Part shown: positions 1 through 64,000 of the stretch, piece by piece
Numbering within the stretch: position 1 is the stretch's first letter
Layout of the letters: the number at the start of each line of letters is the position of its first letter
Virus record (IMG/VR): IMGVR_UViG_3300042308_001616
Coordinates: 184,752-248,751 of that record
Reading direction: 5' to 3' (one strand)
Length of the DNA: 64,000 nt
Made by a program: the position numbers and the translations under genes
The notes under the pieces: generated by a model
Database searches by the model: none
Told to the model about the DNA's origin: nothing
The model's input: only the letters and a program-made list of their open reading frames with translations

Positions 1-960
1 AGAGAATTTGTCAAAAGTCCTTACGAACTTACTCGGCTCCTGTGGCTTGTTTGTGTCTTTCACCGTGAAGGATATTATGTTTGCAAACCTTTCGTGATGT
101 AGGTTCTTGGCAAGATCAGTAATGTGTCTAACGTTACCCGGATCATCATCAGAGAATCCAATTTTGGCTTTTTTACCAACCATTTTTGCAAATCTATCTG
201 CTTTATCAGCAAATTGCATAAGTGCATCTTCCTTAGCCTTTTCAGGGTTGGAAGCAGATCCTGACCTAGACGGTGCAGAAACTCCTACGAGGTCACAATT
301 GTCTAAATAAGCTTTTACAATTGGATCTTTTGATGGTGTAGATAAATCTTCAAGTAACTTTGGAACATTATCTATATTCTCATCTTTGAACATATAAAGG
401 TATGCTAAAAGATGATTATACATTTCTTGCTTCTGGGTGTCTGTAAGTACTTTGTCTATAATATACTCAATACCAGGTCTCATACCTCCTGATATGATTT
501 TACCATCTGTTGATTTCCCATATACTTCTTTTTCATGTCCTCTTGCTGTTATTATTGCAAAAATTGCACCCGAAGTTAGACACTCGATGAAATCTTCCCA
601 AGCAGGTGCGTATCTATTTTCAGTAATGGCTTTCTTTACATCTAAAGAGAATGCTTCGATACCTCTCGGTCCGTTGTCACGGAATTCTGAGAAAGCCGCA
701 GATGGATCACCATTTAATATCCTCCAATTATCACTATCACCACGTACAACCGCAAAATCCGCAGTTGAAACGTCAGTAGGAACCCAATCACCATCAATGA
801 ATTTCTCCATATGGATCACCGTTGGCATATTAAGGATATTGTCATCCCAGTCGAAAGCATAGTACAGGAGGTGATTATCAGTAGACTCAACCGGTACAGA
901 CTCGAGTGAGTGCTGGTAGAGTGCCCTGTTCTCGTTGAACTGGTTCCAACTCTTTATCAT
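1..960 (-). CDS. HAD-superfamily phosphatase (runs off window start)
   Basis: Manual translation from ATG at 960 gives MIKSWNQFNEN...YYAFDWDDNIL (motif I), IITARG (motif II), KAKE, GFSDDD (motif IV). Confidence 0.75.
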   Translation of the reverse strand, partial: MIKSWNQFNENRALYQHSLESVPVESTDNHLLYYAFDWDDNILNMPTVIHMEKFIDGDWVPTDVSTADFAVVRGDSDNWRILNGDPSAAFSEFRDNGPRGIEAFSLDVKKAITENRYAPAWEDFIECLTSGAIFAIITARGHEKEVYGKSTDGKIISGGMRPGIEYIIDKVLTDTQKQEMYNHLLAYLYMFKDENIDNVPKLLEDLSTPSKDPIVKAYLDNCDLVGVSAPSRSGSASNPEKAKEDALMQFADKADRFAKMVGKKAKIGFSDDDPGNVRHITDLAKNLHHERFANIISFTVKDTNKPQEPSKFVRTFDKFS

Positions 961-961
961 A

Positions 962-1270
962 TTACTTTCTTTTTTTGTTAATGAATGATTGAAAAGACTC
1001 TAATTGACCCATTTCTTCTTCTTCCTCTTCTTCATTTTGTCCGAAATCATCCTCATCCTCATCTTCTTCCTCTTGTCCGAAATCCTCTTCTTCCTCTTGT
1101 CCGAATTCGCCAAAACCTTGAACATCATCCGATTCACCTTCTTGACTTTCTTCTAATTCGATTGTGAATTCTTCTACAACCTCTTCGTCTTTTGTAGCAG
1201 AAACAGATATATTTCCTTCAGACTCTTCTATCACGATTAGGTACCCGTTTATTTCAACTGTTGTTTTCAT
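962..1270 (-). CDS. Acidic hypothetical protein
   Basis: E/D-rich ORF with FGQEEEED repeats; TATATA box upstream. Confidence 0.7.
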   Translation of the reverse strand: MKTTVEINGYLIVIEESEGNISVSATKDEEVVEEFTIELEESQEGESDDVQGFGEFGQEEEEDFGQEEEDEDEDDFGQNEEEEEEEMGQLESFQSFINKKRK

Positions 1271-1346
1271 GTGTATTTTCTATTTTTTGGATATATATTA
1301 AAACTTTTAAACCGCTTTGTTATAAAAACTATAAAAAAACTAAAGA

Positions 1347-2030
1347 ATGAACAAATTCGATATGATGAGAAGTATGAAATCACACTTCAGAGATAGTGGT
1401 ATTAGTCAATCTGTTGGCAATGATTACTTCAACAAACTGACAAAAAAAGTTAACAATAATACATCGGTATTAATAGAAGGTGGTGGATACCAAGTAGATG
1501 TTTTTTCTAAACTAATTGAGGACCGTATAATATTTTTATCCACAGAAATTGATGATTATACCTGTAACCTAATAAAAGCACAACTTCTTTATTTAGAACA
1601 GGAGAGTGACGATGAAATTAAACTTTATATCGATTCAGGTGGTGGATCTGTATATAGTGGTTTAGGATTACTCGATGTAATGGACTACATAAAACCGGAC
1701 ATCGTTACCGTAAACACAGGTCTTGCAGCATCAATGGCTGCTGTTATACTCTGCTCCGGAACCAAAGGTAAGAGAAGAGCTCTGAAGAGAAGTCGTACGA
1801 TGATCCACCAACCATTAACTTATGGTGGATGGATGCAACAAGCGTCAGACATTGAGATTGAAGCAAAAGAGATGAACTCTTTGAAAAAAGAACTATACGA
1901 AATTATTTCAGATAAAACGGGTCAGACGTATGATCGAGTATATAAGGATGGTGATAGAGATTACTGGATGACTTCCGAAGATGCAAAGAGATATGGAATG
2001 ATAGATGAGATAGTTAAAAATAAAAAATAA
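1347..2030 (+). CDS. clpP: ATP-dependent Clp protease proteolytic subunit
   Basis: DVFSKLIEDRIIFL, YIDSGGGSVYSG, GLAASMAA (catalytic Ser), MIHQP, DRDYWMTSEDAKRYGMID. Confidence 0.95.
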   Translation: MNKFDMMRSMKSHFRDSGISQSVGNDYFNKLTKKVNNNTSVLIEGGGYQVDVFSKLIEDRIIFLSTEIDDYTCNLIKAQLLYLEQESDDEIKLYIDSGGGSVYSGLGLLDVMDYIKPDIVTVNTGLAASMAAVILCSGTKGKRRALKRSRTMIHQPLTYGGWMQQASDIEIEAKEMNSLKKELYEIISDKTGQTYDRVYKDGDRDYWMTSEDAKRYGMIDEIVKNKK

Positions 2031-2038
2031 AAAATAAT

Positions 2039-2989
2039 ATGAGAATACTTGCAAACGACGGTATATCCAAAACCGGTAAGGAGATGTTAGAAGCAGCGGG
2101 ATACACCGTTGATACCGAACACAGACCACAGGACCAATTGGCACAAGCAATAAACGATGGTGGATATGAGATACTTTTAGTGAGAAGTGCCACTAAAGTA
2201 GATAACGTTCTTATGGATGCTTGTCCAGGACTTAAGATGGTTGGAAGAGGTGGTGTCGGCCTCGATAACGTGGATAAATACCACGCAAAAAATAATGGAA
2301 TAATAGTTTTTAACACACCAGAAGCGAGTTCAAGATCTGTTGCAGAATTGGTTGTAGGTTCTATGTTTACACTTTCAAGGTCTCTACATGATTCTGCTAG
2401 GAATCTTACTCAGGACGAATTCGGTAAACTAAAGAAGAAATATTCTAATGGTATCGAGCTAAGAGGAAAGTCTATCGGAATAATTGGCTTTGGTAGAATT
2501 GGCCAAGAGTTAGCATCATATGCAATTGCAATGGGAATGGATGTTTTTGCTGTAGATTTAGAGGATAAAGAAGTAATCATTCCTGTAGAGATTTACAACA
2601 AAGTTATAGAGGTACCAGTAATGGTCAGAAAAAACTTTGATGTAGTACGTTATTGTGATTTCGTTTCTGTACATATACCGAAACAACCAAATGGTGATTC
2701 TGCTATCACATACGGAGATATTGAGTTAATGAAAGACGGTGTCATCATAATAAACACATCCAGAGGTGGCGTAGTCAACGAGGATGATTTATTGGACGCA
2801 TTAGAAACCGGAAAAGTAGCAGCAGCAGCACTTGATGTATTTGAGGACGAGCCTAAACCTAACCCTGCATTATTGAATCATCCGAAAATATTTGCTACAC
2901 CACATATCGGTGCTGCAACCGTTGAGGCACAATATAGAATTGGAACAGAAATTGCAGATATAATAACTGCGGTCTATGGAACTAAATAA
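2039..2989 (+). CDS. serA: D-3-phosphoglycerate / D-2-hydroxyacid dehydrogenase, Bacteroidota short type
   Basis: MRILANDGI start, VRSATKV, GRGGVGLDNVD, GIIGFGRIG, INTSRGGVV, LDVFEDEP, TPHIGAAT. Confidence 0.85.
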   Translation: MRILANDGISKTGKEMLEAAGYTVDTEHRPQDQLAQAINDGGYEILLVRSATKVDNVLMDACPGLKMVGRGGVGLDNVDKYHAKNNGIIVFNTPEASSRSVAELVVGSMFTLSRSLHDSARNLTQDEFGKLKKKYSNGIELRGKSIGIIGFGRIGQELASYAIAMGMDVFAVDLEDKEVIIPVEIYNKVIEVPVMVRKNFDVVRYCDFVSVHIPKQPNGDSAITYGDIELMKDGVIIINTSRGGVVNEDDLLDALETGKVAAAALDVFEDEPKPNPALLNHPKIFATPHIGAATVEAQYRIGTEIADIITAVYGTK

Positions 2990-3004
2990 AAATTATAATA
3001 TACA

Positions 3005-3037
3005 AAAAGGCCACTCAATGAGTGGCCTTTATTTTTT
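3005..3037. terminator. Bidirectional intrinsic terminator
   Basis: aaaggccactca-a-tgagtggccttt between convergent genes. Confidence 0.8.
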
Positions 3038-3048
3038 ACAATAAAAAC

Positions 3049-3393
3049 TTATTCAGGTTTTTTAGCAGCTGGTTTTCTTGGTGCTCTTTTCCTTGTGGCT
3101 TTCTTAGGAGCATCCTCTTTTGAAATCTCAATCTCGGCCTTAGGTTTAGTTGTCTTAGGCTTAGAAGCTTTAGCTTTGATTTGTTTTGCTGTCAAAGGCT
3201 TTTCTTCTTTAGCAACTTCAACTAACCTTTCCTCAATCTCTTTAGTAGATTGAGTTACCGCATCAGTTACCTGAACGTCAACCAATTCCGAATTATTGAT
3301 TTCCTCACCTGTGTTAGCCTTCTCAGTAGCGATTTCAACATTCTCTAGCTTTTTTGAGAAAAGACTTTTCAAATAAGTAAACAATTTTTTCAT
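3049..3393 (-). CDS. Hypothetical protein with basic K/A-rich tail
   Basis: ORF track; TATATA box upstream. Confidence 0.65.
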   Translation of the reverse strand: MKKLFTYLKSLFSKKLENVEIATEKANTGEEINNSELVDVQVTDAVTQSTKEIEERLVEVAKEEKPLTAKQIKAKASKPKTTKPKAEIEISKEDAPKKATRKRAPRKPAAKKPE

Positions 3394-3563
3394 AACGAAC
3401 TTTTATTTTTCTTTATATATCAAACATTCGTCTTCCCTCCTGAAAAAGGAACAAAAAAATTATAACTATATAATACAGACGAAACCTGTGTCAGGTAATC
3501 AATGTGTTACCTCTGAGATTTTATAAACGAATCAAGATACCGGTTAAAAATAAATATAAAAAG

Positions 3564-4454
3564 ATGGCAAAAACATCAAGAAGAGAGGTCAAAGCCCCAA
3601 GTGCGTGGGTCGTGGCACCAAAAGACAGAGGACGTAAGTCTGTAAAATTCGACACAAAGTCGGATACCGAGACCAAAGGAAAGGTCTATCTAAACGACGG
3701 CGAGGAGTTTCAAATAGAACTCCACAATCCACTCACCGAGTGTGCCTTAGCCGACATCAAACTAAATGGAAACTCTATATCGAAAGGAGGACTTGTACTG
3801 AGACCAGGTGAGAGGTTCTATCTCGACTGTTTTATCGATGACAAAAAGAAGTTTATTTTCAGTACCTACGAGGTTGAAGACACCGACGATTCGATGGAAT
3901 CAATCGCTAAGAATGGACTATTAGAAGTATTCTTCTACAAAGAATCTGCAAAGTCAATCGATAGAAGTAGGTTGAATAAATTGATTGTGGAGAGACACTA
4001 CTATCCGTATCACACCGGTTGGCAAACGACGCCATGGTACACAACACCGAACATTTACTGTAATACAGGAAACATAGGAAGTAGTAACGCGACTTACACA
4101 TCGAGTTCCATAAACCTTAACAACCTAACAGGTTCTCTGACCACGGGTAACAACACAATACCGATAAACTCCATCATAGAGACTGGAAGGATCGAGAAAG
4201 GTGAAAATTCGGAGCAAAAGTTCGACGAGGTGGATATGGACTTCGACAACTTCTACATTTCATCAACCGTATTGGAACTCTTACCTGAGAGTAGAAGACC
4301 AATTGAGACAAAGGAGTTAAAAGAAAAACCCGAACAGAAACAACAGATTGACGTGATTGAGATGATAAAGAAACTCGCCGATCTAAGGGACGCCGGAATA
4401 CTAACCGAAGAAGAGTTCTCAGAGAAGAAGTCAGAATTACTCGGAAGAATTTAA
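3564..4454 (+). CDS. Hypothetical protein with C-terminal SHOCT domain
   Basis: C-terminus IKKLADLRDAGILTEEEFSEKKSELL is SHOCT-like; likely start MAKTS at 3564. Confidence 0.7.
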   Translation: MAKTSRREVKAPSAWVVAPKDRGRKSVKFDTKSDTETKGKVYLNDGEEFQIELHNPLTECALADIKLNGNSISKGGLVLRPGERFYLDCFIDDKKKFIFSTYEVEDTDDSMESIAKNGLLEVFFYKESAKSIDRSRLNKLIVERHYYPYHTGWQTTPWYTTPNIYCNTGNIGSSNATYTSSSINLNNLTGSLTTGNNTIPINSIIETGRIEKGENSEQKFDEVDMDFDNFYISSTVLELLPESRRPIETKELKEKPEQKQQIDVIEMIKKLADLRDAGILTEEEFSEKKSELLGRI

Positions 4455-4549
4455 AAAAAGAGGTCATTAGTGACCTCTTTTTTTTATTTATAACACATTT
4501 ATATTCAGTTTTTTAAACAAAAACACGCTAAATTACATATATAATATGT

Positions 4550-6016
4550 ATGAAGTTTAGATACGATCCAGATACCGAGGAAATAGTAGCATCAGATGCT
4601 ACCCGTATAGAGTACCACCAGATGCAGCTTTGGCTCACAAGACACGTAAAAGGATGGAAATTTCAACCTGCCGTTAAGATGGGTGTTTGGGACGGAAAGA
4701 AGTCTTACTTCAAAAACGGACGTATAAGTTTAGGTCTCTGGAGAGAAGCACTTTATGGATGTAGAGAGATTGAAGTACCATTCATAATAGAAAATAAAGA
4801 AGATTTTCCTATAAACCGTGATGTTACACCGGAAAAGGTTCAGGACTTCTGTAAAGAATTTTTCAAAGACCATAAAGTACGTACTAAAGATGGTCTATGG
4901 ATTCCATTTATGCCTTATGATCATCAGATAGAAGCAGCATACAGGATACTAAAGAATAGATATTGTATGGCAGAGGTTGCTACTTCTGGTGGTAAATCTC
5001 TAATCATTTCAATAGTTATGTTCTACACACTAAAGAATATAAAGGCCGATGCGAAATTTTTAATAATCGTTCCATCAATTACATTAGTTACTCAGTTCTA
5101 CGACAATATCGTAGAATATAATCTTGGTATAAACCGGATTGAAAAGATGAGACAGGAAAATACTGACGAAATTCCACCAGAGTGTTGTCAGGTAAGAGTA
5201 GAAGAAGTAATGTCAGAAAGACCTAGGAAATATTCTGGTACTGATAACGCCAATGTTTATATTGGAACATATCAATCACTTGAGAAGTGGCCTAAAGAGT
5301 TTTTTCATCAATTTCACACAGTTGCCACAGATGAAGCACATGGTGCAAAGGCTAAGACAATAACGACTATACTTGAACACACCTTTGGAAGAGCTTATTG
5401 TCGTTTTGGTGTATCGGGAACTTTTCCAGGTGACGACACATGCGAAATACTTACAATACAATCAGTATTGGGTCCTAAAATAACTGAGGTAAGTGCAGAT
5501 GAACTCAAAAAGAAGGGTATAATAACACCAATGGACATAAAGGTTGTTTTGATGAACCACGGTGATCCACATTTCTACGAACAGGTCAAATATATAAGAA
5601 AGCATGGTGACGGAAAATCAGCATTTGATTTTGAAAAGAAGTATGCACACCAGTCCGATAAACGACTCGCTTTCATTAGTAAGCTTGTTTCTAAGTGTGA
5701 AAATAACACACTACTACTTTTTCACACAATTGAGAATGGTCAGAGAATACTAAACAGATTACAATCTGATATAAAAGATAAAGAGTTCTTTTATATCGAT
5801 GGTGAAGTAAGTGGTAAAAAGAGAGAAGAGATAAAGAAGCAGATGGAGATAACCAAGACTAAAGTAGAATACACAATACTTAATTTTGGAGACTACGAAG
5901 TCGAGGTTAAGTCAGACTACCAGATATTACTTTCTGATGGTAGTTATAAATCTGCAAAAGACATAACAACCAATGATGATATAGATGATAACTTTATCAA
6001 AAAACTAAGAAAATAG
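4550..6016 (+). CDS. uvsW: UvsW-like SF2 DNA helicase, N-terminal fragment (motifs I-IV)
   Basis: PYDHQIEA, ATSGGKS, IIVPSITLVTQ, DEAH, GVSGT, LLLFHTIENG, YIDGEVSGKKREEI; lacks motifs V-VI. Confidence 0.9.
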   Translation: MKFRYDPDTEEIVASDATRIEYHQMQLWLTRHVKGWKFQPAVKMGVWDGKKSYFKNGRISLGLWREALYGCREIEVPFIIENKEDFPINRDVTPEKVQDFCKEFFKDHKVRTKDGLWIPFMPYDHQIEAAYRILKNRYCMAEVATSGGKSLIISIVMFYTLKNIKADAKFLIIVPSITLVTQFYDNIVEYNLGINRIEKMRQENTDEIPPECCQVRVEEVMSERPRKYSGTDNANVYIGTYQSLEKWPKEFFHQFHTVATDEAHGAKAKTITTILEHTFGRAYCRFGVSGTFPGDDTCEILTIQSVLGPKITEVSADELKKKGIITPMDIKVVLMNHGDPHFYEQVKYIRKHGDGKSAFDFEKKYAHQSDKRLAFISKLVSKCENNTLLLFHTIENGQRILNRLQSDIKDKEFFYIDGEVSGKKREEIKKQMEITKTKVEYTILNFGDYEVEVKSDYQILLSDGSYKSAKDITTNDDIDDNFIKKLRK

Positions 6017-6081
6017 ACAAAAGTTCTCATCTCTCGTCACTACGGGTGTTTGTGTGAATAATATATACAATAAAAAATAAA

Positions 6082-7035
6082 ATGGATTATAACTTTATAA
6101 AATGTGAATTCGAATCTAAACACAATATAGACGATGTAAATCAACTTGATGAGTATATAAATTTCCTATTAGACTACAAACTAGATAAAACTGACGAGTA
6201 TACTGAAAAGCACCACATATTACCATACGCAACTTTTCCAGAATATAAAAACGAAAAATGGAACATTGTAGAACTAAAATATGAAGACCACAAACAAGCA
6301 CACCTTATATTATACAAATCAATAAACATAAGAGTATACCAAAGAACTTTGAATTTTATGTTACCACAATTCAAAAACAAAGATTTATTATCAAAAGCAA
6401 CCAAAATGGGGTGGATCAATCTAAAAAACAACAAAGATAAATACGAAAAATGGAGAAATGGTAGATCAAACCATATGAAGAGTTTGGGAAGTCAGGAGCA
6501 AAGAAGGAGAACCAATATATTCTGGGGAAACATAACCGAAGAACAATACACTATGTTTTCGAACAAAATGAAAGAATACTGGACAGAGGATAAAAGAATA
6601 GAAAAATCCAAACAGATGAACGAGTATTACTCCAATCCTGAAAATATAAACAAAAAAAGTATAGAGAGCCAGGAAAGATGGGACTCTATGACCAAAGAAG
6701 AACGTGAAAAATTCACAGTTAAGATGACGGCTATAAACAAAGACGAAGGTAAGAGACGAAAGGCCGGTGACAAAATAAAAAATCTTTGGAAGAGTGAAGA
6801 CTATTTGGAAAAAATGAAAAATAGACCTCACCGAAAGGGTACTATGTTGAAAATCATAAAACCTAACGGGGAAGAGATTGTTGTGGAATCAATGAACGTT
6901 TTCCAGAAAGAATACGATTTCTCTCTATATCTAATAAGAAAGTACAGAGATACCGGTACAGAGATACCAGAAATTGACTTGAAGAGTGATCTTTCACTAC
7001 TAAAATGTAAAATCGAAACAATAACCAATGGCTAG
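6082..7035 (+). CDS. Free-standing HNH homing endonuclease (Mob-like)
   Basis: YTEKHHILP...NIVEL...DHKQAHLIL HNH motif followed by basic helical repeats; has its own AATATATA box at 6060-6067. Confidence 0.8.
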   Translation: MDYNFIKCEFESKHNIDDVNQLDEYINFLLDYKLDKTDEYTEKHHILPYATFPEYKNEKWNIVELKYEDHKQAHLILYKSINIRVYQRTLNFMLPQFKNKDLLSKATKMGWINLKNNKDKYEKWRNGRSNHMKSLGSQEQRRRTNIFWGNITEEQYTMFSNKMKEYWTEDKRIEKSKQMNEYYSNPENINKKSIESQERWDSMTKEEREKFTVKMTAINKDEGKRRKAGDKIKNLWKSEDYLEKMKNRPHRKGTMLKIIKPNGEEIVVESMNVFQKEYDFSLYLIRKYRDTGTEIPEIDLKSDLSLLKCKIETITNG

Positions 7036-7370
7036 GATAGTAGACAAAAGAGAAGAAATAAGAGAAGAAGGGGCGACTAAGGTTTTAGTCGCCTCTTACT
7101 GAGGACGGTACACTATCGACAGGTGTGAGTATAAACGCCATTTTTAATGTGATATTTGCAGACTCTTTCAAATCAGAACAAATTATTATACAATCAATTG
7201 GAAGGGGTCTAAGACTGCACTCCGAGAAACAGAAGGTAAATATATTCGATTTGGTTGATGTTTTCGATAAGGATGATCTTAACAACGCATTATATAGACA
7301 CTACAAAGAACGTGAAGGATTCTATGTGAAAAGAAAATATCCATTCAAAATAATAAAAGTGCAGCTGTGA
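7028..7370 (+). CDS. uvsW: UvsW C-terminal fragment (motifs V-VI), interrupted by a 7-nt gap containing TGA
   Basis: ATG 7028 gives MARIVDKREEIREEGATKVLVASY then stop; the +1 frame continues GTLSTGVSINAIFNVIFADSFKSEQIIIQSIGRGLR. Confidence 0.8.
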
Positions 7371-7392
7371 GGCAATAATGAATATATAGGTT

Positions 7393-10300
7393 ATGCCAAT
7401 AAACTTATCACCACAGGAGTATTTTTTGAATTTTTTAAATTCAAACGAAGAAGCACTAAAAATCTACAAAAAAGCGGAGGTCCTAAAGTATGTAAGACTA
7501 CGAACTATTGGTGAGAAAGAACTTACATTAGATCAACAATCAGATGAAAACTGGGACGGTAAAAACGATATTTTCGCATATCTTGTAATAATTGACCAAT
7601 TTTTTTCAAAGGCAGATGTACATATTCTTACTTTCGTACCTGAATTTGAAAATTTTACGGTTGTTGAAATCAAATTTAGTCCAACTATTACACCTGCAGA
7701 TATAACAAAATCTGTTAAGGTACATTACAAATCAGAGAAAGGTAATCATATAAATCTATTAATAGCAGATCCGGAATATCAACTACAAGTATTAAAGGAT
7801 AAGGCTAAACGTGACGGATATAATGTTATACAGGATCCGTGGATACCTAACGTAGTTAATCCAAAAGAGCAAAAATCTGTTGATAAATCAAGTGATAAAA
7901 TAGCAGATAGTAAGAATGATGATGATGGTTTCAAAACAGTTAACGAACCAGAAATATACGATTATGCATCACTAAAGGAACCAAAAGTAAAAGCGGATGA
8001 AATAACTGGAGAAATTTGGTTAGAAAAAGTTAGTGGACCCGGAGATATAATAGGAGATGGAAGAGAAATTATAGATTCATTGGGTAGTCAACGTGGTGTA
8101 AAGTTTGAAGATTTACAATTCACAGAACCAGGTGACTATGTCATAAGAGTATTGAGTGATTCTCCTAACCTTACACCAACACAATTCAATATAACAGTAT
8201 TACCAGAACCAGTTATAATACCACAAGAAAAGGTTGTTGAAGAAGAACAGGAAGAAGTAGTTTTAGGTGCTAGACCAATGATAACACAGATATTTCCTCC
8301 AACATTAAAACTCAGACCAATTACCGTAAAATATGAAGAAGAAACTGGAACAGCAACGGTTGTTACTGCGGATGGTATGGGTATATTCCCGACGGTTTAT
8401 TACAATGGTGTTCCAATAAGCCACGGTGATATACTAAGTTTCCGACTCTATCACGATGGTGTTGTTCCTAAGTGTAAAGTTTCTTTCATAGATTCTGCCA
8501 ATCTTATAAAAGATTTAGGTGTTCCCAAAGATGATATGACATTTGACATTTTTATAAATTCTAAGACGGTTAGTCTTAAGTCAATACATCTTAACTTCAA
8601 ATTAGAAAAACATAGGGAGTCTATGTTTGGTGCAAAATATACATTCAATGGGACTTTGAATATACCTTCCGAACATGATAAAAAATTCAAATTATACGAA
8701 CAACAGAGTCCAACATACGAACAGATGACATCTTATAATGCAATTACAAACATATGTAAAGATTTAGGAATTGGTTTTAATTCAAACATATCTGATACAG
8801 ATGATAAGATGACTTGGGTATTCAATGGTGATAAGGGATATCAGGTAATAGAACATTTAGTTAACAAATCATACATATCGGATAGTTCATTTATGGGTGC
8901 TTATATAGACTACTACTATTGTATGAATTATGTCGATGTTGAAAAAGAGTGTAGAAGAGACAACTCTAATGATTCAGGAATCGAGACTGGTGGTGTAGGT
9001 TCAAATTCTTCTGATAATGAACAAGTTCAAATGTTGCTACACAACGAAGTCTCTGCAAATAAAAGTAGTTTTTTCTTTCTTTCGGAACCAAAAATAAAAC
9101 ATAATAGTACTGACAAAAACCTAATTAAAGGAGTTAGGACAAAAGTTAAGTTTTATGATAATAAAACTAAGAAATTTGAGGTTTATGATATAGAGGGTAC
9201 AACCAGTGATGGTACAGAAACTGAAATACTAAAGGGTTCACCCAATGATAAAAAAGGTTTTTTCTCAAATACGACAACGAGAATGTTGGGTAAGATGGAT
9301 ACCGAAAACGTACACAAAAATTATCTTTATGCAGAGGAACTCAACAGGAGAAATTTAGACGAATTGGGTAATATAGAGATGATTGTAAAGCTACCTACTA
9401 TAAATCTAAATTATTACATATATCAGAAGACCCGAGTAGTACTTGTAAATCAAAGAACTTCACCAACCAATCAGTCCAGGTTTAGATACGAGTACACCGG
9501 TGATTGGACTATATCCGCGATAGAGTTTAAAATGACTAAAGAGGGAGGTATGAAAACTTTCTATCAAGAGATGAGGTTAATACGTAAAGAACTTGGTATG
9601 AAACCAAAGGATCAAATGGAAAGGTTAGAACCAAAAACTGGTTCTGAGGAAAATGTTCCTAATAGTGTGAATCCAATCGAGAATTTCCCTAATGCTGCTT
9701 ACCAACCTAGCGAGGTCTACAGGTTCAAAGACGAGAATGGTATGGAATGGATTGTAAGTATCATATATCCTAATAGTGATGGTGAAACAATGGAAGTTTA
9801 TATGGTATCAGATGATTTGTATGAGGATACTAATGCCATCAAACCTATACCGACATTCGATGATGAGAATATGATACCTGATGGTGCATCCGAACTTAGT
9901 AACGAATCACCTACAAATAGTAGTATTAATAAAGATGAGATAATACCAATTAAACTAATTCTTGGTGCAGTTGTACCTAAACCGACAAAGTCATTCGATG
10001 AACTAAAAAATAAACAACTTATTGAGAACGATGTCAAAAACGTTTCTGGATACATAGAACTTCAGGAAATTGGTGCAACTGATGAATCTAAACGTTTCAG
10101 GTTATATGCAGTTCTTAATGGATTTACTACAGATGACTTTTATACAAAAATGACTGGAATTAATCCACCCAATTACATAACGACAAGTACCGAATGGTTG
10201 ACTAAAGCAGATTTTAATAAAGATAAGCCAGAGCTAGATAAAATTGAAGAACAACTCAATGATGAATTAATACTTAGATATTCATACCAGGAATTGGAAA

Positions 10301-10401
10301 CACAAAATTGGATAAAAACAGAAGTAAAATATGTTCAATTAAAATATTCAAATGACGATTATAAAAAGTTTGAAAAAAAATTGGATGATTTGAAGAAGTA
10401 A
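7393..10401 (+). CDS. Large virion protein, possibly baseplate hub-like
   Basis: 1002 aa in the tail module; YTGDWTISAIEF segment resembles gp27/late-control-D hubs; late box upstream. Confidence 0.5.
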   Translation: MPINLSPQEYFLNFLNSNEEALKIYKKAEVLKYVRLRTIGEKELTLDQQSDENWDGKNDIFAYLVIIDQFFSKADVHILTFVPEFENFTVVEIKFSPTITPADITKSVKVHYKSEKGNHINLLIADPEYQLQVLKDKAKRDGYNVIQDPWIPNVVNPKEQKSVDKSSDKIADSKNDDDGFKTVNEPEIYDYASLKEPKVKADEITGEIWLEKVSGPGDIIGDGREIIDSLGSQRGVKFEDLQFTEPGDYVIRVLSDSPNLTPTQFNITVLPEPVIIPQEKVVEEEQEEVVLGARPMITQIFPPTLKLRPITVKYEEETGTATVVTADGMGIFPTVYYNGVPISHGDILSFRLYHDGVVPKCKVSFIDSANLIKDLGVPKDDMTFDIFINSKTVSLKSIHLNFKLEKHRESMFGAKYTFNGTLNIPSEHDKKFKLYEQQSPTYEQMTSYNAITNICKDLGIGFNSNISDTDDKMTWVFNGDKGYQVIEHLVNKSYISDSSFMGAYIDYYYCMNYVDVEKECRRDNSNDSGIETGGVGSNSSDNEQVQMLLHNEVSANKSSFFFLSEPKIKHNSTDKNLIKGVRTKVKFYDNKTKKFEVYDIEGTTSDGTETEILKGSPNDKKGFFSNTTTRMLGKMDTENVHKNYLYAEELNRRNLDELGNIEMIVKLPTINLNYYIYQKTRVVLVNQRTSPTNQSRFRYEYTGDWTISAIEFKMTKEGGMKTFYQEMRLIRKELGMKPKDQMERLEPKTGSEENVPNSVNPIENFPNAAYQPSEVYRFKDENGMEWIVSIIYPNSDGETMEVYMVSDDLYEDTNAIKPIPTFDDENMIPDGASELSNESPTNSSINKDEIIPIKLILGAVVPKPTKSFDELKNKQLIENDVKNVSGYIELQEIGATDESKRFRLYAVLNGFTTDDFYTKMTGINPPNYITTSTEWLTKADFNKDKPELDKIEEQLNDELILRYSYQELETQNWIKTEVKYVQLKYSNDDYKKFEKKLDDLKK

Positions 10402-10430
10402 CATTTTATATACAAAAATATAATAAAACA

Positions 10431-10463
10431 ATTTGAGTAGTCGCAAATTGTGACTACTCAAAT
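10431..10463. other. Perfect inverted repeat (hairpin) between late genes
   Basis: atttgagtagtc-gcaaattgt-gactactcaaat. Confidence 0.6.
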
Positions 10464-10471
10464 AAAACAAT

Positions 10472-12790
10472 ATGGAAAATTTAACACCTGAAGATTATTT
10501 CGATTTGTATGGTTCAAAAAGACCAAACTCTAATATTGTACAAACATACAGAATTAGAAAGAAAACTAATAACACTCCTAATTATCCGGGATCATTAGAC
10601 CTTGTAGTCTATCTCGTTTTATTTGAAGGAAAATTCCTAAAAAAAAGTGAGTTATATGCTTACACTTACCTTCCTGAATATTATGACATCCCAGAACGAT
10701 ATAATAATAAACCTGGAAAACTTGAAATTTCAGGTGTCTACAAAGGAGTAAATTTATTTATAGAAAATCCAGAAGTTGCCAATTCACTAGGAAATTGTAT
10801 TACTAATATAACCGTAAATAGAGTAAAAAAACCTGGTGGTACTGGTAGTAAAAAAGTAGAAATAGACTTTAATTATTTTGATGTCAAAATAGGTGATGAC
10901 ATAACAATAGTAATAGATTATGATCCTTCTTGTAAAATTGATGTCATAAATCCAGAAGCAGTATTAGGTACAAAAGATGATAATGTACAAGATAATACTA
11001 TAGCAATAAATGAAAAATATAAAAAAAGATTAGAAGAGGTCGAAAAAAGATTAGAAGAAGAGACTGCAAAGGTAAAACAGGAACAGGAAGAAATAAATCT
11101 TGCAAGATATAAAATAACAAAAAAACCAGATGATCAAATAACTATAGAACTGGCAACAGAACTTTCAAAACTCGATAAAAAATACGATGATTTACTACCT
11201 CAATGGAATAAAAGAATAAATGATATCAAAGAAGAAATTATCCAAATTAATGAAAGTAAAAATGACGAAATTAATAATAATTCCAATTATACAATACGCG
11301 AAATTGAAAGATTAGTAATTGCCGAAAACCTACCTATAAACCTAACCGAAATTGCAATTGATAAAATGGGTAGAAACTTTGATAATCTATTACTAAAAGC
11401 ACTAAAAATAAAAAATTCAAATTTAGAAGTTTTTGAAGACGAGTTTTATACTATAGAGGATTTTACGTTTGTTCCTAATGAGTCTATAATTGAACGAGAC
11501 AAATTATTTGGTATTGCAGATGAAATAGTTGAAGAGGTCATAAAAAACTTCAAGTATATGGATTCTCCAGCTGACTATGAAATAATACAATATCCATGGG
11601 ATCCTAATGATGTTCCACCAGAATCGGAACCATCCGAATTAGAAGATGTAACTGAATTCATACCCGAAATTTATAATCCGTATCTAATAGTAGAAGATGG
11701 TTCAGAAAATACCGTAGGAAGTTACACAGTTCGTGCACGCGGAGAATATTCAGTTAAGGTAGATCAGAATAGTGATAAAATAAAATTAACAGGACTAGAC
11801 GGAAAGTTTTTTTTATTTCCAGATGGAACCAGAAGGGAACTGGGTGAGTTGACGTTAGTCAAGAAAGAGAATCCTAATGATCCTAATATAATACGTATGA
11901 TAAACGAAGAATATGAAAGACAGGATGAGTTGAGTGATGAATATTTAGAGGATGAATACGTAGGTGAAGGACTTGGTACAACATTTGGTGGTACTCTCGG
12001 TGATCAGATAAAACCAGAACAAACACCAGATTATGTATCACCTTCTAATAGTAGCGGTTCTTTTAACAATGGCGGTGGTTCATCTCCTATCAATGCAGAA
12101 AAATACAATGGTGTAGGATACGCACCTATTAAAACCTGTATATTCAGTGGAGAATCATCAACATATGATGCACTTAATGGTGGTCAGGCATGGACAAATA
12201 AAAAACCTAAACAACCTAGAAAGGACAAAGACGGCAATCAGTGTTGTGGATGTGCAACAACATACAAAAAAAGATTTGGAATAAGTAGTATGGAATCAAC
12301 AATTGCACAAGTCGCTACAAATACTGCAAAATTAACATCGTGTGGTGGTGGTGCTATGGGTAGATATCAAAATATGCCAGGATATATAATTAATCGCGCC
12401 ACAACAGTCGGTTTAAATCCAAATACTGACTTATACAATGAAGCAAATCAGGAAAAAATGGGAGAAAGTTTAATAGATGGTGCATGTGGTAATTATATAA
12501 AAGGTAAAAATAAAGGAACTAAAGCACAATTAGAATCGGCAATACAGGCAACTGGACGAATTTGGTCATCACTTCCAGTAGTTATAAATGGTGCAGGTGC
12601 TGTGTGTGGAAATGTGGAAACTGGTGAGGGTCAGACAGGTTATTATAGTAATTATGAAAATAATGGAGGACATATTAGAGGTAAAACACTTGCAGATTTT
12701 GTTATAGCACTAATAAAAACTAGAAAAAATTTCGCACCTAATTCATTTGGTACAGATTTTTATAAACCATCATATATAAATTTTGTTTAG
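10472..12790 (+). CDS. Virion protein with C-terminal lysozyme-like muramidase domain
   Basis: C-terminus has GESSTYDALN...AMGRYQNMP...YNEANQE...IWSSLP, a lambda-lysozyme-like pattern. Confidence 0.65.
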   Translation: MENLTPEDYFDLYGSKRPNSNIVQTYRIRKKTNNTPNYPGSLDLVVYLVLFEGKFLKKSELYAYTYLPEYYDIPERYNNKPGKLEISGVYKGVNLFIENPEVANSLGNCITNITVNRVKKPGGTGSKKVEIDFNYFDVKIGDDITIVIDYDPSCKIDVINPEAVLGTKDDNVQDNTIAINEKYKKRLEEVEKRLEEETAKVKQEQEEINLARYKITKKPDDQITIELATELSKLDKKYDDLLPQWNKRINDIKEEIIQINESKNDEINNNSNYTIREIERLVIAENLPINLTEIAIDKMGRNFDNLLLKALKIKNSNLEVFEDEFYTIEDFTFVPNESIIERDKLFGIADEIVEEVIKNFKYMDSPADYEIIQYPWDPNDVPPESEPSELEDVTEFIPEIYNPYLIVEDGSENTVGSYTVRARGEYSVKVDQNSDKIKLTGLDGKFFLFPDGTRRELGELTLVKKENPNDPNIIRMINEEYERQDELSDEYLEDEYVGEGLGTTFGGTLGDQIKPEQTPDYVSPSNSSGSFNNGGGSSPINAEKYNGVGYAPIKTCIFSGESSTYDALNGGQAWTNKKPKQPRKDKDGNQCCGCATTYKKRFGISSMESTIAQVATNTAKLTSCGGGAMGRYQNMPGYIINRATTVGLNPNTDLYNEANQEKMGESLIDGACGNYIKGKNKGTKAQLESAIQATGRIWSSLPVVINGAGAVCGNVETGEGQTGYYSNYENNGGHIRGKTLADFVIALIKTRKNFAPNSFGTDFYKPSYINFV

Positions 12791-12793
12791 AGA

Positions 12794-15010
12794 ATGGCAA
12801 ATTTAACACCTCAAGATTATTTCGATTTGTATGGTTCAAAAAGACCAAACTCTAATATTGTACAAACATACAGAATTAGAAAGAAAACCAATAACCATCC
12901 TAATTATCCTGGATCATTAGACCATATTGTTTATCTCGTTTTATTTGAAGGAAAATTCCTCAAAAAAAGTGAGCTATACGCTTATACTTACCTTCCAGAA
13001 TACTTTGACCTCCCAGAACAATATAACAATAAACCTGGAAAACTTGAAATTTCGGGTGTCTACAAAGGAGTAAATTTATTTATAGAAAATCCAGAAGTTG
13101 CTAATTCATTAGGAAACTGTATTACCGGTATAACCGTAAATGGAACTCAAAAACCTGGTGGCACTGGCACCACAAGAGTAGAGATAGACTTTAGTTATTT
13201 TGATGTCAAAGTAGGCGATGATATAACAATAGTAATAAATTACGATACTTCCTGTAAAATCGATGTCATAAACCCAGAAGCAGTATTGGGCACAGATGAT
13301 AATGTACAAACAAATAATATAGGAGAAATAAACGAAAGGTATAAAAAAATAAAAGAAGCAACCGAGAAAAAACTAAGTGATGAAGAATCAAAAGTTAGTA
13401 ATGAAAAGCAAGAAATCGATTTGGCAATCTACAAAATACAAAAAAAACCAAATGATCAAATAACTGATGAAGAAAAAATAGAATTACAAAATCTTAAAGA
13501 AAAAGGTATAAAAATGGGACCAGAATGGGCTAAAAGAATAGCCGATATCAAAGTAGAACTCAGTAATATTGAAAAAAATAAAATTCAAGAAATCAATAGT
13601 AATAAATCCACAATACGCGAAATTGAAAGATTAGTAATTGCCGAAAACCTACCTATAAACCTAACCGAAGTCGCAATTGATAAAATGGGTAGAAACTTTG
13701 ACAATCTATTACTAAAAGCACTAAAAATAAAAAATTCAAATTTAGAAGTTTTTGAAGACGAGTTTTATACTATAGAGGATTTTACGTTTGTTCCTAATGA
13801 ATCTATAATTGAACGAGACAAGTTATTTGGTATAGCAGATGAAATAGTTGAAGCAGCTATCAAAAACTTCAAGTATATGGATGTTGTTACAGACTATGAA
13901 ATAATACAATATCCATGGGATCCTAATGATGTTCCACCAGAAGAAACATCTGAACAAACTTTACAGGTTGTAAATCCAGAATCTGGATTTAGATCAGATG
14001 GATTTTTAAAAACTGTACGTGCACGTGGTGAATATTCAGTTAAGGTAAGTGAAAGTGGTGATAAAATAAAATTATCAGGACTGGATTTAAAATTTTTATT
14101 TCCGGATGGTATTAGAAGAGAACTTGGTGAGTTGACTTTAGTTAAGAAAGAAGATCCTAATGATCCTAATATAATAAAAATACTAGCAGAGGAATATGAA
14201 AGACAGGATGAGTTGAGTGATGAATATTTAGAGGATGAATACGTAGGTGAAGGACTTGGTACAACATTAGGTGGTACTCTTGGGGATCAGACAAAACCAG
14301 AACAAACACCAGATTATGTATCACCTTCTAATAGTGGTTCTATTAATAATGCTGGAGGCTCTAATCTTACTCCAAGTGGTCCATTACCGGTTGGTGATGA
14401 TGCAGATTGGTATTCTCTTTTAGCGGTATGTCTTTTAGAGGATGGTAATCATCCTGCAGAGGTGGCACAATGTATTTATAATAGACTCAAATGTAATTGT
14501 GGTTATGGTGGTAGGAATATTAAGCAACTTGTCACTGCAAAAAGTCAATTTCAAGTGGCATTTGAACATATTAAATGGGATACAAGTGATCCAATTAATG
14601 GTGTTATTTCTAATGAATGGAGAGCAATAAATGATTTAAATACTGCAATTATTGCAGTAAAATCTTATTATAAGAAAAGGGGAATTGATAGTGATGATCC
14701 AAGACATAGTAATTCATATGATAAAGTAAAAGCCAGATTACTTAATGTTGGTACTATATTAAAAGATAGAACTGCACAACAAAATGCATTAAATCGTGTT
14801 GGTGGACGTACTGGATTTACAGCAGCAACAGCAATAGGTGTTGAAAAAGTAGATGATAGAGGTACTTATGGATATACACGAACAATATCAACAATAAACG
14901 GAACACGAGTGTCGGGTAATTGGTATTATTGGTCTGTTGGTCTTGGTGGTTATAATTTTTATGTAACTGGTGGAAATTCACCTGCTGGAGTTCCTTCTAA
15001 TTTTTCATAA
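12794..15010 (+). CDS. Paralogous virion protein with C-terminal SleB/CwlJ-like cell-wall hydrolase domain
   Basis: First ~515 aa closely match the previous gene; C-terminus has LAVCLLED...EVAQCIYNR...IKQLVTAKSQFQ. Confidence 0.65.
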   Translation: MANLTPQDYFDLYGSKRPNSNIVQTYRIRKKTNNHPNYPGSLDHIVYLVLFEGKFLKKSELYAYTYLPEYFDLPEQYNNKPGKLEISGVYKGVNLFIENPEVANSLGNCITGITVNGTQKPGGTGTTRVEIDFSYFDVKVGDDITIVINYDTSCKIDVINPEAVLGTDDNVQTNNIGEINERYKKIKEATEKKLSDEESKVSNEKQEIDLAIYKIQKKPNDQITDEEKIELQNLKEKGIKMGPEWAKRIADIKVELSNIEKNKIQEINSNKSTIREIERLVIAENLPINLTEVAIDKMGRNFDNLLLKALKIKNSNLEVFEDEFYTIEDFTFVPNESIIERDKLFGIADEIVEAAIKNFKYMDVVTDYEIIQYPWDPNDVPPEETSEQTLQVVNPESGFRSDGFLKTVRARGEYSVKVSESGDKIKLSGLDLKFLFPDGIRRELGELTLVKKEDPNDPNIIKILAEEYERQDELSDEYLEDEYVGEGLGTTLGGTLGDQTKPEQTPDYVSPSNSGSINNAGGSNLTPSGPLPVGDDADWYSLLAVCLLEDGNHPAEVAQCIYNRLKCNCGYGGRNIKQLVTAKSQFQVAFEHIKWDTSDPINGVISNEWRAINDLNTAIIAVKSYYKKRGIDSDDPRHSNSYDKVKARLLNVGTILKDRTAQQNALNRVGGRTGFTAATAIGVEKVDDRGTYGYTRTISTINGTRVSGNWYYWSVGLGGYNFYVTGGNSPAGVPSNFS

Positions 15011-15104
15011 TAATTACACATTTTATAAAAGATAGAGACTAACTCACATAAAATATATAGTTTATGTGCCAAAATTTTGGTAGATATTATAAATAAACTA
15101 TTTT

Positions 15105-18100
15105 ATGGATATTGACAAAATATTTACAGCGGGATTTTGGAATGAAAAGAAAAACAGTACCAAAAACTATCTAAAGTCACAAGCCAACGTTTTTATACCA
15201 CATAAAGACAGATGGGTAGGCCAACTAATAGATGCACATTTCGAGTCACTAAACTATACAGGTGAAAAAGATCTTGACACCAAACAAAGATTCGACATCA
15301 GAAGGGACACCTTCAATAAATTTGGTGACTGGGGAACAGACTATTTTTTACACGATTTACAATTTCAAAGACTAAATAATCCAGTTTCTTTTCAAGGAAC
15401 AATTAGAGAAGCATATAGTGGAAAAAACACACGTCCTGCAATAGATACTACCGGATGGGAACATCAGGATCCAGTTATATATGGATTTGAAGTTATAATA
15501 GATGCTGCTAGTTCACCTCTACTCAATGGTGCAGTATTTGACTTCATAAAACAATTTGAAAGTATATCTGAGATAGCTAGTAAGAAACAAGTCTATGAAG
15601 ACTTTATGCTTCAGTTCAAAAAGATTTTCAAACTAAAAGGAACACCACCAACTAGAACCGAAACACCTGATAGATCCGATTATCTTTCTTGGCCAGGTCC
15701 TAAAGACAACCTTAGTGCATTTGCCAATTCTAAACAATTTCAGAATAGATATTCAAGAGGTAAGAATGCATATCTTGGACATTATTTACAAAAGATATCA
15801 GGATTACATAAGTTAATTGAGAGAAATACATCTACCGAGAATGCTTACCTAAATGAATATGGGAAGGACATAATAACACTAACATTCAATGAAGACGTAA
15901 CCGGAACTATGGCCACACTATCACATCTTTATAAAATGTTGTATTGGTCAAAACCTAACGGAAAATCACTTATACCAGAAAACTTACTCAGGTTCAATTG
16001 TGAGATAGTTGTATGTGAGGTTAGGAACTTCAACAGAGTAAGGAAGTCATTGAAAGGAGACGCTATAGAGATACTTAAGGACAACGTATCGAGACATATC
16101 TATTCTATCAGAGAGTGTCAGTTCTACTTCGACAAACCATCACATGATGATACAATCGATCTCGGAAACATAAAACCATTTGAGGGTGTTGATGTTACAT
16201 TTGATTATAAATATTCGAGTACTAAGTTTGAGAGATGGTCGTATGATCCGAATATGTTTGGAAAGTATATAGGCTATAATAATGGTGCTATGTGGAAGAT
16301 AGGTAACAATCGTGTTGATAATGCACAAAGAGACTTCACAGAAGACTATGATCCTGAAAAAAATTCAGGTTTGCAGAAACAAGTACCTAAATTCTTCACA
16401 CAAAAGACAAATACACTCGGACAGGCAGGTATATCACGTATGGAACTAATAAGAAAGTACCCGATAACACCTGCAGATATAGAGGACGAAGAAGATTCCG
16501 GAGGTGGGTCTTCTGGGACCGGAGATGACGCACAGATGGGTGCAAAACCACCTGGTAAGTTTAGAAGTGCTCTAAGTGAGTTTAAGAAAAAGTCTATAGT
16601 TCTTCTTGTAAGAAATGCAAAAAGGATTTATAGACCAATACTGGGTGCACTCACTGATCAAATAAAACAAAGGTTCGACTTATTCAACAGCCACTTCAAT
16701 AAAATAAAGAGAATGGCCGGAATTAACGGGTTAGATACCGAACCAAACAACGTTTATTTGGATGGAAAACAAGTTACCGAATTCGGAATATTTTTTGACG
16801 TAAGAAACCAATTTGATGAATGGTTAGGCGATAACCTAACTACCAAACTGGTGAGTTCTGGAAAGGATGCTCTAATGAAAGAGTTTGGAAAAGACAAATT
16901 CAAAGATAGTGGGTTTATTACAAAAATAAAGGAAGCTTTTGGATTCCACAAAAGTGAAGGTACACTATTGGATATAATCGATAAGTATAGTCAACTTCCG
17001 ACCGTAATAGCAAATAACTCACCCAGTAATGGTATTACTTACGATCCTTTACAATTTCCTGGATTCGGACAGAAACCGTCAGGTGATAGTACCGATACGA
17101 ATACTAAAAGTCAAGACCCATTAACACAAATTATAAAAACTGCATCGAAACTTAGTGACTCATTACAAAAGATTGCAGCAAAAACTACAAGTCAAGGATC
17201 AATAAACGATATGTTGAGTAAAAGTCCGTTACAAAATACTGTTACGGTTGGTAATAGTACAATTTATTATTATAAACCTTTTCAATTTCCAGGATTTGCA
17301 CAGAAAAATAAAATAGAAACATTACAGAGTGACCAAACAGGAAATCTTTTACTAAAAGATATACTTGCAGTTGATTCTATTATTACTAAACAACAAAATA
17401 CAAACTTAAAAAATAAAATGCCTGGAAATGCTTTACAATTTCCAGGATGGGCACAAAAACCATCATTAGCTAGTGATACTACAGATGTGAATAACCAAAC
17501 AGGAAATCTTTTACTAAAAGATATACTTGCATTTGATTCTAAATTAAAAGATACTTTACTAAAGTTTAGAGCACGTGATGTAAGTCAAGGATCAATATTC
17601 GATATGTTGAGTAAAAGTTTATTAAAAACAATTACTACTATTACAACACCTCAGGGTACTAAACAAACAATTTATGAATATAAACCTTTACAATTCCCAG
17701 GATTTGCACAAAAACCAGCACTTGCGGGTGATAAGACAGATGTAAATACTAAAGATAATAGAGTACTACAAAAGATAATTCAAGATGATTCTAAAATAAG
17801 TTTTTCTTTACAAAAGATTAAAGCTCGTGACGTAAGCCAAGGAACAATAGATGATATGTTGAGTAAAAGTTTATTACAAACTGGTACTATTATTACAACA
17901 CCTCAGGGTACTAAACAAACAATTTATGACTATAAACCTTTACAATTTCCAGGATTTGCACAAAAACCAGCACTTGCCGGTGATAAGACAGATGAAAATA
18001 CTAAAGATAATAGAGTACTACAAAAGATAATTCAAGATGATTCTAAAATAAGTTTTTCTTTACAAAAGATTAAAGCTCGTGACTTAAGTCAAGGATCAAT

Positions 18101-18854
18101 ATTCGATATGTTGAGTAAAAGTTTATTAAAAAAAATTACTACTATTAAAAATCCTCAGGGTGGTGAAACAAAAATTATTGACTATAAACCTTTACAATTC
18201 CCAGGATTTGCACAAAAACCAGCACTTGCGGGTGATAAGACAGATGTAAATACTAAAGATAATAGAGTACTACAAAAGATAATTCAAGATGATTCTAAAA
18301 TAAGTTTTTCTTTACAAAAGATTAAAGCTCGTGACTTAAGTCAAGGATCAATATTCGATATGTTGAAGAATTCTAAAATAAGTGTTTCATTACAAAAGAT
18401 TAAAGCTCGTGATACAAATCAGGGATTAATACCAGATATGTTGAAGAAAAGTATACTTCCAACAACTCTACAATTCCCAGGATTCGCACAGAAACCATCT
18501 TTCTCTAATGATACGAGTGATTCAAATACTATAGATGCAAGAAAACTAAATGAGATACTCACACAGGAATCTAAATTCGTACCTGCTGCTAAAGAATTAT
18601 CCAAAGGAAACATCGACAAAATATTACAGACAAGTATACTTCCACCAGCTTTACAATTTCCAGGATTTGCACAAAAACCATCGTTATTTAACGATAGAAG
18701 TGATGTAGTACAAAGATCAAATGGAACTCTAAATGATATACTCACTCAAAGTACTTATAAACCAGCACCAAGAACTGCATCAGAAGGTTCATTGGCAGAA
18801 ATAGTTAAAAAATACTCAAAAGTTCCGTCTATATTCAAACCACCTGGCAAGTAA
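15105..18854 (+). CDS. Tail/baseplate-associated protein with C-terminal repeats
   Basis: 1249 aa; eight (L/F)QFPG(F/W)(A/G)QK repeats. Confidence 0.6.
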   Translation: MDIDKIFTAGFWNEKKNSTKNYLKSQANVFIPHKDRWVGQLIDAHFESLNYTGEKDLDTKQRFDIRRDTFNKFGDWGTDYFLHDLQFQRLNNPVSFQGTIREAYSGKNTRPAIDTTGWEHQDPVIYGFEVIIDAASSPLLNGAVFDFIKQFESISEIASKKQVYEDFMLQFKKIFKLKGTPPTRTETPDRSDYLSWPGPKDNLSAFANSKQFQNRYSRGKNAYLGHYLQKISGLHKLIERNTSTENAYLNEYGKDIITLTFNEDVTGTMATLSHLYKMLYWSKPNGKSLIPENLLRFNCEIVVCEVRNFNRVRKSLKGDAIEILKDNVSRHIYSIRECQFYFDKPSHDDTIDLGNIKPFEGVDVTFDYKYSSTKFERWSYDPNMFGKYIGYNNGAMWKIGNNRVDNAQRDFTEDYDPEKNSGLQKQVPKFFTQKTNTLGQAGISRMELIRKYPITPADIEDEEDSGGGSSGTGDDAQMGAKPPGKFRSALSEFKKKSIVLLVRNAKRIYRPILGALTDQIKQRFDLFNSHFNKIKRMAGINGLDTEPNNVYLDGKQVTEFGIFFDVRNQFDEWLGDNLTTKLVSSGKDALMKEFGKDKFKDSGFITKIKEAFGFHKSEGTLLDIIDKYSQLPTVIANNSPSNGITYDPLQFPGFGQKPSGDSTDTNTKSQDPLTQIIKTASKLSDSLQKIAAKTTSQGSINDMLSKSPLQNTVTVGNSTIYYYKPFQFPGFAQKNKIETLQSDQTGNLLLKDILAVDSIITKQQNTNLKNKMPGNALQFPGWAQKPSLASDTTDVNNQTGNLLLKDILAFDSKLKDTLLKFRARDVSQGSIFDMLSKSLLKTITTITTPQGTKQTIYEYKPLQFPGFAQKPALAGDKTDVNTKDNRVLQKIIQDDSKISFSLQKIKARDVSQGTIDDMLSKSLLQTGTIITTPQGTKQTIYDYKPLQFPGFAQKPALAGDKTDENTKDNRVLQKIIQDDSKISFSLQKIKARDLSQGSIFDMLSKSLLKKITTIKNPQGGETKIIDYKPLQFPGFAQKPALAGDKTDVNTKDNRVLQKIIQDDSKISFSLQKIKARDLSQGSIFDMLKNSKISVSLQKIKARDTNQGLIPDMLKKSILPTTLQFPGFAQKPSFSNDTSDSNTIDARKLNEILTQESKFVPAAKELSKGNIDKILQTSILPPALQFPGFAQKPSLFNDRSDVVQRSNGTLNDILTQSTYKPAPRTASEGSLAEIVKKYSKVPSIFKPPGK
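17045..18700 (+). repeat. Intragenic tandem repeats (~50-82 aa units)
   Basis: ttacaatt(t/c)ccaggatttgcacaaaaacca recurs; near-identical 246-bp units at ~17680-18360. Confidence 0.85.
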
Positions 18855-18871
18855 ACTTAACTATATAGAGT

Positions 18872-21175
18872 ATGTCGAAAAGAAGCAAACTTGAGAAAAT
18901 AGTAATAGAGAAGGGTCGAACGTACTTAGGTGTCGTAGAAGACAATAACGATCCGGAAAGACTATGTAGATGTAAAATAAGAGTGTTCGACGTGCATGAT
19001 GCACAAGACTGGAACATAGGAGTTGAATTTAAAGGACAAGAAACCACCGTTAAAAATGGTAAATACCAAATCGAGACAAAAAACCTTCCGTGGGCAACAC
19101 CATGGAAAGATTTGAATGGTAATGCAAACACCGTTCCTGATATAGGAAAGGTATTGATAGTCGTATTCGAGAATGGAAATCCGAACACACCAGAATACAT
19201 AAGTGCAAACCACTACAACAGAAACTTAGAACTCAAGCTGAACAAAGAAAATATGAGTCAAGCTGACTATCTATCCATGAAGTCTTTGTTATTTGATCAC
19301 AAAACACAAATTTATGTTAATGAGTCTGAAGGATTGAAGTTTGACCATAAGTTCAATAACATAAATATAAAGGATGATAGTATAAATATAAATCTAAAGG
19401 ATAATCACGACTCTACGATTTATATAGGAACTCCTGGTGCAACACAACGTGCGATATTAGGTGATAACTTTATGGATTGGTTTGATAAATTCTTAGACCT
19501 ATTTCAATCAAATACTGCCATGCTTGGAAATATATTCTTTCCAATTGCATCAAGTCCTGCACTACTTGAACACATTGCCTACTATAAAGCAATAAGAGAC
19601 CCTAAACTACTCTCTAAACACGTTAAGATAGTTGATAATGATAGTGTAAGAAAACAACAACGTCTAACAGATTCCACTATTGGTGATAATTGGGAGTCTA
19701 CGGTGAAACAGAATGAACTTTCTACGGTAGATGATGTACCATATACACCAACAGATGGTTCTTCAGGTTCTACATTTCCAACAGATGACTCTAATAAAGA
19801 AAATAATTCTAAAACTGAACCTCTTACTAAAGAACCTCATCCTGATTGTAGAACCATAATTCAATTGATGAAACAAAAAGGTTATATACTAAACACCGAT
19901 ACATTGAAGTTAAATCTTATTGCAGTAAGAAAACAATGTTTAAAACCAGGTGACCCATATACAGATGAGTTTAACGATACACTTTACATAATGTATATGA
20001 ACGAAAAGTTGGAGTGGGTAGTAAATAATTATAGTTTCTCTACGGTCGCAGGAAAAGACTTCACAATAACAGAAGAAATAATATCAGAACGAATCAAATT
20101 AGACTCACTGACAGATTCACAGGTAAGTAGCCTTAGAGAAATATCAGTATTCAAAGACGGTTCTGCAACTAATGTTAGTAGAATAGGAACCAAAATAACT
20201 GTAAAAGAATACCTTTCTATAAAGGGACAGGATGGTGCCAGAATTTTAGCACCGTCACAATATATAGACAGTTTCGAATTACGAGATGGCGCACTTTATT
20301 CCAGACCACAAGCAAAACTGAACTACTGGTACGACAAAGAACTCTATAAGCCTGACTTTTATCCTGAGTGGATGAACAAACCTATTGTTTCGAGTGATAC
20401 AATAAAAATTGGGAAAGGATTTCCAAATGGTAAGAAGGTCGGAAATTGGTCCATATATGGTGATCATTGTCTTCCAACCAAAGATTCATTAAAAGACCTA
20501 ATAAATATGTGTCAAAAACATATTGATAAGTATGGAAATAGTCTAACATATACACTCGTAATGAAAGATGACTGGGATGAAGCTTCAAAAAATGCGGAAG
20601 TAAATAAAGATGATCCGAGTATCGATCCAAATAAAGTTGGTAAAGAGAAAACAGAAGAAAAACCGGCAGAGGTTGTAAATAAACCTATAGAGAAACCAGC
20701 GGAACTTCCGGGTGAGAAAGACGTTCTTGCATTCCAGGTATGGGCTAATAAAAATGGTGCAAGTATACCTGAGGACAACACATGGAGTACATCAATACAG
20801 GATGTATGGCAGTCTAACGGTAAGAACTTTTTAAAGGGCGGTTCTACAGGAATGAGTACTGTATTAAAATTGGCCTATTCCAGATTACAACCATACGGAT
20901 ACTTTTCAACATCTTCAGAAGGAACATCATACAAATCTGACTTTAGAAATGGTAGTTATGAACTTAGAGTATTTGATGATGGAAGTTTCTTAGTGATGGA
21001 CGCACAAAGGAAGAATGAGAATGGATATGTAGAAGGTACAATATATATGCTCAAAGGTAAATACGAAGATGGATTCCTTAGTATAATTGTTACTGAAGAC
21101 ACAAGACAACCAGGTAGTGCACAAAGAACCGTTAAGGATGAAGATGCTTGGGCAAATATTAGAAAAATTATCTAA
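18872..21175 (+). CDS. Baseplate spike/hub gp5-like protein (OB-fold N-terminus)
   Basis: YLGVVEDNNDPERLCRCKIRVF...LPWATP...VPDIGKVLIVVFENGNPNTP. Confidence 0.8.
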   Translation: MSKRSKLEKIVIEKGRTYLGVVEDNNDPERLCRCKIRVFDVHDAQDWNIGVEFKGQETTVKNGKYQIETKNLPWATPWKDLNGNANTVPDIGKVLIVVFENGNPNTPEYISANHYNRNLELKLNKENMSQADYLSMKSLLFDHKTQIYVNESEGLKFDHKFNNINIKDDSININLKDNHDSTIYIGTPGATQRAILGDNFMDWFDKFLDLFQSNTAMLGNIFFPIASSPALLEHIAYYKAIRDPKLLSKHVKIVDNDSVRKQQRLTDSTIGDNWESTVKQNELSTVDDVPYTPTDGSSGSTFPTDDSNKENNSKTEPLTKEPHPDCRTIIQLMKQKGYILNTDTLKLNLIAVRKQCLKPGDPYTDEFNDTLYIMYMNEKLEWVVNNYSFSTVAGKDFTITEEIISERIKLDSLTDSQVSSLREISVFKDGSATNVSRIGTKITVKEYLSIKGQDGARILAPSQYIDSFELRDGALYSRPQAKLNYWYDKELYKPDFYPEWMNKPIVSSDTIKIGKGFPNGKKVGNWSIYGDHCLPTKDSLKDLINMCQKHIDKYGNSLTYTLVMKDDWDEASKNAEVNKDDPSIDPNKVGKEKTEEKPAEVVNKPIEKPAELPGEKDVLAFQVWANKNGASIPEDNTWSTSIQDVWQSNGKNFLKGGSTGMSTVLKLAYSRLQPYGYFSTSSEGTSYKSDFRNGSYELRVFDDGSFLVMDAQRKNENGYVEGTIYMLKGKYEDGFLSIIVTEDTRQPGSAQRTVKDEDAWANIRKII

Positions 21176-21636
21176 GAAATACCACCAATTATTATTTTAC
21201 CATTTTCTACCGTTACTGGTGGTTTTGGTGTAGGATTTGACGTTGGTGGATAAGATCTATTAGGATCTGAATTTGATGTCTTATTAAATCGAGAGGCTTT
21301 AGATGGTCTTATTTCCGTAATTTCATCAGATTTACTATATCTATAATCATCTATATCATCTTTAGATGGATATACTATGGCCATACCGGATAATATAGAT
21401 AATGGGTTGTCTATATTATTCAGATAAAGTAAAACGTCTATATCTTCGTAACTTTTCCCATCATAATCACCATAGATTGAATCTATGACTAAGTCTATCC
21501 TACCTTCCTCATGTGGTTGTACTATATATTGACCAAAATTTTGTGTTCCGTAAACAAAATCAGGACCGTGCATATCAACCACACGTCCACCATAGTCATT
21601 GACAATATTATTCACTTGAATAGATTTTATATCCAT
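21172..21636 (-). CDS. Baseplate wedge gp53-like (LysM-like) protein
   Basis: YIVQPHEEGRIDLVIDSIYG...LLYLNNIDNPLSI. Confidence 0.7.
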   Translation of the reverse strand: MDIKSIQVNNIVNDYGGRVVDMHGPDFVYGTQNFGQYIVQPHEEGRIDLVIDSIYGDYDGKSYEDIDVLLYLNNIDNPLSILSGMAIVYPSKDDIDDYRYSKSDEITEIRPSKASRFNKTSNSDPNRSYPPTSNPTPKPPVTVENGKIIIGGIS

Positions 21637-21653
21637 TTTTATTTTTATTTTTG

Positions 21654-23531
21654 TTATTGTTCTACAGTAATTTTGTCAAATCCAAAAGTTCCTGGGGCAG
21701 AAGTTATCTCATCTTTAGATAATTGTGGATCAATCTCCATAAATGTTCTTTGTGCATCAATAGTTCTTAGATACCCAGAGTTGAACTTAGCCATTATCTC
21801 ACTCAATCCCCATGGACGTGCATTCTGTAGTGTAAATTCTGCTTTTATTGTCGACGGTAGGTCATTGAATGCCAAAGTAGGACCTAATGAAAGACTAACA
21901 CTCTGAGTATACATATCACCTGCACAGAAAACAGGTCTGAGTGGATTTCCGATTGTGATATGCCATGGTGTTGAAGGAAGTCCGGATAAAGAGTGCACAA
22001 TACCCATCATTTCAACCTTATACTTTTTAGCAATTGTATTAAGACCAGAATTAATAAACCGTTGAACACCGTTTATAGTTTTACTCTTAACATCTTTGAA
22101 TTTTGCAAGTGATGCATCTTTCTTATTTCTCTCACGAGATTCTTTTTCACTTTTCCAAATATCATCACCAACATTATCACCTGGTGCATAATGCTTATCC
22201 TGCCAATTTTTAATGTCATTTTCAGTAGGATCTGCAATTGTTGTACCATCAGTTCCATCTTGTAAACGTTTTTTTATTCTTGCTCTACTCTCCGCATCGT
22301 TTCTCCTCTTTTTAAAGAAATCTTCTCTTTGTTTATCCTCATCACCTTCTTCCATTGCAACCAACGCCTCCTGCATTTGACTGTTCAACGCCTCTTTAAT
22401 TTTAACAAAAGAATTAATAATTGTTTGTCCGACTTTTTTCAACATACCCAATGGGTTGTTGAAAAAATCGGCCATAATACCGGCAGCTTTACCTGTCAAA
22501 CCATAGTTTACACTCTGTGATGTACCGAACTTAACAATCATACCGAGTATATCCATCCAAACAATAGTTGGATCTATTCCTGAAATAAACTTAAGTTCAT
22601 ACTCACAAATCATTTTTATAGAAACTTGACAATCTAATCCAGATCCGGCCTGTTCCTGTGCAACAGTCGCACGCCTTTTGGCTTCTTTTATTAGGTTAGG
22701 ATTCCCGGATGGTATAATATTTTCATTACTGAGTAGTCCTAATTGTCCCAAAAAGGTTCTTTGACCTAATTCGGTAAATCCTGGAAGTGGTATAGCGTTA
22801 CCTAAACTTCCCAGAACTCCACCTAATTTACTATTTGGTCCTAATACATCATCTCCAATTTTGTTCATAATTGATTTAAAGTCAGCCTCAGCCTCTATCC
22901 ACTTTTCACCAAATGTAAAATTTATAAAACTCTCTTCACCGGGTTTTACCCAAGATATTAAAGTTGCTAGTGCTGCTGACTCTTTGAACTTACCATCCTT
23001 ATTTTTCGCTCTAGGTGCAATTATATTGTCTCCTACCGGCATTGCAAACTTGCGTGCAATCATAAGACGATTATTTGGATAAACACCCACATCTTTAAGA
23101 TAGGCAAAGTCTGACATTTTTAGGGAACCTTTGGTATTGGCAAAGTGTTCTACTATGTTCATTATACTTGTGTCATACACATCATCATTGTGTAGTGATT
23201 TACGTGTTTTTGCTTTATTTAGAGTGGTAGCATCAATATCAGCGTCATCAATTTCCATTCCAGGTGCCCAAGACATAGACCCACTTGTAAACTCTTTTAT
23301 ACCAGGCCAAGCTCTAACAACACGAAAACCACTAAAAAGTGAGTTTCCTTGAAATCCTTGATCCACCACACTATCAGAAATATTGGCATTACCAAATCCT
23401 TTATTGTATGCTTCTACGTTAGTAGCTCTTTTTGAACCGTCGTTGAAACTAGATATTCCAGTGTTGGTCGTACCTGACCAGACATCAATAAGTCCGAGTG
23501 GAGACCCGCCAAGTATACTACCTAATGCCAT
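21654..23531 (-). CDS. Probable tail/baseplate structural protein
   Basis: 625 aa next to the gp53-like gene; late box upstream. Confidence 0.5.
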   Translation of the reverse strand: MALGSILGGSPLGLIDVWSGTTNTGISSFNDGSKRATNVEAYNKGFGNANISDSVVDQGFQGNSLFSGFRVVRAWPGIKEFTSGSMSWAPGMEIDDADIDATTLNKAKTRKSLHNDDVYDTSIMNIVEHFANTKGSLKMSDFAYLKDVGVYPNNRLMIARKFAMPVGDNIIAPRAKNKDGKFKESAALATLISWVKPGEESFINFTFGEKWIEAEADFKSIMNKIGDDVLGPNSKLGGVLGSLGNAIPLPGFTELGQRTFLGQLGLLSNENIIPSGNPNLIKEAKRRATVAQEQAGSGLDCQVSIKMICEYELKFISGIDPTIVWMDILGMIVKFGTSQSVNYGLTGKAAGIMADFFNNPLGMLKKVGQTIINSFVKIKEALNSQMQEALVAMEEGDEDKQREDFFKKRRNDAESRARIKKRLQDGTDGTTIADPTENDIKNWQDKHYAPGDNVGDDIWKSEKESRERNKKDASLAKFKDVKSKTINGVQRFINSGLNTIAKKYKVEMMGIVHSLSGLPSTPWHITIGNPLRPVFCAGDMYTQSVSLSLGPTLAFNDLPSTIKAEFTLQNARPWGLSEIMAKFNSGYLRTIDAQRTFMEIDPQLSKDEITSAPGTFGFDKITVEQ

Positions 23532-23566
23532 GATTCAGATTTTTTTTTATTTATATATTAATTGAG

Positions 23567-23956
23567 TTAGTAGTCCCTTATTATCTGTGAGTTACTGAAC
23601 TTTGAAAGATTCTCAAATAACGAATCCAATATCTCAGGACTCTTACGAAACTCATTGTAGAAAACCAGCACGTTGAAATCATTCTGACCTAACATTTTTC
23701 GAAGGTTCAGAAGCTTCTCTATCGAGAACTCACTCTCGAAGTCGGGTATATAGTATATATCTTTACCCTTTTCAATCGCTTGCTGGATTTTATTGAAGAC
23801 AACAATTTTAAGATAGGTGCGATCTTCCTCACTGGTAAGCTCTTCTTCTTCCATTATCTTCCTTATGTCTATTATGTACTTGTTCTTCACCCGATTGACT
23901 TTCATATATTTGTCCATCTTCTTTCGGGTCCTAACATACACGCAGAAAAAATTCAT
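23567..23956 (-). CDS. Hypothetical protein
   Basis: ORF track; TATATA box upstream. Confidence 0.6.
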   Translation of the reverse strand: MNFFCVYVRTRKKMDKYMKVNRVKNKYIIDIRKIMEEEELTSEEDRTYLKIVVFNKIQQAIEKGKDIYYIPDFESEFSIEKLLNLRKMLGQNDFNVLVFYNEFRKSPEILDSLFENLSKFSNSQIIRDY

Positions 23957-24059
23957 CCATCGTATTAACTTTTAAAGTCCGCACTAGCGGCGTTCGATTA
24001 TATATCAAACAAATGTCACTCCGCACGAATTAAGAGAAAGGCCATTTAATATATAAGTT

Positions 24060-25439
24060 ATGAAAAGATACTCTGACAAATTCCTGAACCAATCCGGAAA
24101 GCTTAAAAATGCCAAGATTGGCTTTGAATTCGAGTTCTACGTAAAAGATTTGTCTTTCTACAAAACATTGGAACTTCTCAATATAGATTTAGAACCAGTT
24201 AAGGTATGGGGATTCAGGAAATACCACTCTGATTTCACACCAGATAAAGATAACTTCAAAATAGAACCAGATTTATCGGGTGGATCCAATATGGTCGAGT
24301 TAGTAACCGGTCCATTGGATTATTACAATGCAAAATATTATCTAATAAAGATAATAAGCTTTATCAATAAACACGGATACACCAACGATAAATGTTCTAT
24401 ACATTTCAACCTTTCGTTTGATGATGAGGAAATGGATTTGAACGACCTCAACATACTAAAACTAATATTGACAACTGACGAAGAAGAATTATATCGTGCA
24501 TTTCCTACCAGAAAAGACAACGTATATGCCAAATCAGTTAAGAAAATAATACCATTCAAAGAATATGACTTTTTTAATATACCAATTGGTGTCGTAAAGA
24601 ATAATCTGAGAATGCCTAACGACAAATACTATGGTATAAACTTTCTTCATATAAACGAGGATAAAGAAAAACAGAGACTCGAGTTCCGCTATATCGGTGG
24701 TAAAGATTATGAAAAAAACATCGGCCAGTTAATATACTTTATGGAGAAGTTTATAATAGATGTTCATGATAGTATAAACGCAAATTTTGACGCAGAAGAT
24801 ATAAACAAACTCGAGGAATATCTCGAAGAAAACATTAGATTATTCAAAAACTTTTCAAAATATGATAATTTCATTGTTGAGTTTCCAACGATACAACTAC
24901 AGATTGATCAAATAAGTGAATATAATACTGTAAATGCTTACTACGATAAAATATATCCAAAGATATACAAACTAATCGATTCTACAGATAATCTATCCGA
25001 TTGTATAATAAACTACGTAACAGCAACACAGACTACCGAAATAGTTGATGCAGATTTAAAAGCAACATCTACAATTACAAATGTAGACCTAATAAATTGT
25101 AATTTATCCGGAGTCTTTGAAAATTGTAACTTATTAGGATGTGATGCAATAAACTCACAATTCAGTAAGTCACGTATGGTACACTCAGAGATAAACAAAT
25201 CTAAAGTACTTTCATGTAATGTTGATGGAACTACACTAAACAATTGTTTCTTTATGGATGGATACCTCAATGGTGATATGAATGGCGGTGTTTTTAGATC
25301 CGGTGAACTTGGACCATACGCATCACTTGATGCAGAGGTCAAAATAGTTAATGATACAGACAACTTCTTCGACTACAAATTCGACGATGAGTCTAAAGGT
25401 GACAAACAAGGAAAAATAGCAGGGTTCGGAAAGAAATGA
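24060..25439 (+). CDS. Putative amidoligase (COOH-NH2 ligase)
   Basis: IGFEFEF, EPDLS, ELVT, TNDKCSIHFNLS, KYYGIN, LEFRYIGG. Confidence 0.7.
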   Translation: MKRYSDKFLNQSGKLKNAKIGFEFEFYVKDLSFYKTLELLNIDLEPVKVWGFRKYHSDFTPDKDNFKIEPDLSGGSNMVELVTGPLDYYNAKYYLIKIISFINKHGYTNDKCSIHFNLSFDDEEMDLNDLNILKLILTTDEEELYRAFPTRKDNVYAKSVKKIIPFKEYDFFNIPIGVVKNNLRMPNDKYYGINFLHINEDKEKQRLEFRYIGGKDYEKNIGQLIYFMEKFIIDVHDSINANFDAEDINKLEEYLEENIRLFKNFSKYDNFIVEFPTIQLQIDQISEYNTVNAYYDKIYPKIYKLIDSTDNLSDCIINYVTATQTTEIVDADLKATSTITNVDLINCNLSGVFENCNLLGCDAINSQFSKSRMVHSEINKSKVLSCNVDGTTLNNCFFMDGYLNGDMNGGVFRSGELGPYASLDAEVKIVNDTDNFFDYKFDDESKGDKQGKIAGFGKK

Positions 25440-25870
25440 GACTTAGAAGATACACAGAATACATAAACGAGTCTATCAACCTAAACGGACTCACTAAGAC
25501 CGACATAGAACTTATGTTAGAAGATCTTACATTGGACAGAGAAACATTTCCAGAGGAATTGGAAATATCACTAACACAAGGTAAGACCGCTAGACCAACG
25601 AACCAAGATGGTGAAATGATATTCAGCTTCTCACTCGTACCAAGAATAGAGGTAATGATAAAAGTTATGAATCCACCGAGAACATTTAGATCATATGGTG
25701 ATGATATTAGAAATTGTCTTGTGAAACTTAGTAAAGAGTCAAAGTTTACTGATGTAATCAATAATCTAAGAGAAAGACTCGACTATTACGATCTAACGGT
25801 AGAACAACCGGTTGTTCCACACAACCTCGATTACATATTGGTAGTGATAAGAACCAAAAACGAAGAATAA
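25436..25870 (+). CDS. Hypothetical protein with capsid-targeting-like N-terminus
   Basis: Starts MRLRRYTEYINES. Confidence 0.6.
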   Translation: MRLRRYTEYINESINLNGLTKTDIELMLEDLTLDRETFPEELEISLTQGKTARPTNQDGEMIFSFSLVPRIEVMIKVMNPPRTFRSYGDDIRNCLVKLSKESKFTDVINNLRERLDYYDLTVEQPVVPHNLDYILVVIRTKNEE

Positions 25871-25896
25871 TATATACAAAAAAATTAATAAAAATA

Positions 25897-27960
25897 ATGA
25901 GAATTATTAATTATAAAGATTTTATAAAAGTAAATGAAGAAGCTTCACCTAGACTTCCTAAAGATTTAGAATACTGGACGAGGAAAGGCAAAGATGGTAA
26001 AAAAGTTGCACTTTATACACACGATGATATGGATGGTATCTTTTCGGCAATTGCAGTTAAACAATATCTAAATGATAACGGTTTTGAAATAGTTAAATAT
26101 GGTATACTAGATTACTCTAATGGTTGGGGAAAAACAGAAGTTGATCCTAAACTAATAAATGTAGTTGTTGATTTTGCTAATATGCCAGGTGATGAAAGAG
26201 ATCAATATATTGATTATTATTTAGATCATCATGGTGTCTTTACCGAAGAACAAAAAGAAAAGTATAAGAAACTACCAGTTGGTAAAACATCTAAAATGAG
26301 AGGCGGTGAAACAATCATAAGACAGAAGGATTCAAATAACTATATGTTAGCAGATATTAAAAAATACGATCCCGAAACAGGTGAATTGGTTGTTGATATA
26401 AAAAGTTCGGTTGGTGAATCATCTGGTGAACCAATAGACAACTGGGTTATTGATTTAAAAGCCGGATATGGTGATTTAAAATCGGCATATGAAGGAATTT
26501 GTCTAAACTTACAAATTCCATTAGATGAACTTACCGTATCAGTTATTAGAATGATTGACTCTGCTCTTTATGATGAGTATGAAGTATCTTGGAAAAGACT
26601 TTTAGATTATAATTTAGAAGATATTATAAAATCTGCTAAAAAAGCATTAACCAAAAAAGGAGATTCTGAAAAAATTGAATTTATTTCAAATACACCAAAT
26701 AATATAATTGAATCAGGTGAACAAACTTATAAAGTATCAACAGTTTCTTCACCATCAAGTGAGAAAAAATTATCATTACAAGGTAGATTAGAATTTGCAG
26801 CAGCCTTTAATCAAATGTTAAAAAGAGGAGATCACAAAACTCTAATTTCAGTTATTCACAATTGTGATAGTGTATCAATTTATAAGATATTTAACACGAT
26901 GGTAGCAGTTTATCCAGAACATAATACATATTTCAGTGGACCAAAGAAAGGACAGGGTAAAGACTTTTTAGCAGACGCAGAATGGAGACTTAAAGAAATG
27001 CAAAAGAAAACAAGAGGGTCTAAAAAACAAAAGAAAGTTTACAGGACTCAACAAGATTTCTTACGAGATTTTGAAAAATCTTCAGTTGGTGATGCAAGAG
27101 CATCAAACTCATTTTCAATATTCTCTGATGGTTATGCACTTATTGGTGATTTAGCATTCGTACCAACAGGTACATGGGCCAATGCATTGAGAGCTAGAAC
27201 AATCATAATGGAGGATTATGAAATGGGTGTTATAATGGGTAAAATTGAAAAAGCAGTATCAGATGGTATTATTGATAAAGTTGAGTTATTTAATGTTGAT
27301 AAATTAAAACAATTCCTAACCGAAGATGAAATATACTTAATGTCTAGAAGAATTGATAATTATGGAAATGTTTGGACTATACCACAGCTACCTAAATTTA
27401 TTTTATTACAATATGGTGGAACTTTACAAGTATGTGCTTATAGTAACATTAAAGAAATGAAAAATATTCCTAAATATGGAAAAGGTCCAAAAGGAGGACA
27501 ACCAATTAATGATTTAGGTGTTTATATGACAAGTGTATTAAATAACTTCAAAGAGTATTTGAACTATTATGATCCAGACACTTCTATTGGACAAGATGAG
27601 ATTACCGTATCAGGTGGACATGGTGGTATTGGTTCAATTTCAAATATATTCGGAAGTGTTAAAGTTGAAAAAGAAACAGACGACGAAGGTAATGAAATTG
27701 AAGTTAGTAAGATTATACTTACTAATGAGGGTAAGAAATATATTGATTTGTTTAAAAATATAATTATTAGAGATTTATCTAGTATAGAGTGGTCTTTTGG
27801 ACTTAAATGGAAAGAAGATAAAGAAAGTAGTTATACTGCTAAAGAACCTGAAATGAATTTCAAAGTAATAGGCACCGAAGATGTTACTAAATTAGACAAA
27901 TACGGCAAACCAATTCCAAAGAACGAATCGAGAATAATAAAAAAATTCAGAAAATTTTGA
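25897..27960 (+). CDS. DHH-family phosphoesterase
   Basis: HDDMDG, VVDFA, LDHH, SGGHGG motifs. Confidence 0.75.
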   Translation: MRIINYKDFIKVNEEASPRLPKDLEYWTRKGKDGKKVALYTHDDMDGIFSAIAVKQYLNDNGFEIVKYGILDYSNGWGKTEVDPKLINVVVDFANMPGDERDQYIDYYLDHHGVFTEEQKEKYKKLPVGKTSKMRGGETIIRQKDSNNYMLADIKKYDPETGELVVDIKSSVGESSGEPIDNWVIDLKAGYGDLKSAYEGICLNLQIPLDELTVSVIRMIDSALYDEYEVSWKRLLDYNLEDIIKSAKKALTKKGDSEKIEFISNTPNNIIESGEQTYKVSTVSSPSSEKKLSLQGRLEFAAAFNQMLKRGDHKTLISVIHNCDSVSIYKIFNTMVAVYPEHNTYFSGPKKGQGKDFLADAEWRLKEMQKKTRGSKKQKKVYRTQQDFLRDFEKSSVGDARASNSFSIFSDGYALIGDLAFVPTGTWANALRARTIIMEDYEMGVIMGKIEKAVSDGIIDKVELFNVDKLKQFLTEDEIYLMSRRIDNYGNVWTIPQLPKFILLQYGGTLQVCAYSNIKEMKNIPKYGKGPKGGQPINDLGVYMTSVLNNFKEYLNYYDPDTSIGQDEITVSGGHGGIGSISNIFGSVKVEKETDDEGNEIEVSKIILTNEGKKYIDLFKNIIIRDLSSIEWSFGLKWKEDKESSYTAKEPEMNFKVIGTEDVTKLDKYGKPIPKNESRIIKKFRKF

Positions 27961-28038
27961 TTAAAGACCGTCTTTTAGACGGTCTTTTTCGTACACAGAG
28001 TGAGGTTCGGCAATATATAATAAAAAAGTAAACAAAAT

Positions 28039-28455
28039 ATGATTGAGATAGGAACTACGGTAACCTTAAACTACACAGGTAGAATCAAAACAGGAGAGAT
28101 ATTTGACACAACAGAAGGAAAGAATCCATACCAGTTCATTATCGGAGTAGATCCACTACTTGTTGGTTTCCAGGAGGCACTTATGGGAAGAACTACCGGT
28201 GAAAAATTCACTATAGAAATTCCTATAGAAAAAGCATATGGTGAATACGACTTTGATAAATTAATAACGGTACCAAAATCGATACTTCCAGGAGAGGTTA
28301 GAATCGATCAGATTGTAATTGCAGCAGACGGTAAAGGTTTAGAAATGAAAGTTATTGTTACAGAAATACACGATGACCATATCATTGTGGATGCAAACCA
28401 TCCACTTACTGGACACGCACTGACATACGATGTTGAGATATTAGAAATTTTATAA
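28039..28455 (+). CDS. slyD: FKBP-type peptidyl-prolyl isomerase (SlyD-like)
   Basis: YTGRIKTGEIFDTT, EKAYGEYD, VDANHPLTGHALTYDVEI. Confidence 0.85.
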   Translation: MIEIGTTVTLNYTGRIKTGEIFDTTEGKNPYQFIIGVDPLLVGFQEALMGRTTGEKFTIEIPIEKAYGEYDFDKLITVPKSILPGEVRIDQIVIAADGKGLEMKVIVTEIHDDHIIVDANHPLTGHALTYDVEILEIL

Positions 28456-28482
28456 AAAAATGCCGTCGAATGACGGCATTTT

Positions 28483-28776
28483 TTATTCATAGTCTTCAGA
28501 AAAATCTATTCGGTCACATTCGAGTGTTTTTACAATATATTCATAAACTTCACTTTGACGAATACCATCAGAATATTCTGACTTAAGACGTAACCAGTTT
28601 TTTTCTTCTTCACACTGACAACCATATAGGTATTCAGACGCCAAATCCATATAATATCTTATAGACTCATATACATCACCTGTGGCGTTATCGATAATTG
28701 CATAACTCTCCAATATCCTGAAAAGATGTACCGGAGATTCAATTTTCAATATTTTTTTAATATCCATACTAACCAA
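28483..28776 (-). CDS. Hypothetical protein
   Basis: ORF track. Confidence 0.55.
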   Translation of the reverse strand: MVSMDIKKILKIESPVHLFRILESYAIIDNATGDVYESIRYYMDLASEYLYGCQCEEEKNWLRLKSEYSDGIRQSEVYEYIVKTLECDRIDFSEDYE

Positions 28777-29099
28777 ATGTATATTTTATATCCTAACAAA
28801 GATGCCAGGTAAATCAATGGTAACCAAACAAAATATCCAACTACCAACGAACTAATAAGAGATAACCAGAAACAAAGACAATGTCTACACGAGACCAATC
28901 TTACCAGAAAAACAGGATTTCTTGCAACCAAAAACTCGAGATATCCAGTTCTAGGTCGTGAAATTCTCCATTCGTCCCAGTCTTTTATCATTAGGAATCT
29001 CTCCAGTCCTAAAATTCTAGCGTAATCTACGAATGCATCGGTATCAAACCAGATGTACATAAAAAAGACGACGTATAAAATGCACATGCTCATCAACAT
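28746..29099 (-). CDS. Membrane protein with CxxC motif
   Basis: Hydrophobic segments; LVSCRHCLCFW. Confidence 0.55.
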   Translation of the reverse strand: MLMSMCILYVVFFMYIWFDTDAFVDYARILGLERFLMIKDWDEWRISRPRTGYLEFLVARNPVFLVRLVSCRHCLCFWLSLISSLVVGYFVWLPLIYLASLLGYKIYIWLVWILKKY

Positions 29100-29135
29100 A
29101 GCAATTTATACGTCGTCTAATTCATTTTGTTTAGA

Positions 29136-29285
29136 CTACCTACCTTGTCCTACATACTTTTTTTTGTAGTTCTTACCCGACTTCGTTCGGGAGTTCTTAG
29201 ATTTTGAGTGAACACCGGGTCTTTTTTTCCTCGGCTTGGCTGTGTGCGTCCTGACCGAGGACGTCTTAGTCGGTTTTGCTGCCAT
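29136..29285 (-). CDS. Small basic protein (49 aa), absent from the ORF track
   Basis: MAAKPTKT...KKRPGVHSKSK...YKKKYVGQGR; late box upstream. Confidence 0.7.
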   Translation of the reverse strand: MAAKPTKTSSVRTHTAKPRKKRPGVHSKSKNSRTKSGKNYKKKYVGQGR

Positions 29286-29357
29286 TTTAGCGCGGTTGGG
29301 TTTTCGAGCACGCAAAAAATACGTACTTCCAGTATATATTAAACCACAGAAGAGATT

Positions 29358-29552
29358 TTATCTCAAAGACAGCTTGAACATCTCCAGATATTCATTAGAG
29401 TAACCAGAAGTAAGGTCTCTCTTGTTAAGTGTATGTCTGGAAACACCAAGCTGCTCCGGATTATATACGTAGAAAAGTCTGCCAAGGTTTGTGAAAATTT
29501 CTATACGACCAGTAACTTTCCACCTTACATATATTACAGTACTACTCGCCAT
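29358..29552 (-). CDS. Hypothetical protein
   Basis: Likely start MASSTV overlapping the upstream stop. Confidence 0.55.
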   Translation of the reverse strand: MASSTVIYVRWKVTGRIEIFTNLGRLFYVYNPEQLGVSRHTLNKRDLTSGYSNEYLEMFKLSLR

Positions 29553-30330
29553 AGTCGAAATCGGAAAGGTTTTCCTCCCACAACTCACCTACACCCAAAA
29601 CACGATGTTCGCAACCATCAAAAACCGTTTTGTCACTGAAGTGAAAGTGTCCATAATAGTGTTTCGATGGTGAGTTACCATTTAGTCTCAAAAGATGAAA
29701 CAACTCTGACATTTGTTGACGTTCGAACATAAGATCAGTCTTCAATCGATTATCATATGCTGCAAAGTTCTCAACCAAAGGACCAAAACTAAAACTATTG
29801 TCCGGATGACAATACGCAGGTGCTGTATGTGTTAGTACTATGTCTATATCCTTCATAGAAGATACTTTGTCTACATCGAGTTCGAAAACCTCGTCGTGCC
29901 ACCAACTCTCACTTCCTTTGTGTTCGAAACCTACCCAGCTAACATTCTTCTCGAATACGTCTCCTTGTTTTGAGGTCATTCTAGGAAGTCGGTCAACACT
30001 AACTGCACCACCAACACACAATATACGTTTACCACAAAGTTCTAATACGGTGTAATCCGGTATAAGCTTTATATTCGAAAACCCAAAAGGATCATTATCA
30101 AAGTATGGTTTGAAGTCGTGGTTACCACGAAATGCCCAAACTATCACATTATTTTTAACAAGTTTTGTATGGTACATCTCTAATTCTCGCTTCTCTTTCA
30201 GAAAAGTTTTGAATCCTACTCCGAAGTCGCCGACCTGTATTATATGTGCATCTTTTATACCGAACTTGTCGATGTAGTTCGATATCAAATTAAATCCTCC
30301 GTGTATGTCACCCAAATAAAATAGTCTCAT
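29542..30330 (-). CDS. Calcineurin-like metallophosphoesterase
   Basis: GDIHG, VGDFG, RGNHD, LTHTAP, YGHFH. Confidence 0.9.
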   Translation of the reverse strand: MRLFYLGDIHGGFNLISNYIDKFGIKDAHIIQVGDFGVGFKTFLKEKRELEMYHTKLVKNNVIVWAFRGNHDFKPYFDNDPFGFSNIKLIPDYTVLELCGKRILCVGGAVSVDRLPRMTSKQGDVFEKNVSWVGFEHKGSESWWHDEVFELDVDKVSSMKDIDIVLTHTAPAYCHPDNSFSFGPLVENFAAYDNRLKTDLMFERQQMSELFHLLRLNGNSPSKHYYGHFHFSDKTVFDGCEHRVLGVGELWEENLSDFDYGE

Positions 30331-30406
30331 AATACAAAAATAAATATTTTATAGTCAATATCCTAAAATATATAAACAAATAAATCTTTTGTTTTATAAA
30401 AACAAC

Positions 30407-30742
30407 ATGCAGGACGTACATAAACTAACAACCAAATTAAAGCTACATTTCAAAGAGTTCGTTACCAACGTTAAAAAGGAGAACGAAGAAACACGTGCTG
30501 CATTCGAATTAATTCTTCGTGCGTCAAGAAAAGAGTTATTAGACGACGAGGGAAATCCCAGAAAACTAACCGAAAAGGAAAAAGAAGAAATTCGCCAACA
30601 AGCAGGTGATGTACTAAAAATGTTAGGTCTAACATCATTGACAATATTACCAGGAGGTACTCTGGTACTTATACTAATAAATGTGTTCAGACTAAACGAC
30701 CACCTTCTACCATCCAGCTTCAAAAAAATCAAAAAGCATTAG
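30407..30742 (+). CDS. LETM1-like small protein
   Basis: QAGDVLKMLGLTSLTILPGG...LLPSSF. Confidence 0.5.
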   Translation: MQDVHKLTTKLKLHFKEFVTNVKKENEETRAAFELILRASRKELLDDEGNPRKLTEKEKEEIRQQAGDVLKMLGLTSLTILPGGTLVLILINVFRLNDHLLPSSFKKIKKH

Positions 30743-30762
30743 TAGTATTTTATATATACTGC

Positions 30763-32148
30763 ATGAAAATTACGAAATATAACGAGTTCCTACTGGAAAA
30801 GGAGTTTCAGAGGATATTAGAGTCATTAAGACTAATTACAGAGTCAGAAGACACATACAAATTAGGAGATACAATCGAGTGGGACCTAAAAAAAGATAAA
30901 GGTACACCCGACGAACCAGCACCAGAAATGGAATGGACTTTCAAACCTAAATCTAAAATACAAAAGATGAAGGATAAAGTCTCTGACTTCACAAATTGGT
31001 TAAGAGAAGATGATCCAGAAATAGACTGGTCTGATTTTTCAGATGGAGTAAATCCTAATAATCCAATAATTATGTTTAAAAACTTTATCGAAAAGATAAA
31101 GGATAAAGAGAAAATAAAGGAATACTTTATTAGAGTAATCAAACAAATAAAGTCACTTCCTACAAACATAAAAAGAGATCTTCTCAAAAAACTATTAATA
31201 ATACTTGCAGTATATTGTAACACTATCAATGTACCATTGTCAAATATCGTAACATCCGATGTAACAAAGACAGAACCAATAACTGCTGAGATAATTACCG
31301 AAATAGAATCCAGTAAAGAACAACAACCTACAATAAAATCAAGTGAAGATAAACAGGCGTCCAATGGTGTAAATTTCGAAAAGGCACACAATATGGTTAT
31401 GGCCGTAGAGGGAGGCTACTCAGGAGACCGAGCAGACAACGGAAACTTCACCAACTGTAAGGGCGAGAGGATTTTCATAGGAACTAACCACGGAATAGCA
31501 ACACCTACACTGATAGAAGCAGACGTACTACCAAGAGGAAACACCAACACTCAAAATAAAGAAAAATATGTTTACAAGACGAGTCCTGAGAAGATGAAAG
31601 AACTATTCAGAAAATCTTATGGAGAAAACTACGAGAAATTATGTGGAACAGACGAGAAGACGTTCGCAGAGCAATGGGAGCTCGACCAAAAACACATAGT
31701 AAATCACAAGGATATTGAATACAAGTGGAACCAGATAATGCGCCACTTATCTGACGAGACCGCATTAGACATCTACCAAAAGTATTACTGGAACCCACAA
31801 AGTTTCGACAATTTCAAAAGCCAGTCAATAGCCAACGTTCTATACGACGCATGCGTTAACCAAGGATCAGGTGCTGCACTCTCCGTACTCAGAAATTCTA
31901 TGAAGAAACTAGGTCATAATGTAGAAGACATCGGTAGTTGGAATGAGTTCCACGAAAAACTTACACCGACCGTCAACAAGATGAACGACGCAGAGACCGA
32001 GAATCTGTTCGAGCTGATTAAAAAGGAGAGGATTAAAAGATACAAAGGCGCAGACACATTCGATGACCACGGAACGGGCTGGACCGACAGGGTAAAAGAC
32101 CTGACCTTCCAAGACGACGGTACTGTAAAAGATTCGGATATTTCATGA
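30763..32148 (+). CDS. Glycoside hydrolase family 108 (lysozyme) with N-terminal extension
   Basis: VEGGYSGDRADNGN, GTNHGI, IYQKYYW, DACVNQG, GWTDRV. Confidence 0.75.
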   Translation: MKITKYNEFLLEKEFQRILESLRLITESEDTYKLGDTIEWDLKKDKGTPDEPAPEMEWTFKPKSKIQKMKDKVSDFTNWLREDDPEIDWSDFSDGVNPNNPIIMFKNFIEKIKDKEKIKEYFIRVIKQIKSLPTNIKRDLLKKLLIILAVYCNTINVPLSNIVTSDVTKTEPITAEIITEIESSKEQQPTIKSSEDKQASNGVNFEKAHNMVMAVEGGYSGDRADNGNFTNCKGERIFIGTNHGIATPTLIEADVLPRGNTNTQNKEKYVYKTSPEKMKELFRKSYGENYEKLCGTDEKTFAEQWELDQKHIVNHKDIEYKWNQIMRHLSDETALDIYQKYYWNPQSFDNFKSQSIANVLYDACVNQGSGAALSVLRNSMKKLGHNVEDIGSWNEFHEKLTPTVNKMNDAETENLFELIKKERIKRYKGADTFDDHGTGWTDRVKDLTFQDDGTVKDSDIS

Positions 32149-32345
32149 AATACTTAAAAACATATGAAGAGGTTATAAATATTCCAATTGAAGTAGGAGA
32201 TACCATACTGGGAGGAAGGTTCAAAAACAAAAAGACCGTAGTAAAAAAGATAGGAAAGAACGCCAAAGGCGACATAACCGTCAATGGAAAACCATTACTA
32301 AAGTACAGACTAATAAACCGTTCAGAAACGGAGTCGTCGAAATAA
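32145..32345 (+). CDS. Small hypothetical protein with capsid-targeting-like N-terminus
   Basis: Starts MKYLKTYEE. Confidence 0.6.
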   Translation: MKYLKTYEEVINIPIEVGDTILGGRFKNKKTVVKKIGKNAKGDITVNGKPLLKYRLINRSETESSK

Positions 32346-32370
32346 TATATAAATAAACAAAATAACAGAG

Positions 32371-32895
32371 ATGGATAGCAACAACTGGCAAAGAAGAGAT
32401 ATGGGTGCAACTGCGACAAGTGGTGACCAACTAATAACGAGATACTACGGATATTCAAATGTAGTAAACGCAGCAGACACCGATGCAGTTTTCTGTATAA
32501 AGAAAATAACCTTTAGTGGAGGTGTTGATAGTGTTAAGTGGAACGATAATACATTTAGTAGTTATAATGCCAAATGGTCGGAAAGAGCTGCTAACTTTAT
32601 TGCACCATCTGGTGCATTAGGATTCACTTATAGTGGTACGAATCCAGTAACATTTTCTTGGAATAGACTGAGTGGTACCAACCAATACGACATAACTGTC
32701 AGAAATTCAAGAGGTGATTTAGTGAGTAAGGATGGTGGATTCCAGATATACAATAAAGACTACACTATCACTGAAAGATATTATAATTCTACATCACACA
32801 CTCAAAGAATTACACAACCAGACACTTACCAAATTGTGTTGAGTGCGAATAACGCAGCAGGTTCACTAACCGCAACACATTCATATACATTATAA
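32371..32895 (+). CDS. Hypothetical beta-rich, probably virion, protein
   Basis: Late box upstream; terminator downstream. Confidence 0.55.
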   Translation: MDSNNWQRRDMGATATSGDQLITRYYGYSNVVNAADTDAVFCIKKITFSGGVDSVKWNDNTFSSYNAKWSERAANFIAPSGALGFTYSGTNPVTFSWNRLSGTNQYDITVRNSRGDLVSKDGGFQIYNKDYTITERYYNSTSHTQRITQPDTYQIVLSANNAAGSLTATHSYTL

Positions 32896-32980
32896 TAAAA
32901 AATATAATAAAAAAAGAAAGCCGGGAAACCGGCTTTTGTCATTAACTAAACTTACACAAAAATTTTAAGTATAATAGAAC

Positions 32981-33565
32981 ATGATAATATCTAAAAAAAC
33001 AAGACTCGCCGCAGCATTAGTACTAGCATTTATGCTTATGCTAATGACATCACTATTCTCAACTGCACTTAAGCAAAAATCCGTAAGGAAAATTGAGAAG
33101 AAAACCATTCTGAATGAAAGAACAAAGAATATTACAAAAAAAACTGAAAAGAAAAGTAATAGTAAAAAGTCAGTTCAGAAAAATAAACCCGTAAAAACGG
33201 AAAAAATAACAAAAACTGAGAAAAACGACACCTGTCAAAAAAATCAGGAACTAGTAGTAAATACCAAACAAGATAGTATTTCAAACAATAATGAAATACA
33301 ACACAAAGCAACATGGTATAAAACAGAAGGTACTAGAGTACATAAAGAACATCCAGAGATACACGGAACTGCAGCATATAATTTTGTTCCAAGAGGAACA
33401 AGATTATTGATTACTAATATAAATAATAATAAAAGCTGTGTGGTAGAAGTAACTGACAGGATGGGACAACAAAAGAAAAATTACATAGACCTAAGTTATA
33501 AAGCATTTGGTACAATTGCAAACCACGCATATGGTAAAATAAAAGTACTGGTCAAAATACTTTAG
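32981..33565 (+). CDS. RlpA-like (DPBB) lytic transglycosylase with signal anchor
   Basis: KATWY, TAAYNFVPRGTRLLITN, VEVTDR, IDLSYKAFGTIA. Confidence 0.8.
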   Translation: MIISKKTRLAAALVLAFMLMLMTSLFSTALKQKSVRKIEKKTILNERTKNITKKTEKKSNSKKSVQKNKPVKTEKITKTEKNDTCQKNQELVVNTKQDSISNNNEIQHKATWYKTEGTRVHKEHPEIHGTAAYNFVPRGTRLLITNINNNKSCVVEVTDRMGQQKKNYIDLSYKAFGTIANHAYGKIKVLVKIL

Positions 33566-33567
33566 TT

Positions 33568-34008
33568 ATGAAAAAGATAACGGCAGAGGAACTCGGAGAA
33601 TATAGGCTCACAAAGATAACTTACGGACACGGAGGTAAAGAGCACAAAGAATTTGAAGAAGGAATGAACTTCGAAACTATAATTGCATTCACTGCACTCT
33701 ATTCGAACCTCTGTACAAAAATAAGAAGACGAAACATAGTTGCTGATTGGGTTTGGGCACCAGATGTAACAATTGAAAACTTACTTAATGTATTAGACAA
33801 TCAAGGAGTAAGGTATAAAATCACGGATCACACCGATACATATTACACATCACCCGAAAAAATAAGTGCTCTAAGAGAAGAGATAGATCAGTGGATGGAG
33901 AAAAACATAGACTTTGATACCGTATTAGATAGAATCGCTGCCGTAGGAGTAGACGGAATATCACGTACAGAGAAAAGAATACTCGACAAAAAATCAAAAA
34001 CACTATGA
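33568..34008 (+). CDS. Hypothetical protein with DUF6576-like C-terminus
   Basis: DFDTVLDRIAAVGVDGISRTEKRIL. Confidence 0.6.
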   Translation: MKKITAEELGEYRLTKITYGHGGKEHKEFEEGMNFETIIAFTALYSNLCTKIRRRNIVADWVWAPDVTIENLLNVLDNQGVRYKITDHTDTYYTSPEKISALREEIDQWMEKNIDFDTVLDRIAAVGVDGISRTEKRILDKKSKTL

Positions 34009-34253
34009 ACGTAAAAAAATCAGGTGGAATAAACATCACTATGGTACTACTAATAGTATTTGTAGTATTGAAACTCACTAAAAATATAGATTGGAATTGG
34101 TTATGGGTACTTTCACCAATACTGATACCACTAACCATAGTTGTAGTTGCAGGTGTATTATTAGGTATAGTAAATTTGATACTAATAGGTCTCGGAATTC
34201 AGAAAATAGAGAATTTCTTTGAAAAAAATGAAAATGACGATGAACGGAAATAG
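34005..34253 (+). CDS. Small membrane protein
   Basis: VFVVLKLTKNIDWNWLWVLSPI. Confidence 0.65.
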   Translation: MNVKKSGGINITMVLLIVFVVLKLTKNIDWNWLWVLSPILIPLTIVVVAGVLLGIVNLILIGLGIQKIENFFEKNENDDERK

Positions 34254-34866
34254 ACACATAGGTATAGAGGGTGGTATAAAAATTTTTACAGACCGAAAGT
34301 CAGTATACACAGACTACCCTACCGCAAAAAAATGGGTCAAAAGCCTATTTTCATTATCCGAAAATAATAAGGACAAGAAAAAACTAACATTCCAATACAC
34401 ATGCACGTTCGGTATGCCTACCGATACACGCGATTTAAAGGAATATATGGACGATGCAACATACGCCGCATCTTTACACTATGACGAAAGAATAAAACAC
34501 GAATTGTCTAAAACAGACATAAGACTTCATGTTTCCTATGAAGGTATGTCAATAAATGGAAAAATGCCAAAAGGTATTATACCAGAAAAAGTTATGTCGA
34601 TGATATGTGAAGTTGTTAAGGTAAGAATGTTAGTAGAATATGAGATACATGGTGACGAAGAAATAAAACTAAGTATACCAAAATTAGATGAAACTAAGGT
34701 AGATATAAATCTCATAAATAAAGAACTAAATGCCGTAAGAGAACAGATTGGCGAAATTGAACCATTAGATATAGACACAATATTGGATAAGATAACTAAG
34801 TATGGAATGAACTCAATAACACAAAGTGAATTAGAGTTCCTTAACCAACAGAGCCGCCGCCTTTAA
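34219..34866 (+). CDS. Hypothetical protein with DUF6576-like C-terminus
   Basis: DIDTILDKITKYGMNSITQSELEFL. Confidence 0.6.
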   Translation: MKKMKMTMNGNRHIGIEGGIKIFTDRKSVYTDYPTAKKWVKSLFSLSENNKDKKKLTFQYTCTFGMPTDTRDLKEYMDDATYAASLHYDERIKHELSKTDIRLHVSYEGMSINGKMPKGIIPEKVMSMICEVVKVRMLVEYEIHGDEEIKLSIPKLDETKVDINLINKELNAVREQIGEIEPLDIDTILDKITKYGMNSITQSELEFLNQQSRRL

Positions 34867-35125
34867 TATTCACTGAGTATTTATCAACCTCAAGATTGGA
34901 GTCCTCTAAATCTCTTAGATCACTAACCTCACTAGGATCTCCTTTCTTCCTTTTTACATTACCAGAAATGGTAGAAGAACCATCACCACTACCCGATTCT
35001 GCAGGAACACCAGGTGTCGCTCCAACCACCGCGTTAGAAACCGGACCCATTCCGGAAGTTGTGGATGCATTCGCCGCAGCGACACCATCCTCGAGGAACA
35101 TCCTCCAATTTTTCAATACTTTCAT
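34841..35125 (-). CDS. Hypothetical protein with capsid-targeting-like N-terminus
   Basis: Starts MKVLKNWRMFLED. Confidence 0.55.
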   Translation of the reverse strand: MKVLKNWRMFLEDGVAAANASTTSGMGPVSNAVVGATPGVPAESGSGDGSSTISGNVKRKKGDPSEVSDLRDLEDSNLEVDKYSVNIKGGGSVG

Positions 35126-35394
35126 TATTTATAATATATATTTTGCCAAAGATTTGGAAGACTTTTGAAAGTAGACATACCACCCGTACTAAGATTGAGT
35201 TCCTTGGCTATCTTCTCTGCCAATTCACGTGAATATTTACCATCAGAATACCATTGTTCTATCAACGGCCAGTAAAATTCACGTAAATGTCTAATCTGTT
35301 CAGGAAAAAGGTTATACTTATTCAAGAATCTAAACATTTCGTTAGCCCACTCCTCAACATCCATATAGGACTCAAAAGTTTTCAAATAAATCAT
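35125..35394 (-). CDS. Hypothetical protein with capsid-targeting-like N-terminus
   Basis: Starts MIYLKTFESY, just after a TATATA box. Confidence 0.6.
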   Translation of the reverse strand: MIYLKTFESYMDVEEWANEMFRFLNKYNLFPEQIRHLREFYWPLIEQWYSDGKYSRELAEKIAKELNLSTGGMSTFKSLPNLWQNIYYK

Positions 35395-35415
35395 AGAGTA
35401 TATATAAAACCACAA

Positions 35416-35901
35416 TCACACTAAATCATCAAGTGTGATCTGTCTTCGAAGTGCAGTTATAATATTATTCTTTTTGTTTAAATTATAGTCAAAGTAAAAC
35501 TCGTGTTCGAAGTTATCACATACAAAATTTTGAAATTCTATCCATAGATTAGCATGAATTGATCCTTTGTTTCTTACAGTTTCTCTGAAGTAGGGAAAGT
35601 AAACTATCTTATCAAACATCTCTACATCCCATAAAAACCTAATCAAACCATTGAAGTTTAACTCATCATTTATAAAGAACATATATTGTTCACGAACGAA
35701 TATATGTTTCTGTCTTATTTTGGTCAAATTGACACGATCAATTTTTTTGGTACAGAAACCAAAACCATTAGGTATTTTTTCTCCCCAAGAGTGTAACATA
35801 ACCATATCTTCACAAAGAAGACCCTCAAACAGACCTACATGTGGTGCAAATCTATTTGGATCCCATAAACTACTTACATCAATTTCTACCCACCTAATCA
35901 T
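35416..35901 (-). CDS. Hypothetical protein with C-terminal tag
   Basis: Ends RRQITLDDLV. Confidence 0.6.
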   Translation of the reverse strand: MIRWVEIDVSSLWDPNRFAPHVGLFEGLLCEDMVMLHSWGEKIPNGFGFCTKKIDRVNLTKIRQKHIFVREQYMFFINDELNFNGLIRFLWDVEMFDKIVYFPYFRETVRNKGSIHANLWIEFQNFVCDNFEHEFYFDYNLNKKNNIITALRRQITLDDLV

Positions 35902-35935
35902 ACAACAAATATAAACATTCGTTTTATAATAAACT

Positions 35936-36262
35936 ATGATGACCGAACAACAATTATTAGAAGAAGGTTACGCACCAGCACTCGCAAGGATCGTATCCAG
36001 GGTATTGAAAGATGTCCAAAAAATACATGGTTTCGAACTAATACAAGCTAGACCATGGAAGTCCAATTTGGGAAAAATAATGCCAAATATAGGTGATCGT
36101 ATCGAAACTGAAATAAGAAACTACATACAGGGACAAGAAATAATACTCACCGATCAAAGAAGAAGGGAAGTTTCTAATAACCTAGAACAAATTCACGACG
36201 AATACGGTAACCCATACATATCCACAGAGTGGATTAATCAAAACATACTAAAAAATAAATAG
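35936..36262 (+). CDS. Hypothetical protein
   Basis: ORF track; start of operon. Confidence 0.55.
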   Translation: MMTEQQLLEEGYAPALARIVSRVLKDVQKIHGFELIQARPWKSNLGKIMPNIGDRIETEIRNYIQGQEIILTDQRRREVSNNLEQIHDEYGNPYISTEWINQNILKNK

Positions 36263-36269
36263 TAATAAA

Positions 36270-36581
36270 ATGAGTAAAGTCTGGAAGATAAAAACTAATA
36301 TGACAGAGCAGGAAAATAAACAGCTTATGTCAAATATGACAGAAGAAGAACATGAGCTTATGACCACATTAGAGCTTAGATTGTCAATAGATGTAATCGA
36401 AGAAGAGACAATAACCTCTTTCGTAGTCTGTAATGAAATTAACCTCGAAAAACTTAAGTCATTGTTATTAAATCACAACGTGAAATTTGATGTCGAAGAT
36501 ACAACCGAATTCTTTGTCAACGAAGAAGTAAGCGTAGATGACCTTTCTGACGATTACATATATGAAAAACTCGGAATTTAA
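36270..36581 (+). CDS. Hypothetical protein
   Basis: ORF track. Confidence 0.55.
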   Translation: MSKVWKIKTNMTEQENKQLMSNMTEEEHELMTTLELRLSIDVIEEETITSFVVCNEINLEKLKSLLLNHNVKFDVEDTTEFFVNEEVSVDDLSDDYIYEKLGI

Positions 36582-36595
36582 AAAATAAATACATA

Positions 36596-37666
36596 ATGAA
36601 ATTAGACGAAAAATTTTTAGAGACATATCTAAATAGTAACGCACCAACAGGATTCGAATATGAATTAGGTGGCCAAAAAGTTTGGATGGATTATATCTCC
36701 AAATATGTAGACAAAGTTGAATTGGATAACTACGGCACCGCATATGGTGTTATGGGTAACTTAGAATCAGACTTCAAAGTAGTAATTGAAGGTCACGCAG
36801 ATGAGATTTCATGGTTCGTAAACCATATAGATTCAAAAGGATACATACGTGTAATAAGAAATGGTGGATCAGACGCAACAATTGCACCATCTATGCGAGT
36901 TACACTATGGGGCGATAAAGGCCCAGTTGATGGTATATTCGGACATCCTGCTATACACATCTCTTACAGAAAAAAAGAAGCCGATTTAGATTCTATCTTT
37001 ATTGATGTAGGTGCGGCAAGTAAAGATGAGGTTATTGAAATGGGTATAAACATCGGAACTGTTATAACATTTAAAGACCAATTTATGAAATTAGGCAATG
37101 ATTACTATACAGGTAGAGCTTTAGATAACAGAATTGGTGGTTTTATGATTGCAGAAGTTGCAAGACGATTAAAAGAGAAAGGTAAAGAATTACCATTCAA
37201 ACTTTATATCGTAAATTCAGTTCAGGAAGAAATTGGACTTAGAGGCGCACAAATGATTACACAAACTATAAAACCAAATGTCGCAATTATAACAGATGTT
37301 TGCCACGAAACATCATCTCCTTGTTACAATCCTATCAAAGAAGGCGAACACGTTGCTGGTCAGGGTGGTGTAATTACCAGAGCTCCTGCCGTTCACAATA
37401 AACTAAGAAAATTAGTATTGGACGTTGCAGATAAAAAGAAAATTCCACACCAATTAGCAGCTAGCTCAACATCTACCGGAACAGATACTGACGCATTCGC
37501 TTATTCAAATGGTGGAGTTCCTTCAGTTCTTATTTCACTACCATTGAAATATATGCACACAACCTGTGAAACTGTTCATAAAGATGATGTTAAGAATGTT
37601 ATTAAGCTAATCTATCACACACTTCTAAATATTGAAGAAGATCATAACCTAAAATATAATTCATAA
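36596..37666 (+). CDS. M42-family aminopeptidase
   Basis: EGHADEI, ALDNRIG, VQEEIGLRGA, GTDTD, PLKYMHT. Confidence 0.9.
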   Translation: MKLDEKFLETYLNSNAPTGFEYELGGQKVWMDYISKYVDKVELDNYGTAYGVMGNLESDFKVVIEGHADEISWFVNHIDSKGYIRVIRNGGSDATIAPSMRVTLWGDKGPVDGIFGHPAIHISYRKKEADLDSIFIDVGAASKDEVIEMGINIGTVITFKDQFMKLGNDYYTGRALDNRIGGFMIAEVARRLKEKGKELPFKLYIVNSVQEEIGLRGAQMITQTIKPNVAIITDVCHETSSPCYNPIKEGEHVAGQGGVITRAPAVHNKLRKLVLDVADKKKIPHQLAASSTSTGTDTDAFAYSNGGVPSVLISLPLKYMHTTCETVHKDDVKNVIKLIYHTLLNIEEDHNLKYNS

Positions 37667-37781
37667 AATGATTATTTTACTATTGATAATTGGTATAACA
37701 TCCTCTATTATAAATAAAGAATTCATCGAAAAACACATCGTTTCGGAATTAGATCCAGACGACGAAAACTTCTAAAACGAA

Positions 37782-38438
37782 ATGAAATTTTTCATAGACA
37801 CCGCAGACCTAAAACAAATAAAAGCTGCAAACCAAATGGGAATACTCGACGGAGTAACCACAAACCCATCACTTATGTCAACCGTAGGTGTAAAGGGTAA
37901 AGAACAGATATTGAATCACTATTTAGAAATATGTAAAATTGTTGATGGTCCTGTTTCTGCCGAAGTTTTGGCAACAGATTACGATGGCATGATTTCTGAA
38001 GGTATAGAACTAAGTAAACTACACCCAAACATTGTAGTTAAGTTACCAATGACACACGATGGTGTAAGAGCCATAAAATACTTAAGTTACCTGAATATAA
38101 AAACAAATTGTACACTAATATTCTCAGTAGGACAAGCATTGGTTGCGGCAAAAGCTGGTGCCACTTATGTTTCACCATTTGTTGGACGATTAGACGATAT
38201 ATCATCCGATGGGTTAAAACTAATAAAAGAAATAAAATCTGTTTTTGATAACTATTCAAATTTAAATACCAAAGTACTTGCCGCATCAATAAGAAACACA
38301 ATGCACGTTATCGATTGTGCTAAAATCGGTGCAGATGTCGTAACGGCACCTCTAAGTGTTTTACAATCACTAATAAGTCATCCACTAACTGATAGTGGTA
38401 TGAGTAAATTCATACAAGACACACAAAAGTTTATCTAA
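37782..38438 (+). CDS. tal: Transaldolase (TalC/FSA family)
   Basis: [19 protein letters not shown] (Schiff-base Lys), [25 protein letters not shown]. Confidence 0.92.
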
Positions 38439-38503
38439 AGAATTTTGTAATCAGTGACTGCAAAATCCGGCAATATTGCCGGATTTTTTTATATATTTAC
38501 AAT

Positions 38504-38758
38504 ATGAACAAACTTGACAACGAAATAATCGATTGTGCCGTTACCGACGGCTTCACCTACAAGCAAGATGACACACTCGAAGTCATACGTGCGCAGTTCC
38601 ACAGCGGAAAGGATATGGGCGAGTGGTGGATAAAGGTGACAAGCAACACCACCGAAAAGGGAATGATATTTGGTCAAAACATACGAAGAGTGACCGACGA
38701 AGACATGAAACAATGGAGAAGAGATAAAAAGATTGACGAAATACTACCTAATCCTTAG
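38504..38758 (+). CDS. Hypothetical protein with C-terminal tag
   Basis: Ends RRDKKIDEILPNP; TATATTTAC promoter just upstream. Confidence 0.6.
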   Translation: MNKLDNEIIDCAVTDGFTYKQDDTLEVIRAQFHSGKDMGEWWIKVTSNTTEKGMIFGQNIRRVTDEDMKQWRRDKKIDEILPNP

Positions 38759-39643
38759 TCTCTGACCAACCATAAGCCATTTCAATTCATCTATACCATT
38801 CAAACGACAGAGATCCTGAACGGATATATTATTTTTTTCAGCTATTTTATTTAGACAATCACCTTTTTTAACAACGTAATAACTACGCATCTGAACAGGT
38901 GTCGAGTTCGAAACCAATTTACCACTTAACGGTAGCATAACACCCGCAACAAACTCCACAGACTCAAACTCATCAATAACAACACCAGTAGGAATAAGAG
39001 GTGCTGCACCCCTAAGTATTTTAGGACTTATAGTCAATCTGTCAGAGTGAACCGATTTTTCTTTAAAGTCCACAACAAACTCCGGATCTATATTCACATC
39101 ATAAAACCTAACTTCGAAATGTAAATGCGGTCCAAATGAATAACCAGTATTACCTCCCAGACCTAACAAATCACCCGCTTTTACAATTTGTCCACTTACA
39201 ACCTTTATTCTACTTAGATGTGCATAATATGTTTCCAATCCGTTACGATGCCTAACCACCACAAGATTTCCATAACCACCACGATTCATCATTGCATAAC
39301 GAACCACACCATCCCATGCAACTCTAACAGAATCACCAACTCTTAATGCAATATCAACACCAGGATGCCACTCACCATGTCTATTACCAAAATGTGAAGT
39401 CATATAACCATCAAATGGTATATAAACAGGATCAATCTCAATAGCAACACTATCAACCATCGACATCACAACAGATATGTTACTTTGAGACCTTGTCATA
39501 TTAGGTAACCAGTTCTGAAGCTTTGAAATTGAACTCGAAATAAACATACTACGATGCACCGAATCAACCGCATAATTAGTACTATCCTGTGTAAAAGAAA
39601 TCGATGAAAAGATAATTGATAATAAAAAAAGAAATAACCTCAT
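38744..39643 (-). CDS. M23 metallopeptidase with LysM domain and signal peptide
   Basis: HPGVD, GYGNLVVVRH, YYAHLS, GPHLHFEVR; YVVKKGDCLNKIA. Confidence 0.9.
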   Translation of the reverse strand: MRLFLFLLSIIFSSISFTQDSTNYAVDSVHRSMFISSSISKLQNWLPNMTRSQSNISVVMSMVDSVAIEIDPVYIPFDGYMTSHFGNRHGEWHPGVDIALRVGDSVRVAWDGVVRYAMMNRGGYGNLVVVRHRNGLETYYAHLSRIKVVSGQIVKAGDLLGLGGNTGYSFGPHLHFEVRFYDVNIDPEFVVDFKEKSVHSDRLTISPKILRGAAPLIPTGVVIDEFESVEFVAGVMLPLSGKLVSNSTPVQMRSYYVVKKGDCLNKIAEKNNISVQDLCRLNGIDELKWLMVGQRLRIR

Positions 39644-39781
39644 ATATACAAATTGTGCTAATTTTATAAAAGCAAAAGTTTTATACTTAAAAAATCACAC
39701 AAAGCCCATAAACAGAGCCATATTTTTTTATACTTTCATTATATATTAATATTTACTATATTAGCAATAAATAAAATAAAA

Positions 39782-40189
39782 ATGTTACTACATATTGGTG
39801 ATTTAGAAATAAGCTTCTATAATGATTCACATAGTGAGAGTGTAAAAACATTGAATAAGAAAAAGATTGTAACACTCAATATAAACTTCTACATTAGTGA
39901 TGAGCCAGGTAAAGCATCATCTTCAAAAAAAGAATTAGATGAATCTATTGCATATGAAAAAATATGTAAAACCAATATGCCTATCACAATAATAACATCA
40001 AAACACAACTACAACTGGGTTTTCGAAGGAGTTAAACTAATTGATTTCGAAAAAGATTGTAAAATAAATAAATTCTTCCCCGGTAAAATAATAGAAACAA
40101 AAATGACTTTTGAATTCTCCAATTGTTATGGGACAAAAGACCTTACCGCAGCAAAGAGAACAATTACTCTAAACAAACTCGGCATATGA
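39782..40189 (+). CDS. Hypothetical protein with C-terminal tag
   Basis: Ends KRTITLNKLGI. Confidence 0.6.
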   Translation: MLLHIGDLEISFYNDSHSESVKTLNKKKIVTLNINFYISDEPGKASSSKKELDESIAYEKICKTNMPITIITSKHNYNWVFEGVKLIDFEKDCKINKFFPGKIIETKMTFEFSNCYGTKDLTAAKRTITLNKLGI

Positions 40190-40689
40190 ACAAAATCTGG
40201 ATAATAAAACCACAGTACCTCGAAGAGGTCATTATACACACCGAGGACGAACTGCACCAATGGTGCCATAACATATTCACATCGAACAAGCACCAGTTCA
40301 TGGGAAAAATAAACATAAAGGAGATAGAAATAGCGAGTGAGTCCGACATAGACTTCGATGGCTACGTAGAATCGATGATACGAAACTCCAGGATAGAGGG
40401 CCTTATCGAAGACAGTACACCATACAGAGTCGATTTAGAGGACTTCTTCAACGTAATACCCAAAGAACTTGACGACAGGATAGACTGGATAAGAAAGTGT
40501 ATTGACCTAAACGGATGGAAAGAAAGCTACTGTCGTAAAATACTCGGCACCTACAAAAGGGTATTGACTAAAACAATACCATCAAAAATAGATGAAGGAA
40601 AAAGACAAGAATACTTCGATAAACTAGCTAAGGTAAAAAACTTTGAACCAGATAATAAAGTAAATATTAACACAATCAAAATAAAATAG
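40186..40689 (+). CDS. Hypothetical protein
   Basis: ATGA overlap with previous gene; internal RNSRIEGLI. Confidence 0.6.
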   Translation: MNKIWIIKPQYLEEVIIHTEDELHQWCHNIFTSNKHQFMGKINIKEIEIASESDIDFDGYVESMIRNSRIEGLIEDSTPYRVDLEDFFNVIPKELDDRIDWIRKCIDLNGWKESYCRKILGTYKRVLTKTIPSKIDEGKRQEYFDKLAKVKNFEPDNKVNINTIKIK

Positions 40690-40750
40690 AGGTATAACAC
40701 CGCACTAAACATACGGAAAACATTCCGTATAACTAAAAAAATAGTGCAAA

Positions 40751-41050
40751 ATGAAATTCGACGAAGAGTTCAATAAAAACTTCAAAATAGGCAAATATTA
40801 CTCCTGTGAACTAACACCATACGATCCAATTTACAGATTAAAAATTCTCGAGATTGAAGAGAGATGTCTAGTACTCGACATAAACGGGCACCTACCAAAC
40901 TTCTGGCGTGACGAGGAAGATACAAAGGAACTACTAAAAGGTGATCAACCAGGCACTTATTGGCTCGATAAAGGTCTATTAGACACATTCTTCTTTGAAG
41001 ATATCGAAACCAATAGAGAACAAGCACTAAATGAAATTGGTATCAAATAA
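40751..41050 (+). CDS. Hypothetical protein with C-terminal tag
   Basis: Ends REQALNEIGIK. Confidence 0.6.
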   Translation: MKFDEEFNKNFKIGKYYSCELTPYDPIYRLKILEIEERCLVLDINGHLPNFWRDEEDTKELLKGDQPGTYWLDKGLLDTFFFEDIETNREQALNEIGIK

Positions 41051-41083
41051 AACTTATTCATTATAAATATATATAAATCAAAC

Positions 41084-41168
41084 GGAGAGTTGGCAGAGTG
41101 GTCGATTGCGGCAGTCTTGAAAACTGTTGAACCGCGAGGTTCCGTAGGTTCGAATCCTACACTCTCCG
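41084..41168 (+). tRNA. tRNA-Ser(TGA)
   Basis: Cloverleaf; gcagt-ct-TGA-aa-actgt; long variable arm. Confidence 0.92.
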
Positions 41169-41211
41169 CAAAATAAAAATAAAAAATAGTAGGATATACG
41201 AAACTTTAACG

Positions 41212-41219
41212 TATATTTG
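41212..41219 (+). promoter_or_regulatory. Bacteroidota sigma-A -7 box for tRNA operon 1
   Basis: TATATTTG matches TAnnTTTG; a TATATA late-type box follows at ~41252. Confidence 0.65.
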
Positions 41220-41267
41220 TCTTATAAAACAAAAAGGGAAGTAAAAAACTTTATATATACACTTACA

Positions 41268-41378
41268 ATGAAAGCAACAAATACAAATATGACAATCGTG
41301 AGAAACTTAATGGTGAATATTACATTATGTAATATTAGACCAAACGAGGGTTCCTGTCTATTTGTGAATGTCGCATAA
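41268..41378 (+). CDS. Putative attenuator leader peptide 1 (36 aa)
   Basis: MKATNTNMTIVRNLMVNITLCNIRPNEGSCLFVNVA; contains gagggttc (41346-41353), complementary to the terminator 5' arm. Confidence 0.8.
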   Translation: MKATNTNMTIVRNLMVNITLCNIRPNEGSCLFVNVA

Positions 41379-41400
41379 ACATTTATATAAAAGAAACTTG

Positions 41401-41433
41401 AACCCTCAGTCAAAAACTGAGGGTTTTTTGTTT
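41401..41433 (+). terminator. Attenuator terminator 1
   Basis: aaccctcagt-caaaa-actgagggtt followed by ttttgttt, directly before the tRNAs. Confidence 0.85.
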
Positions 41434-41446
41434 AACATAAAAATAC

Positions 41447-41518
41447 GGACGGGTAGCTCAGAGGCAGAGCAAAATCCTGTTAAGATTGAGGTCGAGATAT
41501 CGTAATTCTCCCCGTCCG
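41447..41518 (+). tRNA. tRNA-Asn(GTT), atypical T-loop
   Basis: aatc-ct-GTT-aa-gatt; ggacggg/cccgtcc acceptor stem. Confidence 0.8.
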
Positions 41519-41530
41519 CAAAAATAAAAT

Positions 41531-41618
41531 GGACTTGTAGCTGATAAGGTTTAGCTGGTGACTGTTAATCACTGAATGAAAAATTGAAATAAAGTAGGTT
41601 CGAATCCTACCTGGTCCG
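41531..41618 (+). tRNA. tRNA-Asn(GTT) with enlarged variable region
   Basis: gtga-ct-GTT-aa-tcac; gtagg-ttcgaat-cctac. Confidence 0.7.
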
Positions 41619-41625
41619 CAAAAAT

Positions 41626-41698
41626 GGTTCTATGATGTAACTGAATAGCATAAGCCCCTTCTAAGGGTTTCGTTGGGGTTTGAATCCCTGTAGAACTA
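41626..41698 (+). tRNA. tRNA-Arg(TCT)
   Basis: agccc-ct-TCT-aa-gggtt. Confidence 0.8.
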
Positions 41699-41704
41699 CA
41701 AAAT

Positions 41705-41777
41705 AGTTGATTAGCTCAATTGGTAGAGCACCGATCTGATACGTCGGAGGTAGTGGGATCGTAACCCGCATCAACTA
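41705..41777 (+). tRNA. tRNA-Ile(GAT)
   Basis: ccgat-ct-GAT-ac-gtcgg. Confidence 0.85.
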
Positions 41778-41787
41778 CTAAAAAAAT

Positions 41788-41858
41788 GCTTCCTTCGTAT
41801 AGAGGTATTATTCTGGATTTGTAACCCAGTGACGCCAGTTCGATCCTGGCAGGAAGCT
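41788..41858 (+). tRNA. tRNA-Thr(TGT)
   Basis: ctgga-tt-TGT-aa-cccag. Confidence 0.85.
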
Positions 41859-41865
41859 CGAAAAT

Positions 41866-41937
41866 GTTAGTGTGTCCGAATGGCTTAGGTAACCAGCTGC
41901 AACCTGGTATATGGGGGTTCAAGTCCCTCCACTAACT
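41866..41937 (+). tRNA. tRNA-Cys(GCA)
   Basis: accag-ct-GCA-ac-ctggt; U73 discriminator. Confidence 0.88.
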
Positions 41938-41946
41938 CAAACAAAC

Positions 41947-42016
41947 GCCGCGGCTTAGTGGAAAAGGATCGACCCTCATATGGTTGATTAAGTGGTTTCG
42001 AACACCATACGCGGTA
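41947..42016 (+). tRNA. tRNA-Met(CAT), atypical D-arm
   Basis: cgacc-ct-CAT-at-ggttg; gtggt-ttcgaac-accat. Confidence 0.6.
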
Positions 42017-42038
42017 CTAACTAAAAAAAATAAAAAAT

Positions 42039-42197
42039 ATGAAATTCGAAGACTACTTCAAAAGCAAGTTTCCTTTCCTGAAAGAAAGCAAGGAAAGCCA
42101 CACAATCGACATCGATTCAGACACACTCATATACCTGGTACAGGACTTCATCGACGGGGAAAGAAGCAGAGAAGACCAATCGAAGGCATTCGAGTAA
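42039..42197 (+). CDS. Small hypothetical protein (52 aa) inside the tRNA operon
   Basis: MKFEDYFKSKFPFLKES...KAFE; A-rich leader. Confidence 0.55.
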   Translation: MKFEDYFKSKFPFLKESKESHTIDIDSDTLIYLVQDFIDGERSREDQSKAFE

Positions 42198-42204
42198 AAG
42201 AAAC

Positions 42205-42277
42205 AGGGGATTAGCTCAATCGGGAGAGCGTTAGACTTACATTCTAAAGGTAGCGGGATCGTAACCCGCATTCCCTA
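42205..42277 (+). tRNA. tRNA-Val(TAC)
   Basis: ttaga-ct-TAC-at-tctaa. Confidence 0.85.
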
Positions 42278-42281
42278 CTAG

Positions 42282-42366
42282 GCACCAGTGGTGAAACTGG
42301 AGATACACGCTGCGCTTAAACCGCAGTCCTAAATACGGGTTGAGGGTTCGAGTCCCTCCTGGTGCA
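42282..42366 (+). tRNA. tRNA-Leu(TAA)
   Basis: ctgcg-ct-TAA-ac-cgcag; long variable arm. Confidence 0.9.
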
Positions 42367-42400
42367 CAAAAAAAATAGAACAAAAAAAAATAGAAAACAC

Positions 42401-42462
42401 TTTGATATCAAAAATAAATACCTATCTTTGATGAACGATAACAACAAAAGGTCTTTGAAATA
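42401..42462 (+). promoter_or_regulatory. Sigma-A promoter (-33 TTTG, -7 TATCTTTG) followed by a boxA-like element
   Basis: TTTG 42401, TATCTTTG 42423, ggtctttgaaa 42450. Confidence 0.7.
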
Positions 42463-42568
42463 CTAAAATAAAAACTTAAACGAACAAAGTAAAAAACTCG
42501 TACCGACTCTTTACTGAGAGGTACATGTATATTAGAAGGCTGGTAAAGATCCAGAATGTTCGTTTTAT

Positions 42569-42649
42569 GCACTTGTGGTGGAATGGTAGACACGTATGCC
42601 TTAGGAGCATATGTCGAAAGGCGTGCGAGTTCGAGTCTCGCCAAGTGTA
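42569..42649 (+). tRNA. tRNA-Leu(TAG)
   Basis: tatgc-ct-TAG-ga-gcata. Confidence 0.9.
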
Positions 42650-42780
42650 CAAACCCTGCTTTGAAGTAAACAGATAACAATAACTATAGAGTAGTTTAGT
42701 TCATGTAAAAATAAAAGGAAGTCATGCCACCTTTGTTGTTATAATCCACAGTCAAGAGTGGAGTTGTTTATAGAGAAGAT

Positions 42781-42854
<74 letters not shown>

Positions 42855-42935
42855 CAAATAAGTAGAGAGAACCAGTAGCACGCGGCTCGGTCCAGTATCA
42901 GTCATAATGCTAGAATACGTCATACTCTACTTAAC

Positions 42936-43008
42936 GGAGGTGAGGTCAAACGGTTAAGATGTCTGCCTGTCACGCAGTTCGGAGCGGGTTCAACTCCCGT
43001 CACTTCCG
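42936..43008 (+). tRNA. tRNA-Asp(GTC)
   Basis: ctgc-ct-GTC-ac-gcag. Confidence 0.88.
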
Positions 43009-43126
43009 CGCTAGCAAGTATTTGACGAAATCTTTAATAAGTCAAAATACTTTGAAAACACCCAAGTGGTTAAAGAACCTTCAACCTGGTAAACGGTGGA
43101 GAGAGGTACCCAAGCTCTCATTTTTT

Positions 43127-43200
43127 TCTCCCTTAGCTCAGTTGGTTAGAGCATCTGACTGTTAATCAGAGGGTCTCAGGTTCAAGTCCTGAAGGGAGAG
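43127..43200 (+). tRNA. tRNA-Asn(GTT)
   Basis: tctga-ct-GTT-aa-tcaga. Confidence 0.93.
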
Positions 43201-43206
43201 CTAAAT

Positions 43207-43278
43207 GGTTCCGTGGTGAAAGGGATATCACTAGAGATTTCTAATCTCTCGTTCCTGGTTCGAATCCAGGCGGAATCA
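43207..43278 (+). tRNA. tRNA-Arg(TCT)
   Basis: agaga-tt-TCT-aa-tctct. Confidence 0.88.
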
Positions 43279-43284
43279 CAAAAT

Positions 43285-43357
43285 GCCGTCATAGCTCAGT
43301 TGGTAGAGCGTTACCTTGGTATGGTAAAGGTCATCGGTTCGAGCCCGATTGGTGGCT
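43285..43357 (+). tRNA. tRNA-Thr(GGT)
   Basis: ttacc-tt-GGT-at-ggtaa. Confidence 0.9.
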
Positions 43358-43377
43358 CTGAAAAAAGTTCTAAAAAG

Positions 43378-43432
43378 TTTGGTGAAACAAAAAGAATCAC
43401 TAACTTTGTAAAACAAAAGAGATCTTTGACAT
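43378..43432 (+). promoter_or_regulatory. Sigma-A promoter followed by a boxA-like element
   Basis: TTTG 43378, TAACTTTG 43401, gatctttgacat 43421. Confidence 0.7.
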
Positions 43433-43452
43433 AATAACAAAATAACAAAAAC

Positions 43453-43524
43453 GGCACCATAGTTCAAGGGATAGAATAGAAGTTTCCTAAACTTTAGATC
43501 CAGGTTCGAATCCTGGTGGAGTCA
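43453..43524 (+). tRNA. tRNA-Arg(CCT)
   Basis: gaagt-tt-CCT-aa-acttt. Confidence 0.88.
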
Positions 43525-43535
43525 CTAAAAAAAGA

Positions 43536-43588
43536 TTTGGTAGATTCAAAAACTATACTTATCTTTGAAAACAAAACGTTCATTGAAT
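43536..43588 (+). promoter_or_regulatory. Sigma-A promoter followed by a boxA-like element
   Basis: TTTG 43536, TATCTTTG 43560, cgttcattgaat 43577. Confidence 0.7.
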
Positions 43589-43594
43589 AAAAAA

Positions 43595-43676
43595 GGCCTT
43601 GTGTTGGAAATGGTAGACAAGCACGTTTGAGGGGCGTGTGCCGAATGGCGTATGGGTTCAAGTCCCATCAAGGTCA
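43595..43676 (+). tRNA. tRNA-Leu(GAG)
   Basis: cacgt-tt-GAG-gg-gcgtg. Confidence 0.9.
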
Positions 43677-43724
43677 CAAAAGAATGCTCAGGCAACCCCC
43701 TGGTAAAAGCATTCGAAAATATAT

Positions 43725-43796
43725 TGCGGGATGGGGGAGTGGTCACCCCGCTGGGCTCATAACCCAGAGACATTGGTTCGAATCCTTTTCCCGCTA
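43725..43796 (+). tRNA. Initiator tRNA-fMet(CAT)
   Basis: ctggg-ct-CAT-aa-cccag (three G:C pairs); unpaired 1:72. Confidence 0.8.
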
Positions 43797-43903
43797 CAAA
43801 AATCCAGGCAACCCCCTGGTAGAAACAGAATGCTCAGGCAACCCCCTGGTAAAAAGCATTCAAAAAAATCAACCCGAAAGGCACAGGTTCGAATATATAG
43901 TAT

Positions 43904-44539
43904 ATGAGAAAATGTGAAAATTGTGAAACTGAACACACGGGTGAGTACAAATCTGGTAGATTTTGTTCTTTGAAATGTTCGAAATCGTTTAGCACCAAAT
44001 GCAAACGAAATGAGATAAACGAAGCAGTATCTGTAAAACTTACAGGAAGGGGTAATCCTCCAGTATCAAAAGAGTGTAAAAATTGTAACAATACATTCGA
44101 AGTTGAGTGGAGAAAAAGAAAGCAACTATTCTGTGGCAGATCGTGTACAACATCGTATAAAAATAAAACGATGAATATGGCAAGTCTGGGAGGTCTCAAA
44201 AGCGCAACTTCACAATCAAGAAGAAGCAAAAATGAGATTTTATTTTACGAAATGTGCTTAGAAAAGTTCCCCGATTCATTGGCAAACGAGCCAATTTTTG
44301 ATGGATGGGACGGAGATATAATCATTCCTTCTAAAAAAGTTGCAATACTTTGGAATGGTGTTTGGCACTACAAACAGATTTCTAAATCACAAAGTCTGAA
44401 ACAAGTACAGACACGTGATAAAATAAAAATCGAAAAGATTACACAATACGGATTTGTTCCGTATATTGTAAAAGATTTAGGAAAACACAATCCAACCTTC
44501 GTAAAAGAAGAGTTTGATAAGTTTCTAAAAGCTCTTTGA
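43904..44539 (+). CDS. Zinc-finger plus PD-(D/E)xK/Vsr-like endonuclease, probable free-standing homing endonuclease
   Basis: CENC...FCSLKC and CKNC...FCGRSC; SKNE, DGDII, ILWNGVWHY, RDKIK. Confidence 0.7.
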   Translation: MRKCENCETEHTGEYKSGRFCSLKCSKSFSTKCKRNEINEAVSVKLTGRGNPPVSKECKNCNNTFEVEWRKRKQLFCGRSCTTSYKNKTMNMASLGGLKSATSQSRRSKNEILFYEMCLEKFPDSLANEPIFDGWDGDIIIPSKKVAILWNGVWHYKQISKSQSLKQVQTRDKIKIEKITQYGFVPYIVKDLGKHNPTFVKEEFDKFLKAL

Positions 44540-44549
44540 AATGTTATAT

Positions 44550-44632
44550 TGGAAGGTGGCAGAGTGGTTAAATGCGTTTGACTGTAAATCAAATCTCGTG
44601 AGAGTACGGGGGTTCAAATCCCTCCCTTCCAA
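44550..44632 (+). tRNA. tRNA-Tyr(GTA)
   Basis: tttga-ct-GTA-aa-tcaaa; long variable arm. Confidence 0.9.
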
Positions 44633-44682
44633 CAAAGCTCAGGACTAATTACCCTGTAGCCTGGATGGTTCGAAACATCCGA

Positions 44683-44789
44683 TTTGATATGGTGTACTGG
44701 GCACGACACCCGCCGCTGAGGTTCGAATCCTCAGGTTCGGAATGGTTACCACGGGAGTAAGATTGGGTTCGATCCCCTTTATCACACCA
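44683..44789 (+). ncRNA. tRNA-like RNA with anticodon loop replaced by a structured insert
   Basis: tgata/tatca acceptor ending CCA, gtgt/acac D-stem, ggg-ttcgatc-ccc T-arm. Confidence 0.4.
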
Positions 44790-44885
44790 AAAGACCAGAC
44801 AACCCTCTGGCAGCAACGCTAACACAGCACAATGCGGGCTCATACCTGCGGCGTAGTGTGACGGTCAGGAGAGACTGACAACTTT

Positions 44886-44962
44886 GGGGCTATAGCTCAG
44901 TTGGCTAGAGTACTTGCCTGGCAGGCAAGGGGTCGCCGGTTCGAGCCCGGCTAGCTCCACCA
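44886..44962 (+). tRNA. tRNA-Ala(GGC)
   Basis: cttgc-ct-GGC-ag-gcaag; G3:U70; encoded CCA. Confidence 0.93.
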
Positions 44963-44996
44963 ACAAAACATTCTTACAACGGTAAGATATATATAC

Positions 44997-45067
44997 ACGG
45001 GTATAGTGAAATGGTATCATGCCGGTCTCCAAAACCGTTGTTCCGAGTTCGAATCTTGGTACCCGTG
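44997..45067 (+). tRNA. tRNA-Trp(CCA)
   Basis: cggt-ct-CCA-aa-accg. Confidence 0.88.
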
Positions 45068-45127
45068 CTAGATTAGTAATCGATAGGATGGAGGGAATAG
45101 CCATGTGTCGACAATGTTAATCTGTAA

Positions 45128-45201
45128 GGTCTTGTAACTCAGTTGGTTAGAGTGCGTCGCTCATAACGATGAAGTCGGGGGTTCGAGTCCCTCCTGGACC
45201 A
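45128..45201 (+). tRNA. tRNA with CAT anticodon (Ile2 or elongator Met)
   Basis: cgtcg-ct-CAT-aa-cgatg. Confidence 0.85.
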
Positions 45202-45323
45202 CACCAGTATCTGGCACTCACGATGTTGAGTGCCATTTACATTTAAGTGAGAATTAGGATAAATATCAAAAAAATGTCTATATTTACAAAACAAAGAGTA
45301 ACAAACTTTATATATAACTAATA

Positions 45324-45422
45324 ATGAAAACTTTTAACACAAATATCGCAGTATTAAACATCCCGCAGGATCAGGATCAACCTAAGTTACTTGGGACTAA
45401 CTGTATATTGTCAAAAAGTTAA
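45324..45422 (+). CDS. Putative attenuator leader peptide 2 (32 aa)
   Basis: MKTFNTNIAVLNIPQDQDQPKLLGTNCILSKS; actaactg (45396-45403) is complementary to the terminator 5' arm. Confidence 0.8.
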   Translation: MKTFNTNIAVLNIPQDQDQPKLLGTNCILSKS

Positions 45423-45440
45423 ATAAAAAGCTTAAATGAT

Positions 45441-45478
45441 AAACCCAGTTAGTAACTACTAACTGGGTTTTTTCGTTT
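45441..45478 (+). terminator. Attenuator terminator 2
   Basis: aaacccagttagt-aact-actaactgggttt followed by tttcgttt, directly before tRNA-Gln. Confidence 0.85.
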
Positions 45479-45484
45479 ATATAA

Positions 45485-45557
45485 TGTCCCGTGGTGTAAT
45501 TGGCAACACGTCTGATTTTGGTTCAGAAGAGTCCAGGTTCGACCCCTGGCGGGACAA
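45485..45557 (+). tRNA. tRNA-Gln(TTG)
   Basis: tctga-tt-TTG-gt-tcaga. Confidence 0.92.
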
Positions 45558-45570
45558 CAAAAAAGTTATT

Positions 45571-45642
45571 GGTTCTGTCGTCCAATGGTAGGATAGCCCG
45601 TTGTCTGCGGGATGGTTGCGGGTTCGAGTCCCGTCAGAACCG
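45571..45642 (+). tRNA. tRNA-Asp(GTC)
   Basis: cccg-tt-GTC-tg-cggg; G73. Confidence 0.85.
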
Positions 45643-45653
45643 CTAAAATATAA

Positions 45654-45726
45654 CTAGGTGTAGCTCAGATGGTAGAGCGGGGAGTTTGGGACTCTCAGGC
45701 CGCAGGTTCGACCCCTGTCACTTAGA
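45654..45726 (+). tRNA. tRNA-Pro(TGG)
   Basis: ggag-tt-TGG-ga-ctct; C1:G72, A73. Confidence 0.88.
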
Positions 45727-45732
45727 CAAAAA

Positions 45733-46169
45733 CGAGTAGTAGAGGAGTGGTTTATCTCGGTTTTTTTTAATATAATAAAATATATTTAATATATAATAAA
45801 AATAAAAAATTGTAATATGAAGAATATTAAAACATTTGGTAGTTTCATAAATGAAAGTGATGAAAATATTGATGACTATGAAATTACAACAAACAATGAA
45901 ATAGAAGGAAGGCCTTGTGTAGATTTCAATCCAACAGAATTACATCCAAATGATATAATTTATAGAAAATTAGTTGATGTTGTCAATTATCGTTCAAATT
46001 GGTATAAACATAAGAATAACATACCTAATATTGATGATTTATCTAGCTATTCTAAACCAGAAGGATTTAAAGTCATTTCAAATGATGGTAAAATTCTTAA
46101 ATTAGAGGATAAAGGCTTTATTAATAAAGTGTAAGCATCAGCACGTGAGTTCGATTCCCACCTTCTCGA
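45733..46169 (+). pseudogene. tRNA (Pro-like) split by an inserted gene
   Basis: 5' half cgagtag-ta-gagg...tctc at 45733-45760; 3' half gtgag-ttcgatt-cccac-cttctcg-a at 46135-46169. Confidence 0.65.
45817..46134 (+). CDS. Inserted hypothetical protein with capsid-targeting-like N-terminus
   Basis: Starts MKNIKTFGSFINES; own AATATATA box at 45788. Confidence 0.7.
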   Translation: MKNIKTFGSFINESDENIDDYEITTNNEIEGRPCVDFNPTELHPNDIIYRKLVDVVNYRSNWYKHKNNIPNIDDLSSYSKPEGFKVISNDGKILKLEDKGFINKV

Positions 46170-46175
46170 CAATAC

Positions 46176-46248
46176 GGATGTGAGGTCAAACGGTTAAGAT
46201 GTCTGCCTGTCACGCAGTTCGGAGCGGGTTCAACTCCCGTCACGTCCG
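46176..46248 (+). tRNA. tRNA-Asp(GTC), near-duplicate of the copy at 42936
   Basis: Identical apart from one acceptor-stem pair. Confidence 0.88.
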
Positions 46249-46256
46249 CTAATAGA

Positions 46257-46286
46257 AAATGCCACTAAATATTTAGTGGCATTTTT
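46257..46286. terminator. Terminator closing tRNA operon 2
   Basis: aaatgccactaaat-atttagtggcattt followed by T tract. Confidence 0.8.
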
Positions 46287-46319
46287 ATTTAAGTAATTTT
46301 TATTATGCATTATTATCAG

Positions 46320-46829
46320 TTATTCCCACGGATAATTTACAAAAGTTTCACCTGTAACTAATACTTGAGTATCCGGTGTATTACCAGATACACTAAAGTC
46401 ACTAGGTATTGTTATTATCAATTCATAATTTACTGGTATATCTAAATAAGGAATACCGAATTCATCTTTTTTAGTAACATATTTTTGAAATTGAGGTGCA
46501 CTAAATAAGTTAAGAGGAATAAGTTGTACTTTACTACCCGAATTTGCAGCAAGAGTAATAGTTGCTAGTTTAAAAGCTCCATTTGAGTTTTCAGGTGTTG
46601 GTAAAGTGTACTGGCTAGATACTCCACTTACCAGAGGAGCATCCGCTGGATTGCGTAAAAAAATCGTAATAGTTCTTTTACCCGTATTGATTGTAGTTAT
46701 ATCAATACCATAAATTCTTCTTATCTGATTTGAATTCTGATTTAAAACCACTTTTGTCCAAAACATATTATTATTATTTTTCCAATAATCAGTTTTTTGA
46801 AAAAACGGAATGCTTACTGCTGATGACAT
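46320..46829 (-). CDS. Hypothetical protein
   Basis: ORF track; late box upstream. Confidence 0.6.
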   Translation of the reverse strand: MSSAVSIPFFQKTDYWKNNNNMFWTKVVLNQNSNQIRRIYGIDITTINTGKRTITIFLRNPADAPLVSGVSSQYTLPTPENSNGAFKLATITLAANSGSKVQLIPLNLFSAPQFQKYVTKKDEFGIPYLDIPVNYELIITIPSDFSVSGNTPDTQVLVTGETFVNYPWE

Positions 46830-46931
46830 ATTTTTTTTTATTTTTTTAGTATGTAATTTCTACCTACTTATTATATATTAAAAATAATATATAAAATATC
46901 GTTTATCGAATACTAAATAAAAAATAAAAAA

Positions 46932-47816
46932 ATGCCGAATTGGTACAATCGATGGGGAAAAGCAATAGCTGGTGTTGTTCCTTATAAAAGACCTAAAAAA
47001 AGAGGTGAAAATGTATTACCTGGTGGATCAACATTCTCTGCTCCTGCAACTGGACAATATGATAGTGGTGAAATCAGTGTATCCATAACTTCTGATATTG
47101 AGGGAAATCCGTGGGTAACTGCAATTAACTCAACAAAATATACAGTAATTGATGCACCATTTATTGCTATGGTATGGGCATATGATGGTAAAAATAGACC
47201 TGCACATTTCCCCACTCCTCAACCATCCACAAGCCAACTTCGAACTTATGATTTTGCAACTGCATTTAGACCAGAAACACCATGGAATGGTATTGTAAAA
47301 ATCAAAGTATACACGAACTTATTAGCAACGGTGGATGAATTTGGTGATCCTGTTGGTGGTGGTGAAATTAGATTGAACGCGGTTGGTCAAAGTTACTACC
47401 ACGATATATTAGATGGAACACCTATTAATAATGCTGAAAGTAACTCTAAAATGTTATTCAGACTATATCCGAATAATGTTATAACTGGAACACCTACTAC
47501 TGGTAGTACTCCATACACATCTGCAAATATAGGTGACCCAGGTACAATATGGACAGAAAAAGTTGCATTTACAGATGATAATTCAGATGTTAGTTTAGAT
47601 GGTGATAATATTAACACAATTGTACAAGGTACATTTATAGGTAATAAAACATTAGGTAATGAAACATACACAGGTACCTACCCTGCAAATTATACAGGTG
47701 AACAAGTAGAAAAATTCTATTCATCTTTTATTTCATTCCAATTCCAGCCATTATCATACTTCAATTACGGTAACATACCTGATTTCAAATTTAGATTTAT
47801 AATAGAATATTATTAA
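46932..47816 (+). CDS. Hypothetical beta-rich protein
   Basis: ORF track; terminator follows. Confidence 0.6.
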   Translation: MPNWYNRWGKAIAGVVPYKRPKKRGENVLPGGSTFSAPATGQYDSGEISVSITSDIEGNPWVTAINSTKYTVIDAPFIAMVWAYDGKNRPAHFPTPQPSTSQLRTYDFATAFRPETPWNGIVKIKVYTNLLATVDEFGDPVGGGEIRLNAVGQSYYHDILDGTPINNAESNSKMLFRLYPNNVITGTPTTGSTPYTSANIGDPGTIWTEKVAFTDDNSDVSLDGDNINTIVQGTFIGNKTLGNETYTGTYPANYTGEQVEKFYSSFISFQFQPLSYFNYGNIPDFKFRFIIEYY

Positions 47817-48146
47817 TAGTAAAGGGCTTCGAAAATCGAAGCCTTTTTTTATCTTTATAAAAAAAAGATGATACTACATATATTTATATCACTGACACTA
47901 CTTGTGTTAGCACTAACCGGTATAATAATCGGTGACTCTAAAAAGAGGACAGAAATACTCTATTTTATTGGTGGCATATCATTTTGTATATTTTTGGCAC
48001 ATTTAGTTATGCTTATATTAATGAAGGTGGCAGGAATATTTTAGCAATTTTGAAAACAAATTGGAAATATAAATATAGAATCCGAAAAGGCCAACGACGG
48101 TCAATGGGATTGGAACCCATTTCCAAATAAAAAATAATACAATGAT

Positions 48147-48428
48147 ATGACTACATTAGACCATCCGAGAATAAGAAAAGAGGAAATACCTAATCTAACA
48201 TTCCACAAAGATATAGACGTAGAACAAGATGAAAATATTATTTCAAAATTGGAGACGGCTACCAGACTTGGAAATGGATATCACTCTAAGGTAAACATAT
48301 ACTTTGTAGCCGATCAGGGTCCTATGTCTGTTTCGACCACAATATGGGCGACGGGTACAAAATACATATGTCTAAAAGGTGGGATTTGGCTCCCTATTTC
48401 CAGAATAGAACATATTGAATCATATTGA
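48147..48428 (+). CDS. Conserved hypothetical protein of Bacteroidota type
   Basis: ATRLGNGYHSKVNIYF...TTIWA...LKGG.WLPI. Confidence 0.6.
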   Translation: MTTLDHPRIRKEEIPNLTFHKDIDVEQDENIISKLETATRLGNGYHSKVNIYFVADQGPMSVSTTIWATGTKYICLKGGIWLPISRIEHIESY

Positions 48429-48456
48429 TTATCAAAGACGGATTCTTCCGTCTTTT

Positions 48457-48774
48457 TTATTTAATTATGTTGTCTATCTTATACTCTCTTATGATTGCTT
48501 TCAATTCACCATAGGTGGTGAATTCATTAATTAGAACTTCGTTGTAGTATATGTCGAATTCCTCGAAGGAGCAACTCTCCTCGTCTTCACGTGGAAGTTC
48601 TCCGTTGTAGCCTTTGTATGTCTCGTAGGTCAAACCCCGAAAGAAACCCCAACCCTTCTCAATCGCCATCGAGTCGTGCCATTCGGTACAGTCCGAGTCT
48701 AAAGTGACATCACCAACAAACCAGGTTTCATTACGTGCAACAAATTTGAATCCATTTTTAAAATCTATATTCAT
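48457..48774 (-). CDS. Hypothetical protein with C-terminal tag
   Basis: Ends REYKIDNIIK. Confidence 0.6.
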   Translation of the reverse strand: MNIDFKNGFKFVARNETWFVGDVTLDSDCTEWHDSMAIEKGWGFFRGLTYETYKGYNGELPREDEESCSFEEFDIYYNEVLINEFTTYGELKAIIREYKIDNIIK

Positions 48775-49715
48775 ATTATTTTTTTTGATATTATTTTACC
48801 TGAAGAGTCATTTGCTTCGAAGATTACTTCATCGTAATCACCTGGGAACCATATCCAATAGTTTACTCTATAATCAAGTGAATCGAAACTTGCATTTGTC
48901 AAAACATTACCGTTCGTATCCTTTATAACAATATTTGTATTCTCTAAGTTTATTACTGGTGAAAAGTGTATCAAAGACTCTTCTCTTCTGAACTTACCTA
49001 TCATACCACCAGAGTAGTTAGATAATTCACGTAGTAGTGAAAGTCTTTCAGGTACACTATAACATGTAACGTGTACCACAAAATCACCTGGTCTCCATGC
49101 GATGTCGTTAATACCTATAAAGTTGAAAACCATAGCTGGGTTACTTACGTGCCAGAAAGTGTTTAAAGTTCTTTCCTCTACTATCTTTACATGTCTTCTG
49201 AATTCGGGTTTAGAAAGTGTTATACGGAATTGTCTCTGTTCATAGTCGAATGCATCACCATCAAAATCTTCAGGTAGTCCGTTCTTATCCCATACGTCTC
49301 TTAGTATAGATTTACCGGCATCATCGCATCTTATCAGGAAAACACCACCATTCACATTATCACCACCAAATCCGTTATCCAACATAGGGAAATCTATCGC
49401 TCTTACTGCGTGTGCTGCAACAACCATAGAGAATTGATTATCGATTATCGATTCAAGTTGAATCGAAGTATTCATAATAAGACAATCTAAATCCAAAAAG
49501 AAAATCCAATCGAATTCACCTGACTCTGCAAGTTCAATTGATTTAGCAATCTTCTGCCAAGATGCTGGACGTCCATTATCCGGATTTTCTATGAAATAAT
49601 CAATAAGTGTGTAACCGTGTAATTTACAATAACCAGATACATTAGGTAATGTTATCTCTGCCATCTCACGGTAGTTTTCGTCGTGCATTCTTAGAACTGC
49701 TATTCTTTTATTCAT
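48771..49715 (-). CDS. Glycosyltransferase, GT34 (GMA12/MNN10)-like
   Basis: YCKLHGY, SWQKI, WIFFLDLD (DxD), NGGVFLIR, YEQ, GDFVVH; likely start MNKRIAV. Confidence 0.75.
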   Translation of the reverse strand: MNKRIAVLRMHDENYREMAEITLPNVSGYCKLHGYTLIDYFIENPDNGRPASWQKIAKSIELAESGEFDWIFFLDLDCLIMNTSIQLESIIDNQFSMVVAAHAVRAIDFPMLDNGFGGDNVNGGVFLIRCDDAGKSILRDVWDKNGLPEDFDGDAFDYEQRQFRITLSKPEFRRHVKIVEERTLNTFWHVSNPAMVFNFIGINDIAWRPGDFVVHVTCYSVPERLSLLRELSNYSGGMIGKFRREESLIHFSPVINLENTNIVIKDTNGNVLTNASFDSLDYRVNYWIWFPGDYDEVIFEANDSSGKIISKKII

Positions 49716-49794
49716 ATAATAAACTAATTTGTATTTATATACAAATAGTAAAACAAAGACACCAACGATATATAAAAAAAAGAAAGTAAATAAA

Positions 49795-50064
49795 ATGGAA
49801 AACAGGATTCTGGTAAACGAAAAATTATTCACTGAGATATGTAAAAAAGGATACTTATCAACACGTGATCAATTAGGTAACATAGATGTATACTTCACAA
49901 AAAACGAAATAAAAGACCTTTGTGAGGGTAAGATTTTAGAAAAGACACAATTTGAACCTAAAACATTGTTTGCATTGGCAAACTTAGGTGAAGAAATGAT
50001 GAATATACTCAAAAGATCTCCTGTATACTACGGACTCTACGAGGAGTTAAACATTCCATCATGA
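49795..50064 (+). CDS. Hypothetical protein
   Basis: Likely start MENRILV. Confidence 0.55.
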   Translation: MENRILVNEKLFTEICKKGYLSTRDQLGNIDVYFTKNEIKDLCEGKILEKTQFEPKTLFALANLGEEMMNILKRSPVYYGLYEELNIPS

Positions 50065-50987
50065 ACTGGACAACAAAACTTGTAAGAAACTGGCTCGAAG
50101 ACCCGAAAGCAGTCGAACGAGATATGAAGTTACTTAATTTACTCAACGATGGTGAAGATATCACCGTTGAACCATACACCAATGTTGATATTTTTGGTGA
50201 ATCTTATAGACTAAGAAGTTCTTCAATTGTATTGAACCACACCAATGACGAACTACAAGATATAGTAAGGAACAAAACACTTCCTGAAATGATGAATGGT
50301 ATTCTACCACAAAGTCGCGAATACCAATTTGAGATGCTCCGACAGATACAGTCAAATAAGATGAATGTTTTGAGTTGTGCCAGACAGATAGGCACAACTT
50401 CGGTGTTGGTGACTTATGTTACACATTATTTAGCGAACAGCTGGGATAAAAGTATAATGTTTTTAACAAAGGACGTACGTGGTGCGACACATAAAATAAT
50501 GAAGGCAATTCAGAATTGTCCTTATCATAGACAATCTGGTATTCATGAAGTAAATGAGCATAACGATCCTGAACCAGCAGCAGTTATAAGCTTTGAAAAC
50601 GGGTGTACAATTCGAGTTTTCGATAGGTCTAAACTTTTGGTGAGTCCTGACCTTCTAATAGTGGACGGAATTCAATTCTATGGATTAGATCTAATAGCCG
50701 GTACGTTTCCAGGTCTTATCGCAAGGACCAATACGAAGATTGTACTTGCCGGTCTTCCGGACAGAGAAGGTAATTTTGAAACGGTATTTGACTGGGCGAG
50801 AAAACGTAAGGATAAAAATCCTGGATCGACCGCGATTGGTACCTGGGATTGGAAGACACACTGGGTTGAACATGAACAAGATATAAGGAGTCACCTAAGC
50901 ACCGAGCAGTGGCTTATGGAATACGAGTTGTTAGTTCCTGGAACACAGGAGTGGCGAGATAAGATGTTGGAGACGATACTTAGATAA
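50061..50987 (+). CDS. Degenerate terminase-large-subunit-like ATPase domain
   Basis: REYQ, ARQIGTTS (Walker A lacking Lys), FENGCTI, LLIVDG (Walker B lacking Glu), QWLMEYE. Confidence 0.55.
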   Translation: MNWTTKLVRNWLEDPKAVERDMKLLNLLNDGEDITVEPYTNVDIFGESYRLRSSSIVLNHTNDELQDIVRNKTLPEMMNGILPQSREYQFEMLRQIQSNKMNVLSCARQIGTTSVLVTYVTHYLANSWDKSIMFLTKDVRGATHKIMKAIQNCPYHRQSGIHEVNEHNDPEPAAVISFENGCTIRVFDRSKLLVSPDLLIVDGIQFYGLDLIAGTFPGLIARTNTKIVLAGLPDREGNFETVFDWARKRKDKNPGSTAIGTWDWKTHWVEHEQDIRSHLSTEQWLMEYELLVPGTQEWRDKMLETILR

Positions 50988-51486
50988 CCATATGTAGTCT
51001 GATACTATAACCGTCTGTTGTGTCCCATTCACTCTCTTCTATATTGTAGACATCACCGAATAACTCCCTAAACCTTTCACCGAAGATGCGATTGAATTCG
51101 GTGACCTGCTCGTCGTGGTCCTCGTCGAGACCGGTTAGTGAAACCTCAATAATCGGCATAAAGTCTTCACTCGGACCTTTCTCCCTAAGCTTTTTGATGT
51201 ACATCGTATACTCTGACACAGCTATATCATCAGTACGTAACTTTTCGGTATCCTGTACGAAACATGCACGAAAATGTTTACTTCTATATGAAGGCAAACC
51301 CGGTGCACGTCTCATCTCGACAGTCTCTAAAACTGCGTAGAATATCTCGTAGTCGGCGACTCCGTAAAGACCAGTCTCTTCTAAACAAGATATCACCAGG
51401 TGTATGTTATCTTCAGGGTTTATCTTCCATAGATCCTAAACATCTTTGTTCTCAGAAAAGCTCTCGAAAATCTTTAAATATTTCAT
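50980..51486 (-). pseudogene. Hypothetical tagged protein with in-frame TAG at codon 17
   Basis: ATG 51486 gives MKYLKIFESFSENKDV*DLWKINPED..., in frame with ORF 50980..51396. Confidence 0.55.
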
Positions 51487-51518
51487 CAACTATATATAAA
51501 AATCCTTATATTAGTACC

Positions 51519-52328
51519 ATGAAATATACTAGAAAAAAATATCCCGATGGTGGGATTTATGCAGAGGTACAAGACTTCACCAATCCACAGATTGTAGAAA
51601 GGATAAACTCATACGAGGACCTCTTCTTCATAAAGTCAATCAAAGACGTTTGCGACTTCAACGGAGTCACAGACGTAGAGCTTTTTATACCGTGTATGTT
51701 CCAACAACAACACGACCGTAGATTTGCAGACAATGAGTCTTTTGAATTAAAACTTGTTGCAGACTTCATAAACTCATGCAACTTCAGTAAGGTCACAATC
51801 TTCCATCCACACTCAGACTCAACAGGAATGGGAGTGAGAAATGCCAGAGTCGTAGATAATAGTTCCTTCATATCACAGGTTCTGAAAGACTTGGAACAAG
51901 AGCCAGTTATCCTGTCAACAGACGCAGGGTCCTTTAAATGGATCAACAAGCTGGCAGACAAAATCAAGTTCGAGGGTGAGGTGTATAGTGCGAGCAAGTC
52001 GAGAGACCTAATCACACACAAGCTAACACAAGTAATCGAGAACGAAGACTTTGATGGTAAAGATATTCTTGTTATTGATGACCTTTGTGTTTTCGGAGGA
52101 ACTTTTGTTGGTTTGGCTAAACTTCTGAAAGAAAGAAACGCTGGTAAGCTTTACTTAGCAGTATCACATATGACGGTTCAGAATCCTAACCCTGAGTTGG
52201 AGCAGCACTATGACAAAATATTCACGACCAACTCGAAGTTCGGATATTACGAGCTCAACAATTTGACAACTTATGATCTTGTTTATCTTTTAGAAGGAAC
52301 AGTTTTTAACAAACCACAAACGGTATAA
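51519..52328 (+). CDS. Ribose-phosphate pyrophosphokinase-like enzyme (Adps candidate)
   Basis: KYPDG, QQHDRRF, FHPHSD, STDAG, LVIDDLCVFGGTF, YLAVSH. Confidence 0.85.
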   Translation: MKYTRKKYPDGGIYAEVQDFTNPQIVERINSYEDLFFIKSIKDVCDFNGVTDVELFIPCMFQQQHDRRFADNESFELKLVADFINSCNFSKVTIFHPHSDSTGMGVRNARVVDNSSFISQVLKDLEQEPVILSTDAGSFKWINKLADKIKFEGEVYSASKSRDLITHKLTQVIENEDFDGKDILVIDDLCVFGGTFVGLAKLLKERNAGKLYLAVSHMTVQNPNPELEQHYDKIFTTNSKFGYYELNNLTTYDLVYLLEGTVFNKPQTV

Positions 52329-52329
52329 G

Positions 52330-52746
52330 ATGGAATACGGAGTTATATACACAAAAATATGTCCGAAAGATGGTGTTCCTGGTGATTGGATAAAGTATTG
52401 TCATTTCCTTTCAGAGACACCGAAATCCTTTCGAGAAAATGTCGCGACTATTGCAGAGTATATAAACGAGAGTTTCAAAGACGAAATTGTTATACCTATG
52501 GACGAGGATGTACATCCTGGATGTACAACTAAACCAGAGAAGGTCAGAGAGATTGCAGAAGAAATGCACAGACTCTACTCAGAGATGTGTATTAGACAAG
52601 GAATACCAGATTCTGTAAGAACCGCATACACAATAGGAGAAATAGAAAACGTTAACAAAACGTCGACACACGAATTAGTCGGACAGACTATGGTAAAATT
52701 CCGTTTTTTGGACGAGTCAGACGAACCAGGAATATACGAGATATGA
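52330..52746 (+). CDS. Hypothetical protein
   Basis: ORF track; operonic. Confidence 0.55.
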   Translation: MEYGVIYTKICPKDGVPGDWIKYCHFLSETPKSFRENVATIAEYINESFKDEIVIPMDEDVHPGCTTKPEKVREIAEEMHRLYSEMCIRQGIPDSVRTAYTIGEIENVNKTSTHELVGQTMVKFRFLDESDEPGIYEI

Positions 52747-52940
52747 GAAAAACAATGAACATATTAGGAACCATATTTAGGATATTTGGAATGATTCTTA
52801 TAATACCTTCTTTCTTACTTTCATTACCAGGAATATTCTTTATCTTTATGGGTGGAGTATTTGAAGAGGAATCACAAAACGAATGTTTGGCAAAAGGAAT
52901 AGAGAAAGAGCATAATAAAAGAAAGTATAATGAGAACTGA
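52743..52940 (+). CDS. Small membrane protein
   Basis: Hydrophobic segment. Confidence 0.55.
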   Translation: MRKTMNILGTIFRIFGMILIIPSFLLSLPGIFFIFMGGVFEEESQNECLAKGIEKEHNKRKYNEN

Positions 52941-53604
52941 TGTGATAAACAGAATACTAACGATATTTATTATATCGTTGTCGTTTTTTAGTCTTTCACA
53001 GACGGACACATCTTATGTGGAAGAGGAGGACACAATATATTACGAAGAACAAAATCCCGGTGAATACTTCAGGGTACATAAAGGAAATTCTTACACATAT
53101 TTGAAAAACGGAGGTGACTACGACACTATAATGGAAACCATTGCAGAGGATATAAGGAATGGTGGTTTGTTTACGACCAACCGAGATGTAAACGTTAACA
53201 TCAATTCATTCGCATTGGATAGAAGAAACGATTCGCTCTATGGAACCAAATATTACGACTCTATAGAACCAGTGATAAGTGACTACATAGGTAATTCGAG
53301 AGCGGAGGAATCTATATCATTGTTTTGTTACTATATGGCGGACTCACTTAAGAACGACTTCGTACTTAGGATATTTGACGAGGTAGAAAGTTGTACTTGT
53401 TCTAAGTCTGCATTTGATGAGATTGTAGATTCTAAAAAAATCGCTGAAGCAATTGTAAACCCAAATCTTAAATGGATGACATTCAGTTACTTTCAACACT
53501 ACAACAAAGATGGATTTCTCGACGAGTACATATTCGTCGAATATAAAATGAGATGGAGTCTTATAAGAAGAACCTATATGTTAATATTAGAAGGCAACGA
53601 ATAA
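52930..53604 (+). CDS. Hypothetical exported protein
   Basis: Signal peptide ending SLS-Q, as in Bacteroidota. Confidence 0.55.
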   Translation: MRTDVINRILTIFIISLSFFSLSQTDTSYVEEEDTIYYEEQNPGEYFRVHKGNSYTYLKNGGDYDTIMETIAEDIRNGGLFTTNRDVNVNINSFALDRRNDSLYGTKYYDSIEPVISDYIGNSRAEESISLFCYYMADSLKNDFVLRIFDEVESCTCSKSAFDEIVDSKKIAEAIVNPNLKWMTFSYFQHYNKDGFLDEYIFVEYKMRWSLIRRTYMLILEGNE

Positions 53605-53638
53605 ATAAGTATATTTACAAAAAACAAAAAACAAAAAA

Positions 53639-55171
53639 ATGTTTAGACCAACATCATTGTATTACACAGACGGCTACAAGATTGGCCACAAAGCGATGCT
53701 CGCAGAAGGAACTGACTTCCTTTATGGAACATGGATTCCACGTTCTACAAAACACGCACCAAAAGGTATCAATAAAATTGTATCATTTGGACAACAACTA
53801 ACTTGGCGATGGATTCATGACGAATTCACTGAAAACTTTTTCAACAAGCCAGTTGAAGAAGCTATATCATTCGTTGAAGATATGAGTATGTATTTAGGTA
53901 TGGAATTTAATGGAGATCACTTTATCGCTCTTCACAAATTAGGTTACTTACCAATTAGAACAAAAGCTCTTCCTGAGGGTATTGAGACAAGACCGAACGT
54001 GCCACATATGACGTTCATCAACACAAAGAAAGGATACGCTTGGCTTACTCTTTTCTTAGAGACAATCGTGTCATCTTTGGCGTGGAAACCTGCAACATCC
54101 GCAACAATCGCACTTAAGTACAACCGAAACCTTTACGAGTGGGTACTAAAGACAGACCCTACTAACGCTTGGTTGATTCCTTTCTTAGCACACGACTTCT
54201 CAGCACGTGGTATCGATCCTTGGACGATGGTTTCATCTGGCTTAGGACACGCTACGTCATTTAGAGGTTCTGATACTATTGTAGTTATTCCAGCGGCTCG
54301 TTACTTCTATGGTGAGCCTAAGAATGAAGTTTGTATCAACTCTGTAAATGCATCTGAGCACTCTGTATCTACTACCAAAATTTTTACCGTTGGTGAGAAA
54401 CAAATGTTAATCGATTGGATGAACAAATTTGATAAAGGTATTTTGTCAGTAGTAATGGACACATTTGACATTACAAAAGTTGCTAAACCATCTGAAGGTG
54501 GATATTGTTTCGATTTGAAAGACCAAATCTTATCTCGTGATGGTAAGTTAGTTATTCGTCCTGACTCTGGAGATCCAGTTGAAATCATCTGTGGACACGG
54601 AAGAACTGAATTAACAGATAATGAGAACCGCGCATTCTATCCTGAGTTCTACACAAAAGGATTGATTGAGTGTTTATGGGACATCTTTGGTGGAACAATC
54701 AACGAACAAGGATATAAAGTCTTAGACCCACACATCGGTGCCATTTACGGTGACTCTATTACGACCGATCGTCAGGTTCAAATCTATGAGAGATTAGCAG
54801 AGAAAGGTTTTGCAGCTACGAACATTGTTTTAGGTGTAGGTTCTTATACTTACCAATACAATACGCGTGATACATTTGGATTTGCAGCGAAAGGTGCTTG
54901 GTTCGAAGAGAATGGAGTTCAACACGATATCTACAAAGATCCAATCTCAGATGATGGAACTAAGAAGTCATTGAAAGGACTTATCTCGGTTCACGAAACA
55001 GAAGATGGTGACCACTCAGTAGGTGTACAATGTACAATTGATGAAGAGAAAGAAGGAATCCTTCAGGTTATCTACCAAGATGGTAAGTTTTACAACGAAA
55101 CCACACTGACAGAGATTAGAGGTAAAATTGAGGTTCTCGCTAAAAGTGGAACCGAAACAGTTTTAGCATAA
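53639..55171 (+). CDS. Nicotinamide phosphoribosyltransferase-like enzyme (Namat/NadV candidate)
   Basis: TDGYKIGH, HDFSARG, GSDT, ASEHS, SVVMDT, VIRPDSGDP, IYGDSI, TRDT, KKSLKG. Confidence 0.9.
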   Translation: MFRPTSLYYTDGYKIGHKAMLAEGTDFLYGTWIPRSTKHAPKGINKIVSFGQQLTWRWIHDEFTENFFNKPVEEAISFVEDMSMYLGMEFNGDHFIALHKLGYLPIRTKALPEGIETRPNVPHMTFINTKKGYAWLTLFLETIVSSLAWKPATSATIALKYNRNLYEWVLKTDPTNAWLIPFLAHDFSARGIDPWTMVSSGLGHATSFRGSDTIVVIPAARYFYGEPKNEVCINSVNASEHSVSTTKIFTVGEKQMLIDWMNKFDKGILSVVMDTFDITKVAKPSEGGYCFDLKDQILSRDGKLVIRPDSGDPVEIICGHGRTELTDNENRAFYPEFYTKGLIECLWDIFGGTINEQGYKVLDPHIGAIYGDSITTDRQVQIYERLAEKGFAATNIVLGVGSYTYQYNTRDTFGFAAKGAWFEENGVQHDIYKDPISDDGTKKSLKGLISVHETEDGDHSVGVQCTIDEEKEGILQVIYQDGKFYNETTLTEIRGKIEVLAKSGTETVLA

Positions 55172-55233
55172 AAAAATGCCACCTTAGGGTGGCATTTTCA
55201 TTTAAAGCATTATATTTGTAAAAACTACTCATA

Positions 55234-57066
55234 ATGGAAATGGAAGAGCAAATCGAAAAGCAAGATAAGGTGCCAGTAATTGGTAAATTTAAAACAAAAG
55301 GAAAGTTCGTCAGCTTTATGTCTGCGACACAAGGAAGAGTTAGGCTTTTCCGTGAGACCGCTTATATTGACGGATCTCAATTGTCAGGTTTGTTTGACAA
55401 AACAAAGTTCAAAATGACAATCTGTGACGAGGGTACCGTAGATTTCGAGGAAATCGACACAGACATTGCAGACGAGGCTATGTTGAAACGATTGGTTCAG
55501 CAAATCGAAGATGCTGAGGTAACTGGCTACGCCAACAAATTCGTAACATCCGGATTTACGTTCAAAGACGAGGATGGTAGTATCTGCTATCTTGAAGTAG
55601 AACACCAAAAACCAATTGATAAACTTCGTTCAATCTTTGACGAACCAGAGATTTCGGAAAAAGGTTTAAGTGCACTTGATCTTTTATTTGGCGATAACAA
55701 CGACTTCGATGAAGAAGACGAAATTGAAATTTCTGAGAAAGATGTAGAAGTTTTGGTAAACGAGATTGAGAACCCATCTGAGCCTAACGACAAACTCAAA
55801 TCTGCATCAGAAACTTACTTAGAGGAATCGTTCCGTAAAATGAATGAACAAAAAGTGAATGAACTTAAAGAACGTATCGAGAAATCTGAGAGAGAATTAG
55901 GTAAGACAAAGTTCGAGCTAAGTACCGCAGAGACAAAGATTAAAAAGACTACTGAGGAATTGAAAGTTCTAAACTCACGTTTAGAGACGATGTTACCTAC
56001 AAACGAACCTAACGGTATTGTTTTTCACGTATCAGAAGAGAAGAAGCACGAAACCGGATTAGACGAGAACACCAAACACGTAGCTGACAAGATTGCAGAC
56101 CTTTTAGGATTGAAGAAAGACGTTCTTTTCACTCAACTTACATCAGGATTCTACGAAATCAATATCACTGACAAACGTGAGGACTACAACAAAGAGGACG
56201 AGGAGAAAGAAGTCGAGTTGAACAAAATTATCAACGACATCAAGTCTATCGACATCGAGGGTAAGTTCGAAATCAAACCAGAAGGAGGTGTGGTAAAAAT
56301 CACTTACACAGGTGAACTGAACTGGCATGAGATTACATCTAAGATGATTCGTAAAGGTTTCGAGCAAGACGAGGAGTTCGACAAATTCGTAGGATCAAAC
56401 TCTTACACTAGCAAGGTTACTGAGAGAGGATCCGAAGAGGAAGAAGACTTCGAGATTGGATTCCCTAAATCTCTTCTTTCTGGTGGCGAAGAGGAAGAAG
56501 ACTTCGACGACGACTTCGATGAAGAGGAAGACGAAAAAGACGAAGTTCCTGCAGACTTTCACACAAAGGAACTTATGACATTCGAAGAACCTACTGATTT
56601 AGTAATCTGGACAGAGCCATCGGTAGAGGATGTAAATGGCATTGGTTTCTACGGAGATGCCGACATCACACTGACTGACGACTACGCCACATTGGGATTG
56701 AGATCCAACGGAAACTACGTGCTTGATATGGAAACAGCAGGTTTCGCGTCAATCACAACCTTCGAGAAATACAAAAAGTTCCTGGACGAGGAAGGTGAAG
56801 AGGGTAGATTCGGATTAGAAGCAACAGAAGCAGTATTGATACCTGACTTCAAAGGCACAATCACTGTTGGTATCGAGCTCGATAAAGGAGGCTACGCGGT
56901 GGAATTTGACACAAACGAGGATTTGATGCACACTTCAGAGGGTTCCGGTGCACCTTTCTTAGACTTTCCATCAGGAACACAAATGATTTTCATTGAGGAT
57001 CACGACTTGAATAATCTAAAGGGGTTTTTGAGAGATAAGAAACTCAAAGCTTTAGGAATAAAATAA
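55234..57066 (+). CDS. Acidic coiled-coil hypothetical protein with C-terminal tag
   Basis: Ends RDKKLKALGIK; TATATTTG promoter at 55211. Confidence 0.65.
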   Translation: MEMEEQIEKQDKVPVIGKFKTKGKFVSFMSATQGRVRLFRETAYIDGSQLSGLFDKTKFKMTICDEGTVDFEEIDTDIADEAMLKRLVQQIEDAEVTGYANKFVTSGFTFKDEDGSICYLEVEHQKPIDKLRSIFDEPEISEKGLSALDLLFGDNNDFDEEDEIEISEKDVEVLVNEIENPSEPNDKLKSASETYLEESFRKMNEQKVNELKERIEKSERELGKTKFELSTAETKIKKTTEELKVLNSRLETMLPTNEPNGIVFHVSEEKKHETGLDENTKHVADKIADLLGLKKDVLFTQLTSGFYEINITDKREDYNKEDEEKEVELNKIINDIKSIDIEGKFEIKPEGGVVKITYTGELNWHEITSKMIRKGFEQDEEFDKFVGSNSYTSKVTERGSEEEEDFEIGFPKSLLSGGEEEEDFDDDFDEEEDEKDEVPADFHTKELMTFEEPTDLVIWTEPSVEDVNGIGFYGDADITLTDDYATLGLRSNGNYVLDMETAGFASITTFEKYKKFLDEEGEEGRFGLEATEAVLIPDFKGTITVGIELDKGGYAVEFDTNEDLMHTSEGSGAPFLDFPSGTQMIFIEDHDLNNLKGFLRDKKLKALGIK

Positions 57067-57131
57067 GTAAAAGGCGGAAAGTTTCCGCCTTTTCTCTGTT
57101 AATATTTAAAATATATACTTATATTCGTCTT

Positions 57132-57650
57132 ATGAAGGCACTATACATACACGGATTCCAATCTTCACCAGTTCCAGTAAAGGTGAAAGCACTCGAAGAA
57201 ATCTTCGGACAGGTAATAGCACCACATATCGACTGGGAGGACGATAAGAGAAGACAAAATCTATTCAAAGAATTGGACGAAGTAATCAAATCAGAAGGTA
57301 TTACACACGTCATAGGATCATCAATGGGTGGCCAGATGGCTTTCTACTTAGCAACAAAAAACAATATTGATGCGTTGTGTTTCAATCCAGCATTCGGTGT
57401 TAGATACGACGATTTCGGTTATGAACTCAACAAAGACTTCGATTCAAACATACTTATAGTACTTGGTAAGAACGACGAAGTAGTGGATCCCGAGAGATCA
57501 TATGAGTTCTTACGCAGCAACGGAATCTACAACAAAGTTGAATTGGTAATAGAAGATATGGGTCATCAAATATCACTTCCCGTCTTTATAAAATACGCTA
57601 TGTTTACAAAGAAGTGGACAGAAGTGGAACAAAAAAACAAAAACCTATGA
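57132..57650 (+). CDS. YqiA/UPF0227-like alpha/beta esterase
   Basis: YIHGFQSS, GSSMGG, FNPA, DEVV, MGH. Confidence 0.85.
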   Translation: MKALYIHGFQSSPVPVKVKALEEIFGQVIAPHIDWEDDKRRQNLFKELDEVIKSEGITHVIGSSMGGQMAFYLATKNNIDALCFNPAFGVRYDDFGYELNKDFDSNILIVLGKNDEVVDPERSYEFLRSNGIYNKVELVIEDMGHQISLPVFIKYAMFTKKWTEVEQKNKNL

Positions 57651-57949
57651 TAGATTGGTATTCTTATAAGCTGGGTCAGGCACTGGAACTCAAGATTGCA
57701 GAAGACGGAAAGGTCTACACTCTAGGAACTATAATAGAGGACTACGAGTGGTCACACCACCGTAAGCCATACCTAGCAATCATAACACTGACGGAGAACT
57801 CAGAGGACGGAAAGTGGTGCAAGGGTGACAAAATAAAGTTGCCATTGATTTGGGACGACAAAGAGGAGCACGCGGTACTGGTCTTTCAGCACTGTAGTGA
57901 CAACTCAGTAAGGGAAATAGCTAGAAACACAATAATCTCACTAAACTAA
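57647..57949 (+). CDS. Hypothetical protein
   Basis: ATGA overlap; starts MIDWYSY. Confidence 0.55.
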   Translation: MIDWYSYKLGQALELKIAEDGKVYTLGTIIEDYEWSHHRKPYLAIITLTENSEDGKWCKGDKIKLPLIWDDKEEHAVLVFQHCSDNSVREIARNTIISLN

Positions 57950-57955
57950 AATGAC

Positions 57956-58216
57956 ATGTTTGAGAAAATGATGGAAGACTGGATGAAATTCCAGCAAAAG
58001 ATGATGCCTGAGATGCCAGAGGCATTCAAAGGAGTAAAGAACGCTGCCGAGGCTTTCAGTGGAATTCGGAATCCGATGACAGGTGACATCGAGAAGTGGA
58101 CTAAGTTTATGGAGAACTCAATCAAGTTCCAGAGAGCATATATTGCACAACAACAAGCGATGCTCGAGATGATGGAAGCTATGACAGATAACGCGAAGAT
58201 TCTTTCTAACAAATAA
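57956..58216 (+). CDS. Met-rich helical hypothetical protein
   Basis: ORF track. Confidence 0.55.
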   Translation: MFEKMMEDWMKFQQKMMPEMPEAFKGVKNAAEAFSGIRNPMTGDIEKWTKFMENSIKFQRAYIAQQQAMLEMMEAMTDNAKILSNK

Positions 58217-58220
58217 AACT

Positions 58221-58583
58221 ATGAAATCGATACTAACAATCACCGTGTTACTACTCGGCATTAACGCAATGTCTCAGAAATCAGACTACGAAGTTAGATA
58301 CTACGAACATCACCAGCCAAAATGGATGTCAACTACACCTGGAACACAAATAAGGAAGGCAGCAGTCAGTACAATAACAGGTTCAATAATCACGATTATG
58401 GGTTCTTATATGTACTCCAAATCAGTATCGGAACAAAGTATACCGAGTGCCATACCGAACATAGGTATCGCAGGCATGTGTTTAGGTGGTCTACTAGCAC
58501 TCAAAGGACAGGTTCACTTATTCAGAGCTTCAATCATATTAGATTCGAGAGGTGTCGGTGTTACGATACCGATAGGCAAGTAA
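58221..58583 (+). CDS. Membrane/exported hypothetical protein
   Basis: Signal peptide plus two hydrophobic segments. Confidence 0.55.
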   Translation: MKSILTITVLLLGINAMSQKSDYEVRYYEHHQPKWMSTTPGTQIRKAAVSTITGSIITIMGSYMYSKSVSEQSIPSAIPNIGIAGMCLGGLLALKGQVHLFRASIILDSRGVGVTIPIGK

Positions 58584-58622
58584 TCAACACATTTTTTTCG
58601 TATATTAGATAAAAAAAATACT

Positions 58623-59075
58623 ATGATAACAACAGTAATATTCGTTCAGGGATTTCCAAATGTAACATTGGAGTTCGAAAACACTGAGAAGGCATTCGAT
58701 TTAATACACGAGAAGACCTGGGGACTCACCAAAACCGAGTGTGCCTGGGACTTCGAACGTTACAACGGATTTTTGACAGAATGTTTCTGTCCATCAGACA
58801 AATACAGGAAGGCACTTATCAAAGCAGGTCTTCCTGACGAGGCAATCCAAGAGAATAAAAAAGACTCAAAAGGTACATACTATGGTGGTAGAAAATGGTG
58901 CTTCTCAGAAACTACTTTCTTACTCATACACAATGAAACCCCAATTGATTCATCAGAAAGAGATTTTGAAGTTAATGCACTCTACGACGACGACGAAGAA
59001 GTAAAAGAGAGAGTGTATCTCTACATAAAGTCACTATCAAGACAAATAAAAATCGATAGTCTGGGTATTGATTAA
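58623..59075 (+). CDS. Hypothetical protein with C-terminal tag
   Basis: Ends RQIKIDSLGID. Confidence 0.6.
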   Translation: MITTVIFVQGFPNVTLEFENTEKAFDLIHEKTWGLTKTECAWDFERYNGFLTECFCPSDKYRKALIKAGLPDEAIQENKKDSKGTYYGGRKWCFSETTFLLIHNETPIDSSERDFEVNALYDDDEEVKERVYLYIKSLSRQIKIDSLGID

Positions 59076-59301
59076 TATTTTTTTCTTATATTTGTAAAAA
59101 AAGAAAGAAACTATGATACTTACACAGATAGAAATTGCAGCATTGGCACACGAGATTGTTTATTATTCACGTAAATTCAACTAATATGTTTTTGACAGAC
59201 AAAATATCAGGAATAACTGTTCGTAACGAGTTCGTTGCTTTCCAAGTATTGATTGGACAAATTGCAACTAAGGACTTTGAAGTCTTTTATCTAAACTAAA
59301 T

Positions 59302-59859
59302 ATGAAGACTATACTAATACTGGCGTCCGGGAACGGATCGAATACACGGAACATAATCGAACATTTTGCAGGTTCCGAAGAGGTTGGAATAATAGGAGTA
59401 ATCTCTAGCAAGAAAGACGCAGGAGTCGTAGAGGTAGCAAACTCGCTCGGCACTAAATGTCTGGTCGTAGACAAAGAAGAGATTAACTCAGGAAGTTTCT
59501 TAAGCTTTCTGAGAAAAGCGAAACCGACACTTATTGTTCTTGCAGGATTTCTACTGATGGTACCAAAAGACATCACCGATATGTTTCATGTAGTGAACAT
59601 ACATCCATCACTTTTACCGAAACATAGTGGTAAGGGAATGTACGGAATGAATGTACACAGGTCCGTTATTGAATCCGGAGACTTAGAGACAGGAATAACG
59701 ATACATTGGGCGAACGGTGAATATGATAAAGGTGAAATAATAGATCAATACCGTTGCCAGGTACTACCAGGTGACACACCAGAGATACTAAGTGAAAGAG
59801 TACGTAAACTTGAAAAAGAATATCCATTATCAATCGAGCGAATACTTAAAAACATCTGA
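59302..59859 (+). CDS. purN: Phosphoribosylglycinamide formyltransferase
   Basis: LASGNGSN, VLAGF, NIHPSLLPKHSGKGMYGMNVH, TGITIH, YDKG. Confidence 0.9.
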   Translation: MKTILILASGNGSNTRNIIEHFAGSEEVGIIGVISSKKDAGVVEVANSLGTKCLVVDKEEINSGSFLSFLRKAKPTLIVLAGFLLMVPKDITDMFHVVNIHPSLLPKHSGKGMYGMNVHRSVIESGDLETGITIHWANGEYDKGEIIDQYRCQVLPGDTPEILSERVRKLEKEYPLSIERILKNI

Positions 59860-59861
59860 CT

Positions 59862-60164
59862 ATGAAAAGTATAATTGATTCACTATTGAGTAAAAACGAA
59901 AAACAACCAAAGAGAGTTATTCCTTTGGAAGAAATAATATTCAATGTCACTAACTTCAACATCTGGTTCAACCATCCAGAAAACGGCGCGACTTATGCTA
60001 ATCCTGGTATATTCAAAAGAACCGACAAATTGTCTGAGACACATATAGACGAATACCTCGCAAAATGTTACGGTATAGAAAATGGTGCATTCCTTTTCTC
60101 AAAACCTTTCATTGAGATGAAGTCTGACTTACTTAACGACGTAAAACAAAACTGGTCAAACTAA
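59862..60164 (+). CDS. Hypothetical protein
   Basis: ORF track. Confidence 0.5.
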   Translation: MKSIIDSLLSKNEKQPKRVIPLEEIIFNVTNFNIWFNHPENGATYANPGIFKRTDKLSETHIDEYLAKCYGIENGAFLFSKPFIEMKSDLLNDVKQNWSN

Positions 60165-60175
60165 AACAAAGAGAA

Positions 60176-60538
60176 ATGTACTGTATCTGTTGTAAACAAG
60201 ACAAAATAACTCCATACGATCCAATTATGGACGGTCAACTCGGTAAAAAATCCGAGGAGGATATGCTATGGAGAGAGGAGTACAGAAACGGTAGGACACT
60301 CACAGTGGACAACGAAATGGTTAACGGTGGTATCGTACAGTTAATCCACGCAGGTTTCGGATCAGCACACGACACCGATAGTTTCATCATCGCCATCTGT
60401 GACAATTGTATAGCCGAGAATCTCGAGGATGCAACACTCTTACTCTTCCGTAGCGGACACTGGAACGAACCAGAGAAGCACGTCAACGAGTCAAAGAAGA
60501 AATACCGAAGAAGAAAAAACCTAGATGGATTAGTATGA
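60176..60538 (+). CDS. Zn-binding hypothetical protein with C-terminal tag
   Basis: CICC...CDNC; ends RRKNLDGLV. Confidence 0.6.
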   Translation: MYCICCKQDKITPYDPIMDGQLGKKSEEDMLWREEYRNGRTLTVDNEMVNGGIVQLIHAGFGSAHDTDSFIIAICDNCIAENLEDATLLLFRSGHWNEPEKHVNESKKKYRRRKNLDGLV

Positions 60539-60858
60539 AAGTAATACCGCTGAAAAACATAACTCTTTTTGTTCTCGAGACGGTTGTCCCGATAAAGGAA
60601 AATATGACAATCGAAATATGTAAGACCTGCAGAGGTGACATAGTTGTCTACGCCAAATTCTACATCGACGGACAAGGACAGGTTTTCACCGAAAAGGATC
60701 TCGACGACTTCATAGACCAACCAGAAATTCCAAGTTGGTGGATAAACACCTACAACTCGATGATACTGGCAAGGAAAGAGATGCAGAAGCATTTGAGAGA
60801 AAATAGAATCGACGACCTTCTAAAATCAGAAGACTCTGAAGAGTTTATGTGGACCTAG
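60535..60858 (+). CDS. Hypothetical protein with C-terminal tag
   Basis: RENRIDDLLK near the C-terminus. Confidence 0.6.
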   Translation: MKVIPLKNITLFVLETVVPIKENMTIEICKTCRGDIVVYAKFYIDGQGQVFTEKDLDDFIDQPEIPSWWINTYNSMILARKEMQKHLRENRIDDLLKSEDSEEFMWT

Positions 60859-61661
60859 CCCTTCGCGGCGGCGAATATGGCGGCCAACCTCTTCCTAGAC
60901 TCAAAGCCGAGATTGTGCTCGTCGCAGAAACTCTTGAAGTCCACAATAACCGACTTCGGAACAACCGCACCGAAGTCTTCCGAGACCACTTTGACACCAA
61001 CTTTGAACAGGAAGGTTATCCTCCTAAGTTTTATGAATTTCCCATTAGCATTCGGTATGAACTTCTTCCACTTCTGGTAAATCGGGTCTGTCGAGATTAG
61101 TATAAGCTTTTTAGGAGTGGCCCTTCCCGCAGACATTGACGCCGAAGGCTTGGAGTAGTAGCTATCGAACTCGAGTACAGCAACACCGCCTGCGACCGTT
61201 TCTATTCTCTCGACCTGGTCAAGTATCTCGACAATCTGCTCCACTTTCAAATCGTGTGACTTACGTTGCCACCAGTCAATTCTACCCCTATCGCTACCCT
61301 GACCAATCAACATATCGTAGTCCACGACAAGCTCGACCTCTTTATGTTCGGAAAGCTTCTGTATCTTTTTGTCGAACTTCTCGGCCACCCCATCATTGAC
61401 TTTTGCGTTCAACTCTATGGATGTGTAGGAAATCCCTCCCCTGTTGGTGAAGATCCAACCCTCGTGCTGCTCCTCCGGAAAATACAGCGACAAATACGGT
61501 TCCACCGTGTGTGTCATATCGAAGACCTCGTACATCAGTTGGTTCGCGGACGCCACCTCCTCCAGCGATTTGTAGTGGTCACGTAGTTCGGTGACCTTAT
61601 CAGCCACCGCCTTCGCCTGCACTTCATTGTACGCCTCGAAAATTTTTTTCATATGCTTCAT
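60855..61661 (-). CDS. Hypothetical protein with capsid-targeting-like N-terminus
   Basis: Starts MKHMKKIFEAYNE after a TATATA box. Confidence 0.6.
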   Translation of the reverse strand: MKHMKKIFEAYNEVQAKAVADKVTELRDHYKSLEEVASANQLMYEVFDMTHTVEPYLSLYFPEEQHEGWIFTNRGGISYTSIELNAKVNDGVAEKFDKKIQKLSEHKEVELVVDYDMLIGQGSDRGRIDWWQRKSHDLKVEQIVEILDQVERIETVAGGVAVLEFDSYYSKPSASMSAGRATPKKLILISTDPIYQKWKKFIPNANGKFIKLRRITFLFKVGVKVVSEDFGAVVPKSVIVDFKSFCDEHNLGFESRKRLAAIFAAAKG

Positions 61662-61806
61662 ACTCCTATATATAAAAAACAAAAATCTTTAACAGACATA
61701 TAAAAGACATGAGAAGTATAGGACGTTTATTTGGCAGGGTTTTCAGGTTTTTTGCAGAGGTGAACCGAGCACTTCGAGAAATTAACGAAAAAGGAATGGG
61801 ACCAAA

Positions 61807-62298
61807 ATGAAGAAAATTATCAAAAAGAAAGTCGCCAAAGCGATTGTAAAGGAAATGAAGAAAATCACAGAAAGTGATAAATGTATGCCGTTAAGAGAGT
61901 CTGTATACAGGACACCTTACGACCAAGAGACAAGTATAATGATGCTTAATTTCATTAAAAAAATTATCGAACAGAGTGGTACCACAATGGACGTAAGAGC
62001 AGACAGGATATACATAAACTGCAGGGACGTAAAACAAATGAAGACAGGAAAGTTTTCGGGTTATAGTGACGATAGTTATCTCGAGATTGAGATAGACGAG
62101 GAAGGATTCTCCCTCACATATGGCCATACCGGAAGGAACTATTTTGAAGACAAAGAAATCTACACAAAAATAATGAAAGATTTTGAGAACGTCATAATAC
62201 AAAAGAGTAAAACCTCTCTGAACAAGGCGATAGAGAACATCTATTGTGAGTCCGGACTTATAAGAGAAAACAATTTAGACACATTGTTTGAACAATAA
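61807..62298 (+). CDS. Hypothetical protein with C-terminal tag
   Basis: Ends RENNLDTLFEQ. Confidence 0.6.
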   Translation: MKKIIKKKVAKAIVKEMKKITESDKCMPLRESVYRTPYDQETSIMMLNFIKKIIEQSGTTMDVRADRIYINCRDVKQMKTGKFSGYSDDSYLEIEIDEEGFSLTYGHTGRNYFEDKEIYTKIMKDFENVIIQKSKTSLNKAIENIYCESGLIRENNLDTLFEQ

Positions 62299-62311
62299 AA
62301 AAAAATAAAAA

Positions 62312-62515
62312 ATGAGAAACAACGGTATCATTACTAAAAACGAGTACGTCGGAAAGACATACGATGAAGCCAAAAAATACGCAGAAGAAGGAGGTTTCAC
62401 AACACGAATAGTGGAAGAAGATGGAAGAGCACATATGCTCGACTACGACGTAAACGAGAAGAGATTAAACTTTAGACTAAGGAATGACTTCGTAACCGAC
62501 GTTTTCGGAGGATAA
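62312..62515 (+). CDS. Small protein, peptidase-inhibitor I78-like
   Basis: YVGKTYDEA...RIVEEDG...D...RLNF...VT..GG pattern. Confidence 0.45.
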   Translation: MRNNGIITKNEYVGKTYDEAKKYAEEGGFTTRIVEEDGRAHMLDYDVNEKRLNFRLRNDFVTDVFGG

Positions 62516-62531
62516 AAAACAAATCAATAAT

Positions 62532-62999
62532 ATGATAAAGAACACTAAGACAAAAGACGTTGAGGTGGCAAAGAAACTTATCAACATATATCAAAGTTCA
62601 CAAGATAGAAAAATAGATTTCGACCTTAGCTTTGAGTATGTCAAAAGACTTCTCGATCACAAAACTTGTTACTACACAGGAATAGAGTTCACTGAAGAGG
62701 GTGGACATGCCAGGTCTTTCGACCGAATAGATTCAAACCAGGGATATGTTGAGGGTAATGTAGTTGCATGTACCATAGATATAAATGGTAAAAAAGCAAA
62801 TCTAACATTTGAAGAGATAGAAGCACTCTATAAAAAGATACTTACACACCACGAAAAACAAGAACAAAAAAGGATTGAGGCAGAAGCAGAACTAAACAAA
62901 ATACAAGAAGTACCAGACGTTATCGAAAAAACAAAAGCTAAAACTCCAGCAACAACTAAAAGAAGGAGAAGTACCAAAAAGACAGAAGAGAAAGTATGA
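62532..62999 (+). CDS. HNH/EndoVII-like nuclease-fold protein
   Basis: CYYTG...SFDRIDSNQGYVEGNVVAC...N..K. Confidence 0.7.
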   Translation: MIKNTKTKDVEVAKKLINIYQSSQDRKIDFDLSFEYVKRLLDHKTCYYTGIEFTEEGGHARSFDRIDSNQGYVEGNVVACTIDINGKKANLTFEEIEALYKKILTHHEKQEQKRIEAEAELNKIQEVPDVIEKTKAKTPATTKRRRSTKKTEEKV

Positions 63000-63490
63000 T
63001 GAAAATATGTATTCTGGGCCATTGTCGTCACGGAAAAGACACACTTGCCGAAATACTTAATGAGCGATTCGGAATGACTTACATATCTTCATCCGAAGCA
63101 GCTAATAGATACTTCATCTACGAATCTCTCAAAGATAAATACGGTTACAAATCAGAAGAGGAGTGTTTCGACGACAGAGTTAACCATAGAGATGAATGGT
63201 ACTCTATGATATGCAAATACAATCAAAACGATAGTGCTAGGTTATCCAAAAACATATTGGAGAATGCTGATTGTTATGTTGGGATGAGAGACTACGATGA
63301 ATTCATCGGTTCAAAGAATTTGTTTGATTATATTATCTGGGTGGATGCAAGTGAAAGACTTCCTAAAGAAAACGGTACATTCAATATACCAAAAAACGAA
63401 GCAGACATAATAATAGAAAACAATACAACACTTGAAGACTTTACAAAAAAATCAATAAAGTTAGGATTTTTACTATTCAGTAATAAATAA
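62996..63490 (+). CDS. Deoxynucleoside monophosphate kinase-like P-loop protein
   Basis: GHCRHGKDT, GMRDYDE, ADIIIENNTTLEDF. Confidence 0.7.
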   Translation: MMKICILGHCRHGKDTLAEILNERFGMTYISSSEAANRYFIYESLKDKYGYKSEEECFDDRVNHRDEWYSMICKYNQNDSARLSKNILENADCYVGMRDYDEFIGSKNLFDYIIWVDASERLPKENGTFNIPKNEADIIIENNTTLEDFTKKSIKLGFLLFSNK

Positions 63491-63542
63491 AAGAAACCGG
63501 CAAAAGCCGGTTTTTTTATATCCGTATTTTATATATACGGAC

Positions 63543-64000
63543 ATGAAGTATAAATTCAAAGATATGTGTTCCAACACACTGACAAACATAGTCATGACGG
63601 CTTTGTTATCTTTAGTTTTTATCGCATCTAAGATACTTACATTTACCGGAGTAATAGACAACGGATTTAATACAAAATTGATAGAAATATCAAGTTTCCT
63701 TCTTATGTTACCATTCTTCTACAGGATGGTCAGACAACACCTCAATAAAACAGAAGATGTAAAGAAAATAAACGAATACACAACGAAACTAAACAAAACT
63801 CTAATTGATCAATCACACAATCCATTATTCTATGAGGGAGATTTAGAAGAAGGCGCTAGAATATTGACACGAGATGTTGTTGAGGTACTTAACGCAGACA
63901 GGTGTAGTATATGGCTTTATAACGATAATATGGATGCAATTGATTTAGATATGTTATATGAGGCATCAACCAGAAGGTGGAGTGCAGGTGGGACTCTTTA
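63543..64000 (+). CDS. Membrane-anchored GAF-domain sensor protein (partial)
   Basis: Two hydrophobic segments, then GDLEEGARILTRDVVEVLNADRCSIWLYN. Confidence 0.65.
   Translation, partial: MKYKFKDMCSNTLTNIVMTALLSLVFIASKILTFTGVIDNGFNTKLIEISSFLLMLPFFYRMVRQHLNKTEDVKKINEYTTKLNKTLIDQSHNPLFYEGDLEEGARILTRDVVEVLNADRCSIWLYNDNMDAIDLDMLYEASTRRWSAGGTL

Follow-up and report, generated by a model that had tools for sequence, protein, structure and literature searches.

A short stop-containing gap, most likely bypassed by ribosomes, in the UvsW-like helicase gene of a large freshwater phage

In a large freshwater phage, a homing-endonuclease cassette splits the gene for a UvsW-like helicase and leaves a 7-base, stop-containing gap in a conserved motif. 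Counting this one, I identified 29 cassette lineages in viral and metagenome contigs, and the 28 related ones keep such a gap (4 to 17 bases) with intact coding on both sides. Although no protein, ribosome-profiling or RNA evidence exists, the comparative data suggest that ribosomes most likely hop over the gap, as at the 50-base gap of phage T4 gene 60. The stretch of DNA analysed here, referred to as the window, comprises 64,000 nucleotides from IMG/VR record IMGVR_UViG_3300042308_001616 (positions 184,752 to 248,751), and all features described below lie on its plus strand.

The helicase gene in the window is in pieces. The first open reading frame (4550-6016, 488 aa) carries the UvsW-like N-terminal domain, RecA-like domain 1 and part of domain 2 (Pfam ResIII 2e-15 and DEAD 2e-13, with UvsW_N weak at 0.0015, below the Pfam cut-off), and its residues 1-468 are 69-70% identical to uninterrupted helicases of huge uncultured phages. 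It ends in a cassette-encoded C-terminal extension of about 46 aa plus stop (5876-6016, EYTILNFGDY...KKLRK), which is conserved as protein in the relatives L006, L009, L023, L026 and L061 (L numbers denote the helicase alleles and lineages compared here), but has no Pfam match. This is followed by a free-standing Mob-family HNH homing endonuclease gene (6082-7035, 317 aa), which matches PHROG HNH and homing-endonuclease families (HNH hit at 8e-18), is 26-37% identical to MobD-like/MobE-like genes of T4-like phages, and has full-length homologues at the same place in L100, L103, L101, L078, L104, L084 and L108; no other copies of this HNH were found in the window. An ATG at 7028, overlapping the HNH reading frame by 8 nt, opens a 24-codon reading frame (7028-7099) that consists of a unique part (MARIVDKREEIREEG) and a replacement copy of the deleted host segment (ATKVLVASY), and ends in the Tyr codon UAC at 7097-7099. 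The coding gap TGAGGAC (7100-7106) starts with the stop codon UGA (7100-7102), after which motif V and the remainder of the helicase (GTLSTG..., 87 codons plus TGA, motifs V and VI to the natural C-terminus) continue in the +1 frame from 7107 to 7370. This last part has PHROG helicase hits and matches T4 UvsW (2OCA) residues 406-457 at 1.3e-6, with G406 aligning onto the first residue after the gap.

Aligned with the uninterrupted helicases of the huge phages LR756502, LR745206 and LR756504, the window has exactly 7 extra bases between the Tyr/Phe codon and the Gly codon. These bases are not an assembly slip, even though only Logan contigs and not raw reads were compared: the source-sample contig matches 4400-7174 with no difference, a diverged contig from another study spans 7001-7107 without gaps, and a third study (run X6) contains a near-identical phage in which the HNH reading frame is cleanly deleted (6006-7007), but which still carries 7008-7600 without gaps. 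Among GenBank phages no near-identical record was found by megablast.

The borders of the cassette can be placed by comparison with uninterrupted relatives. DNA homology to the uninterrupted relative L005 ends at about position 5854, which puts the 5' edge of the cassette at about 5855-5875, and homology to L005 and L001 resumes exactly at 7107, the first base after the gap; about 33 nt of host sequence is replaced, and host homology stops 33-50 nt before the junction. Cassette alleles are scattered over the helicase tree, with at least 8 gains or losses forced by well-supported branches.

All 29 lineages follow an invariant grammar: a Tyr codon (TAY) at the end of a 24-codon reading frame, a stop (TGA, TAA or TAG), a gap of 4, 6, 7, 9 or 17 nt, and then GGN ACN and the rest of GTLSTG. 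The last triplet of the gap is GAC, GAT, AAC, TAC, TAT, TAG or TAA, and is never more than one mismatch away from a Tyr codon, the per-triplet chance of which is 0.30. However, only about 8 of 29 lineages have a fully cognate triplet (TAC/TAT) at this position, and the GAC of the window (7104-7106) mismatches tRNA-Tyr at codon position 1. In about half the lineages, including the window, GGT ACA moreover holds a perfectly cognate but out-of-frame TAC (7109-7111) just past the proposed landing site, although a hop to this codon would give the wrong frame and a stop within 12 codons.

The codons after the gap are under strong purifying selection. Codons 1-6 vary only synonymously, bar one Ser-to-Gly change, and dN/dS is 0.078 over the first 40 codons among gapped lineages, with dS about 1.4. 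Within cassette-only clades dN/dS is 0.02-0.09 while the gap length changes among 4, 7, 9 and 17 nt; for example, the window and L110 differ at 36 nt but only 1 aa. The short N-terminal extension is also translated, as dN/dS is 0.11 for its codons 2-12, which lie outside the hairpin described below and outside the search pattern. TGA is a genuine stop in this phage, since it ends this same gene where relatives also end; all three stop codons occur after the Tyr and long reading frames read normally in code 11, so that an alternative genetic code was rejected.

A 13-bp hairpin with a 4-nt loop (7068-7080/7085-7097) lies directly upstream, its 3' arm ending on the first base of the Tyr codon. 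It is present in the minimum-free-energy fold (z = -3.1), is 97.4% paired over 27 lineages, with three pairs showing changes on both sides, and has a mean folding energy of -19.0 kcal/mol in cassette alleles against -3.1 in the same stretch of 27 uninterrupted alleles. However, 25 of the 29 lineages were found with a pattern that fixed parts of both hairpin arms, so the ubiquity of the hairpin is partly due to ascertainment, although a protein-based search and a tail-based search found no gapped allele without it. The hairpin also persists in the gapless allele L044, and its location 5' of the take-off codon is unlike that of the conserved take-off stem-loop of gene 60, in the relatives of which 5' stem-loops are not conserved.

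Taken together, I consider it probable that the region is a mobile homing-endonuclease cassette of the T4 MobA type, lodged just before motif V, and that the helicase is made as two polypeptides. In the proposed route to the second, ribosomes start at ATG 7028, translate 24 codons and stall with peptidyl-tRNA-Tyr on UAC and UGA in the A site; the tRNA then lets go of its codon, the ribosome slides 7 nt, the tRNA re-pairs with the near-cognate GAC, and decoding resumes at GGT 7107, which would give ...KVLVASY-GTLSTGVSINAIF... and the uninterrupted motif V. The 3' arm of the hairpin lies inside the ribosome at take-off, and its re-folding behind the ribosome is proposed to pull the mRNA forward. 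The hop itself, the role of the hairpin and the efficiency are inferred; unprogrammed short hops in E. coli appear to run at about 1% or less, and a high efficiency is assumed here.

The first-pass annotation, which proposed a cassette like T4 gene 39-mobA-gene 60 with a short bypass or +1 frameshift, is supported in its core. Of these two options, +1 frameshifting cannot be the general mechanism, whereas bypass fits all eleven gap types. The annotation further suggested that the gap makes the allele immune to its own endonuclease, which may be so, but although all 8 alleles with a full HNH gene have the gap and the only 2 gapless alleles lack an intact HNH, two alleles are too few for this association to be informative. 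The late promoter it assigned to the HNH gene was not found, as no TATAAATA lies in 6017-6081 and a sigma-70 scan gives only a 9/12 match there. The small cctc/gagg stem that it noted around the stop exists in the window but is not conserved in relatives, and neither is ACUG/CGGU in the fold. Its statement that there is no room for a group I ribozyme is right in outcome, as Rfam finds nothing and the intervening tails are protein-coding.

Alternatively, the window allele could be read by a programmed +1 frameshift at UAC-UGA, giving VASY-ED-GTLSTG with two extra residues in motif V, but this seems unlikely. In the window the +1 frame is indeed open across the gap, as it is for the 4-nt gap and most 7-nt gaps, and a stop in the A site is a classic +1 stimulator. 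However, four of the eleven gap types are in-frame or carry a stop in the +1 frame: TGAGTAG (in two unrelated lineages), TAGTAA, TGAGGCTAA and the 17-nt gap carry stops that block both +1 frameshifting and readthrough, yet keep intact, constrained downstream reading frames. One mechanism has to cover shifts of +1, 0 and +2. L026 and L084 naturally have a +1-frame stop in place of GAG GAC. The inserted residues would also differ by lineage (D, ED, EN, EY, KD) inside a motif that shows no insertion or deletion in any uninterrupted relative. In contrast to the prfB (RF2) frameshift, which likewise has a stop codon in the A site, UAC cannot re-pair at +1 (ACU) and no Shine-Dalgarno-like element sits 3 nt upstream.

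Less likely still, no recoding may occur at all, the selfish cassette having knocked out the helicase C-terminus so recently that the downstream frame only looks conserved. Homing elements can spread despite a fitness cost, uvsW is apparently dispensable in T4, and no product has been observed. However, cassette-bearing clades have diverged to saturation at synonymous sites (dS above 1) and have changed gap type while keeping constrained downstream reading frames of 86-89 codons; every contig long enough to show it (23 lineages) has an intact downstream frame ending at the normal C-terminus, and the strict Tyr-stop-near-Tyr grammar would have no reason to persist. A three-piece helicase, in which the 24-residue peptide terminates at UGA and a third polypeptide starts independently, is also improbable. 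A GTG at codon 7 after the gap (7125 in the window) is present in the window and in 13 of 27 lineages, and nine lineages have a TTG six codons upstream in the landing frame, but neither start is conserved. In 14 of 27 lineages the first canonical start is at codon 17-58, which would delete motif V and often motif VI, whereas codons 1-6 are held by purifying selection in all lineages and are thus translated.

Removal of the gap or the whole intervening region from the RNA by an intron, ribozyme or editing is very unlikely. Homing endonuclease genes often ride in group I introns and a strong conserved hairpin abuts the gap, but Rfam finds no intron or ribozyme in 5700-7300 even at E = 10, both tails are under protein-level selection, L009 reads through the tails as one reading frame, and no self-splicing element of 4-17 nt is known. 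An assembly or sequencing artefact can practically be dismissed, as the same 7 bases appear in contigs from at least three studies and homologous gaps appear in 28 further lineages from unrelated projects.

The architecture corresponds to that of the MobA element of T4 gene 39-mobA-gene 60 as described by Manning and Atkins (bioRxiv 10.1101/2022.08.31.505936, which also cites the MobA self-protection experiments). In both, a Mob-family HNH gene splits a conserved replication or repair enzyme gene, the upstream piece gains an in-frame C-terminal tail of about 45 aa, and the downstream piece gains an N-terminal tail that overlaps the HNH frame out of frame (8 nt here, 8-32 nt there) and ends in a replacement copy of the deleted host segment; a stop codon follows the take-off codon, and the element ends at the landing codon. 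Natural derivatives have lost the HNH, or lost the gap, or have re-fused (L006/X6, L044 and L009 here), and cassette-bearing and cassette-free alleles are interleaved on the host tree. However, the gene interrupted here encodes a UvsW-like SF2 helicase, whereas MobA elements were reported exclusively in the gene for the topoisomerase large subunit. The gap is 4-17 nt against 20-50 nt, take-off is at Tyr and not at Gly or Asp, most landing triplets are near-cognate rather than matched, and the N-terminal tail is 24 aa and not about 45. A gap of this size cannot hold a take-off stem-loop, the covarying hairpin lying 5' of take-off instead, and GAG, present in most gaps but not all, abuts the landing triplet, unlike the mini Shine-Dalgarno element about 6 nt before landing. 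The tails show no BLASTP similarity to those of T4 gp39 and gp60.

Other systems share part of this layout. In Aeromonas phage Aeh1, nrdA is split by the Mob-type HNH gene mobE into two fragments with added tails that reassemble into an active enzyme, but no coding gap or recoding is reported there. Short tRNA hops over stop codons in E. coli and the yeast mitochondrial byp elements likewise involve peptidyl-tRNA that detaches at a poorly decoded A-site codon and re-pairs a few to tens of bases downstream, with non-identical landing codons tolerated. The former appear to be unprogrammed, low-level events in reporters and byps are 27-55 nt long, while here a natural gene in many phage lineages would depend on the event.

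Efficient programmed bypassing has so far rested on T4 gene 60 and its topoisomerase relatives, the cassette of which the 2022 survey calls unique and exclusive to that gene. A second cassette in another gene and with unrelated tails would show that bypass is a general trick of homing elements, and would give a natural series of gap lengths and landing triplets; it bears directly on the current proposal that mRNA pairing behind the ribosome drives forward movement (bioRxiv 10.1101/2024.12.09.627546). It is about as likely as not that Mob-type homing elements have, independently of T4 gene 60, evolved a minimal bypass device, consisting of a stop codon, a 4-17 nt gap ending in a near-Tyr triplet and a 13-bp hairpin whose re-folding drives an efficient forward micro-hop. 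In this view, ribosome hopping would be a recurrent solution by which homing cassettes break their own target site inside an invariant protein motif, and the rapid change in gap length would reflect an arms race with nuclease specificity.

The gene also resembles the 'fractured genes' in which a split intein is combined with a free-standing endonuclease (Dassa et al. 2009, PMC2677866), and the same helicase is fractured in this way at motif II in the relatives L048-L053. The tail in the window has a faint Hint-like look, but it has no Hint match even at E = 10, whereas the tail of L048 scores 5.5e-10, and there is no nucleophile at the junction and no terminal Asn, so that reassembly must be non-covalent. 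In practice, gene callers will break or mis-annotate these helicases in large-phage genomes.

In the stretch 4550-7370 the reading of the first-pass annotation, which had described a uvsW gene split by an HNH gene with a 7-nt stop-containing gap, is confirmed. An open reading frame of 488 aa (4550-6016) carries ResIII/DEAD helicase domains and a weak UvsW N-terminal match, and is followed by an open reading frame of 317 aa (6082-7035) that matches PHROG HNH and homing-endonuclease families and is 26-37% identical to MobD-like and MobE-like genes of T4-like phages. ATG 7028 overlaps the HNH stop by 8 nt and opens a 24-codon open reading frame ending in KVLVASY, with UAC at 7097-7099 and UGA at 7100-7102. 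From 7107, in the +1 frame, GTLSTGVSINAIF and the residues that follow it run to the TGA at 7368-7370, and T4 UvsW (PDB 2OCA) aligns from its residue G406 onto the very first residue after the gap. The nearest database relatives are the 630-735 kb uncultured phages LR756502, LR745206 and LR756504, whose helicase is one uninterrupted open reading frame reading KVLIAS[YF]GTLSTG, and the DNA alignment shows exactly 7 extra bases in the window.

The window belongs to the 249-kb IMG/VR contig 3300042308_001616, and Logan contigs from four lake and river runs were aligned to positions 4400-7600. The contig from the source sample is identical over 4400-7174, and a diverged contig from a second study crosses 7001-7107 without gaps, although all of these are assemblies and not raw reads. 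A third study, a river metagenome (run X6, record 29), contains a near-identical phage in which 6006-7007, the HNH open reading frame, is cleanly missing as a 1002-nt deletion. This phage keeps the split, both tails and the gap; 7008-7600, including the 7 bases, is present without gaps.

A protein-guided scan of viral contigs gave 60 loci; most of the helicases are uninterrupted, and several are interrupted at the same point. I then performed three pattern scans, for the hairpin described below in viral contigs and in metagenome contigs, and for the start of the 24-codon open reading frame, independent of the hairpin, in viral contigs. Together these give 29 distinct cassette lineages (loci and lineages carry the prefix L). 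Every one has a 24-codon open reading frame of the form M-A-[RK]-I-...-KVLVASY, a Tyr codon (TAT or TAC), an immediately following stop (TGA in most, TAA in L101, TAG in L071/L085), a short gap, and then GGN ACN and the rest of GTLSTG. Wherever the contig is long enough (23 lineages), an intact open reading frame of 86-89 codons runs to the normal C-terminus. Counted from the stop through the last base before GGN, there are eleven gap types: TGAC (4 nt), TAGTAA (6 nt), TGAGGAC, TGAGGAT, TGAGAAC, TGAGTAC, TGAGTAT, TGAGTAG and TAAGGAC (7 nt), TGAGGCTAA (9 nt) and TGAGCCCCAGGGAGTAA (17 nt). The required shift is thus +1, 0 or +2, depending on the lineage.

The downstream frame is translated from its first codon. 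The six codons of GTLSTG vary almost only synonymously, including TCN/AGY serine switches, and dN/dS over the first 40 codons is 0.078 at a dS of about 1.4. The 24-codon open reading frame is translated as well, as dN/dS is 0.11 for its codons 2-12, which lie outside the hairpin and outside the search pattern.

The first-pass annotation had left open whether the gap is bypassed or read by a +1 frameshift. However, a +1 shift reads a stop in TGAGTAG, which occurs in two unrelated lineages, TAGTAA and TGAGGCTAA are in frame with two stops each, and the 17-nt gap needs +2 and ends in TAA, so that only skipping the gap serves all lineages. Alternatively, the downstream conservation could be a signal inherited from recently intact genes, but this is not the case. 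The window's own clade consists of the window, L110, L100, L077, L076, L090 and L061, all of which bear the cassette and share a signature (GRGLRLH) seen in no uninterrupted allele sampled. Within this clade synonymous sites are saturated while proteins barely differ (window versus L110, 36 nt and 1 aa; L110 versus L100, 32 nt and 0 aa), and yet the gap is 7, 7, 9, 4, 4, 7 and 17 nt, respectively; two other cassette clades give dN/dS of 0.01-0.09. Interestingly, the 72 nt before the gap (7028-7099) differ at only 3 positions between the window and L110, whereas the 216 nt after it (7107-7322) differ at 36 positions with 1 amino-acid change, which suggests either extra RNA-level constraint on the tail or recent exchange of the cassette between phages. 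Independent initiation after the gap finds little support, as no start codon is conserved there and in 14 of 27 lineages the first ATG, GTG or TTG is at codon 17-58. Finally, the relatives make an artefact untenable.

The last three bases of the gap are GAC, GAT, AAC, TAC, TAT, TAG or TAA, in which the middle base is always A and there is never more than one mismatch to a Tyr codon. By base composition a random triplet meets this with p = 0.30, and as the seven triplets are not independent, this is suggestive only. The simplest history is that the cassette ends in TAY TGAG and was joined to the recipient's own Tyr codon, which gives matched take-off and landing codons, as in gene 60, that later drifted within what a P-site tRNA-Tyr tolerates. 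However, the near-cognate landing triplets and a cognate, out-of-frame TAC just beyond the landing site are unexplained. An array of 26 tRNA genes in the window (41084-46249) includes tRNA-Tyr(GTA) at 44550-44633, with an ordinary 7-nt anticodon loop, and the phage thus supplies the tRNA proposed to hop.

Positions 7068-7080 pair with 7085-7097 in a hairpin of 13 bp with a 4-nt loop (z = -3.1), the last pair of which uses the first base of the take-off codon. Over 27 lineages 97.4% of cells are paired, whereas all slid controls fall to 39-58%, and three pairs change on both sides (A-U to G-C eight times; G-C to A-U and to U-A; G-C to A-U). The same 33-nt stretch folds at -19.0 +/- 2.1 kcal/mol in cassette alleles, against -3.1 +/- 1.6 in 27 uninterrupted alleles. 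The hairpin-pattern scans fixed parts of both arms, and its ubiquity is therefore partly ascertainment; however, the protein-based and tail-based searches found no gapped allele without the hairpin, and the compensatory A-U pairs of L113 and L115 came from the unbiased search. When Tyr is in the P site the 3' arm lies inside the ribosome, whereas the 5' arm and loop have just emerged. I infer that re-folding pulls the mRNA 5'-ward and so moves the ribosome forward by a few to about 13 nt, although the survival of the hairpin in the gapless allele L044 remains unexplained. This range matches the observed gap lengths, and the inference also matches the idea proposed for gene 60 that pairing of exiting mRNA drives forward bypassing.

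Manning and Atkins (bioRxiv 10.1101/2022.08.31.505936) define the T4 MobA element as an in-frame C-terminal tail of about 44 aa on gene 39, the HNH gene, and an N-terminal tail on gene 60 that overlaps the HNH open reading frame by 8-32 nt and contains a replacement copy of the 55-75 nt of host sequence deleted on insertion, followed by the gap, with the element ending at the landing codon. They also describe derivatives that lost the HNH, lost the gap, or re-fused. The window matches each structural point: homology to uninterrupted relatives stops about 33-50 nt before the junction and resumes at the first base after the gap, the upstream fragment has a conserved tail of about 46 aa, and the overlap with the HNH open reading frame is 8 nt. 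All three derivative types exist as well. The HNH is lost in L006, in L110 (97% identical helicase, the same layout as the X6 phage, gap TGAGAAC), in the X6 phage itself and in others; the gap is lost, with a decayed HNH, in L044; and L009 (4001-5820) reads the upstream tail, a linker and the downstream tail as a single open reading frame, with no HNH gene and no gap, apparently a secondary re-fusion that leaves an insertion of about 58 aa before motif V. On a helicase tree cassette alleles are interleaved with uninterrupted ones, and well-supported branches force at least 8 gains or losses.

However, the host gene is a helicase, whereas MobA elements were found only in the topoisomerase gene, the tails have no similarity to those of T4, the gap is 4-17 nt against 20-50 nt, take-off is at Tyr, and there is a 5' hairpin and no take-off stem-loop. 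I therefore regard the element as working like the MobA bypass element, but as a variant and not as a demonstrated member. The proposed immunity to the cassette's own HNH enzyme rests only on analogy; all 8 alleles with a full-length HNH are gapped while both gapless alleles lack an intact HNH, which is too few to test. The parallel with T4 39-mobA-60 drawn in the first-pass annotation is supported and sharpened, in that bypass, and not a +1 shift, is the mechanism that fits all alleles. Although no product has been seen, programmed bypass appears probable on this comparative evidence, and the cassette is a strong candidate for a second, minimal family of programmed translational bypassing.

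The first-pass annotation had also assigned the HNH gene its own late promoter. The T4 late-promoter consensus TATAAATA occurs 17 times in the window against 8.2 expected, with 0 of 100 shuffles reaching 17, but none precedes the HNH gene. A strong terminator-like hairpin (14 bp followed by a T run) lies at 4453-4484, between the upstream gene and the helicase start, where contigs of several unrelated organisms pile up in the runs examined.

The same helicase gene is interrupted at other sites in relatives. In L048 (4001-6856), and also in L049-L053, L056 and L061, it is broken inside motif II (TDE|C) by a split intein, of which the N-half matches Pfam Hint at 5.5e-10 and the C-half ends in VSN|C, with a free-standing TnsA-like endonuclease open reading frame between the halves. 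This is the 'fractured gene' layout of Dassa et al. 2009 (PMC2677866), and L061 carries both this insertion and the gap cassette. A third insertion site, at reference residues 206-217, is found in L060 (3914-6604) and L057, where a 296-aa DUF723/zinc-ribbon endonuclease open reading frame sits between fragments that carry added tails, and there is no coding gap.

Follow-up and report, generated by a model that had tools for sequence, protein, structure and literature searches.

Organization of the Leader and tRNA Genes

The window analyzed here, meaning the whole 64-kb stretch of DNA, originates from a huge freshwater phage, and in it a tiny leader gene and a transcription stop signal precede a block of tRNA genes (unit 1), while a second unit of the same kind is located at 45324-45476 (unit 2), as shown in Table 1. 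Leader ORF 1 contains 21 consecutive codons that are readable by the tRNAs just 3′ of it, the longest such run in the window across all six frames; the runner-up for the same codon set, whose six-frame frequency is 0.277, has only 10 codons. The run is interrupted at two ATG codons if Met is excluded. The Gln/Asp/Pro run of seven codons in leader ORF 2 is also the longest of its set in the six frames of the window (next longest, five; set frequency 0.091), and its amino acids are exactly those of the cluster 2 tRNAs. Homologues of leader ORF 2 were found in L006, L028, L042, L102, L143 and LR745206.1.

Table 1. Features of the two leader–tRNA units and their surroundings (window coordinates).
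Feature	Position	Strand	Description
Promoter-like −7 box TATATTTG, unit 1	41212..41219	+	Exact match to Bacteroidetes TAnnTTTG
5′ motif, purine block then AAACTTTATATATA	41232..41259	+	8 nt before ATG; kept in nearly all units
Leader ORF 1	41268..41378	+	36 sense codons and TAA; 22 distinct homologues in related phages
Regulatory run, unit 1	41277..41339	+	Codons 4-24: Asn, Thr, Met, Ile, Val, Arg, Leu, Cys
Hairpin within unit 1 run	41311..41342	+	Conserved; 9-bp inner stem 41316-41336
Antiterminator 5′ strand GAGGGTTC, unit 1	41346..41353	+	Codons 27-29; pairs with 41400-41407
Spacer hairpin inside antiterminator	41363..41387	+	From fold; loop holds stop codon 41376-41378
Intrinsic terminator 1	41400..41432	+	11-bp stem (41400-41426), 5-nt loop, T-run to 41432
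tRNA cluster 1	41447..42367	+	Asn, Asn, Arg(TCT), Ile(GAT), Thr(TGT), Cys(GCA), tRNA-like CAU, 52-aa ORF, Val(TAC), Leu(TAA)
tRNA-like sequence, CAU in 7-nt loop	41947-42016	+	22.7 bits (gathering score 29)
52-aa ORF	42039-42197	+	Within tRNA cluster 1
Internal promoter-like site TTTG-N18-TATCTTTG	42401..42430	+	Bounds cluster 1
Promoter-like site, unit 2 (TTAGG ... TATATTTA)	45254..45286	+	Aligns with family promoter
Leader ORF 2	45324..45422	+	32 codons and TAA
Regulatory run Pro-Gln-Asp-Gln-Asp-Gln-Pro	45363..45383	+	PQDQDQP core of leader ORF 2
Antiterminator 5′ strand GACTAACTGT, unit 2	45395..45404	+	Top upstream partner of terminator 5′ arm
Intrinsic terminator 2	45441..45476	+	13-bp stem and T-run
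tRNA cluster 2	45485..45727	+	Gln(TTG), Asp(GTC), Pro(TGG)

All of the Asn (two), Arg, Ile, Thr, Cys, Val and Leu tRNAs of cluster 1 were detected by ARAGORN and by Rfam above the gathering score. The candidate Met(CAT) tRNA of this cluster is unconfirmed, as it scores below the threshold and ARAGORN called no tRNA there, relaxed settings included; clear Met(CAT) tRNAs were found later in the array, at 43725 and 45128. A tRNA-Ser(TGA) is located upstream of unit 1 (41084-41169), and the whole array harbors 26 tRNAs and extends to 46249. Further internal promoter-like sites were observed at about 43375-43408 and 43534-43567, and the site bounding cluster 1 might start a leaderless unit. Later tRNAs of the array have promoter-like sites of their own and no leader, which counts against the attenuator model developed below. 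As a hint only, runs labelled RNA(?) contained 0.44–0.52 of the sampled words of the leader vs. 0.07–0.10 of those of the whole array.

TAnnTTTG is the −7 box consensus of Bacteroidetes. The box of unit 1 is conserved in all homologues, with a degenerate −33 region (41187-41193), and the pattern TT(T/A)GG-N19-21-TAnnTTTG is shared in the alignment of all 20 unit upstreams. The promoter assignment rests on this consensus because a sigma-70 scan revealed no plus-strand promoter before leader ORF 1 or leader ORF 2. The window contains an exact 14-mer of the 5′ motif at just two places, 41246-41259 and 45303-45316, and this conserved motif could either belong to the 5′ UTR or be a second promoter of phage type.

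Most structural claims of an initial annotation, made without database searches, held: the 36-codon ORF, the 21 consecutive codons readable by the listed anticodons (a run that needs Met), the strong terminator (41401-41433 there) and the alternative antiterminator, which is backed by both complementarity and a truncated fold. The promoter that it had placed upstream held as a Bacteroidetes −7 box match and not as a sigma-70 site, and its tRNA list held for everything except Met(CAT), which failed as a confirmed tRNA. It had missed the upstream tRNA-Ser(TGA), the extent of the 26-tRNA array, the internal promoter-like sites and the second unit.

Distribution of the Leaders in Related Huge Phages

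A total of 59 distinct leaders belonging to at least nine classes (NTLMVICR, LR, NIVTC, KHFW, SR, PQD, Q, G/A/I and Y/E) were obtained by pattern scans from related huge (Mahaphage-type) phages, and each of them precedes tRNAs for its own amino acids. Their common anatomy is shown directly by the sequences: the ATG, open frame and stop are retained in all 59 distinct homologues and paralogues, an intrinsic terminator lies between leader and tRNAs in all units, and the terminator T-run is followed by the first tRNA after only 14–25 nt without any promoter-like site. The units share a backbone consisting of the promoter, the 5′ motif and an M-[KRT]-[TN]-x-N start, with codon cassettes swapped; this N-terminal motif and parts of the C-terminus are conserved, as peptide or as RNA, for which the attenuator model developed below gives no reason. 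In the complete genome LR745206.1, a 96-kb stretch holds 56 tRNAs, of which about 50 lie behind seven units, and units of different classes adjoin one another. A split that co-varies was observed in one phage (L020/L037), where Arg and Leu tRNAs follow an L/R leader and Asn, Ile, Val, Cys and Thr tRNAs follow an N/I/V/T/C leader that lacks Leu.

Two hits of the first pattern scan (L005 and L008) were rejected as chance matches in an unrelated phage without a codon match. The pattern scan of cellular genome contigs returned 16 matches and no family unit (L157 holds only unrelated small ORFs), and so gave no sign of hosts using the leader design and no host link. A 1249-aa protein encoded in the window matches only LR745206, LR756502, LR756501/3 and LR756504, which we take to be huge-phage genomes of PMC7162821, and the leader region is 72–75% identical to two of these genomes. 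Judging from this protein and DNA similarity to huge-phage genomes of >634 kb, for which Bacteroidetes hosts have been predicted (PMC7162821), the window likely belongs to a Mahaphage-type huge phage of Bacteroidetes.

Co-Variation of Leader Codons and Downstream tRNAs

The co-variation of leader codons and tRNA content, which the initial annotation had named as the test of its proposal, was run across homologues and strongly passed. For 370 of the 371 downstream tRNAs, the amino acid is present in the tRNA's own leader, the shuffled mean being 0.79, and none of 20,000 random reassignments of leaders to clusters equalled the observed match. When one representative per class was used, the true pairing was the single best among 40,320 permutations. 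Within the class-1 regulatory block of 22 homologues, 481 of 482 residues fall within the amino-acid set and 24 of 25 distinct replacements stay in it (46% under the null, p about 1e-7), whereas only 42% of the C-terminal residues of these leaders are in the set. Selection is therefore frame-specific, its target being the choice of tRNAs that are called and not the sequence of the peptide.

At the level of the anticodon, matching was supported for Arg and Ile-ATA, uninformative for Leu and rejected for Ser. The use of AGR or CGN codons for Arg tracks the Arg anticodon of the cluster across units (33:4 vs. 5:8), and clusters with only Ile(TAT) have leaders using ATA in four of four cases. The choice between TCN and AGY across units does not track the Ser anticodon, and the K/H/F/W leaders contain several Ser codons although their cluster has no Ser tRNA. 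The claim that the codons of unit 1 match individual isoacceptors held in part: AGA, ACA, TTA and AAT are merely the preferred codons of the phage, but codon bias does not explain why ATA (51% of Ile codons in long ORFs of the window) is avoided or why the rare GTG (9% of Val codons) is used. Rare codons found inside the runs are GTG, CCG and CAG. Groupings of the tRNAs by synthetase class, by codon position or by known anticodon-nuclease targets were also considered, and none of them fit.

Terminator and Antiterminator Pairing

The in-ORF strand GAGGGTTC of unit 1 is complementary to GAACCCTC in the 5′ arm of the terminator, and a fold cut off before the terminator 3′ arm forms this pairing (−31.2 kcal/mol, z −5.1). 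Since the antiterminator has merely 8 bp and the minimum-energy fold at full length contains the terminator, read-through in unit 1 would have to be kinetic. The corresponding pairing of GACTAACTGT with the 5′ arm of terminator 2 reaches −9.7 kcal/mol (shuffle p 0.03). An antiterminator strand lies inside the ORF directly after the run in 58 of the 59 units, and the alternative between terminator and antiterminator recurs at the same place in units with differing sequences. The alternative pairings and their co-variation are shown by two comparisons. Between classes, random assignment of terminator arms to ORFs gave pairing as good as the true one in only 12 of 200,000 cases, and within class 1 the flanking pairs co-vary (TA/CG and GC/AT types), with 137 of 176 cells paired vs. 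51–92 when the partner is slid. RNAalifold on class 1 returned the terminator alone because the GAGGG/CCCTC core is invariant, and antiterminator co-variation was therefore read from the flanking pairs and the between-class comparison.

The leader stop lies 15–34 nt from the terminator, and the antiterminator strand begins 6–12 nt or more past the run. This spacing could be compatible with a ribosome stalled in the run leaving the strand free and with one at the stop preventing the antiterminator, although in many units the strand is behind, not under, the terminating ribosome. The hairpin within the unit 1 run, which in other classes has an equivalent small hairpin immediately before the antiterminator strand, might be an RNA polymerase pause hairpin, its pausing role being inferred. 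No anti-antiterminator (1:2) pairing was evident, and the full-length fold of unit 1 gave only weak pairings for 41346-41353. Such pairing typifies attenuators of the trp/his type and not every attenuator; without it, an untranslated leader should read through, unlike in trp and his.

Two alternatives can be weighed against these data. The leaders might be ordinary small-protein genes, encoding functional peptides and carrying their own terminators, with the tRNAs transcribed independently. Conservation of parts of the peptide (the N terminus and some C-terminal motifs) favors this view, and some attenuator leader peptides, such as peTrpL, are known to act in trans (PMC7298713). However, the short gap between T-run and first tRNA has no promoter-like site, the middle of the peptide varies freely inside the tRNA-defined set and the in-ORF strand co-varies with the terminator, which leaves almost no room for this explanation. 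The second alternative is an RNA-only regulator (a T-box-like tRNA sensor, a protein-binding site or a processing signal) in which the ORF is incidental. The strong nucleotide conservation of the hairpin, GAGGG core and terminator within class 1 and fold z-scores of about −5 speak for it. Against it, the tRNA match exists in one reading frame only, synonymous and within-set changes are tolerated while out-of-set changes are not, and no unit has lost its ATG, its open frame or the fixed spacing between stop and terminator. A search of 40700-46500 against Rfam at E up to 1 detected only tRNAs and sub-threshold noise, with no T-box (RF00230) and no leader family. We consider this alternative very unlikely.

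Proposed Mechanism

Each unit is likely a ribosome-mediated (leader-peptide) transcription attenuator placed before a tRNA sub-operon, though there are no transcript, 3′-end or ribosome data. Transcription would start at the Bacteroidetes-type promoter and a ribosome would begin the short leader, whose translation is itself inferred. When charged tRNAs are ample, the ribosome is predicted to cross the antiterminator strand and reach the stop 15–34 nt before the terminator, where it would sit between the antiterminator strand and the terminator 5′ arm; at the stop codon it would be expected to melt the spacer hairpin, so that the terminator would form and only a short leader RNA would be produced. 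When any tRNA tested by the leader is scarce, uncharged or cleaved, the ribosome would lag within the regulatory run, the free antiterminator strand would pair with the terminator 5′ arm on its emergence, RNA polymerase would continue into the tRNA genes, and the tRNAs would be cut free by RNase P among other enzymes. The timing of the ribosome, pausing at hairpins, and how strongly and in which direction a unit responds are inferences, and regulated read-through and the response to charged-tRNA supply are inferred from sequence alone. Neither the host nor its degree of transcription-translation coupling has been established, which counts against the model.

Since the products of a unit are the tRNAs that its leader tests, the unit would behave as a negative-feedback homeostat, with one feedback loop per amino-acid group; and as the leader is written in codons read by the downstream tRNAs, it is probable that the phage raises its tRNA output only when a lack of these tRNAs delays the ribosomes. 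The attenuator interpretation of the initial annotation is supported with these reservations. Its suggested triggers, starvation and tRNA cleavage by anticodon-nuclease defences, cannot be distinguished by sequence from each other or from plain supply/demand feedback.

A further rival is a general sensor or timer of translation capacity, whose cue would be slowed or missing translation of any kind (in early infection, host shut-off or abortive-infection responses) and not single tRNA species, the codon match merely tuning speed or being inherited. In its favor, an untranslated leader should default to read-through given that no 1:2 pairing is evident, long multi-amino-acid runs would integrate small delays, and Ser codons are unmatched at the anticodon level. 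Nevertheless, codon sets that differ by class would be superfluous in a general sensor. Every class nonetheless agrees with its own cluster, replacements keep to the set, and units of different classes lie side by side in one genome. We regard it as unlikely and retain the tRNA-specific attenuator.

A bolder reading, towards which we lean only slightly, is that Mahaphage-type phages run a genome-wide modular tRNA homeostat, with a separate paralogous attenuator for almost every tRNA sub-operon and with sensing per codon group. One backbone with an exchangeable codon cassette would serve seven to ten amino-acid groups jointly covering all 20 amino acids, so that ribosome speed would be measured per codon group and only the limiting tRNAs topped up. 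If true, tRNAs lost to host shut-off or anticodon-nuclease defences would also be replaced, and each unit would double as a built-in detector of immunity directed at tRNAs. In the usual view, control of tRNA genes rests with the promoter, through growth rate and the stringent response, and with processing, and essentially nothing is known, to our knowledge, of how phages regulate large tRNA sets. The units, if they act as proposed, would couple decoding speed to tRNA synthesis more directly than any feedback seen so far, would explain the amino-acid grouping of huge-phage tRNA arrays, and would be compact, modular, codon-programmable sensors of individual tRNA supply, with possible uses in reporting on tRNA-cleaving defence systems and in Bacteroidota synthetic biology. 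They also provide a sequence signature by which regulated tRNA operons can be sought elsewhere, and make it testable why phages carry tRNAs and when these are needed.

Comparison with Known Systems

Phage tRNA clusters, as in T4, T5, vibriophages and huge phages, the last carrying up to 67 tRNAs (PMC7162821), are believed to keep late translation going or to make up for host tRNAs that are degraded or lost to defence. Leader-peptide attenuation is a known mechanism; the full-text literature searched contained no earlier description of its use on tRNA genes, nor of any other supply-sensing control of phage tRNA arrays, in agreement with the initial annotation, which knew of no such attenuator. 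T-box riboswitches resemble the units as modelled in sensing tRNA charging and in placing a terminator/antiterminator switch before translation-related genes, but they bind uncharged tRNA directly and without an ORF, while the signal here is frame-dependent. The pheST attenuator of E. coli, with its pheM leader, controls a component of translation according to charged-tRNA supply. Like the units as modelled, it is a leader-peptide attenuator of the translation apparatus, but it governs a synthetase gene, involves one amino acid and resides in a cellular genome.

A close likeness also exists with the trp, his, leu, thr, ilvGMEDA and pheA attenuators, which share with the units as modelled a short translated ORF with a regulatory codon run, an intrinsic terminator before the regulated genes and a mutually exclusive antiterminator that uses the terminator 5′ arm. 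Multi-amino-acid leaders are also found in thr (Thr, Ile) and ilv (Leu, Val, Ile), and the rare codons in the runs here have a counterpart in the rare CUA of the leu leader. Unlike these attenuators, the phage units have the antiterminator strand within the ORF, upstream of the stop codon, and no evident 1:2 anti-antiterminator; they are phage-borne, would sense up to eight amino acids in 21 or more codons, and occur as at least seven paralogues per phage genome with a shared backbone and swapped codon cassettes. They also differ in that the genes proposed to be regulated are tRNAs instead of enzymes, so that the output would directly relieve the shortage that is sensed.

Organization of the leader-tRNA units and their putative promoters

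Two units, each consisting of a short leader ORF, a terminator and a tRNA cluster, were observed in the window, as listed in the first table. All eight tRNAs listed for the first cluster were called by ARAGORN and exceeded the Rfam gathering score, and the layout that the initial annotation had described for 41212-42367 (36-codon ORF, strong terminator, tRNAs) held, except for a Met(CAT) placed at 41947-42016, which was not confirmed. This tRNA-like sequence, whose 7-nt loop carries CAU, scored 22.7 bits and so fell short of the Rfam cut-off (29). Its D-arm is defective, its ends show a C1/A72-type mismatch, and ARAGORN did not call it, relaxed settings included; it could be a degenerate or atypical tRNA-Met. 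Clear Met(CAT) genes are present later in this array (43725 and 45128). The extent originally given to the array was too small, as it holds 26 tRNAs from 41084 to 46249, with Ser(TGA) upstream of leader 1, and unit 2 had been overlooked. The two units have in common a promoter-like site, an M-K-[AT]-x-N start and an exact 14-nt motif, AAACTTTATATATA, which occurs in the window at these units alone.

Coordinates of the features identified (window numbering unless another sequence is named)
Feature	Position	Strand	Remarks
Leader ORF 1	41268-41378	+	36 codons
Hairpin	41311-41342	+	truncated-transcript fold
Antiterminator	41346-41353 with 41400-41407	+	truncated-transcript fold
Spacer hairpin	41363-41387	+	truncated-transcript fold; stop codon in loop, enclosed by antiterminator
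Terminator 1	41400-41426, T-run to 41432	+	predicted, intrinsic, strong; 11-bp stem
tRNA cluster 1	to 42367	+	Asn x2, Arg(TCT), Ile(GAT), Thr(TGT), Cys(GCA), Val(TAC), Leu(TAA); ARAGORN and Rfam
Internal promoter-like sites	42401-42430, about 43375-43408, about 43534-43567		Bacteroidetes type (TTTG, 18-21 nt, TAnnTTTG); no leader after
Leader ORF 2	45324-45422	+	32 codons
Core Pro-Gln-Asp-Gln-Asp-Gln-Pro	45363-45383	+	inside leader ORF 2
Terminator 2	45441-45470	+	13-bp; 3' of leader ORF 2
tRNA cluster 2	3' of terminator 2	+	tRNA calls: exactly Gln(TTG), Asp(GTC), Pro(TGG)
Small element (related phage L001)	about 5925-5995		
Small element (related phages L003, L006)	about 3190-3290, about 9480-9560	reverse	
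Small element (LR745206.1)	near 420.0 kb		

Within the array, tRNA-Asn(GTT) at 41531-41619 measures 89 nt and its variable loop, of ~22 nt, is unpaired, which is atypical for Asn, and Asn, Arg, Ile and Leu tRNAs of 86-92 nt are present in relatives too. A 52-aa acidic ORF (42039-42197) lies inside cluster 1, and a 211-aa Cys-rich ORF without a Pfam match (43904-44539) lies inside the array. Repeated T-arm-like motifs without a tRNA call were found between tRNA-Tyr and tRNA-Ala (44634-44885), where relaxed ARAGORN yields solely intron-containing models.

Common to all units is TT(T/A)GG followed after 19-21 nt by TAnnTTTG, which we take to be the Bacteroidetes -33/-7 consensus; unit 1 matches the -7 box exactly (41212-41219) and has a degenerate -33 box. 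Another conserved motif, consisting of a purine block and CTTTTAATATATA, was found 5-10 nt before each leader ATG. Because a purine block with CTTTTTAATATATA also directly precedes a leaderless tRNA-Met in the related phage sequence L162 (LR745206.1, about 364800-364870), this second motif might not be 5' UTR but a phage-type promoter. Given the internal promoter-like sites, part of the array, the later tRNAs from Leu(TAG) onwards, is probably also transcribed independently of the leader, an inference from sequence alone. Several leader units have, just upstream, a conserved small element whose core resembles AACGATTCAGATACAA; it has its own promoter-like site and T-run, contains no ORF that is conserved across copies, and may be a small RNA.

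Relatives and collection of leaders

Two uncultured huge phages, LR745206.1 (634,780 bp) and LR756502.1 (642,428 bp), were found by blastn to carry the leader and terminator (72-75% identity), and a large window protein matched only these two, LR756501/3 (735,411 bp) and LR756504. Al-Shayeb et al. assigned genomes >634 kb to the Mahaphage clade, with Bacteroidetes predicted as hosts (PMC7162821), and we take the LR relatives, whose sizes match, to be those genomes. The window DNA occurs in lake, river and other freshwater metagenomes. Pattern scans of viral and metagenome collections, followed by an automated search for a short ORF with a terminator and tRNA, recovered 59 distinct leader peptides. 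Between 340 and 436 kb of the complete genome LR745206.1, seven units precede about 50 of the 56 tRNAs.

Codon content of the leaders and co-variation with tRNA clusters

For leader 1, the set comprised the 15 codons that CAT and the anticodons of cluster 1 can read, which have a six-frame frequency of 0.277. No other six-frame run in the 64-kb window is as long as the 21 codons at 41277-41339 (runner-up 10), and since only 40% of the residues encoded by long ORFs of the window are among the eight amino acids of the set, 21 in-set codons in succession are very unlikely by chance. With Met left out, the run is interrupted at its two ATG codons, so the initial claim that the whole run is readable by downstream anticodons held if Met is counted. 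The accompanying claim of an isoacceptor match held in part: AGA, ACA, TTA and AAT are preferred by the phage and so reflect codon bias, whereas two features oppose that bias, namely the absence of ATA, although Ile is most often encoded by it (51%), and the double use of GTG, which is rare among Val codons (9%). Ile(GAT) is present in the cluster and Ile(TAT) is not. For leader 2, the 7-codon Gln/Asp/Pro run is the six-frame maximum in the window (next 5; set frequency 0.091).

The leaders sort into at least nine classes, each preceding tRNAs for its own amino acids, as shown in the second table.

Leader classes, by amino-acid set, and the tRNAs that follow them
Class	tRNAs
N/T/L/M/V/I/C/R (class 1)	Asn, Thr, Leu, Met, Val, Ile, Cys, Arg(TCT/CCT)
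L/R	Arg(TCT), four or five Leu
N/I/V/T/C, no Leu	Asn, Ile, Val, Cys, Thr
K/H/F/W	Lys, His, Phe, Trp
S/R, core like SSSRSSS	Arg(ACG/TCG), Ser
P/Q/D	Gln, Pro, Asp
Q, core like QFQQQQ	two or three Gln
G/A/I	Gly, Ala, Ile(TAT)
Y/E	Glu, Tyr

None of 20,000 leader-cluster shuffles equalled the observed match, and when each class was reduced to one representative, no other of the 40,320 permutations did as well as the true pairing. The amino acid of 370 of the 371 cluster tRNAs was found in its own leader (shuffled mean 0.79), and the match is confined to one reading frame. Across the 22 class-1 leaders, 481/482 residues of the regulatory block belong to the eight-letter set, and 24 of its 25 distinct replacements remain in the set, against a single-nucleotide-neighbour expectation of 46% (p about 1e-7); of the C-terminal residues, just 42% are in the set. 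This pattern is as expected if selection targets the tRNAs called by the ribosome and not the peptide, although such selection is inferred. The co-variation of leader codons with downstream anticodons in homologues, a check suggested by the initial annotation, was thus strong for amino acids; at the anticodon level it was seen for Arg (AGR vs CGN 33:4 against 5:8, depending on the cluster Arg tRNA) and Ile (ATA used in 4/4 clusters whose sole Ile tRNA is Ile(TAT)), but Ser TCN and AGY were not discriminated by the cluster anticodon.

As a weak point of the match, K/H/F/W leaders carry 4-6 Ser codons with no Ser tRNA in the cluster (e.g., related phages L003, reverse strand 3344-3463, and L042, 571), and an S/R unit is often directly downstream.

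Alternative RNA folds

When the unit 1 transcript was cut before the terminator 3' arm, a two-element fold was obtained (-31.2 kcal/mol, z -5.1), and the full-length RNA adopted the terminator fold (z -4.9). The antiterminator proposed at first, though short (8 bp), forms in the truncated fold and was upheld. In 58 of 59 units, the terminator 5' arm has its best upstream partner within the ORF; the partner strand begins at codons 15-29, just past the regulatory run, with 6-16 pairs (-8 to -22 kcal/mol), and the stop codon always ends 15-34 nt upstream of the arm. The paired sequences vary by class (e.g., GAGGGTT/AACCCTC, CGGGTTT/AAACCCG, AATCCGA/TCGGATT, AAGTTCGG/CCGAACTT and ACTAACTG/CAGTTAGT), and ORFs pair better with their own arm than with randomly assigned ones (12/200,000). 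Class 1 shows an invariant pairing core with compensatory flank changes (TA/CG, GC/AT), 137/176 flank cells being paired versus 51-92 with the partner slid.

Proposed mechanism and comparison with known attenuators

Anatomy, statistics and co-variation are established and support the original interpretation of a leader-peptide attenuator; ribosome-mediated attenuation is the best-supported and a likely reading of the units, in which translation, timing, hairpin pausing and response are inferred. Under fast translation, the ribosome would have come to the stop codon, past the antiterminator strand and short of the terminator arm, as the arm is made, and the terminator would form. Under slow translation, it would lag in the run and leave the strand free, so that the antiterminator would form first and the polymerase would enter the tRNA genes. 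The output would be the tRNAs that the leader tests, and because of this the loop would place tRNA supply under negative feedback. The candidate triggers, among which the sequence cannot decide, are the decay of host tRNAs, defences that cleave tRNA, and a late-infection demand that outstrips supply. In three aquatic runs, whose RNA label is uncertain, 0.44-0.52 of sampled words of 41200-41445 were found versus 0.07-0.10 of 41000-46300, a weak hint that terminated leader RNA might be abundant. The shared N terminus is left unaccounted for by the attenuator reading.

The trp and his attenuators have a 1:2 pairing, whereas none is evident in the phage units; therefore, an untranslated leader should read through, and any translation collapse would also turn the tRNA genes on. 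No description of a leader-peptide attenuator before tRNA genes, phage or cellular, was found in the full-text literature searched, and the huge-phage paper reports tRNAs without such control (PMC7162821). Leader-peptide attenuation itself is a known device; three aspects are new, namely its target (the tRNA genes), the closed feedback logic and the modular, multi-copy use in one genome.

Follow-up and report, generated by a model that had tools for sequence, protein, structure and literature searches.

A huge freshwater phage places a small open reading frame and a transcription terminator in front of tRNA genes, and this small gene carries a run of codons read by the tRNAs encoded directly downstream. 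We interpret this organization as ribosome-mediated (leader-peptide) transcription attenuation of the trp type, redeployed to give feedback control of phage tRNA supply, such that the phage probably makes each tRNA set only when that tRNA runs short. This interpretation is likely on the basis of sequence and comparative evidence, in the absence of experimental or transcript data, and our literature searches yielded no description of leader-peptide control of tRNA genes. The analyzed stretch of DNA (hereafter the window) comprises 64,000 nucleotides of IMG/VR virus record IMGVR_UViG_3300042308_001616 (positions 184,752 to 248,751) and contains two such units, among about 10 tRNA blocks. Their features, all on the plus strand, are as follows.

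41212-41219 (+), TATATTTG box of unit 1, preceded by AACTTT at 41202-41207.
41246-41259 (+), AAACTTTATATATA element of unit 1.
41268-41378 (+), leader ORF 1 of 36 codons; codons 4-24 use only Thr, Asn, Met, Ile, Val, Arg(AGA), Leu and Cys codons.
41346-41353 (+), antiterminator strand GAGGGTTC of unit 1, pairing with GAACCCTC at 41400-41407.
41400-41431 (+), intrinsic terminator of unit 1, an 11-bp stem at 41400-41426 followed by a T run.
41447-41938 (+), first tRNA block of unit 1: Asn, Asn, Arg(TCT), Ile(GAT), Thr(TGT), Cys(GCA); more tRNAs follow up to 45202 with no terminator detected in between.
45212-45235 (+), terminator-like hairpin after tRNA-Met(CAT), a 9-bp stem with 5 G-C pairs and a weak T tail.
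45279-45286 (+), TATATTTA, the inferred promoter box of unit 2.
45303-45316 (+), AAACTTTATATATA, a conserved element 7-8 nt before the leader ATG.
45324-45422 (+), leader ORF 2 of 32 codons, ATG to TAA.
45363-45383 (+), sensor codons CCG CAG GAT CAG GAT CAA CCT (Pro-Gln-Asp-Gln-Asp-Gln-Pro).
45396-45403 (+), antiterminator strand ACTAACTG, an exact copy of the first 8 nt of the terminator's 3' arm, pairing with 45446-45453.
45441-45473 (+), intrinsic terminator of unit 2, a 13-bp stem at 45441-45470 (-17.7 kcal/mol) with a 4-nt loop and a T run to 45473.
45485-45727 (+), the putatively regulated genes: tRNA-Gln(TTG) at 45485-45558, tRNA-Asp(GTC) at 45571-45643 and tRNA-Pro(TGG) at 45654-45727.

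The terminator of unit 2 lies 18 bases after the stop codon of leader ORF 2, and its stem ends 14 nt before tRNA-Gln. The antiterminator strand ACTAACTG is complementary to CAGTTAGT (45446-45453) in the 5' arm of the terminator, while AGTTACT at 45385-45391 is complementary to AGTAACT at 45452-45458. A tRNA 3' remnant (46135-46172) and a second tRNA-Asp(GTC) (46176-46249) follow further downstream. The broken tRNA carries an ORF-bearing insertion (45763-46134) for which no Rfam intron match was found. The hairpin at 45212-45235 probably closes the preceding tRNA transcription unit, which would make unit 2 a separate unit. The TATATTTA box is replaced by TATATTTG in most relatives, which would fit a Bacteroidota -7 consensus of TAnnTTTG. 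The box is conserved 37-50 nt upstream of the leader ATG in most units, although its promoter function is inferred. The only other exact copy of AAACTTTATATATA in the window is the one in front of leader 1. The element is conserved as AACTNTATATATA in most units and absent from a few (L163_L1, L222_L1; L followed by a number denotes a locus and the suffix a unit), and could be a translation-initiation context or a second promoter-like site.

All sequence features of unit 2 given in a preliminary description, which proposed a leader-peptide attenuator with sensory codons matching the downstream tRNAs, were confirmed, including the similar start of both leaders (MKTFNTN in leader 2, MKATNTN in leader 1). 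Two points needed correction. First, the claim that Asp is absent from operon 1 is not safe, since a tRNA-Asp(GTC) lies at 42936-43009 and no terminator was found by our scan between 41427 and 45212. That tRNA may therefore belong to unit 1, although leader 1 itself does lack Q and D. Second, the codon match of leader 2 to its three tRNAs is not significant over the whole ORF, as 25% of background windows do as well. The signal resides in the contiguous run: a run of seven residues drawn only from Q, D and P occurred in 0 of 18,017 background windows of the same length taken from phage proteins.

To find related units, we first searched by near-identity with the tRNA region against GenBank phages, which gave only tRNA-sized matches and no close relative. 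In an initial motif search only L006, L008 (the window itself) and L010 had tRNAs downstream, which was solved by a stricter two-part motif. In total, we found about 30 units of the same build in at least 14 contigs, including three published huge Bacteroidetes phages (LR756502.1, LR745206.1, and LR756504.1, of which only 200, 50 and 50 kb were read). A scan of genome contigs with the same motif gave 14 hits, none with tRNAs, and no bacterial or prophage copy was found in this way. Four unrelated tRNA-rich phage loci (L018, L028, L034, L083) served as controls, and none has a short ORF plus terminator in front of a tRNA block. In nearly every unit the ORF stop lies 18-33 nt before a strong terminator, which in most units ends 7-22 nt before the first tRNA, leaving no room for a separate promoter. 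A few units have a longer gap or a small ORF inserted there. In unit 2, a TATAAT just before tRNA-Gln (45478-45483) was rejected as a σ70-type promoter because a start about 7 nt downstream would fall inside the tRNA.

The units fall into 11 leader classes, each enriched in the codons read by its own downstream tRNAs: PQDQDQP before Gln/Asp/Pro, QQQQQQQ before four tRNA-Gln, DQDQPD before Pro/Asp, KHKHF..KWF before Lys/His/Phe/Trp, SSSRSSS before Arg(ACG)/Ser, SSSSSHVSV before Ser/Ser/Val/His, FSFPFP before Pro/Phe, TITIITTIKKAIK before Ala/Lys/CAU/Thr, IETIGYTGYEGAY before Glu/Tyr, GVIAIGAG before Ile(UAU)/Gly, and LSLCLSLSLSL before Leu/Ser/Cys. Relatives thus carry units for the tRNAs that are missing here (Lys, Glu, Gly, His, Phe), for which the preliminary description had suggested looking elsewhere in the genome. 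For 7 classes, the true leader-to-cluster assignment is the best of 5040 permutations at both the codon and the amino-acid level. With 10 classes, 0 of 1,000,000 random permutations reach it. Using the 7-residue window score (column-centred), every leader's own cluster ranks first, whereas two of the ten rank second by whole-ORF fraction. The leaders also contain non-cognate codons, and CCT needs four-way wobble by tRNA-Pro(UGG). The correspondence extends to the choice of codon. Arg is AGA where the tRNA is Arg(UCU) and CGC/CGT where it is Arg(ACG), Ile is ATC/ATT with Ile(GAU) and ATA with Ile(UAU) or a CAU tRNA, and Ser is AGT with Ser(GCU) and TCA/TCG with Ser(UGA). The leader predicts tRNA identity: its ATA codons flag CAU-anticodon tRNAs as probable tRNA-Ile2, and leaders revealed class-II Ser tRNAs that ARAGORN missed.

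Homologues of leader ORF 2 with frame, start and stop conserved occur in L010, L163, L174, L186, L203, L204, L221 and L222, and homologues of leader ORF 1 in L177, L163, L222, L218, L237 and L238. We tested whether PQDQDQP is lost in relatives that keep the same tRNAs, and this was not the case. Nine leader 2 homologues from separate contigs keep Q-D-Q-D-Q-P invariant, with synonymous CAA/CAG changes at two Gln positions, while the four residues that follow vary freely.

The antiterminator duplex is significant in the leader 1 (L1) family (-14.7 to -17.5 kcal/mol, P<=0.006), with -14.8 kcal/mol and P=0 in 500 shuffles for unit 1, as well as in L006_B (-16.5, P=0), in L006_C and in the KH unit (P=0.014). 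In unit 2 itself the antiterminator is short (8 bp, -9.7 kcal/mol, P=0.08 against shuffles), and in one relative, L174, the terminator has been replaced by one with which the ORF no longer pairs well (-3.4 kcal/mol). Antiterminator and terminator covary. In the L1 family matched length changes occur, with GAGGGTC, GAGGGTTC and GAGGGTTTC pairing with GACCCTC, GAACCCTC and GAAACCCTC. In the leader 2 (L2) family the A-T pair at 45400:45449 becomes G-C in four relatives with the matching change in the terminator, a three-way compensatory change that also changes the peptide (Asn to Ser). The latter rests on one variable position in four closely related sequences.

We then masked a 28-nt ribosome footprint at each A-site position in turn. 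The probability that the terminator's 5' arm is held by the antiterminator stays high through the sensor run and drops within a few codons after it; the sensor run ends where a stalled ribosome would start to hide the antiterminator. The drop is sharp in most of the 20 units tested, but shallower in unit 2 of the window, where it falls only from 76% to 47-60%, and in three others (L163_L2, L238_PD, L239_KH). With no ribosome the antiterminator is predicted to form (43-92% in most units; 26% and 40% in L237_EY and L239_KH), and the default state therefore looks 'on'. In the L1 family a ribosome parked at the stop codon leaves the antiterminator free, and it is unclear how termination is secured there.

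In the proposed sequence of events, transcription starts about 40 nt upstream of leader ORF 2 and a ribosome loads on the nascent RNA. Codons 14-20 would be read quickly only if charged tRNA-Pro, tRNA-Gln and tRNA-Asp are available. If one of them is scarce, possibly due to a codon-usage mismatch with the host, loss of host tRNA during infection or host anticodon nucleases, the ribosome would pause on this run with its footprint ending just short of ACTAACTG, which pairs with CAGTTAGT as soon as the polymerase has made it. The 13-bp terminator then cannot form, and the polymerase runs on into tRNA-Gln, tRNA-Asp and tRNA-Pro. If the three tRNAs are plentiful, the ribosome moves over ACTAACTG towards the stop codon while the terminator is being made, the hairpin and U run form, and transcription stops. 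New tRNA would relieve the pause, making the circuit a negative-feedback regulator of tRNA supply. Unit 1 (41212-41431) and about 28 further units in related huge phages presumably work the same way, each with a different codon set.

A broader reading, which we regard as probable, is that a clade of huge phages infecting Bacteroidota runs a modular, self-regulating tRNA supply system. In this view almost every tRNA cluster is gated by its own leader peptide, whose codons form a barcode of that cluster's anticodons, although only 2 of about 10 tRNA blocks in the window carry such a unit. Each cluster would be transcribed on demand when its particular charged tRNAs fall short during infection, for instance upon attack by host anticodon nucleases, and shut off once supply is restored. 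Leader codons and tRNA gene content would co-evolve; for example, where the Gln tRNAs split off into their own cluster, they would have acquired a seven-Gln leader. This would be the first attenuator whose regulated product is the molecule it senses, and the first demand-sensing control of viral tRNA genes. Why phages carry tRNA genes has been debated for about 50 years, with codon compensation, replacement of degraded host tRNA and escape from anticodon nucleases as candidates. A built-in sensor would show that the phage treats tRNA supply as a variable to be measured and corrected, and the leaders would give a direct readout of which codons the phage expects to become limiting. It would extend leader-peptide attenuation to non-coding RNA genes, to viruses, to Bacteroidota and to multi-amino-acid sensors, and the units would form a natural set of orthogonal parts, each responsive to a specific tRNA.

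Alternative explanations appear unlikely to different degrees. The units may read general translation status rather than specific tRNA supply, in which case any slowing of ribosomes (host shut-off, amino-acid starvation, ribosome-targeting defence) would uncouple ribosome and polymerase and open all the tRNA clusters together, the codon match being a secondary tuning or a historical trace. The predicted antiterminated state without a ribosome in most units tested agrees with this, as any loss of translation would give read-through, and all leaders share a similar start (M-K/R-T-I/F-N). However, a general sensor would not need eleven leader classes that each match their own cluster down to the choice of anticodon, nor would it keep QDQDQP invariant. 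It is more doubtful that the polarity is reversed, with stalling favouring termination so that a cluster is transcribed only when its tRNAs are already decoding well (feed-forward control or a timing device). The polarity is inferred, and the antiterminator is free again with a ribosome at the stop codon in the L1 family, but in every unit tested the sensor run ends just upstream of the point where a stalled ribosome would begin to cover the antiterminator, the geometry expected for read-through upon stalling. The reverse polarity would shut off tRNA genes exactly when their tRNAs are lacking. Translation-independent sensing, in which the triplets pair directly with tRNA anticodons as a T-box specifier does, is improbable: the output is the same as in T-box leaders, but in all of about 30 units the triplets lie in frame within an ATG-to-stop ORF with a conserved start context, synonymous CAA/CAG changes are tolerated, and the run-to-antiterminator spacing matches a ribosome footprint. 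Coincidence, with an ordinary small gene or no gene at all, a hairpin that is simply its terminator and tRNAs expressed constitutively from elsewhere, is strongly disfavoured by the rarity of the Q/D/P run, the recurrence of the architecture with matched content, the lack of room for a promoter and the absence of such units from unrelated tRNA-rich phage loci, even though short ORFs are abundant in AT-rich DNA and leader 2 is not significantly enriched over its whole length.

Among known systems, the tRNA repertoires of huge phages of the Mahaphage clade have been catalogued (PMC7162821), in a text that contains neither 'leader' nor 'attenuat'. The phage belongs to the same clade, LR756502.1 and LR745206.1 being its closest GenBank relatives with about 69% amino-acid identity in a helicase, and both carry homologous units. 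Phage tRNA arrays have also been described as counter-defence or codon compensation (T5 and others; PMC10264068, PMC11555353), replacing host tRNAs that are depleted or cleaved during infection. Full-text searches covering these papers found no mention of a demand-sensing control of tRNA expression, whereas here such clusters carry their own sensor. T-box riboswitches (Rfam RF00230) likewise sense tRNA status and switch between a terminator and an antiterminator upstream of translation-related genes, but bind uncharged tRNA directly through a specifier codon and the T-box sequence, with no ribosome and no ORF. An Rfam covariance-model scan of 40000-47000 at E<=1 returned tRNAs plus a few weak sub-threshold matches to unrelated families, with no T-box, no amino-acid operon leader (His, Leu, Thr, Trp) and no other known cis-regulatory leader among them. 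The pheST (pheM leader) attenuator of E. coli is also placed in front of a component of the translation apparatus that handles the same amino acid as the sensor codons, but it is bacterial, senses a single amino acid and controls an aminoacyl-tRNA synthetase rather than tRNA genes.

The leader-peptide attenuators of amino-acid biosynthetic operons (trp, his, leu, thr, ilv, and pheA of Proteobacteria) share with the present units a short ORF with a run of regulatory codons, a subsequent intrinsic terminator and an alternative antiterminator helix that uses the terminator's 5' arm. In these systems ribosome position chooses between the two folds, and shortage of charged tRNA gives read-through, as we propose here. 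No clear 1:2 anti-antiterminator is seen in the present units, judged from predicted folds only (the minimum-energy fold of unit 2 pairs the 45347-45365 region with the 45390-45404 region, but the partition-function folds predict that the antiterminator forms without a ribosome), so the default state may be 'on', unlike trp, where the 1:2 pairing gives termination without translation. The antiterminator strand lies inside the ORF and not after the stop codon, and the sensors are multi-amino-acid barcodes matched to the composition of each cluster. The regulated genes are tRNA genes instead of the amino-acid biosynthesis or aminoacyl-tRNA synthetase genes of the classical scope, so the product is the sensed molecule itself, and the units are encoded by a virus, with many occurring in a single genome.

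The 248,751-bp viral contig to which the window belongs (IMGVR_UViG_3300042308_001616; locus L008 is the same DNA) derives from a phage that is found in lake and river metagenomes. Its closest GenBank relatives are the 642-kb and 635-kb uncultured phages LR756502.1 and LR745206.1, with about 69% amino-acid identity in a helicase. The published description places the genomes above 634 kb in the Mahaphage clade and predicts Bacteroidetes hosts for them (PMC7162821). The window holds 26 tRNA genes at 41084-46249, all on the + strand. It also encodes a nicotinate phosphoribosyltransferase-family protein at 53639-55171 (Pfam PF04095, E=1e-29), which points to NAD salvage.

All features of the second unit listed in the preliminary description were confirmed at their positions:
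45279-45286, the box TATATTTA
45303-45316, the element AAACTTTATATATA, with its only other exact copy at 41246-41259
45324-45422, an ORF of 32 codons
45363-45383, the codons CCG CAG GAT CAG GAT CAA CCT
45396-45403, the strand ACTAACTG
45441-45470, a 13-bp terminator with a T run
Starting 14 nt after the terminator, tRNA-Gln(TTG), tRNA-Asp(GTC) and tRNA-Pro(TGG)

The assignment of the upstream box as a promoter is an inference from the Bacteroidota consensus, presumably TAnnTTTG. At 41202-41219 and in relatives, the upstream promoter region has the extended form AAACTTT-N4-5-TATATTTG, which in the window occurs only at leader 1, and the 5'-UTR element AAACTTTATATATA looks like a compressed second copy of it. 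In the related contig L222, a tRNA-Met(CAT) at 2738-2810 sits between the promoter-like box and the leader-1 ORF, so that a tRNA would be transcribed ahead of the attenuator, and this leader lacks the AAACTTTATATATA element.

A run of seven residues drawn only from Q, D and P was found in none of 18,017 background windows of equal length taken from phage proteins, although over the whole ORF the match is unremarkable. One claim of the preliminary description, namely that Asp is absent from the first operon, is doubtful. A tRNA-Asp(GTC) lies at 42936-43009 and no terminator was detected between 41427 and 45212, and Asp may therefore belong to unit 1. The spacers between tRNA sub-blocks (42395-42470, 43030-43060, 43400-43440 and 43560-43580) carry repeated (T)CTTTGA / ACTTTG motifs that resemble the Bacteroidota -7 box and may be internal promoters, in which case only the first tRNAs after leader 1 would be under attenuator control. 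The tRNA-Asp(GTC) at 42936-43009 is nearly identical to a second copy at 46176-46249, and both matched one place in LR745206.1 at 98% identity. The second copy lies beyond an inserted ORF and is followed by a terminator-like hairpin at about 46261-46285.

The tRNA array contains further irregularities. A tRNA gene appears to be split between 45735-45762 and 46135-46172: a 5' acceptor/D-arm-like piece (starting CGAGTAGTAG, like the tRNA-Pro of the related contig L006) sits just after tRNA-Pro, while a T-arm/acceptor 3' piece follows directly after the stop codon of a 105-aa ORF of unknown function (45817-46134), which lies in a very AT-rich insert. No PHROG hit and no intron match in Rfam were found. 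Small ORFs are interspersed in the array (43904-44539, 42039-42197 and 40751-41050), one of which is an HNH endonuclease (PHROG 1271, E=5e-9). In relatives, similar small ORFs are inserted between a leader's terminator and its tRNAs (loci L237, about 21382, and L241, about 23577) or replace the leader (loci L164 and L195). Three copies of a short hairpin-forming repeat (CAGGCAACCCCCTGG) at 43686-43705, 43805-43823 and 43833-43852 flank the tRNA-Met at 43725-43797, and a similar CAGACAACCCTCTGG lies at about 44798. The second tRNA-Asn (41531-41619) is 89 nt long and has an unusual insertion, and several tRNA-like remnants (T-arm-like GGTTCGAA motifs; 41950-42022 and 44640-44790) were called by neither ARAGORN nor Rfam.

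An exact-pattern scan of viral contigs revealed two related contigs, L010 and L006, and a stricter two-part pattern run on metagenome contigs revealed L163, L174, L177, L186, L203, L204, L218, L221 and L222. The DNA upstream of every tRNA block was then screened with a motif-free script that looks for a terminator within 130 nt and an ORF ending just before it, and the same script was applied to 300 kb of three GenBank huge phages (LR756502.1, LR745206.1 and LR756504.1). We found about 30 units in at least 14 contigs. All have the same build, with a short ORF, its stop codon, in nearly every unit, 18-33 nt before a strong hairpin with a T run and, in most units, the first tRNA 7-22 nt after that hairpin. 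They fall into 11 leader classes.

Leader classes, given as sensor run; tRNAs that follow; where found (L numbers denote related contigs or loci).
N/T/I/V/R/L/M/C-rich; Asn, Arg(UCU), Ile(GAU), Thr, Cys, Val, Leu; window unit 1, L177, L163, L222, L218, L237, L238
PQDQDQP; Gln, Asp, Pro; window unit 2 and eight homologues
QQQQQQQ (a separate Pro/Asp unit in the same genome has DQDQPD); four tRNA-Gln; LR756502.1
KHKHF..KWF; Lys, His, Phe, Trp; L163, LR756502.1
SSSRSSS; Arg(ACG), several Ser; L163, L222, LR756502.1
SSSSSHVSV; Ser(UGA), Ser(GCU), Val, His; L006
FSFPFP; Pro, Phe; L006
TITIITTIKKAIK; Ala, Lys, a CAU tRNA, Thr; L006
IETIGYTGYEGAY; Glu, Tyr; LR756502.1
GVIAIGAG; Ile(UAU), Gly; LR756502.1
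LSLCLSLSLSL; Leu, Ser, Cys; LR756504.1

ARAGORN missed several class-II Ser tRNAs in these phages (L006 2501-2594; L163 3440-3522 and about 3535; L222 277-361, 367-453, 464-549 and about 553). They were recovered with Rfam and by direct reading, and they improved the match. Rfam scored some of them just above the tRNA-Sec threshold, although their anticodons read TGA, GCT or GGA, which are Ser anticodons. Unrelated tRNA-rich phage loci, analyzed as controls, lack such units, and no bacterial genome among those scanned carries one with this motif.

For seven independent classes, the true leader-to-cluster assignment scores best of all 5040 permutations, at both the codon and the amino-acid level, and for ten classes none of 1,000,000 random permutations reaches it. 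With a 7-residue window score (column-centred), each leader's own cluster ranks first, whereas by whole-ORF fraction two of the ten rank second. The match extends to the choice of anticodon: AGA appears with Arg(UCU) and CGC/CGT with Arg(ACG), ATC/ATT with Ile(GAU) and ATA with Ile(UAU) or a CAU tRNA, and AGT with Ser(GCU) and TCA/TCG with Ser(UGA). In L006, a tRNA called Met(CAT) (13089-13163, - strand) follows a leader (ATG at 13496, - strand) with six ATA (Ile) codons and no internal ATG. The leader content therefore predicts that it is tRNA-Ile2 with a lysidine-modified anticodon.

In nine homologues of leader 2, Q-D-Q-D-Q-P is invariant and two Gln positions alternate between CAA and CAG, while the four residues after the run vary widely (I/K/Q, A/L/V, F/I/L/N and E/G). 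Loss of PQDQDQP in relatives that keep the tRNAs, which the preliminary description had named as evidence against its interpretation, was not observed.

The strand ACTAACTG inside the ORF is an exact copy of the start of the terminator's 3' arm and pairs with the 5' arm. In four relatives the ORF reads ACTAGCTG, the 5' arm CAGCTAG and the 3' arm CTAGCTG. This three-way compensatory change also alters the peptide from Asn to Ser, which points to selection on the RNA at that position. In the unit-1 family, GAGGGTC, GAGGGTTC and GAGGGTTTC in the ORF pair with GACCCTC, GAACCCTC and GAAACCCTC in the terminator, and the encoded residue changes among R, S and F. Duplex energies were compared with 500 dinucleotide shuffles and beat them in the unit-1 family (P<=0.006), in unit L006_B of contig L006 (P=0), and in unit L006_C of the same contig and the KH unit (P=0.014). 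They are only marginal for the unit-2 family (P=0.01-0.37, excluding L174), and the antiterminator of unit 2 is weak on its own. Contig L174 has a replaced terminator that its ORF no longer pairs with well.

Each leader was folded up to the terminator loop while a 28-nt ribosome footprint was forced to be unpaired at each successive A-site codon. The probability that the terminator's 5' arm is held by upstream sequence stays high while the A site is on or before the sensor run, and it drops within a few codons after the last sensor codon in all 20 units tested. In the seven-Gln leader, for example, it is 92% through the last Gln, 57% one codon later, and 5% after that. In the window's own unit 2 the drop is shallower, from 76% to 47-60%, while in its homologue in L204 it goes from 63% to 4-20%. 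Three further units (L163_L2, L238_PD and L239_KH) also show only modest drops. This placement is what read-through upon stalling requires. Without a ribosome, however, the antiterminator is predicted to form in most units, indicating that the default state may be 'on', and in the unit-1 family a ribosome at the stop codon leaves the antiterminator free.

The best reading of these sequence and folding data, in the absence of transcript or functional data, is ribosome-mediated attenuation that reports the supply of the cognate charged tRNAs and gates transcription of the matching tRNA genes. Because the product relieves the stall, the circuit would be a negative-feedback loop. Plausible triggers are a codon-usage mismatch with the host, decay of host tRNA during infection, and host anticodon nucleases, the last of which phage tRNAs are known to counter (PMC10264068; PMC11555353).

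Full-text literature searches and a search of the huge-phage paper (PMC7162821) revealed no description of such a system. It is not a T-box and matches no Rfam leader family. On the reading proposed here, it works like the trp, his, leu, thr and pheA attenuators, fulfilling most structural criteria of that class, and is most like pheST in its logic. Its regulated genes, however, are tRNA genes in a virus, the sensors are multi-amino-acid barcodes, and the antiterminator lies inside the ORF.
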